64,000 bases of DNA, taken from contig CAYPFW010000001.1 in NCBI GenBank assembly GCA_964410585.1, positions 68,781 through 132,780 of the forward strand. Reading direction: 5' to 3'. The stretch comes from an uncultured archaeon. Lineage in GTDB: Archaea; Aenigmatarchaeota; Aenigmatarchaeia; QMZP01; JACQNV01. The position numbers and the translations under genes were made by a program. The notes under the pieces are model-generated. The model worked only from the letters and a program-made list of their open reading frames with translations, was not told the origin of the DNA and made no database searches. This document shows, in pieces, positions 1 to 64,000 of this stretch; position 1 is the stretch's first letter, and each line of letters starts with the position of its first letter.

Positions 1-229
1 TCACTTCTATCTGAAAATTTATTCCTCTCCCTAGAGGATATTCAAGTTTATCTGTTTTCCATTTTGTGCCTTCATCAATCATAATCTGCGATTTTCCCAA
101 AGATAGAAATGCAAAACCTTCCTCTATTCTGGAATATTCAACTTTAAATCCAAGAATTTTTGTGTAAAAATTTAGACTTTTTTCCAGCTTAGAAACAGTT
201 AATTCAGGAATTAGTTTATTGAATTTCAT
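1..229 (-). CDS. VOC/glyoxalase-family protein, N-terminal fragment (gene runs off window start)
   Basis: Unlisted reverse-strand ORF from ATG near 229; translation MKFNKLIPELTVSKLEKSLNFYTKILGFKVEY... resembles glyoxalase/bleomycin-resistance fold N-terminus; no stop before window edge. Confidence 0.45.
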   Translation of the reverse strand, partial: MKFNKLIPELTVSKLEKSLNFYTKILGFKVEYSRIEEGFAFLSLGKSQIMIDEGTKWKTDKLEYPLGRGINFQIEV

Positions 230-231
230 AG

Positions 232-753
232 CTAGCCAATATAAGAAACTGCCTTCTTTATCTCTGTTTGATGCTGCTCTACAAGCTCTTCGGACAAATA
301 ATAGGCAAGCATAAGGCCTGTTTCTATGGCCAATCGAGATAAATCCAGACAATAGAAAACAATTTCAGAGACCCCAAGTTTTGCCTTTGGTAAATTTTCC
401 AAAATTGGAGCGTATTCAAACTGGTCAGCTATTATATCTACCAATTCAGGCCCATCCTCTCCTGGCATATAAAATGTTCCTATGTCATATCCATGTTTTA
501 AGTGTAAGCCAATAAATTCTCTTATTCCTTTTTCAACCTCTTTATCATGCTTCTTCGATTCTTTTAATGAGTTTATAAGACCGTTTGTTTGAGAAAACAG
601 AACCTCAATTGCTTCTAAAACTTTGTCTTTTGAGTCCTCATCTAGACAATATCCAAATATGTTAATCAAAATATTTTTTGTATTTTCGTCTACGTAATCA
701 GGAATTTTGATGTTGAAAGAGCATGTTTTTCCCTTAATGTTATACTTAGACAT
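232..753 (-). CDS. hypothetical protein (173 aa)
   Basis: ORF track; protein-like composition, no recognised motif. Confidence 0.5.
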   Translation of the reverse strand: MSKYNIKGKTCSFNIKIPDYVDENTKNILINIFGYCLDEDSKDKVLEAIEVLFSQTNGLINSLKESKKHDKEVEKGIREFIGLHLKHGYDIGTFYMPGEDGPELVDIIADQFEYAPILENLPKAKLGVSEIVFYCLDLSRLAIETGLMLAYYLSEELVEQHQTEIKKAVSYIG

Positions 754-759
754 AAAAAA

Positions 760-888
760 TTATCCCGCTGATTTCTTTAACACACCATCGCAATCTGGAC
801 ACATTCCAGGATCCTTAAACATGCCTTTGCAGACCATGCATGCATATAGTGCTTTTTGTTTATCTACTTGTGGTTTTGACTGTTTCAT
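760..888 (-). CDS. small zinc-ribbon-like protein (47 aa)
   Basis: Unlisted short ORF MKQSKPQVDKQKALYACMVCKGMFKDPGMCPDCDGVLKKSAG with two CxxC pairs; hand-counted coordinates. Confidence 0.3.
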   Translation of the reverse strand: MKQSKPQVDKQKALYACMVCKGMFKDPGMCPDCDGVLKKSAG

Positions 889-924
889 ACATTAAATGGT
901 CTTTGACAATTATATATTTTTATA

Positions 925-2022
925 ATGGTTGGGCCAATAATTAAGATGAAATTTGCACTTTTGGTTTTCTTGGTTGCCATACTCCCATTTGTTTCGGCAC
1001 ATGAAGGTGGCGATGAACCCCTAGATGATCTTTCCCTTTCATTCAAAACAATACCCAAACCATATGTCAATTCAGAGGCCTTTCTCGAATTGCATGTAGA
1101 CGAGGAAGGTTTAGCAGTTGAAAACCTGAATATAACATTCACCGTTGACAGGCACGATATAGGTGTGTCTGACAAAACAGCAACAGTGGAGAGGGAACCT
1201 GGAACATATTTTGCAAAGTATGTCTTCCCTAAAGCCGGCTTATGGGAAGTTCATGTTGAGTTCGAGTCTGATGGAAAGGAAATAAGGAAAACTTTTACCT
1301 TTGACGTAGAAGAGTCTTCAAACTATTTTTTTGGGGTTGATTCCAGAATGCTTATAATTGCAACTGTTGTTGTTTTACTTGCTTTCATATGGCTAACAGG
1401 TTTAAGAGGAAAGCAAAAACATTTTAGAAGGTCTTCTATAGCCACAATTGTTGTTTTGGCTTTGGTTGGCTTAGGTTATTCGCTTTCAATTTACTTTTCA
1501 ACTGGTGCTGCATCTGAAGGCGTGGTGACATGCCCAGATTCTTCAAAACCAAATGAGTGTTTTTGGCAAGCTCATTGGCATGCGTTCATTGTCCCTGAAT
1601 TGTGTGGCGAGGAGCAGAGGCTTGAGGTAGAAAAAGGAGCGCTCACAGGACCCCATACACACGAAGAGAAAAATCTAATCCATTGGCACGATAGGATACC
1701 AATAGACAAATCAACAGGAGCCCTGAAAGATGCAACACCTCTTTCTTTGGGAGCATTTTTTGATGCAATTAAAATAGACTTCACATCTGAAAATTTCTTG
1801 GGAAAGAAAAATGGCGATCTTTGTTCAGGAAAGCAAGGCACCTTCAAACTCTTCCACAAAAAGAAAGGCGAACAGTTCAAAAAATTCGAAGGTGATCCAA
1901 GAGAACTTGTTTGGAGAGATCGGAGTATTGTTGCAATTGTTTTTGACGAAAAAACAGAACAAGAAGCCTTGGAAGAATTGAACAGAAAGAGTATTGAATT
2001 TCCTGTGTTGGGGACTGGCTAG
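925..2022 (+). CDS. membrane protein with signal peptide, two central TM helices and Cys/His-rich C-terminal domain; function unknown
   Basis: N-terminal hydrophobic leader (likely start at MKFALL, +21 nt), TM pair around residues 140-190, CPDSSKPNECFWQAHWH and HTHEE/HWHD motifs suggest metal binding. Confidence 0.55.
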   Translation: MVGPIIKMKFALLVFLVAILPFVSAHEGGDEPLDDLSLSFKTIPKPYVNSEAFLELHVDEEGLAVENLNITFTVDRHDIGVSDKTATVEREPGTYFAKYVFPKAGLWEVHVEFESDGKEIRKTFTFDVEESSNYFFGVDSRMLIIATVVVLLAFIWLTGLRGKQKHFRRSSIATIVVLALVGLGYSLSIYFSTGAASEGVVTCPDSSKPNECFWQAHWHAFIVPELCGEEQRLEVEKGALTGPHTHEEKNLIHWHDRIPIDKSTGALKDATPLSLGAFFDAIKIDFTSENFLGKKNGDLCSGKQGTFKLFHKKKGEQFKKFEGDPRELVWRDRSIVAIVFDEKTEQEALEELNRKSIEFPVLGTG

Positions 2023-2040
2023 GCTTTTCAGGAAAACGGT

Positions 2041-2616
2041 TTACATGTATCGATAAAGTATATACTTCTTTGCAACTCCAGGCAATTTGTTTTTGACAAA
2101 AACAAACTCAATGACTTCTTTTATATCCCAAACAGGCACAGGTTTCTTGGATTTTCCAAATCTTTTGTCTAAAATTAAAATTACTTCCTTTGTCATTTTC
2201 TCTGCAAAATTTCCATCTTTTATATGGGATTGGTGCAAGCTTTTTTGGATTGATTTGAAAATTTTCTCTGAGTTGAAATCTTCTGTTGTTCCGTCCCTTT
2301 TTTCAACTTTTTTAATTTTTGATTTTTTTGAATGGAGCCAAACAAACATGTATGTGTCACAAACCCTGATCATATTGTTTTCTTTGAAAACAGAGCAAAC
2401 AGATGATCTCACATCTTCTACAGAGACCAAATCTTTCTTCTTTTTCTCCAGAGCCTTCAAAACATCGTCTGCCAAAACTTCTGGCGGGCAAAGTTTGAAA
2501 TTCGCTTGATGGCACGCCTTAGCTATGCTTTTGGTTAGTTTTTTCTTCTCAAATTTCTCAATTGTTCCGTCTCTTTTTCTTATCTTTTTTATCATACTAA
2601 TCACGATGATAGCCAA
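2041..2616 (-). CDS. tandem ATP-cone domain protein
   Basis: Two repeats of the ATP-cone signature (IKKIRKRDGTIEKFEKKKLTKSI... and IKKVEKRDGTTEDFNSEKIFKSI...) with no attached catalytic domain. Confidence 0.65.
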   Translation of the reverse strand: MAIIVISMIKKIRKRDGTIEKFEKKKLTKSIAKACHQANFKLCPPEVLADDVLKALEKKKKDLVSVEDVRSSVCSVFKENNMIRVCDTYMFVWLHSKKSKIKKVEKRDGTTEDFNSEKIFKSIQKSLHQSHIKDGNFAEKMTKEVILILDKRFGKSKKPVPVWDIKEVIEFVFVKNKLPGVAKKYILYRYM

Positions 2617-3409
2617 CCAAATACTTCAGTGTAGCCATTATAATTATTACTAGAGCTATTCCTCCTATTAAATGTAGAAGCAAATATGAAGCAACTGTTG
2701 AAATTATCCACACACCTAAGCCAGCCAAGAATAGGCCAACGAGCAACCTCATTAATCCTCTATTCTCCTTTCTCCACTTCTCCAAGTTTTTCAAACCAAC
2801 ACCAGAGTACGCCATGTAGATTATAGCTAACAAAGGTGCAATGAAAACCAGGTTATACAAAAGCAAAAGCGGCATAGCAGTTAAATATGACATACCGCTC
2901 TGTGACATGTAACTAAGGACAGCCAAGTATGGAGCGCCTGTGCAAGGAAGTTCAATTAGAGTGACAATAACTCCAAACATGAACGCAGAGATCAGGCTTC
3001 TGTGCGTTCCGCGCGCCCTTGTTTCAACAGTTGATACAAACCTTTTTGGCATTGCCAAAGAAAATCCGTGACCATACCAAAAGAAATCTTTAATTTCCAA
3101 AAAACCTGCAAGGATAACAAAACTTCCAATTACCATGTAGAACATTTGGCTCACCAAGGCAACTTCTCTCACAGCATTGAAAACTCCTAGAAGTGTGATT
3201 CCACCAAGCAAATAAGTGACATAGACACCGAGTGTATATACAAACCCATTAACCAAGATCCCCTTTCTATTTTTCGATTTAACCAAAACACTCAAAAGAA
3301 GAATCAAAACACCAATCACACACGGATTTATAGAATCAATGAGGGCGCCTCCGAGAACAACAGGGATTGTAGCCTCTGGAGCCGCAACTATAACTTGTTC
3401 CAGTACCAT
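2597..3409 (-). CDS. DsbD/CcdA-superfamily-like polytopic membrane protein
   Basis: Multiple TM helices with membrane-embedded Cys motifs (INPCVIG and ELPCTGAPYLAVLSYM). Confidence 0.45.
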   Translation of the reverse strand: MVLEQVIVAAPEATIPVVLGGALIDSINPCVIGVLILLLSVLVKSKNRKGILVNGFVYTLGVYVTYLLGGITLLGVFNAVREVALVSQMFYMVIGSFVILAGFLEIKDFFWYGHGFSLAMPKRFVSTVETRARGTHRSLISAFMFGVIVTLIELPCTGAPYLAVLSYMSQSGMSYLTAMPLLLLYNLVFIAPLLAIIYMAYSGVGLKNLEKWRKENRGLMRLLVGLFLAGLGVWIISTVASYLLLHLIGGIALVIIIMATLKYLVGYHRD

Positions 3410-3611
3410 ATTTGATATCTATTCTTGCATCTATATATGTTTTGAAAAAATAGAAAATTGGAAAAAATTAACAATATTCACAAACGTTTTTTGAGCTCTT
3501 TTTTGCTGGTTTTTTAGAGCTCTTCTTAGCTTTCTTTTTAGTTGCCATAAAATACGCCTCAAAGCGGCTTTATCCCCCTATATATTATTATTTCACCGAC
3601 TAATAAATCAT

Positions 3612-4802
3612 ATGGAATTGCAAAACGCATACGGATTTATTTTGGGGAAAAACCAGGAGCTTTCAATAGCTGAAATTGTCTCCTATCTTTCTTCAAGAAG
3701 GGTAAATTTCGAGATCCTCAATTTCACAAAAGATTTTCTGATTGTAAAGATAGATGATATTTCAAAAATCAAAATCCAGGACTTTGGCGGGACCTTGAAA
3801 ATAGCTTCTATATCCTATTTTGAACAATATGAAAATTTTGACAACCTAAATTTTTCCAAATTTTTCCCTAAAAAAGAAACAACACTGGACTTTGGTGTGA
3901 GCCTTTATGGGGATTCCTACAAGAAATTCAAGGCAATTTCCCTTGGAGTCAAAAAAGCTTTGAAGGAAATGGGAATAAAATCCAGTTATTTCCATTTAGA
4001 ACCTCCGAGAACATCAACAACACATGTTGAAGTCATAAACAAAAACCTTTTGCAAACAGCTGACTTGGTTTTCTGTAGGTTTGGGGACAAATACTATGTA
4101 GGAAAAACTTTGCAAATACACAATCCATTTGAATTCCAGAAAAGGGATGTTTTCAAAGCTTCGCAAAGGGCAATGTATTCAATTCCGCCAAGGCTTGCAA
4201 AAATAATGATAAATTTTTTGGGAATTGAAAAGGGAACAGTACTTGATCCGTTTTGTGGTTTTGGTGCAATCCTCCAAGAAGCTGTGCTTTCTGGTTTTGA
4301 TGTTCGCGGTTTGGATATAGAAAAAAATTGTGTCGATGCGTCTGTTGAAAATTTGCAGTGGATGGAAAAAGAATACAAAATCCAAATTCCAGGAATTTCG
4401 AGGAAGGTGATTCAGGGAAATGCAAAAAGGCTTTCAAATTATTTTGAAAAAGAATCAATAGATGGAATTGCAGCAGAACCATATTTGGGCCCAGCCCTGA
4501 AAGCAAAACCAGATGCCTATTTGTCCAAAAAAATTCTCCAAGAGTTGAGTCCGATGTACGAAGCTTTTTTCAGAGAGGCTTCTCAAATTTTGAAGCAGGG
4601 AGGAAGAATTTGCATTGTGTCCCCGCGCTTCCAAACACAAGTCGGGACATTCAAACTAGATATAGAAAGGCTTGGCGCAAAGTTTGGTTTGAGAACAGTA
4701 GATATTTTGAAACCATACAAAATCCAGCATACTGTGCCTATGTTAGACTTCGAAGAAAGACACAAGTTAATTAGGGAAATAAATGTGTTGGAGAAATTTT
4801 AG
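3612..4802 (+). CDS. class I SAM-dependent RNA methyltransferase (Trm11/Trm-G10-like, N2-guanine or N6-adenine type)
   Basis: Motif I LDPFCGFGAILQEA and motif IV-like IAAEPYLGP. Confidence 0.6.
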   Translation: MELQNAYGFILGKNQELSIAEIVSYLSSRRVNFEILNFTKDFLIVKIDDISKIKIQDFGGTLKIASISYFEQYENFDNLNFSKFFPKKETTLDFGVSLYGDSYKKFKAISLGVKKALKEMGIKSSYFHLEPPRTSTTHVEVINKNLLQTADLVFCRFGDKYYVGKTLQIHNPFEFQKRDVFKASQRAMYSIPPRLAKIMINFLGIEKGTVLDPFCGFGAILQEAVLSGFDVRGLDIEKNCVDASVENLQWMEKEYKIQIPGISRKVIQGNAKRLSNYFEKESIDGIAAEPYLGPALKAKPDAYLSKKILQELSPMYEAFFREASQILKQGGRICIVSPRFQTQVGTFKLDIERLGAKFGLRTVDILKPYKIQHTVPMLDFEERHKLIREINVLEKF

Positions 4803-5479
4803 TTAGTCTTAGTCGGCTCAAGTTTTGTCCAGCCAACTATTTTTAAATATTTAGTTTCTCTTTTTAATACTTGAATAACATTAGTACCCACTTCAAATGG
4901 TTGTTCTACCTCTCGTCTTCCAGCAACCTCGTTGATAAAATCAAATCTTGCAAGATCACCTTCACCCAAAAGGCTTGTGTGGGTTCCAACACCAAGTCTA
5001 TGTATAAAACCCTTTGGATCTCTCACATCATATAATGTCAGACTTTGACCTATACCATTGAATGTATGCTCAACTTCTACAATGACACCTTCAACTTGTT
5101 GTGTTTTTATTGGGGTTTTGCTCCCTTGATCTACAAAAACTTCATTGTAAACTTTTAGCAATCTTTTTTCTATAGGAGAAAAAACTTGATCCAAAATTGA
5201 GTCTGGAAGAATTATATCACTGTTTGCAAAATCGCCAACTATATCTTCTCTATATCCTGAATCTCTGGAGTTTCTTACTTCGCCGCGCATTATAATTGTT
5301 TCTGGGTATTCAGATCTTGATCTAACAAGTGGTTTTTTAGGATCGCCGCGATAAAGAGACAGACCAGTTAATCCACGAATGTCTGATCCCTCAAATCGTA
5401 TCGCTGTGACCCAGCCTACATATTTAGATCCGTCTTCAGCATATCTGTTTATTAGTCTTTGTGGAAGTAATTTACTCAT
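4799..5479 (-). CDS. hypothetical protein (226 aa)
   Basis: ORF track; 4-nt overlap with upstream gene; no recognised motif. Confidence 0.5.
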   Translation of the reverse strand: MSKLLPQRLINRYAEDGSKYVGWVTAIRFEGSDIRGLTGLSLYRGDPKKPLVRSRSEYPETIIMRGEVRNSRDSGYREDIVGDFANSDIILPDSILDQVFSPIEKRLLKVYNEVFVDQGSKTPIKTQQVEGVIVEVEHTFNGIGQSLTLYDVRDPKGFIHRLGVGTHTSLLGEGDLARFDFINEVAGRREVEQPFEVGTNVIQVLKRETKYLKIVGWTKLEPTKTN

Positions 5480-5507
5480 CTCAGAAATTGAATATAGGTT
5501 TTAAATG

Positions 5508-6935
5508 TTAAACTGACCCCAGTTTCTTCTCCAATCCCTTCCTTATTTCAACAGCATCAACTTGTCCTCTTGTTTCTCTCATTACTTGGCCGACCAAAAA
5601 CTCCAAGGATTTTTTCTCGCCGTTTTTGAAATCGGTGACAGCCTTCTTGTTTGCATCCAAAACTTTTTTCAAAACACTTTCCAAATCTATTTCAGTTTTC
5701 CCCAAATTGTATTTTTTGATTATCTCCTTTGCTGATTTTTTCTCCTCAACCATTTTTCTAATTGTCTGCTCAGCATTCCTGTCTGTGATCTTTCCTTTCT
5801 CAAATTCTTCTAGAAGTTCAAAAATCCACTCATCTTTCAAACCAGAATTTTTGTATTTTAAGTTGTTCCAATTCAATGTCTTTTTCAAATCGCCTGCCAA
5901 AAATCCTGCTGCTATATCTGGTTTTAGTTTTTTTGAAATTTTCTCAAAAAGGTCAGCAACGTCTTTTTCAGAAATCAAAGACTCTGCGAGCTTTTGGTGA
6001 ATTTTGTATTGTTTGACAAACCTGTCAAATTTCTCATCTGGAAGTTCTGGGATTTCTTTTTTTATTGAATCTAAAAATTGTTTTGTCAGTTCTATTTTTG
6101 TCAAATCTGGCTCGAAAATATATCCATACTCAGCTTCTTCTTCTTTTCCTCTCATCTCATGTGTTGTCCCAATATCGGGGTTCCATGTCCTTGTTTCCCT
6201 TTTTATCTGCGCGTCTTTTGTTAGCAAATTTTTTTGCCTGATGATTTCAAATTTCAAAGCATCCTCAACTTCCTTTGTCCCTGTGATATTTTTTATTTCA
6301 ACTCTTGTGCCTTCCATACCTTCTGGATTCAAAGAAATGTTTGCATCGGATTTTAGAACAGCTTGTGTAGTTGAATCATACATTCCCATATATTCGAGTA
6401 TCATTGTAAGCTTTGTCAAGTAAAGTCTTGCTTCTTCTGGGCTTTCAAAATCAGGCTCTGTAACTATTTCCACAAGTGGTGTGCCTGCTCTGTTGTAATC
6501 TACTAAAACATATTTTCCGCCAATTCCACCAACGTGTATGACCTGAGCAGGATCTTCCTCTATATGTATTCTTTTTATCCTGATTGTTTTCTTTTTCCCA
6601 TTCAAATCAAAACTAATTTTTCCTTCCAATCCAAGAGGGACTTCGTATTGTGTGATTTGATAGTCTTTTGACATGTCTGGATAAAAATAAGTTTTCCTTG
6701 AGAAGAACATTTCTTTAGGAATTTTGCATCCAAGAGCCAATGCAGCTTTTGTTGCCAACTCAACAACTCTTTTGTTTAATACTGGTTTTGATCCTGGAAA
6801 ACCCAAACAAATTTCGCAAGTTAAAGAGTTTGGTTCAGCATCTTCTTTCAAATTCACAGGATTTTTACAACTGCAAAAAAGTTTGCTCTTCGAGTTCAGT
6901 TGGACATGTGTTTCCAGACCAATTTTTATCTTCAT
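5508..6935 (-). CDS. gatB: aspartyl/glutamyl-tRNA amidotransferase subunit B
   Basis: KIGLETHVQLNSKSKLFCSC N-terminal GatB signature; start moved from ORF-track 6992 to the in-frame ATG at 6935, which is preceded by GGAGGT; the 19-codon extension overlaps GC-rich hairpins. Confidence 0.9.
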   Translation of the reverse strand: MKIKIGLETHVQLNSKSKLFCSCKNPVNLKEDAEPNSLTCEICLGFPGSKPVLNKRVVELATKAALALGCKIPKEMFFSRKTYFYPDMSKDYQITQYEVPLGLEGKISFDLNGKKKTIRIKRIHIEEDPAQVIHVGGIGGKYVLVDYNRAGTPLVEIVTEPDFESPEEARLYLTKLTMILEYMGMYDSTTQAVLKSDANISLNPEGMEGTRVEIKNITGTKEVEDALKFEIIRQKNLLTKDAQIKRETRTWNPDIGTTHEMRGKEEEAEYGYIFEPDLTKIELTKQFLDSIKKEIPELPDEKFDRFVKQYKIHQKLAESLISEKDVADLFEKISKKLKPDIAAGFLAGDLKKTLNWNNLKYKNSGLKDEWIFELLEEFEKGKITDRNAEQTIRKMVEEKKSAKEIIKKYNLGKTEIDLESVLKKVLDANKKAVTDFKNGEKKSLEFLVGQVMRETRGQVDAVEIRKGLEKKLGSV

Positions 6936-6954
6936 CTTAAAACCTCCAGCGGGT

Positions 6955-7011
6955 CGTGTCTCCTGTGAAGGAGACGCGAGACATCTCTGCATCCATTTTT
7001 AGAGATGCAGA
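6955..7011 (-). promoter_or_regulatory. twin GC-rich hairpins in the gatB 5' leader
   Basis: CGTGTCTCC-tgtgaa-GGAGACGCG (9 bp, one G-U) and TCTGCATC-cattttta ga-GATGCAGA (8 bp), immediately 5' of the GGAGGT and ATG at 6935. Confidence 0.5.
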
Positions 7012-7099
7012 TTTTAAGGAATCCAGCAATCACTGTATCTGATTTCATCTAATTAATTGAAAAATCTAAAATATATAAGCAGTTGAGCCAATTATCCAT

Positions 7100-8128
7100 A
7101 TGTACAAACTAATCCCTATTCTGCTTTTAGTCGCGATAGTTATTGTTTCTGGTTGTATTTCTGTTCCCCCTACAGTTCCTCCGACACCCCCAGAAAATTC
7201 ATGCAATTGGGATGCTGGACCATGTGATGCAATTATTGGCAAAGGATATTTTTTCAATTCTGAAACAGGCAACTGTGAGCCCTCTCCGAGAAGTGGATGC
7301 AGCGGTCCCCCATTCCAAGACTTATATGAGTGCCAATCGTCTTGTACAGGAAAAATAGATCCTAAAGACAAATGTTTACCCTTGACTCAATCTGAGTGTG
7401 AATCAACTGTAGGATGTGAACCATACTTTGAAAAAGTTTGCGGTTTTGCTGGAGATTGTAATGATCTATATTATAGCTGCGTGCCTGCAGAAGTAGATCC
7501 AGCAACACTCTGTGATGACGTCAAATGCCCTGAAGGACAAGCATGTTTTGAAGGTGGGTGTGTATCAACTACATCAGAAACAATTGTCTTGAATTTTGAT
7601 GGATATAGAGAGTCTTGTACAGATGAGCCAAAACTGCTTGTTGAAAAGAATGGAAAAAGAACAGAAGTCAAAAACTATCTCTGGGATACAGCTCCGATTT
7701 ATCTAAATGGAGAATATAGAGAATATCCTACAATGTGTGATTATGCTGTGTGTCAAAGTGTTTCAGAATATCCGATTGATGTTGAGCTTGTATCGTATGA
7801 ACAAATTGGCACAAAAGAAGGAGTACCAGAATACACTACATTGCCAATAAAACAGCCTGTTACAGTAGAATTGAATTATTACAAAACAGAAGATGATTGT
7901 AACAAAAAAATAAATACACAGAAATTTTCGCAAACTTATAATTCTAATGATGTCGAGTTATCAGAAGAAAAACTGTGCCAACAAGCAGGCGGCGAGTGGA
8001 AAACTTTCAACAATGGATGTGTAGATTCATGCCGCAGATATGAAATGTGTACACAGGCTCTTACAGATGGCTGCGACTGTGGGCCAGATAAATGCTGGGG
8101 TGGAGAAAGATGTTTAAATAATTCCTAA
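7100..8128 (+). CDS. Cys-rich secreted lipoprotein with Kunitz/BPTI-like domain
   Basis: Signal peptide plus lipobox-like VSGC; residues 35-82 give C-x6-C-x16-C-x7-C-x10-C-x3-C with GPC, YFFN, SGC landmarks of the Kunitz fold. Confidence 0.65.
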   Translation: MYKLIPILLLVAIVIVSGCISVPPTVPPTPPENSCNWDAGPCDAIIGKGYFFNSETGNCEPSPRSGCSGPPFQDLYECQSSCTGKIDPKDKCLPLTQSECESTVGCEPYFEKVCGFAGDCNDLYYSCVPAEVDPATLCDDVKCPEGQACFEGGCVSTTSETIVLNFDGYRESCTDEPKLLVEKNGKRTEVKNYLWDTAPIYLNGEYREYPTMCDYAVCQSVSEYPIDVELVSYEQIGTKEGVPEYTTLPIKQPVTVELNYYKTEDDCNKKINTQKFSQTYNSNDVELSEEKLCQQAGGEWKTFNNGCVDSCRRYEMCTQALTDGCDCGPDKCWGGERCLNNS

Positions 8129-8139
8129 AATTGTTGATT

Positions 8140-8427
8140 CTAAACCTTCCCTTTCTTCAAGAAAAATCCCCTAGAAACCATTTCTTTGTGAACTTCCAAA
8201 GCAGCATCAGTAAGCTCAGCTTCTATAGCCAAACCCTTTTCAGAAATTTTCACCAAACCCAAATTTTCTAAATTCCTCAGCGCCTTTATCTCAGAAGCAA
8301 TTGCTGTCTCATATTTTTTTTCGAATTTTAGTTTGTCTATCCAGTGAGAAATTCTGTCCATTGTTCTGTGAGCATCTGATGGTTGGAGCATCTCCTTCAA
8401 AACATTGTCTAGTTGTCTAAGATCCAT
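8140..8427 (-). CDS. small hypothetical protein, possibly winged-helix
   Basis: ORF track; weak wHTH-like segment IKALRNLENLGLVKI. Confidence 0.4.
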   Translation of the reverse strand: MDLRQLDNVLKEMLQPSDAHRTMDRISHWIDKLKFEKKYETAIASEIKALRNLENLGLVKISEKGLAIEAELTDAALEVHKEMVSRGFFLKKGKV

Positions 8428-8550
8428 ATCAACAAATATTGAAATTCTAAATATAAAACGTTTTCTGTTCTACATTTGTCAAAAAGTCAACTTATTATAG
8501 AATTAGGCCTCAAATAGATAAGGTTAAAAAGCTAACTCTTTGATTATTTT

Positions 8551-9228
8551 ATGGCAGTTGAATTTGTTACAGTAGATAGATTATCAGATGCAAATTTTGA
8601 GGAAGTTGTGAGAATACATGCTTTTTCTTGGCTTCCTATTCTTCAAAGGGAGCTACAAACAGAAGACCAGGACGCAATTTTATCAGCGGTTAGAAATCAA
8701 TACAATTCTAGAAGAGAAGTTTTTCCAGAAGGCCAAATAGCTGCTATTTCAGGTGTTTTGGTAGGTTCAATAAGCTCCCTTGTTGTTAGAACACAAACAG
8801 TTGCCGATCTCCCGCCAACATATTGTGAGATGACAGATAGAGGATATTTGAGAAATCATGTTCCAGATGGAAATACTTTAGTCTGTCCAACTGTCACAGT
8901 TGATAAAAATTTTAGAGGTTTTGGAATAGCGAAAGATTTGGTAAAGGCACAGGCTAGACTCGCTGCTCAAAGAGGCTCTGAATTTTTGTATGCTTATTCT
9001 AGACCAGCTGGTTTCAGAAAATTTATTGGAAAAAGCGGAGATATGCCAGTAGAGACGTATGTTGGTTTGAAAAGAAATGGTTCACTTCAAGATCCTGTTT
9101 TAGGTATGCACTATGATAACGGTGCCTGTGTAGCAAGAATAATTCCAGACGCAAGGCCAGCTGATGTGGATGCCCGTGGCCACATTGTTGTGATGCAATA
9201 TCCGAGGGAAGCTTGGAGAAGAGGCTGA
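8551..9228 (+). CDS. GNAT-fold acyltransferase-like protein
   Basis: RGFGIAKDLV motif A-like; Ala/Arg/Val-richer composition than neighbours. Confidence 0.5.
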   Translation: MAVEFVTVDRLSDANFEEVVRIHAFSWLPILQRELQTEDQDAILSAVRNQYNSRREVFPEGQIAAISGVLVGSISSLVVRTQTVADLPPTYCEMTDRGYLRNHVPDGNTLVCPTVTVDKNFRGFGIAKDLVKAQARLAAQRGSEFLYAYSRPAGFRKFIGKSGDMPVETYVGLKRNGSLQDPVLGMHYDNGACVARIIPDARPADVDARGHIVVMQYPREAWRRG

Positions 9229-9303
9229 TTTTACAAAATTGTCGAATCCCCAAACGTTGGTTTAAATATTCAACATTCGTATTAGTTAGATACTTTTATT
9301 TAT

Positions 9304-10494
9304 TTGGCTATGAAACTCTATGAGTTTGAAGGTAAAGAACTTTTTAAAAAGTCAGGGATAGCTGTGCCAAAATCTATACTTGTTGGAAGCCCTGAAAACT
9401 TACCAAAGAACCTTCTGGTTGTAAAATCCCAACTTCTGTCAGGAAAAAGAGGAAAGGCTGGTGTGATAAAAGTTTGCTCTTCGCAAGAGGACGTAGAAAA
9501 ATCTGTAAAAGAATTTTTGGGGAAAAAAGTCAACAATGAAGAAATTAAAAAAATTCTGCTCGAAGAAAAACTCGATGTCAAAAAAGAATATTACTTGTCA
9601 ATCACATATGACACGCGTGCGCGGTCACCTGTTTTCATTCTCTGTGCATCTGGTGGAATGGATATAGAAGAGTACAAAGAAAAAAATCCAGGAAAAGTTT
9701 TAATTGAGCCAGTTGATTTGACAGAGGAATTTGATCTGAAAAAAGCGCAGGCGCTTGCTAAAAAAGCGGGCTTCCCAGAAAAATCAGCTGAAATAATTTT
9801 GAACCTTTTCAATTGTTTCAAAAAATTCGATTGCAGGATTGCAGAAATAAACCCTTTAGTTGAAACATCGTCTGGTTTTTTCGCAGCTGACTCAAAAATT
9901 GTTTTAGATGATGATGCTTTGTTTAGGCACACTGATCTTGTTTTCCCACCAAGAACAGCAGGGGGAAGACAGCTCACAAAATTAGAAGAAGAAGCAAAAC
10001 AAGTTGATAAAGAAGATTATCGTGGTACAGCAGGCTCGTCTTTCATAGAATTGGATGGCGACATAGCAATTCTTGCTTCAGGTGGAGGGGCTTCAATAAC
10101 ATGTGTAGATGCTTTGATTGCATATGGCGGTCGCCCAGCAAACTATGTTGAATATTCTGGAAATCCGCCAAAAGCAAAGGTGAAAAGGCTCACAGAAGTC
10201 ACTTTGTCTAAACCAAATTTGAAAGGCTGTTGGATAGTTGGTGGCAGAGCCAATTTCACAGATATATATGAAACCCTGAAAGGTATTGTAGAGGCTTTGG
10301 AAGAACTAAATCCAAAATATCCTATAATTGTCAGAAGAGCAGGACCAAGAGACAAAGAAGCATTTGAAATGCTAAAAGAAAAAGCAAAAAAGCATGGATG
10401 GAATTTGCTTGCTTTCGGTGATGAAACACCAATGACAGAAACTGCGAAAATTTTGTTGGATGAAATTCGCAAAGTGAATGGGGGAAAGTACTAG
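9304..10494 (+). CDS. sucC: succinyl-CoA synthetase beta-subunit family (ATP-grasp); alternatively citryl-CoA synthetase large subunit
   Basis: MKLYEFEGKELFKKSGIAVP ATP-grasp N-terminus; ASGGGASITCVDALIAYGGRPANYVEYSG CoA-ligase motif. Confidence 0.85.
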   Translation: MAMKLYEFEGKELFKKSGIAVPKSILVGSPENLPKNLLVVKSQLLSGKRGKAGVIKVCSSQEDVEKSVKEFLGKKVNNEEIKKILLEEKLDVKKEYYLSITYDTRARSPVFILCASGGMDIEEYKEKNPGKVLIEPVDLTEEFDLKKAQALAKKAGFPEKSAEIILNLFNCFKKFDCRIAEINPLVETSSGFFAADSKIVLDDDALFRHTDLVFPPRTAGGRQLTKLEEEAKQVDKEDYRGTAGSSFIELDGDIAILASGGGASITCVDALIAYGGRPANYVEYSGNPPKAKVKRLTEVTLSKPNLKGCWIVGGRANFTDIYETLKGIVEALEELNPKYPIIVRRAGPRDKEAFEMLKEKAKKHGWNLLAFGDETPMTETAKILLDEIRKVNGGKY

Positions 10495-10495
10495 T

Positions 10496-11389
10496 ATGTC
10501 AATCCTAATCGACAAAAATACAAAAGTATTGGTTCAGGGAATCACAGGAAAAGAAGGTTCAAAATCAACAAAAGAAATGATAGAATACGGGACAAAAGTT
10601 GTTGCAGGTGTCACTCCAGGAAAAGGTGGCCAACAAGTTGAGGGGCTTCCTGTTTACAACACAGTAAAAGATGCTGTGCAAAAACATCCAGAAATAAATG
10701 CAACTGTTTTATATGTGCCACCTGCTGGTTTGAAAGCAGCGGCCATCGAGGCCATAGATGCTGGCATTCCTCTTTTGAACATAATTACAGAGCATGTACC
10801 TATCCAAGATTCAGCATACATCTATGCATATGCAAAAAAGAAAAAAGCAAGTATTGTTGGCCCGTCTTCTGTTGGAATAATTTCTCCTGGAAAATGTAGG
10901 CTTGGTTCAATTGGCGGAATAGATCCTTCAATTCAGTTTGTCCCAGGAAATATTGGAGTAATTTCAAAATCAGGTGGAATGTCTTCTGAAATTTCTTTGA
11001 TAATAAAAAAAGCAGGTTTGGGCCAATCTACTGTGGTTGGTATGGGTGGTGATGTTGTCGCAGGTTCAACATTCCACGAGTTCCTAGAACTTTTTGAAAA
11101 AGATTCAGAGACAAAAGGAGTTGTTGTTTTTGGCGAGCTTGGTGGAACATATGAAGAGCAGCTTGCAGAATTTATCAAAGCGAAAAAATTCACAAAACCT
11201 GTTGCTGCTTTCATTGGTGGTGAATTTGCAGTCAATTTGCCAGAAGGACAATCTTTAGGACATGCTGGTGCTTTGATAGAAGGAAAAACGGGCTTGCCTC
11301 AAAACAAGAAAAAGGCGCTCCAAGAAGCTGGTGTAAAAGTTGCAAAAGTTCCAGGCGAACTCGGGGAATTGATCAAAGGATTAATTTGA
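10496..11389 (+). CDS. sucD: succinyl-CoA synthetase alpha-subunit family; alternatively citryl-CoA synthetase small subunit
   Basis: [37 protein letters not shown], phosphohistidine loop [11 protein letters not shown]; start set to the ATG 18 nt into the ORF-track frame, abutting the sucC stop. Confidence 0.9.
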
Positions 11390-11422
11390 TACCTTTTTAT
11401 ATATCGGTCAACAATTAATTTT

Positions 11423-12031
11423 ATGCAGCTGAAAACTATTTTTGTGCTCATGCTTATTTCGATTGTTTTAATCTCTGGATGTACAGTGCCCCAAGATCAA
11501 CAAAAACTAAAAATTGAAAAAACAACAGACACTGATTTAACATCACAAGTGGAAAGTGATCAGCAGAAAACAGAAACCCCTTCTGAGCAAACTAAAACAG
11601 TTCCCTCTGACAAAGAAACAAAAAGCTCAGAAGATTTGTCAACAAGTGAGCCTCTAAAATTTTCAGGAAATGTTTTAGCTGGAACATCGTCTCCTTTTAT
11701 CGAATTCAATAGTCCAGACTTTCAGCTTGCTTTGGAATCAGACAAACTAATTATCCTTTCATTCTATGCAAATTGGTGTCCTATATGTAAAGCAGAAGAG
11801 CCTGAGCTTTTCGCAGGTTTTAATGAGTTAGAAACAGACAATGTTGTTGGCTTTAGGGTTAATTTCAATGACGATCAAACTGATTTTGAAGAACAGAAGC
11901 TAGCAGAGGATTATCAAGTTCCATACCAGCACACAAGAGTTTTTATAAAAAATAAAGAAATTGTTTTAAAAACCCCAGAGTCTTGGACAAAAGAGAGATT
12001 GTTGGAAGAAATAAACAAGTATTTAGAATAA
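11423..12031 (+). CDS. thioredoxin-fold lipoprotein (TlpA/ResA-like thiol-disulfide oxidoreductase)
   Basis: Signal peptide with LISGC lipobox; WCPIC active-site motif. Confidence 0.75.
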   Translation: MQLKTIFVLMLISIVLISGCTVPQDQQKLKIEKTTDTDLTSQVESDQQKTETPSEQTKTVPSDKETKSSEDLSTSEPLKFSGNVLAGTSSPFIEFNSPDFQLALESDKLIILSFYANWCPICKAEEPELFAGFNELETDNVVGFRVNFNDDQTDFEEQKLAEDYQVPYQHTRVFIKNKEIVLKTPESWTKERLLEEINKYLE

Positions 12032-12032
12032 T

Positions 12033-12752
12033 ATGAATAGGCAAACTGTAATTTTCCTGAACTCAGTTGCTTTTGTTCTAGGTTTTTCTTTTATTTTTTC
12101 TTTAGTTGGTGTTTTAGTGAACTCTATTCTTTCAAATGTTGCATACACAACTGTAAATCTGCTTCGATTGGTTGGTGGAACAGTGATCATACTTTTTGGG
12201 ATTTTTCTGATAGCTTCACTGAAATATAAAATCCCTTTCCTGCAATCAGAGCATAAGATAAAAATTAAAAAATTCAAAATAAGTTATATTTCTTCTTTTT
12301 TGTTTGGTGTTGCCTTTGCAGTTGGTTGGACTCCATGTGTCGGTGCTATCTTAGGTTCAATATACGCCCTAGCTGCTACCTCTCCTGGTTCTAGCTTCCT
12401 TCTTTTGTTCACATATTCATTGGGAATTGGTATACCGTTTTTGATTGCAGGCGCATTCACATCAAAAGTCTCAAAGTTTGTTGAAAAATCCCAAAAAGTT
12501 TTAAAGTATTTCAATATAATTGGTGGCCTGCTTTTGATTTTAATTGGACTCTTTGTTTTATTCAATTATTTAGGAATTGTGGCTGCATTTTTTGTTGGAG
12601 GGGAAGGTATTGTAGTTTCAGGGCAATTGAATTTTTTAATTGCGTTTTTAGCAGGCGTTGTAACTTTTATTTCTCCATGTATTCTTCCTCTGCTTCCTGC
12701 TTTCTTCTCCTATATGGCTGGAACAGCTGCAACCACTTTAAAAGAAAATTAG
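12033..12752 (+). CDS. CcdA/DsbD-family membrane thiol-disulfide transporter, apparently circularly permuted
   Basis: GWTPCVGAILGS near residue 100 and FISPCILPLLPAFFSYMAG at the extreme C-terminus, i.e. the two canonical CcdA Cys helices in reversed order. Confidence 0.7.
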   Translation: MNRQTVIFLNSVAFVLGFSFIFSLVGVLVNSILSNVAYTTVNLLRLVGGTVIILFGIFLIASLKYKIPFLQSEHKIKIKKFKISYISSFLFGVAFAVGWTPCVGAILGSIYALAATSPGSSFLLLFTYSLGIGIPFLIAGAFTSKVSKFVEKSQKVLKYFNIIGGLLLILIGLFVLFNYLGIVAAFFVGGEGIVVSGQLNFLIAFLAGVVTFISPCILPLLPAFFSYMAGTAATTLKEN

Positions 12753-12810
12753 CGATTGCCGTATATTCTGAGAATATGCTTTTAAAACCGTCAGATCTAA
12801 TTAGTGTGAT

Positions 12811-13557
12811 ATGACAGACAAGAAATGGAAGACTAGGATTGCAGATTCGTCTGATGAAAGGACAGTTGTAAGAGGATACAATTTGATGGATTTGATTGGT
12901 CGCCTTTCATTTTCAGAAATGATTTTTTTAGAATTGAGAGGAAAACTTCCAAATGAAAAAGAGAGGAAAATGATGGACGCAATTCTTGTCTCAACTGTAG
13001 AGCATGGTATAGCGCCTCCATCTATCACAGCAGCTAGGACAGCCTTTTCTGGAGGAAATCCGATTTCAGCAGGCGTCGCAGCAGGTGTTTTGGCAATTGG
13101 TGAACATCATGGTGGAGCAATTGAACAAGCCGCAAAAGTTTACCAAGAGAACCTTTTGAAATCAGCAGATGAAGTTGTCAAAGATTATAGAACAAAGAGA
13201 ATGAGACTTCCTGGATATGGTCACAAAATTTACACAATTGATCCAAGAACAGTGAAAATGTTCCAAGTGGCTGAAGAGCTGGGAATTTTCGGCCACCACT
13301 GCAGGTTTGCACAAGAGGTCGAAAAATCTTTGGAAAAAGATTTGGGCAGAAAACTTTGTTTGAATGTTGACGGTGCCATTGCTGCAATTATGTCTGACAT
13401 GGGTTTTGATTGGAGATTGGGGAAAGGATTTTTCATCATTGGGAGAACAGTTGGGATAATTGCACACTTGCACGAAGAATGGACAACAGAACCTCCTTTC
13501 AGAAGATTGGACAGGTCAGAATATGACTATCTGGGCGAAGAAGGGAAGAAGTTGTAG
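12811..13557 (+). CDS. short citrate-synthase-family protein (citryl-CoA lyase-like, 248 aa)
   Basis: RGYNL, HGGAIE, LPGYGHKIYTIDPR and NVDGAIAAI motifs in citrate-synthase order but lacking the large central segment. Confidence 0.7.
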   Translation: MTDKKWKTRIADSSDERTVVRGYNLMDLIGRLSFSEMIFLELRGKLPNEKERKMMDAILVSTVEHGIAPPSITAARTAFSGGNPISAGVAAGVLAIGEHHGGAIEQAAKVYQENLLKSADEVVKDYRTKRMRLPGYGHKIYTIDPRTVKMFQVAEELGIFGHHCRFAQEVEKSLEKDLGRKLCLNVDGAIAAIMSDMGFDWRLGKGFFIIGRTVGIIAHLHEEWTTEPPFRRLDRSEYDYLGEEGKKL

Positions 13558-13580
13558 GCGGTTTTGGATACGGTAGCCTT

Positions 13581-13889
13581 TTGCAAAAGGCGGGAGCCTT
13601 TAAAAGGCTAGCAGGGGAAGAAGTTGTAATGTTTAATTTCCTGAAAAAGAAAAAAGAAGAAAAGTGTGCCAAGTGTGATAAGGCAGTCCACAAAATAGAA
13701 GGCTGGTATGGAGATACAGACCTCCAGAATGAAAAGCCTTTGAAATCTAATTTTTGCATAGATCATTTGGTTCAAGAAAGTCCTAAAGATTTCAATAAAC
13801 ACATAATCAACTACGCAAAAAATGTCAATGAATACGACGAAAAGATGAGAAAGAAATACGAAAAGAGCAAAACTGAAACACACAACTAG
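13581..13889 (+). CDS. small hypothetical protein with CxxC motif
   Basis: ORF track; CAKCDK and CIDH motifs; start may be the internal MFNF. Confidence 0.35.
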   Translation: MQKAGAFKRLAGEEVVMFNFLKKKKEEKCAKCDKAVHKIEGWYGDTDLQNEKPLKSNFCIDHLVQESPKDFNKHIINYAKNVNEYDEKMRKKYEKSKTETHN

Positions 13890-13918
13890 TTTTTAATTGG
13901 ATCCAAACAAATATAATA

Positions 13919-14461
13919 ATGGAAATAGTAACAAAAGATTTTAAGGAGATTTTTTCTGCAGAAATTATTTCAATAACAGGCGGCCTGTTAGCTGGTTTAC
14001 TTTTGGCTTTTTATGTTGACAAAATATATCTTGTTCCAGGAATTTTCATCCTCCTCCCAGGATTTTTGGAAATGAGAGGAAACATAAGTGGAACAATTTC
14101 AGCAAGGCTGAGTTCAGGACTTTTCCTCAATGTGGTTAAGCCTTCTATAAAAAATAACAGAGTACTAAAAGGCAATGTCCTTGCTTCAATTGTTTTGGTT
14201 GTTCTTGTCTCTCTTCTACTTGGGGCAGTAAGCTACCTTGTTACTTATTTTATTTTTGGCTTAAATTTCCCTCAAATAATTTTGATTTCCTTTATTGCAG
14301 CTGTTTTATCAAGTGTTATTCAGATACCGCTTTCAATTGCTACAACTTTTTGGATTTTCAAAAAAGGGCATGATCCAAACAATATAATGGGACCTTACAT
14401 AACAACAACAGGCGACATAATTAGTATAGCTTCCCTTTTGGTAGCAATATTTTTGGTATGA
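13919..14461 (+). CDS. MgtE-like divalent-cation transporter membrane domain protein
   Basis: Polytopic; GNISGTISARLSSGLFL resembles the MgtE TM-domain signature. Confidence 0.55.
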   Translation: MEIVTKDFKEIFSAEIISITGGLLAGLLLAFYVDKIYLVPGIFILLPGFLEMRGNISGTISARLSSGLFLNVVKPSIKNNRVLKGNVLASIVLVVLVSLLLGAVSYLVTYFIFGLNFPQIILISFIAAVLSSVIQIPLSIATTFWIFKKGHDPNNIMGPYITTTGDIISIASLLVAIFLV

Positions 14462-15165
14462 AAAAATTCCCTAAAATTTCAGATAAAATAAGGAAGAAAA
14501 TTGTAGGTTTGGAAAGAAAAAAGCACCACCCACTGACACACCATGTTCATAGAAAGCACGGGATCTCCCATAAAACACTTTTGTACATGAAAGAGTACGG
14601 GCCAAAATCACATGTCTACCATGTAATTGTTAAAGAAAGCCTGAGAGTGCTTATCTTGGCATCCTTGATATCATCTATAGGCGGATTTTCCCTTCAATTA
14701 ATTGGATCAAAAATTGTTTCAATTATTCCTCTCCTAATCTTGCTACCAGCCCTAAACAACATGATAGGAAGCTACGGTACAATAATTTCTTCAAAATTTA
14801 CTATAGGTCTCTATACAGGAAAAGTAGGGACAAATTGGTGGAGGTCTGAATACACGCATAAACTTTTTGTTTCAATTTTTTTAATTTCTATATTTTCCAC
14901 AATTTACATAAGCCTACTGTCATCTGGAATTGCATATATTAAAGGATTTGGATTGACATTTGATTTGGTTTTCAATATCCTGAAAATATCTTTTGTAGCA
15001 ACCATGCTATTGGTTGGAATTATTTTTTTGGTTTCTGTTGCTTTGGGTTGGCATTTCTACAAAAAACAAGAAGACCCAAATAACTTTTTGATCCCAATAA
15101 CCACATCTATAGCAGATTTTGGAAGCATGATTGTTTTCATGCTCATGGTAAGCTTTTTATTCTAG
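14458..15165 (+). CDS. MgtE-like divalent-cation transporter membrane domain protein (paralogue of upstream gene)
   Basis: ATGA start/stop overlap with upstream ORF; NNMIGSYGTIISSKFTIGLY motif. Confidence 0.55.
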   Translation: MKKFPKISDKIRKKIVGLERKKHHPLTHHVHRKHGISHKTLLYMKEYGPKSHVYHVIVKESLRVLILASLISSIGGFSLQLIGSKIVSIIPLLILLPALNNMIGSYGTIISSKFTIGLYTGKVGTNWWRSEYTHKLFVSIFLISIFSTIYISLLSSGIAYIKGFGLTFDLVFNILKISFVATMLLVGIIFLVSVALGWHFYKKQEDPNNFLIPITTSIADFGSMIVFMLMVSFLF

Positions 15166-15235
15166 AAACAAAATTTATAGCGTCAAAGGCTAACGAATGC
15201 ACCTTGCAAAAGGAACTGCAAGGCTGTTTGTTGGC

Positions 15236-15796
15236 CTAAGACATTTCTTTGTAAACCAAAATCTCATCCAAATATAGATCACCAAACTTTCCTCCATTTG
15301 GTATTTTGCCGCAATTTTTAAAGCCAAGTTTTTCATGTAATTTAGCAGAAGCTAGGTTATCTGAAAAATAAGATGAGCGGATAATTTTTGCGTCCATTTC
15401 TTTTGCCAAACCAAAAAGGGTTTCTGCCATTTGCGTTCCCAATCCAAGTTCCCTGTACTCTTTTTTCAAAATTATTCCAAATGTGACAACATGGTCTATT
15501 GGGCTCGGTGGCTCTAAATTTTTAGCAACTGAACAATTTCCAACAACCTTTCCATCAATTTCAACAAACAAATTTATCTCCAATCCTTGTTTCATTCTTT
15601 TCAAAGTTGTTTTGAGCCATTTTATTTCTTGTTTGTGGTCTGCTTTTTTGACAGAGCTCACCCTCGCGCCTTCATCAACAAGAGAATTTATCAGAACTTG
15701 AAGGTCTTTTAGATCTTCCATTTTCGGATATCTAAATTTGACCTTCTTTCCTTCTACCTGAAACTCTCGAATGACTTCTCCTTGTTTAAATTTCAT
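15236..15796 (-). CDS. GNAT family N-acetyltransferase
   Basis: RELGLGTQMAETL motif A and C-terminal GNAT core. Confidence 0.75.
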   Translation of the reverse strand: MKFKQGEVIREFQVEGKKVKFRYPKMEDLKDLQVLINSLVDEGARVSSVKKADHKQEIKWLKTTLKRMKQGLEINLFVEIDGKVVGNCSVAKNLEPPSPIDHVVTFGIILKKEYRELGLGTQMAETLFGLAKEMDAKIIRSSYFSDNLASAKLHEKLGFKNCGKIPNGGKFGDLYLDEILVYKEMS

Positions 15797-17187
15797 TTTA
15801 ATTTCTCACTTGCACTCCCCAACGCAACCAGTTTCCTCTCTTGCAAATGATCTCCTAAAATATGCATGCCGACAGGCATCCCATCAACTTTTCCGCAAGG
15901 AACAGAGAGCATTGGTATGCCTGCTAAATTTGGCGCAACAGTAAGTATGTCCATCATGTAATTTTCCAATGGAGAAAGCTTTTCAATTTCAGAAAATTTT
16001 GGCGCAATGTTTGGCATTGTTGGTGAAATCAAAACATCAAATTTTTTGAAAGCTTTTTTGAAATCTTCGATGATTAAAGTCCTCAACTTCATTGCTTTCA
16101 AATAGTATTGGTCTCTATAGCCAGCCATTCTTGCAAATGTGCCTAAAAGTATCCTTCTCTTAGCTTCTTCGCCAAAATATTTTGTCCTGACTTTTGAAAA
16201 ATATTCATTCATATTCCCTTGCACATCAGCAGAAGCACCATACCTCATTCCACAATATTTTGCTAAGTTTGTAGAAGCCTCTGATGTTGCGATTATGTAG
16301 TATGCAGAAAGAGCATATTTTGTGTGTGGGAGTGATATTTCCTCGTATTTGCATCCTAAACTTTCTAATTTTTTTATCCTTTCCCAAATTTGTTTCTCAA
16401 CTTTCTTGTTCACACCTTCTGAAAAATACTCTTTAGGTATTCCGATTTTGTATTTAGAAATATCCTCACCTAAGTATTTTGTGTAAATTTCCTGTTTGCG
16501 ATTGATGCTTGTTGAATCTTTTGGATCGTGTGAAGCAATTGTTGAAAGTGAAAGCGCGATGTCATACATTGATTTTCCAATTGGTCCAATTTTGTCCAAA
16601 CTGTTTGCATAATCTATCAGACCATATCTGGAGACCAGACCATATGTTGGTGTTAGGCCATACACACCACAGTAAGCAGCTGGACATGAAATACTTCCTC
16701 CAGTTGATTCTGCAATTGCTATATGAGGATATTCCAATGCCGCTGTCAAACCAGCAGCTCCGCCTGAAGAGCCCCCACAAGTTCTTGTTGGATCTAAAGG
16801 ATTTTTTGGAATTTGAAAACCAGAGTTTGTAGAAAATGTGCCAAAACCAAATTCGTCTTGGTTTGTTTTTCCGATAATGGCGCCACCATTTTTTTTAATC
16901 GAACCAATGCAAGTCGCATCAAAGGGGGGTTTGTATCCTTCCAAAATCTTTGAGCCTGCTGCTGACTGGATATCTTTTACACAGATGCAGTCTTTCACAG
17001 AAAATGGCAAGCCAAAAAAGCCTGTCTCTGGTTGCTTATTTTCGAGTGAGCAAATTGTGTTGAGGAAGCCAAATTTTTTGTTCAGTTTTTCAACTTCGTC
17101 TGAAAAATTTTTGCAAAAATCCGCGTAATCCAATTTTCGAGACTGCGACAATTCTAGATAATCTTTAACACTTATTTTATAATTCAT
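15793..17187 (-). CDS. gatA: glutamyl-tRNA(Gln) amidotransferase subunit A (amidase signature family)
   Basis: GGSSGGAAGLTAA amidase signature; length 464 aa. Confidence 0.9.
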   Translation of the reverse strand: MNYKISVKDYLELSQSRKLDYADFCKNFSDEVEKLNKKFGFLNTICSLENKQPETGFFGLPFSVKDCICVKDIQSAAGSKILEGYKPPFDATCIGSIKKNGGAIIGKTNQDEFGFGTFSTNSGFQIPKNPLDPTRTCGGSSGGAAGLTAALEYPHIAIAESTGGSISCPAAYCGVYGLTPTYGLVSRYGLIDYANSLDKIGPIGKSMYDIALSLSTIASHDPKDSTSINRKQEIYTKYLGEDISKYKIGIPKEYFSEGVNKKVEKQIWERIKKLESLGCKYEEISLPHTKYALSAYYIIATSEASTNLAKYCGMRYGASADVQGNMNEYFSKVRTKYFGEEAKRRILLGTFARMAGYRDQYYLKAMKLRTLIIEDFKKAFKKFDVLISPTMPNIAPKFSEIEKLSPLENYMMDILTVAPNLAGIPMLSVPCGKVDGMPVGMHILGDHLQERKLVALGSASEKLK

Positions 17188-17221
17188 AGAATATCTAAGT
17201 TATTAGAAATAAATAGTAGCT

Positions 17222-18091
17222 TTAATTGTCTTCCTTTGCTTCTTTCTTGTGTTTTGGTTTTCGGCCCTGTTGTTTTTTAATTTTTATTATTTTGTTTATT
17301 TCTGTATCCCATTTTTTCCCAAATTCACCATATGTGGGTATCCATTCATCTGAGAATTTTCTCTCAAGTAAATCAAGTTCAAACTTTAGACTTCTTATAA
17401 CACCATCATTGACCATTTTTGCTTTCTTGAATTTGTCCAAAAGTCTTTTGGCCTTTCTGTTAACTGGTTCTAAATTTTTCTTTATTGTTTTTTCAGCACT
17501 TAAAATCTGCACAACCTTATCTAAAGTTTCTTTTGGCGGGCTATGTAAATTGTCAACAACTTCATTGATGTATGTATGTGGATAGACAACACTTCTCAGT
17601 GTTTGGATTGTTTCTTTTAGAATTCCTGATTTGTCTTTTTTGCCCTTTGATTTTCGTGCAGCGGATTGTAAAATTTTTGTCACCTCGTCTTCTGCGCTTT
17701 TTTCAAGTGTGTTAAAATATTTTGACTGCATCTGTTCAACTAGTTCAGCCATCTCGTGTTCTGTTCTTTTTTCATCCCATGCAGTTTTTGCGAGCTTGAG
17801 CTTTCTCTGTAATTCCAAATATTTTGGAGGCAGCTTTCCTAGAACAATTCCCTCACTGCTGACAGAATAAACATTGCCAAGTCTCTTCCTTTTGGCAGCT
17901 GAAAGCAAAGTTTCTGGATAATAAATCTTTGTTGGCTTCAACATGAACTCGCAAATATCTTTCCACTTTTTAGCTTCCCGGTTTAGAGGTTCTAGGGCTA
18001 AAATTTGATTTATTTCATCCAAAGCTAATTGGTATTCGTATTGTTCAGCTAATCTTTCAATATTTTTGAGCTTTTCGCGAGTAGTTGGCAT
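17222..18091 (-). CDS. hypothetical lysine-rich coiled-coil protein
   Basis: ORF track; no recognised motif. Confidence 0.5.
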   Translation of the reverse strand: MPTTREKLKNIERLAEQYEYQLALDEINQILALEPLNREAKKWKDICEFMLKPTKIYYPETLLSAAKRKRLGNVYSVSSEGIVLGKLPPKYLELQRKLKLAKTAWDEKRTEHEMAELVEQMQSKYFNTLEKSAEDEVTKILQSAARKSKGKKDKSGILKETIQTLRSVVYPHTYINEVVDNLHSPPKETLDKVVQILSAEKTIKKNLEPVNRKAKRLLDKFKKAKMVNDGVIRSLKFELDLLERKFSDEWIPTYGEFGKKWDTEINKIIKIKKQQGRKPKHKKEAKEDN

Positions 18092-18272
18092 ATTGGATTC
18101 TTTTTAACAAAAAAAGTCTGTTTTTGCTTTTTTGAGTTTGCCTCCCTAAGTTTACTATATTATTGGATGTTTGTATTTAAACAGGTTATGTTCAAAAGTC
18201 ATATAACAGTGTTATATCTACTCACATTCTATTTATTCTTCATAAGATAATATACAATATTCAAGGAGCGCC

Positions 18273-21200
18273 ATGAGAAAAATACTTTTCCTTCCAGTAT
18301 TTTTGCTAATTATCAGTTTTATTGCTCTTCCTAGCCAATCGCAGACAACTTTTAGGATAATGAACGTTAGCTTTTTGTTTGGTGATCCCTATACCGGCGA
18401 CCCATCAACAGGTGTTGATCCAACAAATTTTATAGGTGAGTGTGGTGGTGATTTACCCAAAGTCTGTACAGATCTTGGTTTTACTCTTCCTGAAGGTCCT
18501 GGAAAACAATCTGGTCTAGGTGTCGACAGGACACTTTGTACAAAGTCAGATGGCACTCAAAGTTATCAATACAGTTGCGATATATCTGGAATCAACTCAG
18601 ATAAATTCATCGATAAGATAGATCCGATTAGCAGGGTTCTCACATACAAAAGTGACCAACTCAAAGGTCCGATCCAATACATTCTCCATGATATTCTAAG
18701 CACAGGTTTCCCAAACAATTTAGATCCTTTTGTTTTCACAAAATCTATTCCTCCATTATATTCAACTGTTCAAGTGTTGGCAGAGCCAAATGGTTTAGTA
18801 GTGATAAAACCAGAAGAGGCAGTCAGAAAATACGACAATACAATTGCTTGGAATGATTCTTGCGTTGGCGATCTCAGCGAGCAATTTACAAATGATTTTT
18901 ACAGAATGGACAAGCAGACAGCAGCAAAAAATGGTTTTGAAATAGTTGAAAATTCCTGCACAGGTTTAGTTGGACAAAAACTAAAATATCATGTGCAAGT
19001 TCACCAACGCGGTTTTAACTACGAGAAGCAAAACGTAGAATGCAAACAAGGTGGCTCGCACTACAATCAGTTTTATGCATCAACTGGTCCAGAGCCAATT
19101 CCTTTTCCATACATTGCTATGTGTGAACCAGATTCGGGATACAGACCCTTGCTTTCAAGAGATTATGAACAAACAGGCCAATGGGGTTGGCCAACTTATT
19201 TCCCTCAAAGGCCTCGGCCAGGATCAACATACAGCGCCACAAACCAGTATTCCTTCTGCGAGGCCTTTGACATGGAGTATGAAGATGTCCATGATTCGGC
19301 CGGAAACTTAGTGAGCTACATATTTGGCGCAAGCGATTCTCCAAGATGTTTCCTTTGGCCAGGACCAGGAGACTCTGTAAGCATAAAACAACTTTCAAAA
19401 ATCCTTGTTTGGAATTTCCCATATATTTTCAATCCAGGTAGCTGCGGGGTTTTCGATTCTCTGAGACAGCGACAACAAGGTGGTGGTAAAGCAGGCTTCA
19501 ATGATCCTGCTTCATACAGAAGAGATGCAGCAGACATCATGTGCAAGAAGCCAATTTTGTTCAATAACCCAGATTATGAAGATGCTGAAAGGAGTGGTTC
19601 ATATATTTTCGAGCCAAGCAAAACAAAAACAGATCCCGGTGTCCAATTTTTGAACAATACAGTCAGGCCTTTTTTCGAACAAACAGATCGGTTGAACCAG
19701 GAATATTTTTCTGGCCCAAGCAAATATAGGAAAATTCAGTTCCATCTACCTGTTTTAACTTCAATTGAAGTCACAGATCTTCAAGGAAACATCTTAGCTC
19801 CAAAGCAACAACAGCTCCAAAACACAACAGTGACTTTGTATGGTGTTGAGGTTGGCCAAAAAATAAAAATAAAAGCTAAAGTAAAAGAATTAGACAGTCA
19901 CAATACATCTATCTTTGTTTTCCAGTCAACAAACTTTGGATGGGGAATGTTTGGACCAACGCAAGGCGGACAAGTCCCTATTTTTGGATGCGATTTCATT
20001 GACTCTTCAACATGTTTGCAAGGTGATGTGAATTTCAACAATGTAACCTTGACAGGCCCTCTCCACCAAAACCTAGGAGGCGTAACACAAGAAAAAGAAA
20101 TAGAATTTGTCTATGAAATTCCTTTAACATATCGTGCACCTCTTGTTGGAACAACATCTCTAAATCCAGGTGATCCATATCCTCTGTTTATTGGTTTTGC
20201 AGATGAGTTTAGCAATTTCGATTCTGTAAAAATCCTTTTCGAAATAGTTCCACCAATTTGTGCAAACCAAAAACACGATGCATCTTCAGGTGAAACAGAT
20301 TTGGACTGTGGTGGCCAAACTTGCCCTACTTGCTTAGATGGCCAAAGATGCAACCTAGATTCAGACTGCCAATCTGGCTGGTGCTACTCAGGATCAAATC
20401 TTCCGCCAAAACCACAACCAACATACGGCGACGGCATTTGCCGCACACCAACATGTTCTGATGGAATTCAGAATCAGGGTGAAACAGCTGTAGATTGTGG
20501 CGGTACAAACTGTGCACCTTGTGGTGGTTGTCAAGAAAATTGGATAACCTCGCCTTGGTCTGCATGCAAAGGCGGACAGCAAACACGAATTGTCAGAGAT
20601 ACAAATAGCTGCAATAACCCAACACCTGTGAACCCGCGTCCAGCAACACAAAGGTCTTGTGTTAACTTAGCTGCATGTGTGCCAACACCAAACCAGTGCG
20701 GTGGTTCAAATGGTTGTCAAATCCTTCCTTATTTGAACGGAGTATCTTGTGGATCAAACCAGGCAGGTGTCTGTTTTGCTGGAAGCTGCTATTTGCCAAC
20801 AACTAAAAAACAACCGCCTGTGGGCCAGTGTTTGCAAACAGACTGGTCACCATGCGAAAAACACAGTATCAATAATAAAGTAGGTTTCTACCAAATCAGA
20901 AATGTAGTTAAAGGAAATCTCAATGTTGCATGCACCCAGCTTCCACCAGATCAAAGGCCAGGCGCTGTAAGATCATGTTCGCCTCAGGCAGGTCCTGGTC
21001 CAAGAGATTTGTGTCAACAGTCTTTGATAGCCTCAGGTTTTGACACACGTTTATCAACTGATTTCACATCTCTAGCAAACTTAAACAGTGTTGAAGGATT
21101 CAAAATAGGGAACCAATTCGGTCAAATTGAGTTTTTAGGAAAATCTGACTTGTCTTCAATAGATTGTTCAAAACTAAATAATGTATTCAAAATAGAAAGA

Positions 21201-21578
21201 AACAAAGTTTTCGTTGATACAAAAACCTATCCAACATTTAACCAACAGGCTGTAGTTAGCTTGTTCACAAAAGACATCAAAGACCCAATTGTAAAAACAT
21301 GGGACAACCAGTGCATACAAGTCCAGGTTATACGATGGAATCCAGACACAGGTCTTCTAACTTTCAAGGCGCCGAAGTTTAGTGGTTATCAAGCAGTTGA
21401 AAAAGCAACAAGCGGTTGCACACCGCAAACGCCGCTAGCTTTATTACTGATGCTGATCTTAATACCAATAGGTGCAGTTGGTTTTTTGTTGTTTTACATG
21501 TACTACAGAAACAAAAAACTGCTGGGGCATGAGTTCCTATGGGAGAAGTACGTACAAAGCAAAGGAGACGCTAAATGA
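18273..21578 (+). CDS. large Cys-rich cell-surface protein (1101 aa) with signal peptide and C-terminal TM anchor
   Basis: N-terminal hydrophobic leader; repeated DCGG-x2-C-x2-C modules (DLDCGGQTCPTC, VDCGGTNCAPCGG); C-terminal LALLLMLILIPIGAVGFLLFYMYY followed by basic tail. Confidence 0.8.
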   Translation: MRKILFLPVFLLIISFIALPSQSQTTFRIMNVSFLFGDPYTGDPSTGVDPTNFIGECGGDLPKVCTDLGFTLPEGPGKQSGLGVDRTLCTKSDGTQSYQYSCDISGINSDKFIDKIDPISRVLTYKSDQLKGPIQYILHDILSTGFPNNLDPFVFTKSIPPLYSTVQVLAEPNGLVVIKPEEAVRKYDNTIAWNDSCVGDLSEQFTNDFYRMDKQTAAKNGFEIVENSCTGLVGQKLKYHVQVHQRGFNYEKQNVECKQGGSHYNQFYASTGPEPIPFPYIAMCEPDSGYRPLLSRDYEQTGQWGWPTYFPQRPRPGSTYSATNQYSFCEAFDMEYEDVHDSAGNLVSYIFGASDSPRCFLWPGPGDSVSIKQLSKILVWNFPYIFNPGSCGVFDSLRQRQQGGGKAGFNDPASYRRDAADIMCKKPILFNNPDYEDAERSGSYIFEPSKTKTDPGVQFLNNTVRPFFEQTDRLNQEYFSGPSKYRKIQFHLPVLTSIEVTDLQGNILAPKQQQLQNTTVTLYGVEVGQKIKIKAKVKELDSHNTSIFVFQSTNFGWGMFGPTQGGQVPIFGCDFIDSSTCLQGDVNFNNVTLTGPLHQNLGGVTQEKEIEFVYEIPLTYRAPLVGTTSLNPGDPYPLFIGFADEFSNFDSVKILFEIVPPICANQKHDASSGETDLDCGGQTCPTCLDGQRCNLDSDCQSGWCYSGSNLPPKPQPTYGDGICRTPTCSDGIQNQGETAVDCGGTNCAPCGGCQENWITSPWSACKGGQQTRIVRDTNSCNNPTPVNPRPATQRSCVNLAACVPTPNQCGGSNGCQILPYLNGVSCGSNQAGVCFAGSCYLPTTKKQPPVGQCLQTDWSPCEKHSINNKVGFYQIRNVVKGNLNVACTQLPPDQRPGAVRSCSPQAGPGPRDLCQQSLIASGFDTRLSTDFTSLANLNSVEGFKIGNQFGQIEFLGKSDLSSIDCSKLNNVFKIERNKVFVDTKTYPTFNQQAVVSLFTKDIKDPIVKTWDNQCIQVQVIRWNPDTGLLTFKAPKFSGYQAVEKATSGCTPQTPLALLLMLILIPIGAVGFLLFYMYYRNKKLLGHEFLWEKYVQSKGDAK

Positions 21579-22474
21579 AAAAAATATTTTTAATTTCAAT
21601 AATTGCAGTTTTGTTCCTTGTCCAAATTTCAGTAGCTCAAGAGACAGCCCTTTGTTCAGATTCAGATGGTGCAGATATTTATTCCAAGGGTAGAACAGCT
21701 GGACAGGAGGCCTATATTTTCGAAGATGTGTGTCTTTCTAATTTTTTAGCCGAATCTGTTTGTGCAAACAACAAACAAACCTACCTTCTTTTTGAATGTC
21801 AAAATGGCTGTTCAGATGGGGCTTGTAAATTTTCTCCCCAAACCCAAACATGTAAACAGCAAGGCCCTCAAGTCTCCGTAGATGGAAAAATATATACAAG
21901 TAAATGTATTAAGTCAGAAAAAGATTCCACGTTCCCAGACTCAGCTTTGAAATATTCATGTGAACAAAATTCAGCTGGTTCTAAAATAGAATCGTGTGGC
22001 GACAAAATTTGTTCTGATGCATCTGGCGAGCCTCAATGTATTTCTCCGGGGGCTGGTGAGTTTGCTTCAGTAGGATTGGATGAATCTATTTTTGATGATA
22101 ATCTATTTTGCCAAAAGGTTGGTTCAGTAACCTTGTTTAACAAAAATTTATACACAGACACATGTGAAAACTTTAATCCAGAACTTGGATATTTAACGTC
22201 AGCTCTTCAGTATGGATGCACAGAGGATAATCAATTAGCAACAATGACCCTCGACTGCAAACAAACAAATGAGAAATGTTTGGCAGGAAAATGTGTCCAA
22301 CTAAACAATGAGAATGAAAAAACAAACTTCCCTTTAGGCGAGGATATGCCTTTAGCTCTTTTAGCATTTTTAGGTTTAGTTGGTTTGGTTGTTTTGTGTG
22401 TAGTGATTTTTGTAGTACACCATATGCATTCCAAATTAAAAGAAGATCTGAAAAAGATGACAAAAAAGAAATAA
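21575..22474 (+). CDS. Cys-rich secreted protein with C-terminal TM anchor
   Basis: Start overlaps upstream stop; signal peptide; C-terminal TM helix and KK-rich tail. Confidence 0.7.
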   Translation: MKKIFLISIIAVLFLVQISVAQETALCSDSDGADIYSKGRTAGQEAYIFEDVCLSNFLAESVCANNKQTYLLFECQNGCSDGACKFSPQTQTCKQQGPQVSVDGKIYTSKCIKSEKDSTFPDSALKYSCEQNSAGSKIESCGDKICSDASGEPQCISPGAGEFASVGLDESIFDDNLFCQKVGSVTLFNKNLYTDTCENFNPELGYLTSALQYGCTEDNQLATMTLDCKQTNEKCLAGKCVQLNNENEKTNFPLGEDMPLALLAFLGLVGLVVLCVVIFVVHHMHSKLKEDLKKMTKKK

Positions 22475-22510
22475 CATCCAAAATTTGATGCTAAAAACCA
22501 ATTTAACAAA

Positions 22511-22792
22511 CTAAACAACCTTGGGGCCCTTGAAGTGTTTTCCTTCTTTGTTTTTTGTTTGGCTCAAAGCTTTTTCTGAAGAAAAGCTTTCCCCAGTTTG
22601 GTCTTCCCGTATAACATTTTTTACTTCAACTGGCTGGAAAGTTGGCTCAATATTTTTCGTATCAACTTTTTTCAAATCCTCAAAGGCACCTAAAATATTT
22701 GTTAAGTCTTTTGAAAACTTATCAACTTCTTTTTCTTCCAAATTTAGCCTTGCAATATCTGCAACTTTTTTCACAGTTTCTTTATTTATCAT
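22511..22792 (-). CDS. gatC: glutamyl-tRNA(Gln) amidotransferase subunit C
   Basis: 93 aa; ETVKKVADIARLNLEEKEV start and C-terminal FKGPKVV typical of GatC. Confidence 0.75.
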   Translation of the reverse strand: MINKETVKKVADIARLNLEEKEVDKFSKDLTNILGAFEDLKKVDTKNIEPTFQPVEVKNVIREDQTGESFSSEKALSQTKNKEGKHFKGPKVV

Positions 22793-22881
22793 ATTACAAC
22801 TATAGTTCTTTTGGGTACTGTAGACTTTTCTCAGATTTCGGCCTTATAACATAAGGTCCTTTCATTTTAAGAAAAGGCTAG

Positions 22882-24042
22882 CTACTCCTCAAATATTTCT
22901 ACAACCTTATCTTGTTTTTTGTTTATTAAAAGCTCGAAAACGTTCTCATATTTTTGCACATCTAGGCCTTCTTTCTCCAAGTTTTCCCTAAGAAGTTTTT
23001 TTCCAAGTTCTTGGACAGATAATTCTTGTTCCTGTATACTAACTCCACTTAGCTTTTCATCTTGTTTTTCAAAACCGAAATAAAGGAGGCCCTTGTCTCC
23101 ATATTTTATTTTCAACTCATCTGCAAACTTTCCGTCCCTAAGTTTTATTTTCACAAGCGGCGGCTTCAAAAAATTCTCTGAAAAAATTTCTTTTAACTTG
23201 CTTTCAATTTCCTCCTGAGAAGAGTTTTCAAAATTCAAATAAAAAACCTTTCTCTGAGTTTTGAGTTCCTCGAATTTTATTTCATTTGATAAAATACCTT
23301 CAATGCTTCTCTGTATATCGATTTTGTAAACTCTAATAGGTTTTGTTTGACTTGTGATTTGTGTGACAACTAGAGAGCCAGGATGTATGAATGGTTTGTT
23401 GTCGTACATACTTTCTTTCGGTTCATGTATATGACCATTTATGTACAAATCAAAGCCTTTTGGTATTGATTCCTGAGGAAGCAAATGCTCAGCGAAAACA
23501 AAGCCTGAAATTGATTGATGCAACATCAAAATATTATATGTTCCGTCTATTGTTTTTGGATTCCACTGTTTCAAAATATTTTCTGCAAATTGGTCTGGTA
23601 CACCACCCATTCCTTGGACAGCAATTTTCTCCCCATTTTTTTCCAGCACAATTCCGTTACAGTGAAGTTGGACCAAAAAGCCAGCGCGCTCCAAAGCCTC
23701 TACTGGATTTAACAGGCCTTTACTTCTCCTTTCGTGGTTTCCAAAAATTGAAATCACAGGAATCCCATATCCAAATTTTAGATTTTTTGATAAGTCCTTG
23801 TTTATCCCCTCAACAATTTTTGTCTCAGATTTTTTCCCAAAAGCAGACAACAGGTTCTCCATTGTTTTTGTAAAAATTTCTGTGTTTGGTGTCTTGTAAT
23901 CAAAAATATCACCAGCAATCAAAATCAGATCACAGTCTTTGCAAATCTCCATTGCTTCTTCTAAGTTTTCAAAAGCATCTTTTTCCCTTTCTGTACCCTG
24001 ACCAAAACCCAAGTGTATATCTGAGAACAAGCCGATTTTCAT
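22882..24042 (-). CDS. mre11: Mre11/SbcD-family metallophosphoesterase nuclease
   Basis: Phosphoesterase motifs DIHLG, GDIFD, GNHE, LHQ, GHIH in canonical order. Confidence 0.8.
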   Translation of the reverse strand: MKIGLFSDIHLGFGQGTEREKDAFENLEEAMEICKDCDLILIAGDIFDYKTPNTEIFTKTMENLLSAFGKKSETKIVEGINKDLSKNLKFGYGIPVISIFGNHERRSKGLLNPVEALERAGFLVQLHCNGIVLEKNGEKIAVQGMGGVPDQFAENILKQWNPKTIDGTYNILMLHQSISGFVFAEHLLPQESIPKGFDLYINGHIHEPKESMYDNKPFIHPGSLVVTQITSQTKPIRVYKIDIQRSIEGILSNEIKFEELKTQRKVFYLNFENSSQEEIESKLKEIFSENFLKPPLVKIKLRDGKFADELKIKYGDKGLLYFGFEKQDEKLSGVSIQEQELSVQELGKKLLRENLEKEGLDVQKYENVFELLINKKQDKVVEIFEE

Positions 24043-24095
24043 ATGAATCTAAATTCAATCTAAACTTTATATATTCTGTAAATATAATATCCTAT

Positions 24096-24632
24096 ATGAT
24101 ATCAAAATCAGCCAAACTTGTTTTTGTTCTTCTATTAGTTTCAGTTGTTTTAATTTCTGGCTGCACAGAACAGTCTGTGGCAAATGGCTCAAGTCCATCT
24201 GATTCAGTCAATTCAAATCAGCTAACAGAATGCCCTCAAGGACAGGTAAAAACAGATTCAGGCTGTATGCCTGAAAACAAAGAAGAAACGCCTAATACAA
24301 TTCCAGATGAATCTTCAAAACCAGCAAATAACGAGCCTACCGAGCAATCACAAACTATCAAAGAATTTTCAATGACAGCCAAGCAATGGTCTTTTGACCC
24401 TGAAACAATTACAGTCAAGAAAGGAGATCATGTCAAACTAACAATAAAAAGCATAGATGTAACACACGGATTTGCTATCCCTGATTTTGGAGTGAGCGAA
24501 AACTTGGAGCCGAATAAAGAAATAGTTGTAGAATTTGATGCAGATAAGACAGGCACATTCACATTTTTCTGTTCTGTGTTCTGTGGTTCTGGTCATGCAT
24601 CGATGAAAGGCACACTTGTTGTTGAAGAATAG
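24096..24632 (+). CDS. CuA-type cupredoxin lipoprotein (cytochrome oxidase subunit II-like domain)
   Basis: Start set to the internal ATG (ORF-track frame +210) to avoid overlap with mre11; lipobox LISGC; DVTHGFAIPDFG and FFCSVFCGSGHASM (H...C-x3-C-x3-H-x2-M) CuA ligand pattern. Confidence 0.7.
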   Translation: MISKSAKLVFVLLLVSVVLISGCTEQSVANGSSPSDSVNSNQLTECPQGQVKTDSGCMPENKEETPNTIPDESSKPANNEPTEQSQTIKEFSMTAKQWSFDPETITVKKGDHVKLTIKSIDVTHGFAIPDFGVSENLEPNKEIVVEFDADKTGTFTFFCSVFCGSGHASMKGTLVVEE

Positions 24633-24745
24633 TTCAAATGCTAAACTGTTATTTCTGCATACAAAACTCTTTTAAACTACTTATGTATATAATATACATT
24701 CAAATTTCAATATCCAGTATAGAAATTGTAGTTTAATCTAAAAAT

Positions 24746-25456
24746 ATGAGCGACGAAAAACCAAACTCTGAATCTGGGGAGCAGAAAGCTCAGTCATCTG
24801 AAGATGAAAAGCTGACAAAGCACGAGCTCAGAGAATTGAGAAGGAAAGAGTCTAAGGAAGAAAGAGAAAAGCAGAATTCTGAGTCGCAAAAATTCTCAAT
24901 TGGTAAATACAGCAAATATCTAAAATATGTTGCAGTGTTTATTGTTGTTTTTGCCATAGTTTATGTTTGGTCTACTTCTTCTCCACAAGGACCAATGCCT
25001 TCAATAGGTCCTGTTGGATCAACACATATACATGCTGATTTAGGCCTGTTTTTAGATGGAAAAGAAATCACACCACTTCCAGAAAAATATTTTGTCAGAA
25101 TTAGCGAAGTTCACATGGAAGGGGGTCCTGGAGTAGGTACAGTAATGCACATGCACTCAACTGGTGTGCCTTTGAAAATGTTTTTCAATAGTTTAGGAAT
25201 GAGTTTTGATTCAAAGTGTTTCCAATTTGAGGGCCAAAGATACTGTTCAGATGAAACAAAGAACCTAAAAATGCTTGTTAAACATGAGGGTGGCCAGTGG
25301 GAACAAAACACAGATTTCGAGAGCTATGTTTTCAAAGACTTAGACAAAATTTTGATCACATATGGAAATGAAACACCAGAACAAATAGCCGAACAACAGA
25401 AACAAGTCACAGATGCTTCAAGGCTAAACTCAGAAAGAAAAATGACGGGATTTTAG
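24746..25456 (+). CDS. membrane-anchored protein with His-rich motifs (possible metal binding)
   Basis: Acidic/Ser-rich N-terminus, single TM, THIHADL and HMEGG...VMHMH motifs. Confidence 0.5.
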   Translation: MSDEKPNSESGEQKAQSSEDEKLTKHELRELRRKESKEEREKQNSESQKFSIGKYSKYLKYVAVFIVVFAIVYVWSTSSPQGPMPSIGPVGSTHIHADLGLFLDGKEITPLPEKYFVRISEVHMEGGPGVGTVMHMHSTGVPLKMFFNSLGMSFDSKCFQFEGQRYCSDETKNLKMLVKHEGGQWEQNTDFESYVFKDLDKILITYGNETPEQIAEQQKQVTDASRLNSERKMTGF

Positions 25457-25555
25457 TTCTTGTTTTTCGCGTGTAGTGTATTAGGTCACTTGAAAAGTAT
25501 ATAACTTATTCTGTGCTAATTCTAAGTATAATCTGTATTTTAGAGTGAGGCATAA

Positions 25556-26332
25556 ATGAAAGATCCATTTAAAAAATATCCAGTGAAAACATACGTCCTT
25601 ATAGCAGTTCTAATAATGTCAATCCCGGGGATCCTACAGTTTGGATACCAAAACACAGTTCCCCAAATGGTTTTGGCAGTCCTTGTGGCTGCTGGTTTAG
25701 ATCTCCTAGTTAACAAACTGAAAAAAGGCCCGACATATTTTGTCCCAACTTCCGGAATAATTTCAGGTTTAATTGTCTCAACAATACTTGCTCCTGGCTC
25801 TGTTTGGTATGTCCCTGTGGCTGGTGCAGCAATTGCAATCTTGTCCAAACATGTTTTCAAAGTTAAGCTAAACAATTTCTGGAACCATGTTTTTAACCCA
25901 GCAAACTTCGCGCTGCTTGTATTGGTTGGTTTTGGAATAGGAAAAGATGCTTGGTGGATTGGTACAAATTCTATTCTTGTTGCTATCCTCGGTTTGTTCA
26001 TCTTATGGAGGCTTAGGAAAATTTCAATAGTTGTCCCATTCTTTTTGTTTTTCCTCCTTTCAACTTCAATTACATCAGTCTTCATCCAAAGGCAACTGAC
26101 AACTGACATACTTTTAGCAGAAGCAACAGGAGGCTCCACACTATTCTTCATGTTCATCATGCTCCAAGAACCAATGACAACACCAAGGAAAAAATATGGT
26201 AGGATAGTTTTTGGTTCAGTTGTTGGTGTTTTGGTTCCACTTCTTTTGGCTTTCCCTGCTACTGGTTTTATCAGCATATATTTTGCCTTGGCTATAGGAA
26301 ACATTCTCGTGCCAATTTTAAATAGAGTATGA
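25556..26332 (+). CDS. NqrB/RnfD-family-like integral membrane protein (258 aa)
   Basis: Polytopic; SKHVFKVKLNNFWNHVFNPANFALLVL resembles the RnfD/NqrB conserved FNPA segment. Confidence 0.55.
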   Translation: MKDPFKKYPVKTYVLIAVLIMSIPGILQFGYQNTVPQMVLAVLVAAGLDLLVNKLKKGPTYFVPTSGIISGLIVSTILAPGSVWYVPVAGAAIAILSKHVFKVKLNNFWNHVFNPANFALLVLVGFGIGKDAWWIGTNSILVAILGLFILWRLRKISIVVPFFLFFLLSTSITSVFIQRQLTTDILLAEATGGSTLFFMFIMLQEPMTTPRKKYGRIVFGSVVGVLVPLLLAFPATGFISIYFALAIGNILVPILNRV

Positions 26333-26473
26333 ACCAAACAACTTTAATCGGTCTGATAGCCCTTATCGGCTTTTTAGTTATCCTAGGTTTAGTCATCTAC
26401 AAAACAGACCAAAAAATGAAGGAGTATTTGTTGCAGCATCCCGAGAAGGCAGGTTCAAATATAAATACTTCAC

Positions 26474-29400
26474 TTGATAAATAATGTTATGCTTCAATGT
26501 TTTCTGCAGAAGAAAATAGTTTTTTCATTCTTATTTACAATTATTGTAGTTTCTTCAGTTCTTATTGTTAGAGCTGATGCACAGGGAACGTATACATATT
26601 ATGGCATAACTTTCCAAGAACCGTTGGGCTGGGAAAAGACATTTCCTTTTATAGGAACATTTATTGGTGGGGAAATTTCGCATTCTCAAGAGGTTATGTA
26701 TGAGAAGGATGGTGCTATTATATTTGTTACAAATGGTGGAAATGTACTGCTTTTAGATAAAAGCCCTAGAACATTATCTATAGGCAAAATTGAAGGTTTA
26801 AAGTTTGTATATAGTGATCCAGAGGAAAAAATTGAAGCGGAAGGTTTTGTATTTGATTATAAAGAAAAAGAATATTTTATAACAATTATAAGTAGTACAG
26901 GTATAAAAGAAGCCGATAGAACTGTTTGGAAATCTCTAATAGAAAGCATTAATTTTGGGGATGTTGGTTTATCGCTGCTTTTAGCAGAAGATAGTATAGA
27001 AACCAAAAATGCTATACAATTTTCTCCAGAGATCGACACAGACACAAATAATGAATTTATTCAAAATCTTCAAAAAGACATAAAAACTGTGACAATTGGC
27101 GGTGCCAAAGGAAAATCAAATTTTGATGCTAATTTAGAAAGAACACTTAATCTTGAGAAACTAAATGCCCGTGTATTTGAGAACGGTAAACCCATAGAAT
27201 TTGATGAAAAGGGTGAGCGCAAGGATGTACCTGGTTTGGAAAGAAGCAAAAATGCCAAAGGCCTGGCTCTTGATGTGGTAAAATCAATATATAATAGCCC
27301 TAATTCGGCCCTTAGTTATATTTCCTGGGCCTTTACTAGTTCTGATATTTACAAGATTGGTGAAAAAAATGAAAGAGTTACAAAATTCCTTCAAGAATTA
27401 GACGCAATTGAAGCAGATACACAATTAGAAACAATAAAACAGGTTCATAATCTTGTGGGTAAATATGTTCCTGGATATCTCCCACAGGAAGATAAAGAAG
27501 ATATAGCTACAAATAGTATAGGCGCCGCTATTAAGGATGGAAAAGGAATTTGTCGTGAACAAGCAGCCTTGCTCAAATGGGCATTGGATAAAAAATTAGG
27601 AGGAAAAGCTAATTATAATGCAGAGGTAGTAGGTCAGGACACTACTCATGTTTGGGTTCGTGTAACATTTGATGGTGGACAATTTGATTTAGATACAACC
27701 TGGTTCAAAACTTTTTTCCCACTTGTCCCAAGAGACACTGATAATTGGATGAAATTGTTTTTTTATACAGATGGTTATCTATTTCCATCACGTAACAATG
27801 AAGCAAAATCAATAGATTCAGTCACAGTCAAAGAAGGAGAAATTGAAGAGCAAACAGTCGATCAAGAGACAACAATAGACCAACAAGAAACAAAAAGCGA
27901 CTTTGTACGTACACAATCTCCAATTGACTCATTTTTCAAATTTATTAGTGGTTTATTCACCAGTTTGCTTGGTGGATCACCAACTACACAAACCCAAACA
28001 TCTGAGCCAACAATGAAAGAACCTGGTGATAGTACAGGAATATTTTCTTTCCTTACAGATTGGTTTAAATCAAGACCTCCACAAACAGCTCCTCATGATG
28101 AACAAGGTGATAAGAAAGCGGATTTGGAGAATAAAGATGATAAGAAATCATCAGATAAAGTGATTAAATCTTATTTCACATCAACTTGCCCTAATCCGAC
28201 AACAGATCAAGTAGCCAATGAAGCAGACTACGCAGAAGGTTTCTCTACACCTAAAATACTTGATTTACTTAGAATTTCTGATGATGCCAAAATAGCTTCT
28301 GACTCTACACTTGAAATAGATACATCTTCTTCAACAACTACATTTAGCCTTGCTTCTGGAAGTAGTCTTGTGAATATAAAGAAAATAGATGTGACTGTAG
28401 ATGGAATTAATGTAGATTTGGCTGATATAAGACTTACAGACAAAAGCGGAAAGCTTTTAGGTTCATCAAAACTAGATTCTAGTGGTAAAACAACAATTTC
28501 AACTGACTTCACAATTGGCTCTGATTCTACTAGTAGCAAAATTGATGTGATAGTGGACACAGTTGAGGACTCTACAAGTACGCCTACTGTAACTCTGACA
28601 GGGAAAACATCCACAGATTCCACAATAAAGGGTACGGCAGTCGAAAGCCTTGTACAATACAAAATTAAAGCCGATAATGAAGATGTTTCAGTAAAAGATA
28701 TAACTGTATCCACAGATTCTTCTACTACTCTTGACATTTCCAATATAATACTTATAGATAAGGATGGAAATAGTATAGGATCCTCGGTACCAGATTCTTC
28801 TGATCAAACACCAATTTCAACAACCCTCAACATACCATCTGGTACAGAAGAATTAATAAAAGTAAAGGTTGTTTACAAACAATCAGAATCATCTTCGGCA
28901 CCAGTAGAACCAATGCAAGTCCAGGGTACGTGGAATATTTATAATCTTCCTAATTGGGATGTTATATCAACCACGACACAAAATAGTCAACAGTCAGCTT
29001 CCCTAAGTTCATCCGCAGAAGGCAATCACTTCCACATAAGCTTTGGAAATAACAAATACCCACCGGGCTACTTTGTATTCTATAAGGATGGTGGTGAGAT
29101 TCTAGTTTACGATGCAAATGATCCAACATTGTTTTGCAAACAACAAACTAGAAGCGGGGATAATTGTGGTGATACATCAACTGATACAAATGGTGTCTCG
29201 GGGGATGGATGGTTATATTGGGCTTCTAAAGACGGAAAGCAGGTTAGTAATTCATTAAAGGTTGGAACCCCTGGAAAAAGCCCTCCTTCTCTGATTACAA
29301 TTTCAGCCCAAATAGGCCTGATAACTGCAAAACAAATTTTCAAATTTAAACAATCTCAATCTGGCAGCGAATATACATATCAACTAGAAAGTTTATCTAA

Positions 29401-30895
29401 TTTACCTCTTGTGACTCAGGCACCAAACCCATCAACCGGCTTATCAACAATGTATCTTAATCCTGTAAGAGCAGTATCTCAAGGCGAACAAAGTCCAACT
29501 CTCGCTCCGCTAAGTCTTGGTATATTGAATCTTGATGGAAGCCAGTTTTTCACAGCAACATATGATGATTCATCTAAATCTTTTGTTTTAACAAACAAAC
29601 TAACAGGCCAAACAACAAGCTCTACTAGTCTTAGTGCTTCTGGAAATTGGAGAGTTGGAACAATACAAGTAGGTGGTGCCAGCTATTCTGTAATGGTTTA
29701 TCCATCATCGAGTGCATTCACAATTTTGACACAAAATCCCCAAAACAATATTAATTTGGCTGATGGTTATGTATTGTCTTTTGCCAACACATTTGTAACA
29801 GATCCAGCTACACCAATCACAGCAGAATTGAAAAATAGTGGTGGTACAGTTGTCGCAACAGTGAAATTCTTCATGGGATCAACACCAAGAGTAACAATTA
29901 CACCAACTCCTGGATATTCTTCATCAAATCCATATACTGGGGCAGTTAGTGTATCTTCTGTAACATTGGGTACACCCCAATCAACAACTACAACAACTGG
30001 TCCAACTACATCTGCTGGATTTTCTTTATCCATTGATACTGGGGAACAGCCAACAGAAGCAGAAGAAAATTTAGTTGACAATCTTGCAGATCTTTCCAAA
30101 GCAGCAGAAATGGGCAGGCTTTTGAAAATTTCCTCAAAATCTGATTTAGCTGAAAAATTGAGAACAGTTTGTGGAGATCCTCCTATTGGTGGTTTAACAG
30201 CAGCTATAGTTGGTTCAAATGAAAACAAATGGGCAGGCTGGGCTGTATATGATCCAGAAAAAATGTCTCAGTTTATATTGAACTCTAAAAAAGAATCTTC
30301 TGGTTTGGTTGGTAACTTGATTTCAAAAACACCAATTTCAGGATTTTTGACTGGGATGCAGATAGATTGGTCAACAAATCAAAAACCAAAAGACGATGTT
30401 GGATATTATAGTTGCGGGCATCCTAACAAAGCCACTCAAGACTCAACAAAGCCATGCACTATGGTGCGCAGAGGAGCGTTTTTATCTAATGCATACTCTG
30501 GTGATTCTTGCTCACCCCCTGAAAATGGTGTATGTGTAGGGAACGGTGAACCTATTGAAGCAGACGAAAGACCTCAAGGAAAATTTAAATACTATCAAAG
30601 CTGCAGTTGTGTACCAAAAGATCAGGCTCAGTGCCCTCTAGTACCTTTTATTGATTTAGAAGAAGGTAATTTGAATATAAATAGGGATTCGGATAACGAT
30701 GGCTTAAAGGATTTTGAAGAACGTATTTTCAATACTAACCCAAATGATCCAACTGATCCTATAGAAAACCCAAACAGAAATTTGGCCTTTATAATTTTGG
30801 TTGACGACGAAAACTTCGATGAAGTAAAAGAGTGTTTGATGGCATCCCTAGCACCTGGCGGAACAGTAGGTAGTGGTGGAACTGCCGTTGGTTAA
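26474..30895 (+). CDS. giant Ser/Thr-rich surface protein (1473 aa) with transglutaminase-like core and conserved C-terminal tail
   Basis: Signal peptide; GKGICREQAALLKW ... DTTHVWVRV ... DLDTTW gives a Cys-His-Asp arrangement; long S/T-rich repeats; DSDNDGLKD acidic motif; ends APGGTVGSGGTAVG. Confidence 0.8.
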   Translation: MINNVMLQCFLQKKIVFSFLFTIIVVSSVLIVRADAQGTYTYYGITFQEPLGWEKTFPFIGTFIGGEISHSQEVMYEKDGAIIFVTNGGNVLLLDKSPRTLSIGKIEGLKFVYSDPEEKIEAEGFVFDYKEKEYFITIISSTGIKEADRTVWKSLIESINFGDVGLSLLLAEDSIETKNAIQFSPEIDTDTNNEFIQNLQKDIKTVTIGGAKGKSNFDANLERTLNLEKLNARVFENGKPIEFDEKGERKDVPGLERSKNAKGLALDVVKSIYNSPNSALSYISWAFTSSDIYKIGEKNERVTKFLQELDAIEADTQLETIKQVHNLVGKYVPGYLPQEDKEDIATNSIGAAIKDGKGICREQAALLKWALDKKLGGKANYNAEVVGQDTTHVWVRVTFDGGQFDLDTTWFKTFFPLVPRDTDNWMKLFFYTDGYLFPSRNNEAKSIDSVTVKEGEIEEQTVDQETTIDQQETKSDFVRTQSPIDSFFKFISGLFTSLLGGSPTTQTQTSEPTMKEPGDSTGIFSFLTDWFKSRPPQTAPHDEQGDKKADLENKDDKKSSDKVIKSYFTSTCPNPTTDQVANEADYAEGFSTPKILDLLRISDDAKIASDSTLEIDTSSSTTTFSLASGSSLVNIKKIDVTVDGINVDLADIRLTDKSGKLLGSSKLDSSGKTTISTDFTIGSDSTSSKIDVIVDTVEDSTSTPTVTLTGKTSTDSTIKGTAVESLVQYKIKADNEDVSVKDITVSTDSSTTLDISNIILIDKDGNSIGSSVPDSSDQTPISTTLNIPSGTEELIKVKVVYKQSESSSAPVEPMQVQGTWNIYNLPNWDVISTTTQNSQQSASLSSSAEGNHFHISFGNNKYPPGYFVFYKDGGEILVYDANDPTLFCKQQTRSGDNCGDTSTDTNGVSGDGWLYWASKDGKQVSNSLKVGTPGKSPPSLITISAQIGLITAKQIFKFKQSQSGSEYTYQLESLSNLPLVTQAPNPSTGLSTMYLNPVRAVSQGEQSPTLAPLSLGILNLDGSQFFTATYDDSSKSFVLTNKLTGQTTSSTSLSASGNWRVGTIQVGGASYSVMVYPSSSAFTILTQNPQNNINLADGYVLSFANTFVTDPATPITAELKNSGGTVVATVKFFMGSTPRVTITPTPGYSSSNPYTGAVSVSSVTLGTPQSTTTTTGPTTSAGFSLSIDTGEQPTEAEENLVDNLADLSKAAEMGRLLKISSKSDLAEKLRTVCGDPPIGGLTAAIVGSNENKWAGWAVYDPEKMSQFILNSKKESSGLVGNLISKTPISGFLTGMQIDWSTNQKPKDDVGYYSCGHPNKATQDSTKPCTMVRRGAFLSNAYSGDSCSPPENGVCVGNGEPIEADERPQGKFKYYQSCSCVPKDQAQCPLVPFIDLEEGNLNINRDSDNDGLKDFEERIFNTNPNDPTDPIENPNRNLAFIILVDDENFDEVKECLMASLAPGGTVGSGGTAVG

Positions 30896-30924
30896 TATAT
30901 ATTCTAGTTTAAACAAATTATAGT

Positions 30925-31575
30925 ATGATCACCAAAAAATATCTCCCAATAATAATTCTTGTCATGGGAATAGTTTTAGTCTCAGGTTGCTCTCAACCCC
31001 CAACTAATCAAACAACAGATCAACCACAAAACACAGCTGAACCTCTAACACAACCTTCTGATGAATCGAATCCAGTAGATGAGAATCCTCCTGAAATAAC
31101 TCAACCAGAAATCAAAGAAGAACCAAAGGTTGAGCCGAAAAAAGTTGTTCCAAAGGGACATTTTGATTTTGTCAATGGAGATACATGGGAGCCAACTGCT
31201 TTTGCTTTTGGAGTCAAACTTCATCTAATAGTTGCAGGCGATGGGAAAAATTTCAATGTCCCTAAATTTTTGCCTATAAATGTCAGAATACTTCTTAGAA
31301 ATGCGATTGTCTGGTCTTATTTAATTCAAGGATCTGCTGAACAAACGTGCAGGGATGAAACAGGATGCAGCCCAGAAAACGGTGAAACTTTTGAGGCAAC
31401 AGATGATTGGAAAGTAGGTTCTTTGAAATTTATAGCAACAGACGAAGAGGGTAATCTTTTAGCATACGAAGAATATCAAGACGGAGAGTTTGTAACCAAT
31501 GGAGAAGAGGGTGTTGAGGTTGCTTCAACTGCACCGGGTGGAACTATTGGGGGAAGTGGAACAGGAGTAGGGTAG
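30925..31575 (+). CDS. Pro-rich lipoprotein sharing the C-terminal domain of the upstream giant protein
   Basis: Lipobox LVSGC; CSPENG motif; ends APGGTIGGSGTGVG. Confidence 0.65.
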   Translation: MITKKYLPIIILVMGIVLVSGCSQPPTNQTTDQPQNTAEPLTQPSDESNPVDENPPEITQPEIKEEPKVEPKKVVPKGHFDFVNGDTWEPTAFAFGVKLHLIVAGDGKNFNVPKFLPINVRILLRNAIVWSYLIQGSAEQTCRDETGCSPENGETFEATDDWKVGSLKFIATDEEGNLLAYEEYQDGEFVTNGEEGVEVASTAPGGTIGGSGTGVG

Positions 31576-31585
31576 TAGTTTATTA

Positions 31586-34228
31586 CTAAGTTAGGACTTT
31601 TGGTTTTCCTATCTGTTCTTCTATATATCTTCCTCCGGATGTTTGTTTTAATGATGGTCTTCTAAAGGCCAGCTGATGTCCTTCATCTAGATACGTTCTA
31701 GCTAAATCTATTTCTCCTCTTTCTAGATGCACGTATGCTATGTTAGCAAGAGCTGCTATCTGAACTTCTTCTGTTCCAGACTCTCTAGAAAACCGAAGAG
31801 CGTCTTGGGAATGTTCTAATAAACCGTTCAAGTTACCCCTTTGAGATTCTAAAAATGCCCAGTCGTTTTTGATAATTGCCATGACTACTCTCTTTTCTAA
31901 ACGTTCTGCTATAGAAAATGCTAGTTGATAATGTTTCTCTGCTTGTTCATAATTAGTCTCATTACTATATGTCAATGCTGTTCTATGTTGAGCATTGGCA
32001 AGATGAACAGAATCGATTGCTGGAACTCTGTTGATAATATTATTATAAAAACTTCTAGCCTTTTCATATTCTGATTTATTTAAATAACACGTTCCTAATC
32101 CGACTAGCGCATGCAAAACAAAATCCTCGTCTCCAACTTGTTCTGCTAATAGCTTACCCTTTTCAAACATTTGAATGGCTTCATCTGGATTTGTTCTCAT
32201 TACTGCTGCACCAAATCCAATCAAAGCCTGATACTCGTTTATTTGGGTCAATTCCCTCAAATCAGCGACAATTCCCAATCTTTCCTCTTGCGAACTTCGC
32301 CTCTCCTCGTGTAAGCCCATATCCCTGTATGTGTTTCCAAGTTCTCTGAGAACTTCGAGTCTTTGTCCTTTTGTGTTTAGATCATCCTTTCCGATTTTTA
32401 ATATCTCCAACGCCGTCCTCAAATGTTCTTCGCTCGTCTCAGTCTTTCCATCCTCTCTTTCCATCTTTCCAAGCTCAACCAAATAAGCGACAGCCCTTTC
32501 AGGTGAATCTGAAAGCACATACTGGTTTGCTGTGTTCAAAAGCAAGGCCTTTGTTTTTCTTTCCTTCCACTTCCTTTCAAACAGTTCTCCAAGCTCTCTG
32601 TGTATTTTTTTCTTCTCATCTGGTGGAGTTGTTTCATACAAAATGTCAAAAATCTTTTCATCAACTGCTTGTATTGTTTCCTCTTTTCCCTTTTCTTTTG
32701 GTGGTTTGGTTATCAGTCCGGCCTTACTCATTTTTTCAATTGTTTCTGGGTCCAAACTCTCGCCTGAAACTTCCTCTATATCACTCAAATAGACCCACTG
32801 TCTTCTCACATGCGAACCGACCCTCAAAAACCTGAAAGCAGAAGGCCCATATTCCTGTATTCTTCCAACTATAAGCGAGCCGAGCTCATTTGGTATTTCA
32901 GTCAATGCTGCCCTATAATCTGCTCCTGTTTCAATCTTCTGCCTTAAAGCAATTCCAATTTGTTTTGTATAAAATGGGTTTCCTTTTGTCCTTTCAACAA
33001 TCTCGCAAACTGTTTCCCCATCTAGTTTTGAAAAATGGTCTCCAAGAATTTCTTTCAAAATGCTTTCAAGGTCTTTTCTCTCAAGTGGACCAATTTCTAT
33101 TTTTTCAACTGGAAAATCAGGCTCAAATTCAGGCCTTGCTGTCAAAACATTGACTATACCAGTTGGTGAAGACCGCACAAGGTCAAGCCAGAAAGGTGGA
33201 GCCCATTGAACATCGTCTGAAAGGACAGTATTGATAATTCCTCTAACCTTGTAATAAGCTTCCATTGTTTTCATTCTTCTTACATCGGGATCAGTAGGTA
33301 TATCATATCCAGAAACACTTATCCCAAGCGGCAAAGCGATAAATGGATATTCTTCTTTCAGTCCAAGCCTTGTAAGCTTTTCTACAGTTAGGTCGTCTCC
33401 GAAAACTGTCCTATAGAAATTCCTCAAACCAGAATTTGGATCTGTCCTGTCCGGTGGACTAAATTTCAAAAGAGTATGTGGTCCAAGTGCCTTTTTCGCA
33501 GTTGCTGTTTTTCCAATTCCAGGCTCTCCAATTAGAACAACAGGCAGATCTTTGCTTGTTTTCAAATATTGTCTTATCCTGCTTATTGTTTCTGCTCTTC
33601 CAAAAAAACTATCCTTTAAAGACTGGACATCAAAAGCTGTGTGTATTTCCCTTACTGGTCTGTAAACATGAATAGGATGTGTTAATCCTTTTACTGGAAC
33701 CTCACCAAGATCCTCCCACTCAAAAAGCCTGTCTGCAAGTTCCCTTGTTCTTTGATCGACTCTAACTGTCCCCAATTCAGCCGAGCTTTCCAATCTTGTG
33801 GCAACAGACATAGGGAAGCCGTTTATGTCTGGAAGAAACCTATCTCCTTCATAGTATCCACCAAATTCTACGCGTCCTGTTGATATACCTATCCTAGCTC
33901 TCAATGTATCGCCCCCTAATCCTAGTTCCTTTCTCTTTTCCTCTATTTTTTCCTGCATCTTCAGGCTTGATCGTGTAGCAGCAACTGCTCCTTCTTTCAG
34001 ATCTTTGAGAGGCTGTTCGACATTAAATGACACAGTTGTTGCATCCCCGTCCCTTTTCAATGCAACTCCGCCATGTCTCATAGCAACTGCATTTGCTGCC
34101 CCTAAAATTTGATAAGGAACTTCCCTCATTTGATGCGTTTCTGCACCTTCAGAAAAAGTGGAGAATCCACTCATGTCTAACTTTAGTACTGTTCCTTCCT
34201 TTTGATAAATATCTAGCCTGGAGTCCAT
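31586..34228 (-). CDS. class III nucleotidyl cyclase domain - P-loop NTPase - TPR repeat signalling protein (880 aa)
   Basis: N-terminal cyclase-homology features (LDMSGFSTFSE ... ARIGISTGRVEFGG), Walker A VLIGEPGIGKT, C-terminal TPR-like repeats. Confidence 0.8.
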   Translation of the reverse strand: MDSRLDIYQKEGTVLKLDMSGFSTFSEGAETHQMREVPYQILGAANAVAMRHGGVALKRDGDATTVSFNVEQPLKDLKEGAVAATRSSLKMQEKIEEKRKELGLGGDTLRARIGISTGRVEFGGYYEGDRFLPDINGFPMSVATRLESSAELGTVRVDQRTRELADRLFEWEDLGEVPVKGLTHPIHVYRPVREIHTAFDVQSLKDSFFGRAETISRIRQYLKTSKDLPVVLIGEPGIGKTATAKKALGPHTLLKFSPPDRTDPNSGLRNFYRTVFGDDLTVEKLTRLGLKEEYPFIALPLGISVSGYDIPTDPDVRRMKTMEAYYKVRGIINTVLSDDVQWAPPFWLDLVRSSPTGIVNVLTARPEFEPDFPVEKIEIGPLERKDLESILKEILGDHFSKLDGETVCEIVERTKGNPFYTKQIGIALRQKIETGADYRAALTEIPNELGSLIVGRIQEYGPSAFRFLRVGSHVRRQWVYLSDIEEVSGESLDPETIEKMSKAGLITKPPKEKGKEETIQAVDEKIFDILYETTPPDEKKKIHRELGELFERKWKERKTKALLLNTANQYVLSDSPERAVAYLVELGKMEREDGKTETSEEHLRTALEILKIGKDDLNTKGQRLEVLRELGNTYRDMGLHEERRSSQEERLGIVADLRELTQINEYQALIGFGAAVMRTNPDEAIQMFEKGKLLAEQVGDEDFVLHALVGLGTCYLNKSEYEKARSFYNNIINRVPAIDSVHLANAQHRTALTYSNETNYEQAEKHYQLAFSIAERLEKRVVMAIIKNDWAFLESQRGNLNGLLEHSQDALRFSRESGTEEVQIAALANIAYVHLERGEIDLARTYLDEGHQLAFRRPSLKQTSGGRYIEEQIGKPKVLT

Positions 34229-34335
34229 AGCTTCCTCTAAATGTATATACTAAAAGGTAGTGTACGAAAGCTTAAATGTTTTGAAAGGAACCTAAAGTGT
34301 AAACATTTATATAGAAGTGTGTACAATAATGAAAT

Positions 34336-34647
34336 ATGAAGACAAAATTGCTTACAACCAGGATGTCAGAAGAAATGGAAAAGGATATAGATAGGCTAGC
34401 CAAGGAAGAAAATGTCCAGAAAACAGTTTTGATGAGGGAGCTTTTGACAAGAGGTTTGCAGGATTTGAAAGAAGAACACGCACTTAAACTTTATTCGCAG
34501 GGAAGGGTAACTTTGTGGAAAGCCGCAGGATTGGCTGGTCTGTCTCTCTGGGAAATTTTGGAAAAAGTGAAAGAAAAGAAAATCCCTCTTATTTATGATA
34601 TAGAAGATGCCAAACACGATATTAAAATCGTTCTGGACAATTTATGA
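34336..34647 (+). CDS. UPF0175-family antitoxin-like protein
   Basis: Small protein, 4-nt overlap with downstream DUF3368-like gene; real start may be the internal MSEEME. Confidence 0.55.
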   Translation: MKTKLLTTRMSEEMEKDIDRLAKEENVQKTVLMRELLTRGLQDLKEEHALKLYSQGRVTLWKAAGLAGLSLWEILEKVKEKKIPLIYDIEDAKHDIKIVLDNL

Positions 34648-35141
34648 ATGCTGTTAGCAATTCAACTCCCCTGATATATTTGTCAAAGTTGAACAAACTA
34701 GAAGAATTGCAAAAATTTTTTGAGAAAATTTATATTCCAGAAGCAGTGTATAGGGAAGTTGTCATAAAAGGAAAGGAGTTGAACAAACTAGAAGTTATTG
34801 TGATTGAAAAATTAATGAGCGAAAAATTTATAATTGTTGAAAAAACAAATCCAAAACTCGAAATAAAAACTTTGCATATTGGAGAATTGGAAGCTATAAG
34901 TTTGGCACAAGAGAAAAAAATACAAAACATACTTATTGACGACAAAGAAGGTGTTGAAGTCTCAAAAATTGTTGGGCTGAATCCATGGAGAACAACTGCA
35001 ATTTTATTGGGTTTATTAAAACTAAAAGTCATCAAACCAGATGAGTTCAAATCCTTGTTAATTGATCTCAGTAAATCAGGATATTTCATTTCGGCTGAGA
35101 TATTTGATTATTTAATAAGGGAATCCAAAAAGCTATTATGA
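34644..35141 (+). CDS. DUF3368 / PIN-like toxin-like protein
   Basis: N-terminal NSTPLIYLSKLNKLEEL motif typical of the DUF3368 partner of UPF0175. Confidence 0.55.
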   Translation: MNAVSNSTPLIYLSKLNKLEELQKFFEKIYIPEAVYREVVIKGKELNKLEVIVIEKLMSEKFIIVEKTNPKLEIKTLHIGELEAISLAQEKKIQNILIDDKEGVEVSKIVGLNPWRTTAILLGLLKLKVIKPDEFKSLLIDLSKSGYFISAEIFDYLIRESKKLL

Positions 35142-36571
35142 AAAATAAAAAAACAAACTTCTCTGAATGGTTTACTGAAATTTTGCAAGATGGGGAACTG
35201 TCAGACATCAGATACAATGTAAAAGGTTTTATTGTCTATAGGCCTTGGGCTACAATAGCAATCAAAAAAATGTATGCTTTGTATGAAAAAGAATTGGAGA
35301 AAAAAGGACATAAACCAGTGATCTTCCCTTCTGTTATTCCTGAAGAGAACTTCCATTTAGAGGCTTCGCATGTTGCTGGTTTCACGCCAGAGGTTTTGTG
35401 GATCACACATGGAGGCGACTCTCCACTAGAGGAAAAAATCGCATTGAGACCAACATCAGAAACAGCAATGTACAAAATGTATTCTTTGTGGATTCGTTCT
35501 TGGAAAGACCTTCCTTTGAAACTTTACCAATCTTGTCAAGTTTGGCGACATGAAACAAAGGCAACTAGACCATTTATCCGAGGCAGGGAATTCCATTGGA
35601 TAGAAACACATGATGTTTTTGCAACAAAAGAAGAAGCTGAAAACCAAGTGAAGGAGGACATGGAAACAACAGAATCTGTAATGCACAAAATATTTGGCAT
35701 CCCTTTCCTGTTTATGAAGCGCCCAGAGTGGGACAAATTTCCAGGAGCTGTCCATACATTTGCAGCAGACACAATTATGCCAGACGGGAAAATTTTGCAG
35801 CAGCCTTCCACACATTTGTTGGGCCAAAATTTCTCAAAACCATTTGGAATAAAATTCAAAACTCAAAAAGAAGAAGACGAGTTTGGATGGCAAACATGCT
35901 ACGGTCCTGCGATTTCCAGGATTTTTGCATCTGTTGTAGCTTTACATGGGGATGACAAAGGTTTGGTTTTTCCATTTGACATTGCCCCTGTGCAAATAAT
36001 TGTTGTGCCAATTTCAAGAGAAGGTGATGAAAAAGTTTTGAAAACAGCCAAAGAACTCGCTTGCAATCTTGCTGAAAAGTATAGAACAGAAATTGACCTT
36101 TCAGAAAATACTCCAGGATGGAAATTCAATCAATGGGAAATGAAAGGTGTTCCAATAAGGATAGAATTGGGGTCAAAAGAAGTAGACGCGGGCACACTAA
36201 CTCTAGCTTTCAGACATTCTGGAAAAAAGGTCCAAGTAAAAGAATCAGAAATTTTTGGCGAAATAGAAAAATTTGGAAAAGAAATCACGAAAGAGCTTGT
36301 TGAAAAGGCAGACAAATTTTTCAAGGAAAATTTGAGGGATGCCTATGAAATGGAGGACCTGGAAAAAGAGCTTGCAAAGGGTGGTCTTGTACGAGTGCCT
36401 TTTTGTTCAACTCAAAAATCAGGCCAAAAATGTGGAGAAGCAATTAAGGAAAAGCTCCACGCAGATATCAGAGGAGAGTGGATAGTTGAAAAGGCAAGGC
36501 CAGAAGCGAATAAATGTGTGGTCTGTGGCTCAAAAGCAGCGCATATGGTCTATATAGGAAAAGCATATTAA
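35138..36571 (+). CDS. proS: prolyl-tRNA synthetase, archaeal/eukaryotic type
   Basis: NFSEWFTEILQDGEL N-terminus, class II core, C-terminal zinc-binding CVVCGSKAAHMVYIGKAY. Confidence 0.9.
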   Translation: MKNKKTNFSEWFTEILQDGELSDIRYNVKGFIVYRPWATIAIKKMYALYEKELEKKGHKPVIFPSVIPEENFHLEASHVAGFTPEVLWITHGGDSPLEEKIALRPTSETAMYKMYSLWIRSWKDLPLKLYQSCQVWRHETKATRPFIRGREFHWIETHDVFATKEEAENQVKEDMETTESVMHKIFGIPFLFMKRPEWDKFPGAVHTFAADTIMPDGKILQQPSTHLLGQNFSKPFGIKFKTQKEEDEFGWQTCYGPAISRIFASVVALHGDDKGLVFPFDIAPVQIIVVPISREGDEKVLKTAKELACNLAEKYRTEIDLSENTPGWKFNQWEMKGVPIRIELGSKEVDAGTLTLAFRHSGKKVQVKESEIFGEIEKFGKEITKELVEKADKFFKENLRDAYEMEDLEKELAKGGLVRVPFCSTQKSGQKCGEAIKEKLHADIRGEWIVEKARPEANKCVVCGSKAAHMVYIGKAY

Positions 36572-36631
36572 TAGGAAGCTTATATATTAGCAATTAAACA
36601 TATTCTATAATGTTTCTAATGGAGGTTTTTA

Positions 36632-37234
36632 ATGTATAAGGTTCTAGACGTTGAGGATAAAATCCGTGTTCCTCCTGCTAAGTTTAATTTGGAATTAAAA
36701 GAAGCTATACGAGCAGCTCTTGAGGAAAAGTTAGAAGGAACAGTAAATAAGAGAATGGGAATTGTTTTATCTGTTATCTCAGTTGAAGATGTTGGCGAGG
36801 GAAAAATTTTCCCAGAGGATGGAGCAATCCACTATCCAGCCAAATTTAAAGTTGTTGTTTACCAGCCAGAAATGCATGAGCTTGTACAAGGTGAAATAAT
36901 TGAGGTCACTGAGTTTGGTGCGTTTTTGAGATTTGGACCAGTTGATGGTATGGTTCATGTGAGCCAACTAATGAACGATTTCGTGAGCTTTGACAACAAA
37001 AGCAATGTTTTCCTTGGAAGGGATTCTAAAAGAAAAGTCAAAGAAGGCGACAAGTTCAAGGCAAGGGTCATTTCAGTTTCAATGGAAGGCGACCAATATA
37101 AAATTGGTTTGACAGCAAGGCAGCCTGGTTTAGGAAACTTAGAATGGGCTGGCGAAGACAAGAAGAAAGGCGATGTAAAAGAAAAGAAAGAGGCTCCTAA
37201 GAAGGAAGAGAAAAAAGAAGCCAAGAAAAAGTAG
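36632..37234 (+). CDS. rpo7: DNA-directed RNA polymerase subunit Rpo7 (E')
   Basis: N-terminal Rpo7 fold followed by S1 domain and Lys-rich tail; GGAGGT 8 nt upstream of ATG. Confidence 0.85.
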   Translation: MYKVLDVEDKIRVPPAKFNLELKEAIRAALEEKLEGTVNKRMGIVLSVISVEDVGEGKIFPEDGAIHYPAKFKVVVYQPEMHELVQGEIIEVTEFGAFLRFGPVDGMVHVSQLMNDFVSFDNKSNVFLGRDSKRKVKEGDKFKARVISVSMEGDQYKIGLTARQPGLGNLEWAGEDKKKGDVKEKKEAPKKEEKKEAKKK

Positions 37235-37244
37235 GGTTAATCGT

Positions 37245-37323
37245 GGAAGCCGTAATTTTTTCGAGCTTGCAGGCGAAGAAAAAATAGGCTCCGTTTTTGA
37301 TTAACCTTTTGGACTAAAAGGTT
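37245..37323 (+). promoter_or_regulatory. conserved leader element, copy A (upstream of spt4)
   Basis: GGAAGCCGTAATTTTTTCGAGC...GCGAAGAAAAAATAGGCTCCGTTTTTGATTAACCTTTTGGACTAAAAGGTT then ATG; carries compensatory changes relative to copies B-E. Confidence 0.6.
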
Positions 37324-37509
37324 ATGAAAAGCGAAAAGGTTTGTAAAATTTGCAAAAGGTTTGTACAGGGCGATGAGTGCCCAATTTGCAGAGACAAAGC
37401 TTTCTCAAGATCATGGAAAGGCGTCGTCATAGTCAATGATATAAACTCAGAAATTGGCCAAACAGTTGGAGCCAAATCACCTGGGAAATATTGCATCTGG
37501 GTAAGATGA
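37324..37509 (+). CDS. spt4: transcription elongation factor Spt4 / RNAP subunit E''
   Basis: 61 aa zinc ribbon CKICK...CPICR, C-terminal GKYCIWVR. Confidence 0.7.
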   Translation: MKSEKVCKICKRFVQGDECPICRDKAFSRSWKGVVIVNDINSEIGQTVGAKSPGKYCIWVR

Positions 37510-37510
37510 G

Positions 37511-37550
37511 CCCCTTTTCTTAGAAAGAAAAGGCCCTCGGGTTCAAAAGA
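37511..37550 (+). terminator. conserved 3' hairpin element, copy 1 (after spt4)
   Basis: CCTTTTCTT-aga-AAGAAAAGG stem then CCCTCGGGTTCAAAAGAAC. Confidence 0.4.
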
Positions 37551-37591
37551 ACTACTTTACAAACATATAAACTATCAAAACATGATATTGT

Positions 37592-37673
37592 GGAAGGCGT
37601 TTAAAATTTTTTCGAACAGCAGTGAGAAAAAATTTAGCCTCCTGTTTTGGTTAAGCTTTTAGGATAAAAGGTT
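37592..37673 (+). promoter_or_regulatory. conserved leader element, copy B (upstream of rps24e)
   Basis: GGAAGGCGTTTAAAATTTTTTCGAAC...AGAAAAAATTTAGCCTCCTGTTTTGGTTAAGCTTTTAGGATAAAAGGTT then ATG. Confidence 0.6.
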
Positions 37674-37994
37674 ATGAATATAGAAATTGTACACACAAAG
37701 GAAAACCCTTTGCTAGAAAGGCAGGAAGTTGAAGTTTTAGTTAAACATGACTCTGCTTCTACTCCTAAGAGAGCAGATCTTCTAGTCGAATTAGCAAGCA
37801 AACTAAAAACAGAACAAGAACTTCTGATTTTGGAAACAATAAAAACCAACAAAGGTCAGGCTCAAACAATAGGCAGAGTTTTGGTATACCAGAAAAAAGA
37901 ATCTGTTCCAAAAGACAAGCTCGAAAAAATGCAAAACAGGATTTCTGGCAAAAAGAAAGAAGCAGCTGCACCTGCACCAAAGAAAAAAGAATAA
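37674..37994 (+). CDS. rps24e: ribosomal protein S24e
   Basis: MNIEIVHTKENPLLERQEVEVLVKH... S24e N-terminus. Confidence 0.8.
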   Translation: MNIEIVHTKENPLLERQEVEVLVKHDSASTPKRADLLVELASKLKTEQELLILETIKTNKGQAQTIGRVLVYQKKESVPKDKLEKMQNRISGKKKEAAAPAPKKKE

Positions 37995-37995
37995 A

Positions 37996-38124
37996 ATGAC
38001 TAATTCTATAGAATGTATCCAATGCGGAAAGAAAATGATTCACTACCAATGCAAAGATGTCTGCCCATATTGTGGAGCAAAACTAGATTGTTCTGATTTT
38101 GATCAGCCAGGACAAACTAAATAG
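37996..38124 (+). CDS. small zinc-ribbon protein, possibly ribosomal protein S27ae
   Basis: Unlisted 42-aa ORF MTNSIECIQCGKKMIHYQCKDVCPYCGAKLDCSDFDQPGQTK directly after rps24e (conserved archaeal synteny). Confidence 0.45.
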   Translation: MTNSIECIQCGKKMIHYQCKDVCPYCGAKLDCSDFDQPGQTK

Positions 38125-38301
38125 ATTTTCCTAAACAATTAGAGCAAACTTTCCCAGAAAAATGTTTCTGACAAACTAAAGACCCACAGAGAGAGCAGGA
38201 TAAATTTGCCCTCTTTCCACAGACCGAACACAGTCCTGATATCATACATTATTTTTTGTTCTTTTTCTTCCTATATCTTTTGATGTTTCTGTCGCTTGTT
38301 C

Positions 38302-38496
38302 TCATAAAACAGTTCCACCTCTCTTATCGTATTGTTTACCTAAACAGTTTTTGCAAAGTCTCAATGTATGGTGAAAGCAGCTCACGCAAACATTTGCATC
38401 GCACACATTGCACGAATTAAACTTCTCAGTTACCCTATTGCAAGCTGCGCAAAGTTTTGCTTTTTGTGAGCCAAATAACTCTTTGCCTTGGGCCAT
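38302..38496 (-). CDS. small Cys-rich zinc-finger-like protein
   Basis: 64 aa with 8 Cys in C-x2-C spacing. Confidence 0.4.
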   Translation of the reverse strand: MAQGKELFGSQKAKLCAACNRVTEKFNSCNVCDANVCVSCFHHTLRLCKNCLGKQYDKRGGTVL

Positions 38497-38600
38497 ATTA
38501 TTATTAATGTTTTGATATTAATAACTTAGATAAGCTGAGATGGCGGAGTACTTAATTGAGTTTCAGTTTTGTACGTATTGGTAACGCGCACGCCTGGAAA

Positions 38601-38650
38601 GCTAGCCTTTTCTTTTCAAAAAGAAAGGTCTACCGTATCCAAAAGAAAAC
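38601..38650 (+). terminator. conserved 3' hairpin element, copy 2 (inside tRNA locus)
   Basis: GCTAGCC-TTTTCTTTTC-AAAAAGAAAGG-TCTACCGTATCCAAAAGAAAAC. Confidence 0.4.
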
Positions 38651-38663
38651 GATTTACAAACAT

Positions 38664-38745
38664 GGAAGGCGTAAAAATTTTCGAGTTGAGACGAAGAAAA
38701 TTTTAGCCTCCTTTTTGGATTAACCCTTTTCTCAAAAAGGGTTAT
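38664..38745 (+). promoter_or_regulatory. conserved leader element, copy C (upstream of the tRNA 3' segment)
   Basis: GGAAGGCGTAAAAATTTTCGAG...GAAGAAAATTTTAGCCTCCTTTTTGGATTAACCCTTTTCTCAAAAAGGGTTAT. Confidence 0.55.
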
Positions 38746-38800
38746 AGAAAGCGTGTGCCCTTGTGGCTCCAGAGTTCGAATCTCTGTCTCAGCGTGCTAC

Positions 38801-38840
38801 TCTTTCTTTAGAAAAGAAAGAGCACCGTCCAGAAAGAAAC
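38801..38840 (+). terminator. conserved 3' hairpin element, copy 3 (after tRNA 3' end)
   Basis: CTCTTTCTTT-aga-AAAGAAAGAG then CACCGTCCAGAAAGAAAC. Confidence 0.4.
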
Positions 38841-38949
38841 TACAATACAAACACACATCAAACAAAATTGTAATATACCAAAGAGAAACAATATACAATA
38901 AACCAAAGAAGGCTAGAGTACCCAAAAAACTAATTTACAAAAACAATCT

Positions 38950-41010
38950 CTATGATTTTCTGCCTTCCCTTTCCTGCTTTTTTATTGACTCTCCGATCCT
39001 CTTTCTATCTCCTTCATATCCAAGATTTCTTAAAGATGAATGCAAGCCCAAGTCGTAAAGAATTCTAGCTATCTGATATCCTGTTAATCTGTCTTCTGGC
39101 ATCCTAGACAAAACATATTTGCTATCCCCATTGACTAATCTTAGTTTGCTAATCTGGTCCCTTGTGTAAGTATCAGATGCAGAAAATGGAACATATCCAT
39201 TTGTGCTTGGTCTTGTTGCCAGATATCTTCCCAATTCTATTTTTGCTTTCTCAGGATCTGTTGGCAGACCAAGTCCAGATAAAATAGCATCCCTGATTTT
39301 GGGGTTTTGACTTCCAAGCGCAAACTGTGCAAGATCTGTTTTTCTAGCTCTGCCATTATTGATAAGAGGTTTTATTCCGGCCATAGCAGGCAGTGACCTG
39401 TAAAGCCTGTTCATACCATTATGATCTAAGGTTCCACCCAAATCAACAATCTTCGGTTCTGCCGCTTGTTTTACAGCTTCTTCGTGTGCATAGTGAAGTC
39501 CTAAAACATAATCTGAATCATATCCAAAATGGCCCAAAACTTTCTCAGCTCTGTTTAAGTCCATCTTTTCAATAACTCTTTGTTCAAGTAGATCCTTTGG
39601 TACACCGTTTTCGCCTAATGTAATGCCAATTGCAGCTAATTCTTTTCTAAGTGCTCCATCATCTTCCACACCAAAAGCTTGTCTGAGTCTGTCATTTCCA
39701 TATCTGCTTGAATCAACTACTTGAGCCTGCGGAACAGCAACTTTGACAGCCGGAGGAGCAGGCGTTTGTACTACAGGTTTTCCGTCCTTGACTTCTGCTG
39801 GTTTTTGTTCTACAGCCAAAACTTTTGGATCAACTCCTTTTTTCCTAGCAAATTCAATTAGCCATGTATCTGCTTTATCTTGAATATACAACCCTCTGCC
39901 AGTTCTAGGTGTTTTAGAGCCCCTAAATATGGAGTATGCATCATGATATGATAAGTCTGGATCAATTCTTTTCATTCCTTCGTATATATCTGAGAACCTT
40001 ACTGTCTTAGAATCTGAGTCAGAAACCGATTTTGCCGGAGTCTTTGGTTTTGCATATTTATCAATCTCTGCTAAAAATTTCCTTCTCTTTGCATCTGATA
40101 TACCTCTCATTGATGTAACATAATTTTTTGCATGTTCTACAGTCAGATTGCCTGCTTTTACTCCTCTTTTACTTAGAACTTGATATATGCATCCATATTC
40201 TCTTCCTGTTATTTCAGACAAAGCTGTAATTGTTATTCTTTGTGGTTCAATTTTTGGTTCTTCCACTATGGCGCTAGCTACAGCGCTTTTTGGTGATCTA
40301 GGTGTGTATTGATTAAGTCTACCCAATATAGCCTCTCTTTGAGTGGGAGAAACTCTCCTCATGTCATTTAAAACATAATCTCTTGCATCACCTACTGTTA
40401 TTTCCGACGACTCTATTCCTTTGTTTTCAAAAACACCTAAAATCGTATTAATGTTCCTTCCTGTAATTTCAGCTAAATCTCTTGCAGTTATTCTCTGTTT
40501 AGGATCAGTTTTAGGATGCTCTTTTGTTGCCACATGTGCTGTGTCTGCTGGTTTTCTTGGTTCTACAGCTCCAACACTTTCTTCATACAAAAAGTCAACC
40601 AATCCTTCAGAAGAAGAGATTCCTCTGACTCTTTCTGGAGACAAACTAAAAACAACTCTCAAATCTTTTCCCTTAATGACTTTTTCTATTTCCTTCTGTC
40701 CAGAAAAACTTGCAGGCTCATCTGAATATCTTCCATCAACAACTTTGGCTAACAGTGGTTTTTTCGAGTTGAAATCCAAAATCAGATGAGTTGGTCTGTA
40801 TTCAATTCCAACAACTTCACCTTTTTCATTTCCAAATCTCACAGGATATTCAGATACAGAAATTCTAAGAGGTTCTCCACCAACAACAGATGCCCCACTT
40901 GAAAAATTATTTCCAACAGGTTCTCCTGTAATTATGCTATTGCTCAAGCTATCCATGAATGTCGGCGGTGTGCCTTCGGGCTTCGCTTTTACTTCTACTT
41001 TTAGTACCAT
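38950..41010 (-). CDS. hypothetical 686-aa protein with internal ~65-aa repeats
   Basis: Paired segments QRITARDLAEITGRNINTILGVFENKG... and QRITITALSEITGREYGCIYQVLSKRG...; Ala/Arg/Gly-richer than neighbours. Confidence 0.6.
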   Translation of the reverse strand: MVLKVEVKAKPEGTPPTFMDSLSNSIITGEPVGNNFSSGASVVGGEPLRISVSEYPVRFGNEKGEVVGIEYRPTHLILDFNSKKPLLAKVVDGRYSDEPASFSGQKEIEKVIKGKDLRVVFSLSPERVRGISSSEGLVDFLYEESVGAVEPRKPADTAHVATKEHPKTDPKQRITARDLAEITGRNINTILGVFENKGIESSEITVGDARDYVLNDMRRVSPTQREAILGRLNQYTPRSPKSAVASAIVEEPKIEPQRITITALSEITGREYGCIYQVLSKRGVKAGNLTVEHAKNYVTSMRGISDAKRRKFLAEIDKYAKPKTPAKSVSDSDSKTVRFSDIYEGMKRIDPDLSYHDAYSIFRGSKTPRTGRGLYIQDKADTWLIEFARKKGVDPKVLAVEQKPAEVKDGKPVVQTPAPPAVKVAVPQAQVVDSSRYGNDRLRQAFGVEDDGALRKELAAIGITLGENGVPKDLLEQRVIEKMDLNRAEKVLGHFGYDSDYVLGLHYAHEEAVKQAAEPKIVDLGGTLDHNGMNRLYRSLPAMAGIKPLINNGRARKTDLAQFALGSQNPKIRDAILSGLGLPTDPEKAKIELGRYLATRPSTNGYVPFSASDTYTRDQISKLRLVNGDSKYVLSRMPEDRLTGYQIARILYDLGLHSSLRNLGYEGDRKRIGESIKKQEREGRKS

Positions 41011-41041
41011 ACAATAGGAAATCTATACAAATAGTACAGCC

Positions 41042-41725
41042 ATGGTTTATAAATCTTTCTCCTCCCACTATTGTATGGAAATTAGGATAAAATCCTGCAA
41101 ACCAGAAGAAGCAGAAGGTTTGACAGTCCTTATAGATGTGATACATTCCAGTTCAACAATTGTCCAATTGCTTGATTCGGGGATAGAAAAGCTTATACCC
41201 CTCGCAGAAAACCAAGATATACAACCCTTCAAAGAACAAGGCTACTTGGTTTTTGGTGAAAGGTTTTCCACAGCTTTCAAAAAATCAGAATACCTAAACT
41301 CGCCTCTTGTCGCAGAAACTTTGGATTTGAAAGGCAAAAAAGCTGTGATAAAAACAGATAATGGGACAAAAGCAGTTTTGGCAGCAAAGAATGCGTCTGA
41401 AATTTTGATAGGTTGTTTTCTAAATGCAAGAGCGCTTTTGGAATATGTAAAATCCAAAAATCCAAAATCAGTTGACCTGATTCCAGTTGGCAGACACAGA
41501 AAACAGGCAATAGAGGACGAGCTTTTTGCAGAATATTTCAAAAACTTTTTGGAAGGAAAAGAAATGGATTTCGATGGTTGCAAAAATAAAATATTCAAAA
41601 ATTGGAGAAACATAATTCGACTAATTTTCTTAGGGCAACACACAAATTCTTGTTTCAAGCTAAACACATGCACCACGGTTCCTTTGTTCAAAGGTGGCGA
41701 ATTGGTTCCAATAAAAACAAGATGA
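41042..41725 (+). CDS. 2-phosphosulfolactate phosphatase (ComB)-family-like protein
   Basis: LTVLIDVIHSSSTIV resembles the ComB VIDVLRATTT motif. Confidence 0.45.
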   Translation: MVYKSFSSHYCMEIRIKSCKPEEAEGLTVLIDVIHSSSTIVQLLDSGIEKLIPLAENQDIQPFKEQGYLVFGERFSTAFKKSEYLNSPLVAETLDLKGKKAVIKTDNGTKAVLAAKNASEILIGCFLNARALLEYVKSKNPKSVDLIPVGRHRKQAIEDELFAEYFKNFLEGKEMDFDGCKNKIFKNWRNIIRLIFLGQHTNSCFKLNTCTTVPLFKGGELVPIKTR

Positions 41726-41834
41726 GCCGGCTCAAAAGGTTTATATACTCTAATGCACACTTATTTAGATAATTATGGTTACCCAACCGAGAACTGGGAT
41801 TAGTTTTTATTCTAGTTCTCTGTTGTTTATCTTT

Positions 41835-42623
41835 ATGTCAAAGGCTCAAGTTTTAGATCTTAGCGGAAAGCCAAAGGGAGAAACAAACCTAGGCACAGCT
41901 TTCAAAACCGCTGTAAGGAAAGACATAATTCAAAGAGTTTTTGTTTCTGAGCAAGCTGCCAAAAGACAACCATATGGCACAGATCCGCTTGCTGGAGATC
42001 GTTCATCTGCACACTACCATGGAAGCAGACATGTCAAATGGACAATGATGAACAGGGAAATGGCAAGGATGAAAAGAATCCACAACCAAGGTTATTTGAA
42101 TTATACAGCAAGGGTTGTCCCTTATGCAGCAAAAGGAAGGACAGCTCATCCACCAAAAATCGAGAGAGTTTGGACGCAAAAGGTGAATAAGAAAGAAAGA
42201 GTTTTGGCTTTGAAATCAGCGCTTTCAGCTTCTGTTTTGAAAGATTTGGTACTTCTTAGAGGACACAAAGTTGAAAACATCCATGTACCTTTGATTCTTG
42301 AAAATAAATTTGAGGAATTAAAATCAACAAAAACAGTTGTTGAGGCTTTGATTGCTATTGGTTTAGGACACGAGCTTGACAGAACATCTGAAGTTAAAAT
42401 AAGGGCAGGGAGAGGAAAAATGAGAGGAAGGAGATACAAAGTAAAAAAAGGCCCGCTTTTAGTTGTCACAAAGCCTGCCTTGAAACAAGCTGCAAAAAAC
42501 ATTTTAGGCGTTGATGTTGCAACAACAAAAGAACTCACAATGACTTTGCTTGCTCCAGGTGGACAAGCTGGAAGATTAACAATATTTTCAGAAGCTGCGA
42601 TAGAAGAGTTGAACAAGTTGTGA
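41835..42623 (+). CDS. rpl4: ribosomal protein L4 (uL4)
   Basis: Start set to MSKAQVLDLSGK (ORF-track frame +60); archaeal L4 length; followed by L23-L2. Confidence 0.85.
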   Translation: MSKAQVLDLSGKPKGETNLGTAFKTAVRKDIIQRVFVSEQAAKRQPYGTDPLAGDRSSAHYHGSRHVKWTMMNREMARMKRIHNQGYLNYTARVVPYAAKGRTAHPPKIERVWTQKVNKKERVLALKSALSASVLKDLVLLRGHKVENIHVPLILENKFEELKSTKTVVEALIAIGLGHELDRTSEVKIRAGRGKMRGRRYKVKKGPLLVVTKPALKQAAKNILGVDVATTKELTMTLLAPGGQAGRLTIFSEAAIEELNKL

Positions 42624-42636
42624 TTGGAGGATAAAT

Positions 42637-43008
42637 ATGGTTGAAAAAAAACCTAAAAAAGAAACAAAAAAACCAAAGGCTGAAAAACCAGCAAAAAAAG
42701 AAAAGCCTAAATTAGAAAAGAAAACCAATAAACAGAAGGCCCAGAATTTTGATCCTTTCAAAGTTTTATTGTATCCTCATCTTGCAGAAAAATCAGCAGC
42801 TCTTGTTGACACACAAAACAAAATTGTGTTTGTCGTAAATCCAAATTCAACAAAAGAAGATGTCAAGAAAGCAGTTGAATCAGCATTCGGCGTAAAAGTC
42901 GTCGATGTAAACATAGAAAACACAACATACGGCGAGAAAAAAGCATACATCAGACTTCATTCATCAACACCAGCAACAGAAGTTGCAACAAAATTAGGTA
43001 CATTGTAG
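42637..43008 (+). CDS. rpl23: ribosomal protein L23 (uL23)
   Basis: Lys-rich N-terminus then conserved L23 core; synteny. Confidence 0.85.
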   Translation: MVEKKPKKETKKPKAEKPAKKEKPKLEKKTNKQKAQNFDPFKVLLYPHLAEKSAALVDTQNKIVFVVNPNSTKEDVKKAVESAFGVKVVDVNIENTTYGEKKAYIRLHSSTPATEVATKLGTL

Positions 43009-43026
43009 AAACCATGAGTTTAGGTT

Positions 43027-43695
43027 ATGGGTAAGAATTTGATCCAACAAAGAAGGGGAAGAGGTTCATTCACATACTTAGTCCCAAGAAGCGGGAAAAG
43101 ATACAACCCTCTATATAGCGGTAAGAAAGGAGTTGTTAAAGATATTTTACATGATAGAGGAAGAGATGCTCCAATAATTGAAATCCAAAACGAGGATGGA
43201 ACTGTAAATTATATGATAGCTCCAAAGGGAATAAAAGTAGGCGATATTGCTGAAAATTTAGGCGTTCCGCTTTCATCTGTCCAAGAAGGATCACAGATTT
43301 TCGGTTTGGAAACCTATCCAAATTCAGGCCCAAAGCTTTGCATGTCTCCAGGATCATTTGCAACAGTTGTCTCAAAAACAGCAAACGCATGTTTAGTGAA
43401 AATGCCTTCAAGAAAAGAAAAAACATTTAGTTTATCTTGTAGGGCTAGTTTAGGTGTCCCTGCAGGCGATGGTAGAAAAGACCAGCCATTTACAAAAGCA
43501 GGTGTCAAACATTATTTCATGAGAGCAAGAGGAAAACTATATCCTCGTACATCTCCAGTGAAGATGAATGCTATAGACCATCCTTTTGGTGGTGCAACAT
43601 CTGTTGGTACACCAATGACAATCAGCAGGCATGCTCCTCCTGGTGCAAAAGTTGGATCTGTTGCAGCTAGAAGGACGGGTAGGAAGAATAAGTAA
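43027..43695 (+). CDS. rpl2: ribosomal protein L2 (uL2)
   Basis: LIQQRRGRGS N-terminus and HPFGGATSVGTPMT C-terminal motif. Confidence 0.9.
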   Translation: MGKNLIQQRRGRGSFTYLVPRSGKRYNPLYSGKKGVVKDILHDRGRDAPIIEIQNEDGTVNYMIAPKGIKVGDIAENLGVPLSSVQEGSQIFGLETYPNSGPKLCMSPGSFATVVSKTANACLVKMPSRKEKTFSLSCRASLGVPAGDGRKDQPFTKAGVKHYFMRARGKLYPRTSPVKMNAIDHPFGGATSVGTPMTISRHAPPGAKVGSVAARRTGRKNK

Positions 43696-43721
43696 ATAAA
43701 GGAGAAAGTTAAGATATCGCT

Positions 43722-44102
43722 ATGAATGAAATAAAATTTCGTGGACTGGAATTTGAGCAAGTAAAAAAGCTTTCATTAGAAGAATTTAGCAACCTTCTTC
43801 CATCAAGGGACAGAAGAGCTCTTAGAAGAGGTTTCACAGACGCTGAGAAAAAACTTCTAAAAAGCGTCAGAAAAAACCCTAAAAAATTCCACAAAACACA
43901 AGCAAGGGAAATGATAATCATACCAGAATTTGTAGGACAAAGAATAGGAATCCACAACGGCAAAGAATTTGTTGCTGTGGATATAAGACCAGAAATGATT
44001 GGACACAGGCTCGGCGAGTTTGCCCTAACAAGAAAATCAGTCAAGCACTCAGCTCCTGGTTTCGGTGCTACAAAATCATCAAAGTTCGTGCCATTGAAAT
44101 AG
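43722..44102 (+). CDS. rps19: ribosomal protein S19 (uS19)
   Basis: MIGHRLGEFALTRK motif; synteny. Confidence 0.85.
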   Translation: MNEIKFRGLEFEQVKKLSLEEFSNLLPSRDRRALRRGFTDAEKKLLKSVRKNPKKFHKTQAREMIIIPEFVGQRIGIHNGKEFVAVDIRPEMIGHRLGEFALTRKSVKHSAPGFGATKSSKFVPLK

Positions 44103-44149
44103 CTAGCCTTTCTTTTCAGAAAAGAAAGTCTACCGTACCCAAAGAAAAC
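44101..44149 (+). terminator. conserved 3' hairpin element, copy 4 (after rps19)
   Basis: AGCTAGCC-TTTCTTTT-caga-AAAGAAAG-TCTACCGTACCCAAAGAAAAC; overlaps the rps19 stop codon. Confidence 0.45.
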
Positions 44150-44168
44150 GGTATACAGGTTGATAAAT

Positions 44169-44552
44169 ATGTTAAAGTATTCCTTGAATCTAAAGCCAGA
44201 GAAGTCGGCAAAAGTTTACGGTTCAGGCTTGAGAATCTCAACAAAAAATTCAGCAATTGTTTGCAGATCAATAAACGGCATGCAACTTCAAAAAGCAAAA
44301 AAATTTTTGTTGAGAGTTTTGGAAGAAAAAAGTGAAATAAACGGCCGATACTACACAAAAACAACATCAACTGTCCTGGATATGATCTTGTCAGCAGAAA
44401 AAAACGCAGAATTCAAGGGTTTGGACACAGACAGACTTTTTGTCCACGCAGCTGCACAAGCAGGTTACAGGTTTTACAGACCTAGGAGAATGAAAATGCG
44501 AGGACAGCAAAGAAAGGTCTCAAATTTACAAATAGTATTGGAGCAGAGGTAA
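44169..44552 (+). CDS. rpl22: ribosomal protein L22 (uL22)
   Basis: Start set to the ATG 9 nt into the ORF-track frame; synteny between S19 and S3. Confidence 0.8.
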   Translation: MLKYSLNLKPEKSAKVYGSGLRISTKNSAIVCRSINGMQLQKAKKFLLRVLEEKSEINGRYYTKTTSTVLDMILSAEKNAEFKGLDTDRLFVHAAAQAGYRFYRPRRMKMRGQQRKVSNLQIVLEQR

Positions 44553-44553
44553 A

Positions 44554-45363
44554 ATGCTAAACGATTACTTTGTTAAACAATCAATAAGGGAAGTAGAACT
44601 TGAAGATTACATTAAAACAAACTTTCCTTCAGGCGATTATTCAGATATACTCATCCAAAGGACACCGCTTGGTTTGAAAATAATCATCTACACAAACAAA
44701 CCAGGAAGGATAATTGGAAAAAGTGGGAAAAACATAGAAAAAATCGGTGAGTCTTTGAAAGAAAAATTCGGCCTTGAAAACCCGCAAATAGACATTAAGT
44801 CTGTTAGGCACCCGGACCTTGATCCAAAAATTGTCGCAAAACAAATTGCCTCTGCTCTTGAAAGAGGATACAATTACAAAAAAATTGGTAATGTTTTCTT
44901 GAAAAGAATAATAGACGCAGGCGCAATTGGATGTGAAATAATAATCAAAGGAAGCTTGGGCGGAAACATGGCAAGAATGGGTAAATTTATCTCAGGATAT
45001 TTCAAACATTGTGGACAGCCAGCAAAAGAACTTGTTCACACAGCACGATTCCAGGCCCAAACAAAAAGAGGAATAATAGGAATTACAGTTAAAATCCTAG
45101 AAGAATTTCAGGATATCACAGGTGTCAGAAAAACAAAAGCCCAACTTCAGGAAGAAAAGGAAAAGCTCAAGGAAATGCTCCAAAGAAGGTTTATAGAATC
45201 TGAAGCAACAAAAGAATCTATTGAAAACGAAGAGAGAATGGGGAAGACAGAAATTCCACCCGCAACAGAAAAAATAAAGCCTGTAAAAGAAAAAAAACCA
45301 AGAAAACCGAGGGTTCCTAAAAAGAAAGATGAGGTCCTAAAAGAGGAAAAACCTAAGGAATAG
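44554..45363 (+). CDS. rps3: ribosomal protein S3 (uS3)
   Basis: KH domain IGKSGKNIEKIGESLKEKFG; Lys/Glu-rich C-terminal extension. Confidence 0.85.
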   Translation: MLNDYFVKQSIREVELEDYIKTNFPSGDYSDILIQRTPLGLKIIIYTNKPGRIIGKSGKNIEKIGESLKEKFGLENPQIDIKSVRHPDLDPKIVAKQIASALERGYNYKKIGNVFLKRIIDAGAIGCEIIIKGSLGGNMARMGKFISGYFKHCGQPAKELVHTARFQAQTKRGIIGITVKILEEFQDITGVRKTKAQLQEEKEKLKEMLQRRFIESEATKESIENEERMGKTEIPPATEKIKPVKEKKPRKPRVPKKKDEVLKEEKPKE

Positions 45364-45365
45364 AT

Positions 45366-45623
45366 ATGGCAATTTTAAGATTGGATGAAATGAGAAAAAT
45401 GGAAGAAAAAGACCTAAATTCAAAAATAACAGAGTTGAGAATTGAGCTTGCTAAGGAAAAAGCCAATATAAGAATAGGCGCTTCTGTGTCTTCTCCTGGA
45501 AGACTAAAACAGATAAAGAAGACAATAGCAAGAGTTGAGACACTCAAAAAGGAAAAGCTATTAAAGGCTAAGAATCAAGAAATAAGTAAGTCAGCTCCAA
45601 AGGCTGATAAAGAGGGGAAATAA
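45366..45623 (+). CDS. rpl29: ribosomal protein L29 (uL29)
   Basis: MAILRLDEMRKMEEKDLNSKITELRIELAKEKA helical L29 pattern; synteny. Confidence 0.75.
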   Translation: MAILRLDEMRKMEEKDLNSKITELRIELAKEKANIRIGASVSSPGRLKQIKKTIARVETLKKEKLLKAKNQEISKSAPKADKEGK

Positions 45624-45627
45624 GTAA

Positions 45628-45930
45628 ATGGCAGTTTGTCCTAATTGTGGCTTACCAAAAGAAATTTGTGCATGTGAAAGCATAGCACGCGAAGAGGAAA
45701 AGATAAAAGTTTTTTCTGAAAAAAGAAGATACTCACGTCCTATCACAATAATCCATGGTTTGAGCAAGAGTGCTGATAGCAAAGGTATTTTGAAAGAGTT
45801 AAAAACCCGCTTGGCTTGTGGTGGAACAATAAAAAACAATGAAATCGAGCTGCAAGGCGAGCATGTTGAAAAAGTCAAACAACTTTTGCTCAAACTCGGT
45901 TTCCAAAAGGAACAGATAGAAGACTTTTAG
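45628..45930 (+). CDS. sui1: translation initiation factor aSUI1 (eIF1 homologue)
   Basis: N-terminal CPNCG...CAC zinc ribbon and SUI1 core RPITIIHGL ... LACGGTIKNNEIELQG. Confidence 0.8.
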   Translation: MAVCPNCGLPKEICACESIAREEEKIKVFSEKRRYSRPITIIHGLSKSADSKGILKELKTRLACGGTIKNNEIELQGEHVEKVKQLLLKLGFQKEQIEDF

Positions 45931-45966
45931 CACTTTTCTTTTTCTGCTCAGTTTTGAAAAAAGAAA

Positions 45967-46088
45967 TCGTGTCTCTTTGGTTATATTGTGACACGAGATT
46001 GAGTGAGCTTGTCTCACTCAAGATGTGCTCACTGCTCATGTGCTGTTGCACATGACATCTCAGCATCTATTTCACAGTGAGATGCTGA
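45967..46088. other. cluster of four consecutive stem-loops between convergent sui1 and the ArsR-like gene
   Basis: TCGTGTC/GACACGA; TTGAGTGAG/CTCACTCAA; CATGTGC/GCACATG; TCAGCATCT/AGATGCTGA, GC-richer than surroundings. Confidence 0.5.
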
Positions 46089-46145
46089 CCTGCACTAAAG
46101 AAAACAAGCGATTGACTTCAAAAAAATATACAACTAGATACTCTA

Positions 46146-46757
46146 TTAATTTATTTCCATCCTATACTTCTTCGGCAAACCAAATGACGCCACCATCATG
46201 ACTGCACCGATCACAAGAAAAACTATTGTATACAAGCTGAATTCAGGTTCTTGTTCAGTTTCAACTGTTTGTATAATAGAAGTATCTTCTCTTTCTTTAT
46301 TTTCAGTCTCATTAAAGGAACTAGCTGCTTTGAGAGCTCCTGTGACTTTTTCTTGACTGATAACTGAAGGACTTGTTAAAGCAGCATCTGCCAAACTATT
46401 TATTTCATATTGACTAGAAAACTGAGATGAATAAGGCTGAAAAAATGTTGCAAAGGCTCCCAAAAATATCAATCCACCTAAAACCAAAATAACAACAAAT
46501 TGCGGTGTGTATTGCGGTTTCACTAAAGTATTTCCTTTTTCAGTTAGTTCATAGTAAATCCATTTATGTCCAGTTTCCTTTCTTTGAATTAGTCTAGAGT
46601 CTTCTAAATTTTTCAAGTGTTCAGAAATTGTGGAGGCTGCCATTCCAAATTCTTTGGCTAACTCAGTCGGCATTTTCCTTCTCCTGGCTAAACTTTTCAG
46701 TATATCTATTCTTGTCTCTGATGAGAGCGATTTTATCGTAGTCCTATCAAGCTCCAT
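46146..46757 (-). CDS. ArsR-family winged-helix regulator fused to transmembrane segments
   Basis: HTH region MPTELAKEFGMAASTISEHLKNLEDSRLIQRK followed by two predicted TM helices. Confidence 0.65.
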   Translation of the reverse strand: MELDRTTIKSLSSETRIDILKSLARRRKMPTELAKEFGMAASTISEHLKNLEDSRLIQRKETGHKWIYYELTEKGNTLVKPQYTPQFVVILVLGGLIFLGAFATFFQPYSSQFSSQYEINSLADAALTSPSVISQEKVTGALKAASSFNETENKEREDTSIIQTVETEQEPEFSLYTIVFLVIGAVMMVASFGLPKKYRMEIN

Positions 46758-46798
46758 ATTTAGTGTTTATTTTGTCTTGTTTAAATATGACCTGATAT

Positions 46799-46818
46799 TA
46801 TTCGGTTTCTGCCGAATA
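46799..46818. promoter_or_regulatory. perfect palindrome upstream of the ArsR-like gene (candidate operator)
   Basis: TATTCGG-tttctg-CCGAATA about 40-60 nt upstream of the start codon at 46757. Confidence 0.4.
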
Positions 46819-46929
46819 GTTTGCATAGTCATTTGTTCTTACAAAAAAAGATAAAATATGAATAGATATGTGATAATAATTTCGTTTCTAACAGGTTTTT
46901 CGATAGTGGTTTCTACAATTTTTTTATAG

Positions 46930-47250
46930 TTAAGGGAAAATAATGTGTCTTGATTTGTCAACCCTTGTCCAATCACCCTCACTTGTTTCATATGCCACTA
47001 ATCTTCTATTGAAAAAAGTTAGCTTTTTCGGATCGTGTTCTAATGGAATAGGTCCACCATACTCTATCCTATGTGGACCAAACTTTTCCTCAACCCAAGC
47101 ACCTATGCCGTTTATTGTAAATCTCCATAGGGTGTATTCATAATTTCCAAAAAATCTTCTACACCTTTTTTGTTCAGTTGGTTCTCTGATATGAAAACCA
47201 AGTGCTCTCATCTGCTGTACGAATCCGGGTATCATATATAGGTCTGTCAT
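46930..47250 (-). CDS. hypothetical protein (106 aa)
   Basis: ORF track only. Confidence 0.4.
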   Translation of the reverse strand: MTDLYMIPGFVQQMRALGFHIREPTEQKRCRRFFGNYEYTLWRFTINGIGAWVEEKFGPHRIEYGGPIPLEHDPKKLTFFNRRLVAYETSEGDWTRVDKSRHIIFP

Positions 47251-47279
47251 TCAAAAAGTATATAAGATAGTTTTAAATT

Positions 47280-47558
47280 ATGATCACTCCTGAAAATTTA
47301 GTCAGACACGAACTAATAGGCCTGAAAGTCCTAGTTGAAAAATCAACAAACAAGTTGCAGCAAGGCCTGTCTGGAACAATAGTTGACGAAACAAGGCAAA
47401 CGCTTACCCTCAGAGATTCTGCCGGAGAAAAACAGGTTTTGAAGGATCAGTGTGTTTTTGTTTTTTCTCTTCCTTCTGAAAAAAAAGTCCGGGTTGATGG
47501 AAAAGTACTTGTTTCTAGACCAGAAGATAGGATAAAGAAAAAACTGAGAGTGTGGTAG
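47280..47558 (+). CDS. rnp1: RNase P protein component 1 (Rpp29/Pop4 family)
   Basis: LIGLKVLVEKSTNKLQQGLSGTIVDETRQTLTL matches the p29 barrel motif. Confidence 0.7.
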   Translation: MITPENLVRHELIGLKVLVEKSTNKLQQGLSGTIVDETRQTLTLRDSAGEKQVLKDQCVFVFSLPSEKKVRVDGKVLVSRPEDRIKKKLRVW

Positions 47559-47559
47559 T

Positions 47560-47784
47560 ATGGAAGTGAAAAAGGGAAAATACTTGCATTACAAGGGAAA
47601 AGAATACAAAGTCCTTGGAGTAGCAAAACACAGCGAGACAATGGAAGATCTAGTTGTCTATCAAGCGCTTTATGATTCAAAAGAGTTTGGCAAAAATGCG
47701 CTTTGGGTAAGGCCAAAGAAAATGTTTCTGGAAAATGTTGTTGTGGATGGAAAAGAAGTGCCTAGGTTCAAGATGATCACGTGA
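47560..47784 (+). CDS. DUF1653-like small protein
   Basis: GKYLHYKGKEYKVLGVAKHSETMEDLVVYQALY pattern. Confidence 0.5.
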   Translation: MEVKKGKYLHYKGKEYKVLGVAKHSETMEDLVVYQALYDSKEFGKNALWVRPKKMFLENVVVDGKEVPRFKMIT

Positions 47785-48104
47785 AGAGATTTAAATCTAA
47801 TCATGCTATTCTGCTTATGGGTTACATAGATCAAATTTTTAGACGTCCAGAGGACGATGTATTTGTCGTAGCAGAACCAAGACATGGAATAGCTGGTCTA
47901 CAATATATTGGATCAGTGCCCTATAGACTCGATTTCCCGAATAGAGCTGTAGATAGTGCTCACTATGTTTCTAGAGCTGAATTAAGAAGAGCTCTTGCAG
48001 ATAAACAAATAGAGCTTGAAAGAAGTTTAGCTATAACAGGTGATATACTTGAAAGCCTTGATCCGAGGAAGATGAAAAAGCAAACTGATAGAGCAGAATC
48101 CTAA
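47781..48104 (+). CDS. hypothetical protein (107 aa)
   Basis: ORF track; start overlaps upstream stop. Confidence 0.4.
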   Translation: MKRFKSNHAILLMGYIDQIFRRPEDDVFVVAEPRHGIAGLQYIGSVPYRLDFPNRAVDSAHYVSRAELRRALADKQIELERSLAITGDILESLDPRKMKKQTDRAES

Positions 48105-48150
48105 TTATATTTGAATTATTTATATACTCGGGAGTACCAATTTAGGTATT

Positions 48151-48363
48151 ATGGCAGAACATTCAAAAGGTTGTAGGGCTGCTTTGGCTGTATTTGGCCT
48201 GCTATTTTTGTTAGTGGGTTTGTATGCAGTCATGGGTGACCTTGGATCAGCAACAAAAATGGTTGACAAATGGTCTTTGGTCATCGTCCTTGGAGGCTTA
48301 ATGCTTCTCCTTAAAGGAGCATTTGGCGGAAAATGTGCAGCATGTGGTGGTCAATCAAAATAA
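48151..48363 (+). CDS. small membrane protein (70 aa)
   Basis: Two hydrophobic helices; C-terminal CAACGG. Confidence 0.4.
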   Translation: MAEHSKGCRAALAVFGLLFLLVGLYAVMGDLGSATKMVDKWSLVIVLGGLMLLLKGAFGGKCAACGGQSK

Positions 48364-48391
48364 TTTTGGGCCACTTAATTTTTTCTATTTC

Positions 48392-48844
48392 TTATTTTTC
48401 TTTGTTTAGAATATTCAGAAGATCGACTAAATATCTTATTGTGTATGTTGGTTCCTCCTCCTTTGTTTGAGGAAGAATTTTAGAGTATTTCCCAAATTTG
48501 AACCAAACAGTTTTCATGCCAGCCTTATTTCCAGCTTTTATTTCAGCCTGAATTTTGTCACCAACAACCAACACCTCTTCTGGTTTCAATCCCATTTCAG
48601 CTGCACATTCCAAAAAATGTTTTTTATCCTTGTGCTCGCCTTCAACAACGATTATTTTTGTGAATTTTTTATCCAACCCCTTTTCTTCCAAACTTTCCAA
48701 TCTATGCCCCTCGCCTGTTGTGATTAGGCAAAGTTTGTATTTCTTAGAAAGTTCCTCTAAAAGTCCTGGAACTTCGTCTATTAAGTCCCATTTTTCTGGG
48801 TCAAACAGAGTCCTATTATAATCAAAAATTATTCCTTTAATCAT
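48392..48844 (-). CDS. HAD-superfamily hydrolase
   Basis: N-terminal IIFDYNRTL (DxD-type motif I) and downstream HAD motifs. Confidence 0.7.
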   Translation of the reverse strand: MIKGIIFDYNRTLFDPEKWDLIDEVPGLLEELSKKYKLCLITTGEGHRLESLEEKGLDKKFTKIIVVEGEHKDKKHFLECAAEMGLKPEEVLVVGDKIQAEIKAGNKAGMKTVWFKFGKYSKILPQTKEEEPTYTIRYLVDLLNILNKEK

Positions 48845-48892
48845 GTTCTATGATTGAAACTGCACATTTAAAAACAAAATCCAATTAGAACC

Positions 48893-49183
48893 ATGCCAAC
48901 AAAAGAAGAAGTGATAGAGGTCCTGAAGAAAATAGAAGATCCTGAAATTCATATTGATATCTGGACACTGGAATTGGTGAGGGATATTGTAATTGAAAAT
49001 GAAAGGGTAAAAATTAAAATGACCCTGACAACACCTGCTTGTCCATATGGGCCTGCTTTAATACAAGAAGTTGAAAGCACACTCAAAACCCTTCCAGGTA
49101 TAAATTCAGTTGAAATAGAACTTGTTTTCTCTCCCCCTTGGCAGCCTTCAGATGAAGTAAAGGAAATGTTGGGGCTCACTTAA
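48893..49183 (+). CDS. DUF59/MIP18-family Fe-S cluster assembly protein
   Basis: EEVIEVLKKIEDPEIHIDIWTLELV and TTPACPYG motifs. Confidence 0.65.
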   Translation: MPTKEEVIEVLKKIEDPEIHIDIWTLELVRDIVIENERVKIKMTLTTPACPYGPALIQEVESTLKTLPGINSVEIELVFSPPWQPSDEVKEMLGLT

Positions 49184-49196
49184 GCCTTTATAAACA

Positions 49197-49244
49197 CCAG
49201 CTAGCCTTCTTTTAGAAAAAGAAGGCTACCGTACCCAAGAAAAC
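49197..49244 (+). terminator. conserved 3' hairpin element, copy 5 (after DUF59 gene)
   Basis: AGCTAGCCTTCTTTT-aga-AAAAGAAGGCTA-CCGTACCCAAGAAAAC; followed by TTTATAAATA TATA-like box before rps17. Confidence 0.45.
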
Positions 49245-49290
49245 TATAATTCACATTTATAAATACCTCATTTCTATATACTAAGATAAT

Positions 49291-49611
49291 ATGAAAACAA
49301 ACATAGGCGTTGAAGCCAACCCACCAAAAGAAAAGTGCGAAGATAAGAAATGCCCATGGCATGGCCAGCTTTCTGTTAGAGGCAGGGTCTTCGATGTAGT
49401 GATAAAAAGCACAAAACCAAACAAAACAGCAATTGTCGGCTGGGATTACAATCTATATTTGCAAAAATACGAAAGGTTTGAAAGAAGAAAAAGCAGGTTA
49501 TCTGCATACAATCCTTCTTGTTTGAGGGCAAAGGAAGGCGACAAAGTAAGGATAGCAGAGTGCAAGCCTCTTTCAAAAACAAAAAGCTTCGTAGTTGTTG
49601 GAAAGCTTTGA
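49291..49611 (+). CDS. rps17: ribosomal protein S17 (uS17), archaeal type
   Basis: CEDKKCPWHGQLSVRGRVF N-terminal extension and ECKPLSKTKSFVV core. Confidence 0.85.
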   Translation: MKTNIGVEANPPKEKCEDKKCPWHGQLSVRGRVFDVVIKSTKPNKTAIVGWDYNLYLQKYERFERRKSRLSAYNPSCLRAKEGDKVRIAECKPLSKTKSFVVVGKL

Positions 49612-49716
49612 TAGGAAACTTTTTGCCTTCCTATCAACAAGTTCGTCTGATGTGGAGATGACGAACATTTATAAGATCGGTGATCAATATACCTATTCAA
49701 AAGGTTTAAGCGTCGC

Positions 49717-49798
49717 GGAAGGCGTAAAATTTTTCCGAGCAACAGCGAAGAAAAATTTAGCCTCCTGTTTTGCTTAAGCTTTTGGGACAAAAGCTTAT
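49717..49798 (+). promoter_or_regulatory. conserved leader element, copy D (upstream of rpl14)
   Basis: GGAAGGCGTAAAATTTTTCCGAGC...GCGAAGAAAAATTTAGCCTCCTGTTTTGCTTAAGCTTTTGGGACAAAAGCTTAT then ATG. Confidence 0.6.
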
Positions 49799-50197
49799 AT
49801 GAAGGGACTTTCAGCTAACATCACAAAAGGACTTGGAACAAAATCCATACTCACATGTATAGACAATACAGGTGCAAAAGAATTGGAAATAATATCTGTC
49901 CGAGGATTCAAGGGTAAAAGAAGGACAAAACCAAGAGCAGGCGTCGGTGACCAAGTCACATGCAGAGTGAAAAGGGGAGTTGAAAAAGTCAGGCACGAAA
50001 TGTTCAAAGTTGTGATTGTTAGGCAAACAAAAGAATACAGAAGGTTTGATGGAACAAGAATAAGCTTTGAAGACAATGCAGGTGTAATAATCAATGAAAT
50101 GGGTGAGCCAACAGGAACCCTTTTGAAAGGCCCAATTGCAAAAGAAGCTGTGGAAAGATTCCCAACAGTTGGAAAGTTGGCATCAATAATAATTTGA
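49799..50197 (+). CDS. rpl14: ribosomal protein L14 (uL14)
   Basis: CIDNTGAKELEIISV ... AGVGDQVTCRVK ... GPIAKE motifs. Confidence 0.9.
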   Translation: MKGLSANITKGLGTKSILTCIDNTGAKELEIISVRGFKGKRRTKPRAGVGDQVTCRVKRGVEKVRHEMFKVVIVRQTKEYRRFDGTRISFEDNAGVIINEMGEPTGTLLKGPIAKEAVERFPTVGKLASIII

Positions 50198-50198
50198 T

Positions 50199-50411
50199 AT
50201 GGTCAACGTAACAAGAATAGGTGGATACACAGTAAGAGAAGATAGTGAAGAGATTCATGTTGTGATGCCTTCGGGAAGAGTTGCAGAGATTGATGGTGAT
50301 GATTATCACGCTTTCCGTAACCAAGTATATGCGGCCATGCGATCAGGTGCAACTGTTGCAGTTGATGTGCTTAGTAATTTTTTGAAGGATAGAGGAATTA
50401 GAAATTTATGA
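50199..50411 (+). CDS. small hypothetical protein inserted between rpl14 and rpl24
   Basis: 70-aa ORF, compositionally unlike flanking ribosomal proteins. Confidence 0.4.
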   Translation: MVNVTRIGGYTVREDSEEIHVVMPSGRVAEIDGDDYHAFRNQVYAAMRSGATVAVDVLSNFLKDRGIRNL

Positions 50412-50809
50412 AAACACAGTGGTCAACAAGCTGGATAAGCAGCAAGCAGCCAAGGAAGCAAAGAAAATATAGATACAATGCTCCTCTTCATGTCAGAAGA
50501 AAATTTGTTTCAGCACACTTATCAAAAGTTCTTAGAAAAAGATTCAACAGAAGGGCAGTCCCTTTGAGAAAAGGTGATGAAGTCGAGGTCATGAGAGGAA
50601 ATTTCAGTGGCCAAAAAGGCAAGGTTGAAAGAGTAGATCTTAAACACTCCAAAGTTTATGTTGAAAACATAAAAGTAAAAAAAGTCAACGGCACAGAAGT
50701 TTTAAAACCTTTAGAGCCTTCAAATCTCCTAATAACAAACCTGGTCCTCGAAGACAAAATGAGGAAAAAAGTCTTGGAAAAGAAAATGATCAAAGAGGAG
50801 GCTAAATAA
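50408..50809 (+). CDS. rpl24: ribosomal protein L24 (uL24)
   Basis: KOW motif LRKGDEVEVMRGNFSGQKGKV. Confidence 0.8.
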   Translation: MKTQWSTSWISSKQPRKQRKYRYNAPLHVRRKFVSAHLSKVLRKRFNRRAVPLRKGDEVEVMRGNFSGQKGKVERVDLKHSKVYVENIKVKKVNGTEVLKPLEPSNLLITNLVLEDKMRKKVLEKKMIKEEAK

Positions 50810-51525
50810 TGTACCTAAAAAGATATTCAGCTCCAGAGCAATGGAAGATTGGAAAAAAAGCATACACATGGGTAGTTAAACCATCTCCTGGACCTCATCC
50901 GCTGAAAAAATCTATTCCCCTTCAAATTCTTGTTAGGGACGTTTTCAAATTCGCAGACACGGCAGCAGAAGCAAAAAAAATAATCCATTCTGGAAAAATT
51001 TTAGTTGACAAAAAAGAAAGGAAAGATCCAAAATATCCTGTCGGTTTAATGGATTTGATAGATATACCATCTATCCAAAAATCATATAGAGTTTTCCCAT
51101 CCAAAAAAGGACTTGAGGTTCTCGAAGCTAGCCAAAGTGAAAACGCAAAACTTTGCAGAATAAACGACAAAAGAACATTGAAGAAAAATGTTTTCCAATT
51201 AAATCTTCATGACGGAAGAAATCTTATCACAAGTGAAAACACATACAAGCCAGGCGATTCTATTCTGATTAGTTTACCAGGACAGGAAATTGTAAAACAT
51301 TATTCACTAAAACAGGGCGAACATGCTTATGTTATTTCAGGAAAAAATATTGGATTCAAAGGCTCAATAAAAGAAATAAAACAAAGAAAGTATATGAGAG
51401 AAAGTAGTAAAGTTGTTTTGGAAAAAGACAAAGACAGGATAGAAACTCTGAAAGATTACATTTTGGTTGGTGAGTTAACAGGCGAACAAAAAGTTGAAAA
51501 GAAAAAGAAAAAAGAAAGTGAATAG
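50809..51525 (+). CDS. rps4e: ribosomal protein S4e
   Basis: MYLKRYSAPEQWKIGKKAYTWVVKPSPGPH N-terminus. Confidence 0.85.
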   Translation: MYLKRYSAPEQWKIGKKAYTWVVKPSPGPHPLKKSIPLQILVRDVFKFADTAAEAKKIIHSGKILVDKKERKDPKYPVGLMDLIDIPSIQKSYRVFPSKKGLEVLEASQSENAKLCRINDKRTLKKNVFQLNLHDGRNLITSENTYKPGDSILISLPGQEIVKHYSLKQGEHAYVISGKNIGFKGSIKEIKQRKYMRESSKVVLEKDKDRIETLKDYILVGELTGEQKVEKKKKKESE

Positions 51526-51527
51526 AT

Positions 51528-52043
51528 ATGTTGAGCATGCGAGATGTTAAATTGGAAAAGGTTACGATTAATGTAGGCACAGGAGAACCTGGACCTAAAT
51601 TAGAAAAAGCAAGAAAAATAGTTGAAAAAATAAGTCAAAGAAAGGCAGTTATTACAAAGGCTAAAAAGAGAACAACTTTCGGAACAGTCAAAGGAAAGCA
51701 AATAGGTGTTAAAGTCACATTGAGAGGAAAGCCTGCAGCAGAATTTTTAAAAAGTGCTTTCAAGTCTGTTGGAAACAAGCTAAAGGCTTCACAGTTTGAT
51801 GCTTCAGGAAACTTTTCATTTGGAATAGAGGAATACATAAACATCCCCGGTATAAAATATGATCCGGAAGTTGGTATGATGGGAATGGATGTATGTGTTA
51901 CACTCCAAAGACCTGGATATAGGGTTAAGAAAAGGATGATAAGGCCGGCAAAAATAGGTAAAAATCATTTGCTAAAAAAAGAAGATTCAATTGAATTTGT
52001 AAAAAAACAATTTGGAATACAAATATCTGAGGATCAAAAATAA
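51528..52043 (+). CDS. rpl5: ribosomal protein L5 (uL5)
   Basis: LEKVTINVGTGEPG and conserved L5 core; synteny. Confidence 0.85.
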   Translation: MLSMRDVKLEKVTINVGTGEPGPKLEKARKIVEKISQRKAVITKAKKRTTFGTVKGKQIGVKVTLRGKPAAEFLKSAFKSVGNKLKASQFDASGNFSFGIEEYINIPGIKYDPEVGMMGMDVCVTLQRPGYRVKKRMIRPAKIGKNHLLKKEDSIEFVKKQFGIQISEDQK

Positions 52044-52083
52044 AATCATGGAGGGTCTAGAAATATAAAAAAAGTTTAAGCGT

Positions 52084-52161
52084 GGAAGGCGTAATTTTTT
52101 GCAAGCAACAGCGAAGCAAAAAATAGCCTCCGTTTTTGCTTAAGCTTTTGACTAAAAGCTT
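52084..52161 (+). promoter_or_regulatory. conserved leader element, copy E (upstream of rps14)
   Basis: GGAAGGCGTAATTTTTTGCAAGC...GCGAAGCAAAAAATAGCCTCCGTTTTTGCTTAAGCTTTTGACTAAAAGCTT then ATG. Confidence 0.6.
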
Positions 52162-52383
52162 ATGAGCTTTGAAAATTCATTGAAACAGGTGAAGAATAAA
52201 CCAGAAAAAATGAAAAGGGTACTTAAATTTAGTTCACCCAAAAAAAGAAAATTTGGAAAAAATTCTCATCCCTGCAGAAGATGTGGTAGGACAAGGGGAG
52301 TAATAATGAAGTATGGCTTGCAATATTGCAGGCAATGTTTCAGAGAGCAAGCACAGAGGCTTGGTTTCAACAAATTTTCCTGA
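52162..52383 (+). CDS. rps14: ribosomal protein S14 (uS14, zinc-binding type)
   Basis: CRRCGRTRGVIMKYGLQYCRQCFRE zinc motif. Confidence 0.8.
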   Translation: MSFENSLKQVKNKPEKMKRVLKFSSPKKRKFGKNSHPCRRCGRTRGVIMKYGLQYCRQCFREQAQRLGFNKFS

Positions 52384-52387
52384 TCCT

Positions 52388-52458
52388 AACCTTTTAGGAA
52401 AAGGTTAAGGTTCACCCAAAGAAACTACAGCTGAGTTCAACAAAGCTACCGTACCCAA
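52388..52458 (+). terminator. conserved 3' hairpin element, copy 6 (after rps14), bipartite
   Basis: AACCTTTT-agg-AAAAGGTT then AAGGTTCACCCAAAGAAAC ... AGCTACCGTACCCAAAAATC. Confidence 0.4.
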
Positions 52459-52524
52459 AAATCAAAAATATACAAATTTGGGAACCCAGAGAAACAGTAT
52501 ACAAAATCAATTGACGAGGAAAAT

Positions 52525-52911
52525 ATGCGACATGACCTAATATCAGACGTCTTCACAATATTGAAGAACGCAGAGAATGTTGGAAAGAAAGAATGTGTAG
52601 TCAAAGCTTCAAACTTGACAAAGGACATATTAAAAACAGCACAAAAACACAAATATATAGGTGATTTCGAGTTCATAGATGATGGTAAGGGCGGCCAGTT
52701 CAAAATCCAACTTTTAGGTAGAATAAACAACTGCAATTCGGTTAAGCCAAGATTTTCTGTGAAAAAAGATGAATTCATAAAATATGAGAAAAGATATTTG
52801 CCTGCAGATAAAGTTGGGTTACTTTTTGTAACAACTTCAAAAGGAGTTTTTGATCATCACACAGCTAAAAAAGAAAAAGTTGGCGGCAAACTTTTAGGGT
52901 TTATCTATTAA
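52525..52911 (+). CDS. rps8: ribosomal protein S8 (uS8)
   Basis: MRHDLISDVFTILKNAENVGKKECVV N-terminus. Confidence 0.85.
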   Translation: MRHDLISDVFTILKNAENVGKKECVVKASNLTKDILKTAQKHKYIGDFEFIDDGKGGQFKIQLLGRINNCNSVKPRFSVKKDEFIKYEKRYLPADKVGLLFVTTSKGVFDHHTAKKEKVGGKLLGFIY

Positions 52912-52912
52912 T

Positions 52913-53179
52913 ATGGTATCAGCAAAAAAAGACATAGAAAAAGCGAAGAAGGAGAATAAATTACTTTTAGGAACAAACATAGTTCTGAAAAAACTAAAAG
53001 GCGGCGAGCTGAAAACAGTGATTTACAGTTCAAACTGCCCTGGAGAAACAAAAAAAGATTTAGAGTATTATCACAAATTAAGCAACATAGAGATCCAAGA
53101 ATTTGAGGGGACATCAAAACAACTTGGCGAGGTTTGTGGTAAACCGTTCAATACACTAGTTATTGGCATAAAGAAATAG
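52913..53179 (+). CDS. rpl30e: ribosomal protein L30e
   Basis: LLGTNIVLKKLKGGELKTVIYSSNCPGETKKDLEYY pattern of the L30e/L7Ae fold. Confidence 0.75.
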   Translation: MVSAKKDIEKAKKENKLLLGTNIVLKKLKGGELKTVIYSSNCPGETKKDLEYYHKLSNIEIQEFEGTSKQLGEVCGKPFNTLVIGIKK

Positions 53180-53222
53180 GTATTAATCTCTAAACAGAAA
53201 CCTATATACAGAGAAACAAATT

Positions 53223-53627
53223 ATGACTATTAAGATTTCAACAGAGGACTTTAGAGTTATAAGCACATTTGAAAGAATAACCAAAGTCTATCCAAAAGAC
53301 TGCTTGATAACAGATGATGTGATCTATTTTTTGGTTGAAGGCAAAAAAATAAGCCTAGCTATTGGAAAAGGTGGTTCCACAATAAAGGATGTCAGCAAAC
53401 ATTTGGGCAAGCCTGTGAAACTTTTTGAATATTCTGAAGATCCACAAACATTTATCAAAAATATGATCCCTTCTGCAGAAGAAGTGAAAATAGACAACGG
53501 CAATGTTGACATTTCTGTGCCTTCAAAAGAAAGGTCTGCTGTGATTGGAAGAGAAGGAAAAAACATCAAGGCAATAAAAGAATTTGCAATCCGGCATTTG
53601 GGTGTTTCTAATTTGAGGTTGAAGTAA
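53223..53627 (+). CDS. nusA: archaeal NusA-like KH-domain protein
   Basis: Two KH GXXG motifs (IGKGGSTIKD, IGREGKNIKA); position after rpl30e. Confidence 0.7.
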   Translation: MTIKISTEDFRVISTFERITKVYPKDCLITDDVIYFLVEGKKISLAIGKGGSTIKDVSKHLGKPVKLFEYSEDPQTFIKNMIPSAEEVKIDNGNVDISVPSKERSAVIGREGKNIKAIKEFAIRHLGVSNLRLK

Positions 53628-53664
53628 AAATTCAGTAATATAAGCTCCTTTTTCTAACTATAAT

Positions 53665-56172
53665 ATGGTATTTATAGGTTCTGATAGAGATGTTGACCTA
53701 TACATGCGAGAGGCAAGATCAATACCTCTTCTAACAAAAGAACAGGAGTACAATTTAGCTTGTGTATATAGAGGCGTTGGACCTCTTATAGGATCTAGCA
53801 TTTACCAAAACAAAAATCATCCATTCAGTACCTATAGAAATGGAAAAGCTTATTCTGAAATGTCACCTACAGAAGCAGCTGATTTGATGAGTAGGGGAAA
53901 TAGAAGACTTGTTATTAGTATAGCAAAAAGATATAGAAACCGAGGTTTGGATTTCCTCGATCTTCTTGCAGAAGGTGAAGTTGGCCTTGTTAAAGCTGTG
54001 CAAAAATACGAGCCTCAAAAAGGATTCAAGTTTTCAACATATGCAACTTGGTGGATAAAACAATCGGTAAAAAGAGCACTTGAAAAAACGCGGCAAATTC
54101 ATATACCGATTCATATTTTTGAAATTCTTCCACGTTTTAATGAAGTATATAGAACTCTCCAAAGCGAGTTACAGAGGCCTCCTAGCACAGAAGAGATTGC
54201 ACAAAAAATGGGCTTGAAACCCTCCCAGGTTATTTTGATACAGGATGCAAAGGTAACCAAATCTAGAAAACTTTTAAGTCTAGATAGAATGAAGGGCGAT
54301 GATGAAGATGAAAGCATGTATAAAAGTATAGAGGACAGAACAGCAGATAGACCAGATGATCAAATGAGTCAATTAGACTCGGCAGTTCTGCTCAATACAC
54401 TAATGGACCGCCTAACAGTAAGAGAAAGATATGTTATAGAAAGCCGAAAAGGATTGAACGGAAAAAGTCAAAAAACACTTGAGGAACTTGGATTGGAATT
54501 AGATGTGACAAGGGAAAGAGTAAGACAAATAGAAATCAAGTCAATGGAGAAGCTTAAACAGGCAGCTAAAAGTATTCGTGCTACTAGTGTCATCAAAAGT
54601 AATATTGAAAGCGATAAACAGGTAGCTCAACAAAGCAAAAGACTGAATCGCCCAAATTATCCAGCAGAGAGAACAGAAGTATCTGATTCAAGCTCCTATT
54701 CTGTCTCAGAAATACATGGAATGTGGGGATTTGGATCACATAGTGCAACATCAAGACACATAAGATTAAGCGCTGCAAGAAAGGTGGGTTGGGGAAGATA
54801 CTCAAAAGAAGACATAGATAAGTACACTGCAAGCTTTGGTCTTTTTGGTGAAGAACCGGTTATTAAACAGCAATCTATTTTAGATGAAACAATACCAGTT
54901 GAAGAAAGGGATTGGCTTACATTTGCTGAAATAAAAGAACTGTTTGGCTATCCAAACGCAGAGTCAAACTACAGACACATAAGATTGAGTGGCTCAAGAA
55001 AAGTAGATCACGACAAATACACAAAAGCAGAAATCCTTGCGTACATAGATTGGCACATGAAAGACCTTCTAAATATGCCATTGAAACACGCTGAAACAAT
55101 GACAGATGTGAGACAAGGAATAACTATAGATGAAGTACTTTCTGACCCTCAAATAGCTGATCTTTCTTTTAAAGATATTAGGAAAATTTCAGGGAAATCT
55201 GAAGCAGCTGTATACAATGCAATTAAAGCCAATAATATCCAAAATACAGCAAGAGGCAGATATCCAAAAGAAATTCTTGCAACAATAAGAGAGAGAGATG
55301 AAAGAAGAGTGAAAACCCACACACTACATGACGGCACAAATCACAAAGCAAGAATAGTTTTCGAAAACACAGAAACAGATGACACAACTCCACATGAAAG
55401 AGCAAAAGTGAATAGAAGATCTTATTCTGCGTCAGACGTTTCTAATCTTTTAGATATATCAGTACATGAAGTTCGCCCATTTTCTGTCGCTGTAGGCATA
55501 TCAATATCTGGGCACAGCAAATATTCTAAAAAAGATGTAGATGAATACCTAGCCAAAAGGGAAGAAATACTTGCAATCCCAATGAGAGAAAGAGATGTTT
55601 TGGATATATCTGAAATTTGTGATATGTTTGGTTTTGATACATGGCGATCCACACAAAACCACCTTTATGCAAGCAGGTCTCAGAGGCTCGGAGTTGGCTT
55701 GTTTTCCAAAAGAGAAATTTTAGAATATATAGACATGCACATGCAAGACCTTTTGAACATGCCATTTGTAAAAGCAATGTCACCGGAGACAAAAACTCCT
55801 GAAACGGTTCAACAAATAGAAAGGAAACCTTACAAAAGCCCAGGAATAGAATTAGAATTTAATCCAGGAGAAAATGTACTTCTTCCTAGTTCTGTTAGAG
55901 AATTAACTGGGAGAGATCCTAGCCAACTTCTTAAATATTTGAGATCCCGTGGATTAAGATCAAGAGAATTTAGAATAGGTTGTGTTGCTGAATATTTGGA
56001 TTATATGAGAAAGAAAAAAGAAGTAAAGGAAGAAGCCAAAGACAAATTTTATGGCGGACTTAAAGAGCTTGTCCAAAGGGAAGGCAGAAGACCAGAAAGG
56101 AAGCTTGTAATAAATGTGCAAATAAAAGTTCAGGACATTCACCAAAATTCTGTTGTCGAAGAAGCAGTCTAA
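53665..56172 (+). CDS. sigma-70-family sigma factor domain fused to six tandem HTH-like repeats (835 aa)
   Basis: Region 1.2 [18 protein letters not shown]; region 2 [53 protein letters not shown]; region 4.2 [28 protein letters not shown]; then repeats such as [43 protein letters not shown]. Confidence 0.8.
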
Positions 56173-56588
56173 ATATCCAAAATAACCCTAGCAAACCATC
56201 CTGTTTTTGTTTTTTTCACTTCAAATCGATGCAGAGTGACAGCTTTTACATCAACTTTAAGTTCGTGTTTTTTTGGATCTATTTTTTCCCCTTCCAAAAC
56301 AGCTTTTAGTCTGTTTGGCTTTCCTTCAGAAATAGAAACTTTGATTTTTGAAAACAGAAGTAATTCAGCGTCTTTCAAAAAAATCAACTCTTGGAGAAAA
56401 TCAAAAAACAGCATTTCTATATTGTCTTTTTCCAAAACAATTTCCTTTTTCACTTTTGTTTTTATCCCCTTCAAATCAACTTGCGTCTCTTCTGTAGCCA
56501 GTCCTGCTGCTTCAAAAAGTTCATCTAAACTTTTCCCCTTTGCTTCAAACAAAACATCTGCTGTGTGGTCGAAAAACTTATAACCCAT
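56169..56588 (-). CDS. archease
   Basis: [29 protein letters not shown] archease N-terminal signature. Confidence 0.8.
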
Positions 56589-56619
56589 CTTATTAATTGA
56601 CAGAGTAGAATATATCTCT

Positions 56620-57423
56620 ATGAGAAGAGGAATACGGCTTAGGGCCTATTTGATGCTGACAGGAGAATTCAAAAAATCTTTTGATGTGATTAGGCTAGTA
56701 GAGTCTGGAAAAATTTTGGTTAATGGAAAGATTGTCACAAACCCAGAATTCCACATAAACAAAAAAGATTTAATCGAGATGAAAGACGGTCAAGGTTTGA
56801 AAACATTTAAAACAAAATCTTTTGTTTACCTTATTTTGAACAAGCCTACAGGATATGTATCCCAAAAACTACCCCTTTCTTTAGAAAAGAAAGGTGTAAG
56901 GTATCCCAAAGAAACTAATATAGAAAATAATAATGAAAAGTCTGTGTACGAATTGATCTACAAAATACCTGAGCTAGATATTGAGACAAAAAAAACTTTA
57001 TTTGCTGTTGGTCGTTTAGACAAAGACACAGAAGGCCTGCTAATTTTCACAAATGATGGAAAATTATCCAATGAATTGATGAGGCCAGAAAAACACATAC
57101 AAAAAACTTATTTTGTTGAAACCCAAAAATCAATTTCTGAATTAGATTTGAAAAAATTGGAGTCTGGAGTAAAAATAAGAACAGAAGAAGGAGAAGCTTT
57201 TGTCAAGGCAGTCAAAACACAAAAATTTTCAGATAGAACAGCTGAATTGATTATAGACGAGGGAAAGAAAAGACAAGTGAAGCTCATGTTTTTGTCGATT
57301 GGAAACAATGTTGTTCGTTTGAAAAGAGTTGGTATTGGAAAACTAAGAATAGAAAACCTAGATTTCAAAGGAAAAAATTATTTGATAACCAACAAACAGG
57401 AGTTGGAAAAATTACTATTCTAG
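56620..57423 (+). CDS. RsuA/RluB-family pseudouridine synthase with S4 domain
   Basis: Catalytic motif GRLDKDTEGLLIFTNDG; S4-like N-terminus. Confidence 0.8.
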   Translation: MRRGIRLRAYLMLTGEFKKSFDVIRLVESGKILVNGKIVTNPEFHINKKDLIEMKDGQGLKTFKTKSFVYLILNKPTGYVSQKLPLSLEKKGVRYPKETNIENNNEKSVYELIYKIPELDIETKKTLFAVGRLDKDTEGLLIFTNDGKLSNELMRPEKHIQKTYFVETQKSISELDLKKLESGVKIRTEEGEAFVKAVKTQKFSDRTAELIIDEGKKRQVKLMFLSIGNNVVRLKRVGIGKLRIENLDFKGKNYLITNKQELEKLLF

Positions 57424-58275
57424 CTTTATTTTGTTTTTTATTCTATCTATTCCTTCCCCAATAAAAACCAATTTTTTATCTCCTTGCTTTTCTTCTAGAT
57501 CCCATCTACCAGCAACAAAATTTATCAGTGTGGATTTCCCATCTAAATTTACAAACCCTTTCAATCTGTACACTTCTTTTGGGATGTTTTTGAGGAAGCT
57601 TTCCAATTCGATTTTGGTAAACCTCTTTTTTGATTCTAAAACAAAACTTTCCATTTTGGTGTGTTCTGATTTTTTGTGCAATTTCCTTTCTCTATGTTCA
57701 ACTTCTAAAGAAAACAACAAGTCAACATCAACCTCACAGTGTTTTGTTTTGAAAACATGTGCACGCGGGTTTAGGTTTTTTATTTTGTTTTCAATATTTT
57801 TTATCTGATCCGCTTTTACCAAATCAATCTTGTTCAGTAAAACAACATCTGCAACTTCTATCTGTGCTTCACCAACTTTCCCTATGTTAGGGAACCGAAC
57901 AAAAGAATCTGCATCTACGACGATTACCACAGTATCCAGCTTTACCTCCTTCAAATTTTCTTCGACATCAAAAACAATTGCATCTGGTTCAGCCACTCCA
58001 GTTGTTTCAACAATAATTATTTCAGGTGAATATTTTTGTATGATCTCTTTTATTGCAAATTCAAATTCTCCTGTAAGAGAACAGCATACACAACCGCCGG
58101 AAAGTTCTTGTATATCCACATTTTTTCCTTTGATGATTTGTGTATCTATAGAAACTTCCCCAAACTCGTTCATCAAAATAGCAAATTTTCTGTCTAAATT
58201 TTCAATTACTCTTTTGAGTAGAGTTGTCTTCCCTGCTCCCAAATATCCAGAAATTATTGTTATTGGAGTTTTCAT
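57415..58275 (-). CDS. COG0523 (CobW/ZigA-like) metallochaperone GTPase
   Basis: Walker A GYLGAGKTTLL, GGCVCCS metal motif, NKIDL; start set to MKTPIT (ORF-track frame -27). Confidence 0.8.
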   Translation of the reverse strand: MKTPITIISGYLGAGKTTLLKRVIENLDRKFAILMNEFGEVSIDTQIIKGKNVDIQELSGGCVCCSLTGEFEFAIKEIIQKYSPEIIIVETTGVAEPDAIVFDVEENLKEVKLDTVVIVVDADSFVRFPNIGKVGEAQIEVADVVLLNKIDLVKADQIKNIENKIKNLNPRAHVFKTKHCEVDVDLLFSLEVEHRERKLHKKSEHTKMESFVLESKKRFTKIELESFLKNIPKEVYRLKGFVNLDGKSTLINFVAGRWDLEEKQGDKKLVFIGEGIDRIKNKIKLE

Positions 58276-58341
58276 ATTAGTATATATGACAAATAGAAAC
58301 ATAAGGAAATAGTCTCTTCTTCTTGTGATCTATTAAAAGTT

Positions 58342-59271
58342 TCATACTTTCCTCCCAACAATCAGATGATGTGGAGCATATGGGCCCTCGTCGCCATCTG
58401 TATATCTCCAAAGTTCTGTTTTAAATCCTCTTTCCTCTAAAAACAAACATCTATCCAAACAAATCAATTGTTTAGCAACAATAGAAACAATCATATTGTG
58501 TTCATCTCGGTGTGTTTCTGGAACAAATCTGTCTCCTTCTTTCCTTCTTGTGTGTGGAGCATTTATCAATTTATGTAAAAGTTGAGTGTCAATACCAAAC
58601 TTTTTGGCATAGTCAGATAGTGGAAATTTGTATGGGTATCTTCTTCCATTTTTTCCGGCTTCTAAATCTTTTCCACTTCTATCCACTAATTCTGGAAGGT
58701 TTATTGGTGTGCTCAAAACAATATCAACACCTGTCGCAGCTGCCTGTTGAACCAAATCTGCTCCAACAATGCCAGGAGATCTAAATCCAGTTAGAATCCG
58801 TTGTCCACCATTGTAGTGTGCACTAAGCGGATATCTTGGTTCAAATCTTGCTTCCTCTAATCTTAGATTTCCAACTGCTGCGTGGAGATCTTTCAAATAT
58901 CTTAGAACTTCTTCCCTTGTTCTGAATGTTCTGTATCCCAAATTTGCATCATTGTTAAAATTTTCAGGGGAAAAGGAAACATCTATACCAACAACTGCTA
59001 TTTTTGGTTTTTCTCTTGCAAAATCCGCTGTGAATCTTATGCCTGAATGGCAACCAACATCGACAAGTACTGTGCTTGGCTCGTCTCTTATTTCAGGTGA
59101 AAACCTATCAACAACATATTCTCTGTCTAAGACCCCTTCTGGTTCTAAACCATCTGTTCTAGGAAGACTTCTTTCTTGATATCCAAAATCTTCTCTATAG
59201 CTTCCTGTTCTGAGACCTCCAAACCTGTCTAAAAAGTGTACAGTATAAAAAAACCTTTCTCTAGTGTTCAT
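58342..59271 (-). CDS. hypothetical protein, possibly methyltransferase-fold
   Basis: VLVDVGCHSGIRF weakly resembles SAM-binding motif I; Arg/Gly-richer composition. Confidence 0.45.
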   Translation of the reverse strand: MNTRERFFYTVHFLDRFGGLRTGSYREDFGYQERSLPRTDGLEPEGVLDREYVVDRFSPEIRDEPSTVLVDVGCHSGIRFTADFAREKPKIAVVGIDVSFSPENFNNDANLGYRTFRTREEVLRYLKDLHAAVGNLRLEEARFEPRYPLSAHYNGGQRILTGFRSPGIVGADLVQQAAATGVDIVLSTPINLPELVDRSGKDLEAGKNGRRYPYKFPLSDYAKKFGIDTQLLHKLINAPHTRRKEGDRFVPETHRDEHNMIVSIVAKQLICLDRCLFLEERGFKTELWRYTDGDEGPYAPHHLIVGRKV

Positions 59272-59364
59272 TGGAGAAGTAGGCTAGAATGATTTATATA
59301 TTTTAAAAAGATGTTTTGGATCAAAGAGGTTAACATAAGTTTATGTATTAGCTGTGGTATATAA

Positions 59365-60339
59365 TTAACCCTTAACATTCCCAACGGGAACCAACTTGAC
59401 AACTTTTTGAGAAATATCTTCATCAAGTCTATTTTTCTTTGATTCTATATATTTATCGAGAGCTACCTTTTTGATAAACCAGTTCCTTCCTATCTTGTGT
59501 GCTTCTATTTTTCCCTTTCTTGCAAGCAGGCTAAGATATTCTTGTGAATATGGTGTGCCTTTTGATGCTTGCTCCAGGCTTATAAATTCCGGTCCCTTTT
59601 TGAAAGCATCCAAATAAAAGTCTAGGCTTCTTTCCACATTGCGAGCAATAAAATTTGCAAATGGTTTAATGTCTCCTGAATCTGCTTTTCTAAGTTTGTC
59701 ATAGTATTTATTCCTATCAACTTTTAGTACCATCGTTATTGGATATCCATGTTTCATCAAAAAGAGGTTCATGATCAATCTTGATGTTCTCCCATTACCA
59801 TCTGTGAATGGGTGTATTTCAACTAGTTTATAGTGTATAATTGCCGCGAGTTCTATAACATTCAAATTTTCTGGGTTGTTAGAGACATATTCTATAAACT
59901 CTTTCATTTTGTCAGGGACTTTTTCAAACCTTGGCGGACTTTTTACAGCTCCCAAAATTCTTACATTTACATCTCTGTATCTGCCTGCATATTCATCATC
60001 AATACCTGTCAAAATTATCTTGTGAACTCCCTTTATTGTATCCTCTGTTATTTGAGATGTTTTGTTTACAATGTCTTCCAAAAATTCAAAAGCTTTTTGG
60101 TGGTTTATAGCCTCAAAGTGTTCCCTTAAAGGTTTTCCTTTTATTGTAATGCCTTCCTCTATAACAAGTTTTGTTTCTCTTAATGTAAGCGTGTTGCCCT
60201 CTATAGCATTTGAATTGTATGCCAATTCTATTGCAAACTGTTTTCTCAAATTCTCCAATGCAGATTTCGGCAATGGTCTTAGCGCGTCCAATTCCTTCTT
60301 CTTTTTAACTATTCTTTGGTATAATTCTTGATCTATCAT
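59365..60339 (-). CDS. fic: Fic/DOC-family protein with C-terminal winged-helix domain
   Basis: Fic motif HPFTDGNGRTSR; last 16 codons copy the rtcB C-terminus. Confidence 0.8.
   Translation of the reverse strand: MIDQELYQRIVKKKKELDALRPLPKSALENLRKQFAIELAYNSNAIEGNTLTLRETKLVIEEGITIKGKPLREHFEAINHQKAFEFLEDIVNKTSQITEDTIKGVHKIILTGIDDEYAGRYRDVNVRILGAVKSPPRFEKVPDKMKEFIEYVSNNPENLNVIELAAIIHYKLVEIHPFTDGNGRTSRLIMNLFLMKHGYPITMVLKVDRNKYYDKLRKADSGDIKPFANFIARNVERSLDFYLDAFKKGPEFISLEQASKGTPYSQEYLSLLARKGKIEAHKIGRNWFIKKVALDKYIESKKNRLDEDISQKVVKLVPVGNVKG
59368..59415. repeat. 48-bp direct repeat, copy 1 (3' end of fic)
   Basis: ACCCTTAACATTCCCAACGGGAACCAACTTGACAACTTTTTGAGAAAT; 45/48 identical to copy 2. Confidence 0.85.
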
Positions 60340-60443
60340 ATCTATATATTGTATCGGATATCTTATAAATCTATCTATCCGATATATTAGAATACAGTAT
60401 CGGATGCAACTGATTTTAATCTATCCGATATTGGAAGAAACAG

Positions 60444-61928
60444 CTAACCCTTAACATTCCCAATTGGAACCAACTTGACAACTTTCTGAGAAATGCCAGC
60501 GTTGTGTGCTGATTCGATGACTTCGTCAATATCCTTGTACGCGCCACCAGCTTCTTCAGCTAAACCAGAGAACGAAACCGTTTTAACTAGAATTCCTCTC
60601 TTCTCCATATCTTTTTGTAGTTGCTCGCCTCTCCACTGCCTTTTCGCTGCGTTTCTTGACATTGTCCTTCCAGAACCGTGGCATGTTGATCCAAAAGTCT
60701 CTTCTTCTGCTTTTTTTGTGCCGACCAAGAGATATGAGCCAGTTTCCATTGAGCCACCGATGATCACAGGTTGTCCATCATCCCTGTAAATTTTAGGAAC
60801 CTCCTCCCTTCCAGGACCAAGGCTTCTGGTTGCGCCTTTTCTATGTACGATGACTTTTTTCTTTTTTCCATCAACTACATATTCTTCAATTTTAGCGGTA
60901 TTGTGCGCCACATCATACACTTGTTTCATTCCTAAACTTTCCGGTGACTGTTTGAAAACATCTGAGAATACCTCTCTGATTCTGTGCAAAATAACTTGCC
61001 TATTTGCAAAGCTCATGTTTATTCCAGTTTGCATTGCTTTGAAATAATCTTGTCCTTCAGGTGATTGGAAAGGAGCACAAGCAAGCTCCCTGTCCAAAAT
61101 TTTTATTTTGTATTTAGATTCCATCACAGACAAAAATTTGGTCAAATAATCTGTTGCAACTTGGTGGCCATATCCTCTTGAACCACAATGGAACATCAAA
61201 ACAATTTGATCTGGGAAAATCCCCCATTTTTTTGCAAGTTCTTTGTTGATTATGTTTTCTGGCAGAACTCTTTGGATTTCTAAATAGTGGTTTCCAGAAC
61301 CTAAAGTTCCTATCTGATCTTTACCTCTTTGGATAGCTTTGTCAGAAACTTTGGAAACATCTGCTGCTTTCATCCTTCCATTTTCTTCTGTCCTTTCCAA
61401 ATCCTCTTCCCAACCATATCCTTGCTTCACACACCACTCTGCACCAAGTTCAACAACTTCTTTGAATTGTTGTGCATTTAGTTTCACAAAACCAGAAGAT
61501 CCAACACCTGCAGGAACTCTATCGTATAGTTTATTTACTAAGTTTCTTAGTTGAGGTTGGACATCTTTGAAAGTGAGATTTGTCAACACAAGACGCATGC
61601 CGCAGTTAATATCAAACCCTATTCCACCTGGAGAAATCACACCTTCTTCTAAATCAAACGCAGCGACACCGCCAATCGGAAAACCGTATCCCCAGTGTCC
61701 ATCTGGCATACAGTATGCAAATTTCTGAATTCCGGGCAAGTTTGCGACATTGGTTATTTGGTCGTAGACTCCTGGGTCCATTTCGTTGACCAATTTCTTT
61801 GACGCGACAATTCTTGCCGGCACATTCATGCCAGTTTTGTGGGTTTTAGGGATTTCCCAGATGTATGGTGTGATCTGCTTGATTTCTTTTGGCTTCTCTA
61901 TTCTGATCTGAGATCCTTCTTCGTTCAT
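60444..61928 (-). CDS. rtcB: tRNA-splicing ligase RtcB
   Basis: GGSMETGSYLLVGT and GSTCHGSGR motifs, 494 aa, C-terminus KLVPIGNVKG. Confidence 0.9.
   Translation of the reverse strand: MNEEGSQIRIEKPKEIKQITPYIWEIPKTHKTGMNVPARIVASKKLVNEMDPGVYDQITNVANLPGIQKFAYCMPDGHWGYGFPIGGVAAFDLEEGVISPGGIGFDINCGMRLVLTNLTFKDVQPQLRNLVNKLYDRVPAGVGSSGFVKLNAQQFKEVVELGAEWCVKQGYGWEEDLERTEENGRMKAADVSKVSDKAIQRGKDQIGTLGSGNHYLEIQRVLPENIINKELAKKWGIFPDQIVLMFHCGSRGYGHQVATDYLTKFLSVMESKYKIKILDRELACAPFQSPEGQDYFKAMQTGINMSFANRQVILHRIREVFSDVFKQSPESLGMKQVYDVAHNTAKIEEYVVDGKKKKVIVHRKGATRSLGPGREEVPKIYRDDGQPVIIGGSMETGSYLLVGTKKAEEETFGSTCHGSGRTMSRNAAKRQWRGEQLQKDMEKRGILVKTVSFSGLAEEAGGAYKDIDEVIESAHNAGISQKVVKLVPIGNVKG
60447..60494. repeat. 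48-bp direct repeat, copy 2 (3' end of rtcB)
   Basis: ACCCTTAACATTCCCAATTGGAACCAACTTGACAACTTTCTGAGAAAT. Confidence 0.85.
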
Positions 61929-61965
61929 AGGCTATAATAGAAATAGATCAATATAAATATCTAAA

Positions 61966-63048
61966 TCATCTTTTCCCTCTAACAGCTTCCTCTACTTCGT
62001 GAATATCATTAGAAATTTCATCAAAACTACTAAGGGCTTTCACACGCTCTTCTTCTGTCATGTACATACCGTTATAAACTAGATATGTTGGTACTCCAGT
62101 TTCGCCTCCTCTGCCTTTAGATATAAAACCACCTTTGAGAACAACCCAGGGAGCCAGTGGATGGCCAGAAAAGCTAAACCTCGACGCTCTGATCGAAGAT
62201 TCTATTGCAGCTCTAGGATCTTCTACACCTGTTTTTTGGTAGAAGAAGTCTCTAATTGTTTCGTTTTCATCTAACCACATCAAACCAGAATTTCTAGATG
62301 GGTTTTCTTGATCTAAATACCAATCCATGAAATTATCAAAAAATCTTCCAGCGTCTTGTATAGCTGCACCAAAGTCGCGTTGACCTCTAACAGTTCTCTT
62401 GAACACATAAGCATCTATAGAAAATCCTCCAACTTCTACACCAACAACACTATCAAATCCTAAGGTTCCTCTTTTAACATCTCTCAGTATTCCTTCTGCT
62501 CCTTGTTTTAATTCTTTCTCGAATTTTGGATTGAAAGAACCGACCATATGTATTTCAACTTGATAAACTGGTTTATCTTGGTTTTCAAACAAAGCATAAC
62601 CTTTCAAAGCTCTGTGCACTGCCAAAGGATTCTTAAAAATAGGATCGTGAACTGGAATAACTATTCTTGTTGGATCTCTGTCAAAATGAGTAAAGTCTGT
62701 ACCAACTGTCCTCTGCAATCTTTCTATATCGCCCATAGCTGTTTGCAGAAAAGTTGGAGATTCAATATAGCCTTTCTCTCTTTTACCTGAATAAAATCTA
62801 TAAAATACTTGTGCTTCTAAACATCCACCAGTATCTAAACTTGGTTTTATATCTCTGTGTGACCAAACAGAACCGTGCCTACCCTCGAATGTATATTCGG
62901 GTGTTTTCGGTCTCCCGTCTACCTTCTCCATTGTTCTAAAAAAGGGTTCTAAGACACCACGATTTTTAAAAAGCCAGTTTGCATCTGACTCATAATCTTC
63001 TCCCCTTGTAGGATATGTTCTCGCTGATACCGCTTTTACTTTTATCAT
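61966..63048 (-). CDS. hypothetical protein (360 aa)
   Basis: ORF track; Arg/Gly/Asp-richer than typical for the window; no recognised motif. Confidence 0.5.
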   Translation of the reverse strand: MIKVKAVSARTYPTRGEDYESDANWLFKNRGVLEPFFRTMEKVDGRPKTPEYTFEGRHGSVWSHRDIKPSLDTGGCLEAQVFYRFYSGKREKGYIESPTFLQTAMGDIERLQRTVGTDFTHFDRDPTRIVIPVHDPIFKNPLAVHRALKGYALFENQDKPVYQVEIHMVGSFNPKFEKELKQGAEGILRDVKRGTLGFDSVVGVEVGGFSIDAYVFKRTVRGQRDFGAAIQDAGRFFDNFMDWYLDQENPSRNSGLMWLDENETIRDFFYQKTGVEDPRAAIESSIRASRFSFSGHPLAPWVVLKGGFISKGRGGETGVPTYLVYNGMYMTEEERVKALSSFDEISNDIHEVEEAVRGKR

Positions 63049-63257
63049 GCTATTACTTGAGGTAGTAAGCTTTAAATTACTACTGGAGAGTTAAACGCTT
63101 AAAAAGCTTTGCCTATAGAAATTCGCCCTAATTTAGATCCATTAAACAACATGCCACAAAAATTATCCAAATTTAAAACTTTCTGCCAACTTATAGAATT
63201 GGATACATCTGATTGAACAGTGTTCAAAGGCCAAAAAGATGTATTGGGCATTATATT

Positions 63258-64000
63258 ATGGAAGCAGAAGCACAAAATGTCATTGCAATAATGAGTGATT
63301 TTGATAGGACACTTTCACCTAGTTGCTTGACTCCACTTTTCAAGGAAAGAGGAATCACAGAAGACGAGTTCTTGAAACTAGCAAATGATAGATATAATTT
63401 AGAAAGAGCGGATTTTCTAAGAAGAGTTGAATTAGAAGAAGCACAGCTTCCAGAACACCTTAGGATCAATCCCAGAATGCAGGAGAGGTCGCACCCTTCA
63501 CCTGAAGTTGCTTATTTCAATGTTCTTCTGGATTTGGTGAGAGAGAATGAAAAGTTTAGAGGTTTATCAAGAGCCGAGCTTAGAGAATTGGGAAGAGAGG
63601 TTAAGTTCTATGATGGTGCCCCAGATTTTGTAAGAGAAATGAAAGAAGAGGTACAGAGAGATCAAAATTGGTCAAAGCACAAAATCACTTTAGAATTTCA
63701 CATTGTAAGTTCAGGTCCTGCAGAAATAATTAGAGGAACAAGTATATCCAGTTTTTGCAACGGGATTTTTGGATTGGAAACATATGCAGTAGACCCAACA
63801 TCAATGACAGATCCTATCCATGAAGTTGTTTCTCCAATGACATTCACAGACAAAACAGGCGTTGTTCACAAAGTGCACAAAGGTCCTGATGTTCATGTGA
63901 ATGATTATGTTCCACCACACTTGAGAAGAGTAAGCGGTTCTTGTCTAATCTACATGGGCGATGGATCAACAGATGTGCCTCCAATGTCTGCAACAAGAAC
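63258..64000 (+). CDS. HAD-like hydrolase, partial (runs off window end)
   Basis: Unlisted ORF MEAEAQNVIAIMSDFDRTL... with DxDxT-like motif I and IYMGDGSTD near the end; no stop before edge. Confidence 0.45.
   Translation, partial: MEAEAQNVIAIMSDFDRTLSPSCLTPLFKERGITEDEFLKLANDRYNLERADFLRRVELEEAQLPEHLRINPRMQERSHPSPEVAYFNVLLDLVRENEKFRGLSRAELRELGREVKFYDGAPDFVREMKEEVQRDQNWSKHKITLEFHIVSSGPAEIIRGTSISSFCNGIFGLETYAVDPTSMTDPIHEVVSPMTFTDKTGVVHKVHKGPDVHVNDYVPPHLRRVSGSCLIYMGDGSTDVPPMSATR

Follow-up and report, generated by a model that had tools for sequence, protein, structure and literature searches.

A ~1-kb Fic cassette lies between two copies of the rtcB 3' end at a re-used insertion site in an uncultured archaeon

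The window, by which we mean the whole 64-kb stretch of archaeal DNA analysed here, carries the RNA-ligase-family gene rtcB, a fic gene immediately behind it, and the remainder of the operon that the insertion interrupts. The gene order rtcB-cobW-archease recurs in about 50 of 80 rtcB loci, and insertions have split this RNA-repair operon in the window. The arrangement is as follows.

60444..61928, minus strand: rtcB, the target gene, 494 aa, ending ...AGISQKVVKLVPIGNVKG and stop; its last 16 codons and stop are R1
60445..60494, minus strand: R1, the gene-proximal repeat copy, attL-like, which is the functional rtcB tail
60444-60446: R1 stop TAG; cassette DNA starts directly after it
59365-60339, minus strand: fic ORF as found, 324 aa, ending ...DEDISQKVVKLVPVGNVKG and stop
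59365..59415, minus strand: R2, the displaced distal copy, attR-like, with 16 rtcB-tail codons and a TAA stop
58342..59271, minus strand: 309-aa host gene past the insertion; directly behind rtcB in relatives
56169..58302, minus strand: remaining genes of the interrupted operon, cobW-like GTPase and archease (by Pfam)
57415-58302, minus strand: cobW-like GTPase
56169-56588, minus strand: archease
Between cobW-like GTPase and archease, opposite strand: pseudouridine synthase

The rtcB product covers the full Pfam RtcB profile (E=8e-174, positions 1-426 of 426) and is 87-94% identical to the RtcB proteins of syntenic relatives. Because the profile aligns to the final residue, the repeat represents the native RtcB C-terminus, and a similar ending, ...P[IVL]GN[VI]KG, is found in 120/120 of the nearest homologues, as the initial annotation had expected of an RtcB protein. 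The 309-aa host gene is 58% identical to the 312-aa genes at the same position in two relatives, L123 and L124, and has no match in Pfam, NCBIfam or PADLOC.

A repeat search of the window reveals a 50-nt direct repeat at 59366-59415 and 60445-60494 (47/50 identical, 94%; spacing 1,079 nt), in agreement with the initial description of 48-bp repeats with three differences; both ORFs are also as described there. The insert between the copies is 1,029 bp long and contains a promoter/operator region and fic, nothing more. The three differences are CAG/CAA and CCA/CCC, both synonymous, and ATT/GTT (I/V); two synonymous changes and a conservative one are not significant by themselves, and they are too few to place a crossover point, their pattern being mosaic relative to L123 and L124. 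The copies also differ in their stop codons, TAG for rtcB and TAA for fic. Outside the repeat, no similarity was detected on either side of R1 and R2. A 41-nt repeat pattern (up to 3 mismatches) matches the 64 kb twice, at the two repeat copies, and matched 0/100 shuffled sequences. No relative has a tail nearly as close to R1 or R2 as these are to one another. No other repeats of this kind occur in the window, where the remaining repeat families are short intergenic motifs. Neither terminal inverted repeats nor terminators were found at the cassette ends, no tRNA genes were found in the window, and the G+C content of the cassette (0.33-0.36) is not distinct from that of its neighbourhood.

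The cassette itself can be read as a compact promoter-gene unit, with the following features.

59429..60339, minus strand: fic in its family-defined extent, a FICD-like Fic core and a C-terminal excisionase-type HTH
60340..60443, minus strand: left part of the cassette, promoter/operator region
60363-60369, minus strand: archaeal TATA box TTTATAA, flanked by inverted TATCGGATA half-sites at 60352-60360 and 60376-60384
60398-60406 (8/9 match) and 60422-60430: second half-site pair (inverted pairs I7 and I13)

Pfam identifies a Fic domain (residues 97-194, E=3.2e-24; 86 bits, cut-off 24) and an HTH_17 domain (residues 254-301, E=4e-7). The catalytic motif HxFx(D/E)GNGRxxR is present in the translation as HPFTDGNGRTSR, and the inhibitory motif (S/T)xxxE(G/N) lies in the same chain, N-terminal to the core, as S43-N-A-I-E47-G48, aligned by phmmer with TVAIEGN of FICD. 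Similarity extends to FICD in the PDB (E=1e-46, residues 2-245) and to the PADLOC SoFic model (E=7.7e-39, residues 16-248); with the NCBIfam SoFic equivalog the protein reaches only 44 bits, where the cut-off is 550. By its sequence, the protein is classified as a FICD-like class II Fic with an intramolecular inhibitory motif; the Fic domain probably functions as an AMP-transferase under auto-inhibition. No antitoxin gene lies beside fic, which is the lone sense-strand ORF between R1 and R2; the remaining listed ORFs there are antisense and inside fic. The initial proposal of toxin or defence cargo thus fares unevenly: a toxin role is doubtful given the class II assignment, the built-in inhibition and the lack of an antitoxin gene, and a defence role is only suggested, by the PADLOC SoFic match. 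The action of the protein needs no link to RtcB function, and nothing ties the two functionally. Exact TATCGGATA occurs three times in the 64 kb, always within the promoter/operator region (0.11 expected), and a palindrome-TATA-palindrome arrangement precedes every fic homologue examined. The HTH domain probably autoregulates fic through predicted binding of the TATCGGATA palindromes on either side of the TATA box.

The C-terminus of the window protein departs from that of its family. Fic homologues measure 300-311 aa, and 119/120 of the nearest stop at ...SKK(K/R), right after the HTH. The family numbers more than 100 clusters with identity of 65% or higher. Codon-by-codon comparison of 15 cassettes points to a frameshift at the end of the gene.

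59432..59436, minus strand: A5 run with inferred 1-nt deletion (AAG AGA/AAA TAG to AAA A-AT AGA)
59429-59431, minus strand: family TAG stop of fic, out of frame in the window
59416..59428, minus strand: 13-nt spacer from the native fic stop to R2, contributing to the translated linker NRLDED

Because the deletion put the TAG out of frame, the fic ORF reads through the spacer into R2, which now forms its final 16 codons. The comparison shows that the fic stop was lost through this deletion in the A5 run, later than the insertion; R2 happens to sit in the old rtcB frame, and Fic gains an accidental extension of 22 residues. The claim that fic captured the terminal codons of rtcB needs a qualification here, as the insertion did not itself fuse the ORFs and the further 1-nt deletion was required. 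Nor does the same C-terminus recur in Fic proteins at unlinked loci: an ending of the form KLVPxGNVKG is present in 0/119 Fic homologues. Judged from these comparisons, the ending that Fic and RtcB share is an accident and not a domain. The identical 324-aa product is encoded in two further assemblies.

Comparison with relatives places the insertion in context. The syntenic relative L124 has an empty site, in which rtcB, with a single tail, is followed after 49 nt by an orthologue of the 309-aa gene (unk312) and then by cobW and archease; a comparison with fic-free relatives had been proposed at the outset, and this is its outcome. In the closest relative, L123, a pair of other cassettes of ~1.1 kb occupies this position, and a further copy of the rtcB tail stands behind each. 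Its order is rtcB with a tail ending TAG, TrmB and a 122-aa gene, a second tail, MNT and a 144-aa gene, a decayed third tail ending TAA, and the unk312 gene; the second tail spans at least 85 nt, encodes ...EVIESAHNVGISSKVVKLVPIGNVKG and ends TAG. TAG is thus the stop of the gene-proximal copies in occupied sites (R1 of the window, the first and second copies of L123), and TAA that of the most distal copy and of all empty sites (L124, L121, L119, L003). Among 78 other rtcB loci with a located tail, none has fic near rtcB and L123 alone has an extra tail copy. Tail duplication as a general feature of rtcB was considered and rejected on that count. The empty site of L124 and the lack of fic at the 78 loci support the initial view of an insertion or recombination scar at the rtcB 3' end. 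The series shows that the rtcB 3' end is an insertion hot spot re-used in this lineage; the site takes other cassettes too, and the repeat is not specific to fic. The closest Fic protein (85%, L107) is also encoded behind an rtcB, ~50 nt past its stop, and no downstream repeat was found in the 350 nt available on its short contig.

In other archaeal genomes the Fic+HTH cassette lies behind gdh, gatB, a SET gene and tRNAs. The target end is repeated at the flanks over 46 nt at gdh (L108), 51 nt at the SET locus (L112, in the 3' flank) and 59 nt at gatB (L085/L118), where three tail copies bound two different cassettes; tRNA 3' ends serve as targets in L099, L083 and L096. Overall, 5/18 loci show flanking repeats of 46-59 nt, whereas mismatched flank pairs, used as a control, reach even 30 nt in just 0.7%. 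Repeats of 15-24 nt at L089, L091 and L116 were not above chance and were left out of this count. One repeat boundary coincides with the target stop codon or tRNA end in each of the repeat-bearing cases, and the copies differ as orthologous coding sequences do (pooled pN/pS 0.22; 16/27 differences synonymous, p=9e-5). The presence of one cassette family at many unrelated targets is awkward for a sequence-specific integrase, and repeat length, from ~17 to at least 85 nt across loci, varies more than suits integration.

The search for a recombinase or a vehicle was negative throughout. No integrase or transposase Pfam domain occurs in the cassette or in the about 45 ORFs of the window, and a pooled scan of 78 genes neighbouring 18 fic cassettes turns up no recombinase that recurs; the genes there are housekeeping ones or toxin-antitoxin genes of the PIN or nucleotidyltransferase kind. 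The search for a nearby integrase that the initial annotation had suggested thus gave none. IMG/VR contigs yield no match for the operator pattern or the Fic protein, tblastn against phage and plasmid records returns just relatives below 60% identity, and no specific description of a Fic cassette of this kind was found in the literature. Two hallmarks of an integrative element are nevertheless present, namely direct repeats of a gene 3' end around an insert with the target restored (rtcB is full length) and the empty site in L124, while an integrase encoded by the element is missing from the cassette, the window ORFs and the 18 cassette neighbourhoods. The unit does not fit a transposon or insertion sequence, having no transposase, no terminal inverted repeats, and repeats that are variable in length and non-identical; nor does it fit an integron cassette, its repeat being the rtcB coding tail and the window lacking an integrase.

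These data argue, with a probability of roughly 0.65, that recombination of a ~1.03-kb, recombinase-less cassette into the final ~50 nt of rtcB produced R1 and R2 as its junction repeats. As a mechanism, Campbell-type integration reads best, with a mini-cassette that bears a tail entering a re-used attachment site and with catalysis in trans; a trans-acting enzyme is assumed, since no recombinase is seen in the cassette, the window ORFs or the cassette neighbourhoods. The cassette, as a small circle or a looped-out form, would have brought an rtcB tail of its own, and reciprocal recombination between this tail and the chromosomal one would have rebuilt a complete rtcB ending in TAG beside cassette DNA, while pushing the other copy, with the ancestral TAA, to the far side. 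The two junctions that such an exchange implies can be constructed from the window.

Empty-site junction, constructed: ...AACGCTGGC, single tail, TAATTATATACC...
Circle junction, constructed: ...GATGAAGAT, single tail, TAGCTGTTTCTTCC...

The leading candidate for the catalyst, though short of even odds, is a tyrosine-type integrase encoded elsewhere; host homologous recombination acting on the conserved tail would take a smaller share, around a quarter.

Other explanations were weighed against this integration. Repeats can mislead assemblers, and the window derives from an uncultured, metagenome-assembled genome that could hold a chimeric join or a collapsed repeat. However, the repeat is just 50 nt long with copies that differ at 3 positions, relatives show the same kind of structure, and because two independent Logan assemblies from different runs (ERR4904391 and ERR4904390) span both junctions with an identical arrangement, such an artefact is extremely improbable. 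Hardly more credible is a selected, functional RtcB-like C-terminus in Fic, which might mimic RtcB, target the protein or bind a partner: three assemblies agree on an uninterrupted ORF through the tail, whose single amino-acid change is conservative, but the tail is absent from the 119 of 120 nearest homologues that end after the HTH, the family TAG still stands out of frame behind the deletion, the tail is one of two DNA copies bounding an insertion, and it occurs in the window's genome only. This possibility is largely refuted.

Two further scenarios account for the repeat as DNA. Staggered cuts ~50 nt apart in the rtcB tail, ligation of the cassette and gap repair could have produced a target-site duplication, with the 3 differences arising afterwards. 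The near identity of R1 and R2, which resemble each other more than any relative's tail, would follow, as would the repeats near 50 nt at several loci (46, 49, 50, 51 and 59). A blind stagger, however, would not place one boundary at a gene end every time, and the transposase and terminal inverted repeats are missing, repeat lengths are too variable, the proximal stop is unlike the ancestral one, and the mostly synonymous differences between copies elsewhere suggest that these evolved as working gene tails in separate genomes. No transposition system is known to make ~50-bp duplications, and this transposition-like origin is unlikely. A little less so is the possibility that fic already stood behind rtcB and that templated break repair or an exchange of array cassettes later copied the tail past it. 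L107 shows rtcB followed by fic with no visible downstream repeat, the tail copies of L123 pre-exist with other cassettes, between which fic could have replaced an older one, and R2 is of the same lineage as R1. Against this, the distal repeat of L107 could lie beyond its short contig, and four or more unrelated targets show a fic cassette between two tails, which ties the repeats to cassette insertion. A purely local duplication may still apply at the window locus, because each of the two copies resembles the other far better than it does any relative's tail.

Integration of a tail-bearing cassette finds its closest parallel in archaeal integrated elements, whose att repeats measure 29-69 bp (median 45) and frequently fall in the 3'-distal portion of protein genes, where the element brings a new stop codon; such elements form arrays through site re-use (PMC6563490). 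She et al. (2002, as cited in PMC6563490) and PMC8371274 place archaeal att sites in tRNA genes or 3'-distal parts of protein genes and attribute integration to tyrosine recombinases. The fic loci share ~45-60-bp direct repeats overlapping a conserved gene end, a gene rebuilt with a new stop beside the element and its original end displaced, an empty site in a related genome, and tandem arrays by site re-use. Unlike these elements, the fic unit is ~1 kb with a single gene, has no integrase within it or nearby, and is found as the same cargo with many different ‘att’ sequences. The scar is of an ordinary kind, and is unusual mainly for the recombinase-less unit inserted.

Bacteria harbor recombinase-less elements mobilised in trans, such as the IMEX CTX-phi/TLC at dif, and CIMEs. 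The fic cassette resembles them as a small unit bounded by site repeats, without its own recombinase and accreting in tandem at one site; they use one fixed site (dif or a helper att) and a known host or helper recombinase, whereas the fic cassette uses the tails of various housekeeping genes. Integron gene cassettes offer another likeness, in ~1-kb single-function units (Fic, toxin-antitoxin pairs, small regulators) and head-to-tail arrays with a recurring repeat between them (L123, L118), but here the repeat comes from the coding end of the neighbouring host gene instead of an attC hairpin, IntI and attI are lacking, and each cassette has its own promoter. The protein likewise compares with class II Fic AMP-transferases (human FICD/HYPE; SoFic) in its HPFTDGNGRTSR motif and N-terminal inhibitory S-x-x-x-E-G, and differs from them in being archaeal, in having the excisionase-type HTH_17 in place of TPR or winged-helix parts, and in the accidental 22-aa extension of the window's genome.

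The window and its relatives provide a clean occupied, empty and differently occupied series at an insertion hot spot of a very small archaeal genome, and the single-gene Fic cassette recurs behind unrelated conserved genes, never with a recombinase. A broader reading, offered tentatively and with the odds against it, is that DPANN and Altiarchaeota-type archaea host an undescribed class of recombinase-less ~1-kb cassettes for which the end of a host gene or tRNA (its last ~20-90 nt) is the sole attachment site. Such a class may comprise Fic+HTH units, toxin-antitoxin pairs and small regulators that travel between lineages with their tail, pile up integron-like behind housekeeping genes, and integrate through homologous recombination between conserved, very short tails or with the help of an unrecognised recombinase. 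If real, this mode of mobility would explain the spread of Fic and toxin-antitoxin type genes among streamlined archaea with few recognisable mobile elements, and conserved genes would offer short natural landing sites. The excisionase-type HTH, with its predicted binding next to the junction, might even serve as a factor for directionality or recruitment. In annotation, the 324-aa ‘Fic’ is best recorded as a family member of 302-304 aa with an accidental RtcB-derived extension.

The 3′ end of rtcB is present twice in the window, as a 50-nt direct repeat (59366-59415 and 60445-60494; 47/50 identical, starts 1,079 nt apart) that closes both rtcB and the neighboring fic ORF. It is the single such pair in the window; a 41-nt repeat pattern allowing up to 3 mismatches matches at these two places alone and in 0/100 shuffles. 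In minus-strand order, the locus reads:

60444-61928, minus strand: rtcB (494 aa), ending in the gene-proximal repeat copy, R1
rtcB-fic intergenic DNA, 104 nt
59365-60339, minus strand: fic (324 aa), ending in the distal repeat copy, R2
spacer, 93 nt
58342-59271, minus strand: 309-aa ORF
3′ of this ORF: cobW-like GTPase, pseudouridine synthase (other strand), archease

RtcB and Fic consequently share the C-terminus ISQKVVKLVP(I/V)GNVKG. The repeat is the native rtcB tail, since the Pfam RtcB model alignment reaches the last residue of the window RtcB and a similar ...P[IVL]GN[VI]KG ending closes 120/120 of its nearest homologues. The identical rtcB-fic arrangement is carried by two further assemblies, each built from another sequencing run, so the rtcB-tail repeat that the initial annotation placed at both flanks of fic is real.

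The window Fic comprises a Fic domain (residues 97-194) and an HTH_17/excisionase-type helix-turn-helix (254-301). Its 120 best homologues are 65-85% identical, and their sources assign several to Altiarchaeota or Aenigmarchaeota; 119 of them span 293-330 aa and end just past the helix-turn-helix, typically in ...YIKSKK(K/R). By the initial annotation, the same Fic C-terminus in related genomes, at unlinked sites with no rtcB nearby, would speak against a scar; KLVPxGNVKG ends none of these 119. Codon-by-codon comparison of 15 cassettes reveals a family end of ...TCA AAG AAG AGA TAG, against TCA AAG AAA AAT AGA CTT GAT GAA GAT, then ATT TCT..., in the window, where the A-run at 59432-59436 is one base shorter. 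The family TAG persists out of frame at 59429-59431, and translation therefore runs via a 13-nt spacer into R2, which is by chance in the old rtcB frame and terminates at its own TAA. The RtcB-like tail is no part of Fic proper, and the fusion is an accident added on top of the insertion.

Across 80 archaeal and bacterial rtcB loci, genomic neighborhood analysis places cobW and archease downstream of rtcB in about 50, and fic in none. This rtcB, cobW/COG0523-like GTPase, archease order (window 56169-61928; loci L004-L082) suggests a metallochaperone partner for the RtcB ligase. The pseudouridine synthase gene (56620-57423, plus strand), which separates cobW from archease in the window and L123 and is absent from L124, is another lineage-specific insertion in this operon. 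The 309-aa ORF has a 58% identical counterpart between rtcB and cobW in both L123 and L124; it matches nothing in Pfam, NCBIfam or PADLOC, and its VLVDVGCHSG stretch recalls a SAM-binding motif.

Insertion at a re-used rtcB site follows from these two syntenic relatives. L124 (RtcB 87% identical) is an empty site: a single rtcB tail ending in TAA is followed after 49 nt by the 312-aa orthologue of the 309-aa ORF, then cobW, archease and KH-L7Ae-S8. L123 (RtcB 94% identical) is differently occupied: behind rtcB and its TAG-ending tail come TrmB with a 122-aa gene, another rtcB tail (at least 85 nt, coding for ...EVIESAHNVGISSKVVKLVPIGNVKG before a TAG stop), a nucleotidyltransferase with a 144-aa gene, a third, decayed tail (TAA), the 312-aa gene and cobW. 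The initial annotation, which read the locus as an insertion or recombination scar at the rtcB 3′ end, was essentially right. In the window lineage, the rtcB end has taken up at least three different ∼1.0-1.2-kb cassettes, with a tail copy behind each. The most distal copies (R2 and the third tail of L123) and every empty site stop with TAA, and the gene-proximal copies, directly adjoining cassette DNA, with TAG. L123 is the one locus with an extra tail copy among the 78 rtcB loci whose tail could be located; L003, L119 and L121 carry single tails with other genes downstream.

The same cassette recurs at other targets, and at protein genes one repeat boundary coincides with the target stop codon.

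Targets of the fic cassette and length of the flanking repeat
Window: rtcB tail, 50 nt
L108: glutamate dehydrogenase tail, 46 nt
L085/L118: gatB tail, three copies around the fic cassette and a ParE/RHH/DUF2283 cassette, 59 nt
L112: SET gene 3′ flank, 51 nt
L096: tRNA-like 3′ remnant, 49 nt
L099, L083: intron-containing tRNA 3′ end, short repeats

Repeats of at least 46 nt flank fic at 5 of 18 distinct loci, and 0.7% of mismatched control flank pairs reach 30 nt; flanking repeats of 15-24 nt are individually not above chance. In L118 (3406-5450) and L085, the three gatB 3′ ends bound the fic and RHH-ParE + DUF2283 cassettes beside a convergent full-length gatB, an architecture matching the L123 rtcB array. 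In L116/L117, the 3′ end of a convergent ATPase_2 gene recurs upstream of fic in inverted rather than direct orientation, and downstream of fic is an additional TATCGGATA palindrome pair, which may reflect inversion between tail copies. L111 (1562-5909, on a 358-kb Altiarchaeota contig) encodes three consecutive Fic-domain genes, with an MNT/HepT pair farther on.

The cassette consists of a promoter/operator and the fic ORF, nothing more. At every fic homologue examined, an archaeal TATA box (TTTATAA) lies ∼27 nt 5′ of the ATG between inverted TATCGGATA half-sites, and many have a second pair farther upstream; all 3 window occurrences of TATCGGATA fall within 60352-60430 (0.11 expected). The helix-turn-helix tail probably represses its own promoter via these palindromes. 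The Fic core resembles human FICD most closely (E=1e-46, residues 2-245), carries the inhibitory S-x-x-x-E-G motif and motif HPFTDGNGRTSR, and matches the PADLOC SoFic model (E=8e-39), missing the NCBI SoFic equivalog cut-off. Fic is best described as a putative class II AMP-transferase that is auto-inhibited and bears a DNA-binding tail; a defence role is possible. The cassette has no antitoxin gene, and nothing points to a functional tie between Fic and RtcB.

Archaeal integrated elements have att repeats of 29-69 bp (median 45), frequently insert in the 3′-distal part of protein genes while supplying a new stop, and build arrays by site re-use (PMC6563490). The window anatomy is alike in all three respects and differs in that its unit is 1 kb and lacks a recombinase: none was found among the ∼45 window ORFs or, as a recurring neighbor, near other fic cassettes. 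Because the anatomy fits and no recombinase was found, we favor Campbell-type recombination, in which a looped-out cassette carrying its own tail copy would recombine with the chromosomal tail, catalyzed by an integrase acting in trans; homologous recombination by the host, acting on the conserved tail, is ranked less likely. Terminal inverted repeats were not found at the cassette ends, nor were relatives in viral contigs or, above 60% identity, in phage or plasmid records; the neighbors of fic cassettes are unrelated housekeeping genes.

A transposition-type duplication is disfavored because repeat lengths vary from ∼17 nt to 85 nt or more, the end of the gene marks one boundary, stop codons differ between copies and copy differences are mostly synonymous. 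Pooling four coding repeat pairs gives a pN/pS of 0.22 (16/27 differences synonymous, p=9e-5), so the copies behaved like functional gene ends, each in a genome of its own, and not like a gene tail with its decaying duplicate. Taken by itself, the window pair (2 synonymous differences, 1 conservative) shows no significant bias, and R1 and R2 are nearer each other than either is to any relative's rtcB tail. Alternatively, at this locus, fic may have displaced an older cassette between existing tail copies, or may have been in place behind rtcB before the duplication, as in L107, whose Fic (the closest, 85% identical) lies ∼50 nt past the rtcB stop on a short contig that shows no repeat. By itself, the window locus is an ordinary kind of scar; its moderate interest comes from the picture across loci, where a single-gene cassette without a recombinase recurs behind conserved genes whose ends are duplicated and, at some loci, in arrays with other ∼1-kb cassettes.

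Elsewhere in the window, an 835-aa ORF (53665-56172, plus strand) carries bacterial sigma-70 regions (NCBIfam RpoD, E=4e-73) in a clearly archaeal genome (S4e, S24e, L7Ae, Rpb7 and archaeal ProRS genes). Its best homologues, Campylobacterota RpoD, are 42-48% identical over approximately residues 60-310 only; the C-terminal ∼530 aa contain internal repeats and have no counterpart in the top matches, and the ORF is absent at the syntenic position of L124. A 58-nt intergenic element with an internal hairpin (AAATTTTTCCGAGC...GCGAAGAAAAATTTAGCCTCC...GCTTAAGCTTTTG) occurs in five copies inside the ribosomal-protein gene cluster and around it (37254-37311, 37604-37661, 38673-38730, 49727-49784 and 52093-52150), and a second intergenic family, of 56 nt, lies at 38806, 44114 and 49210.
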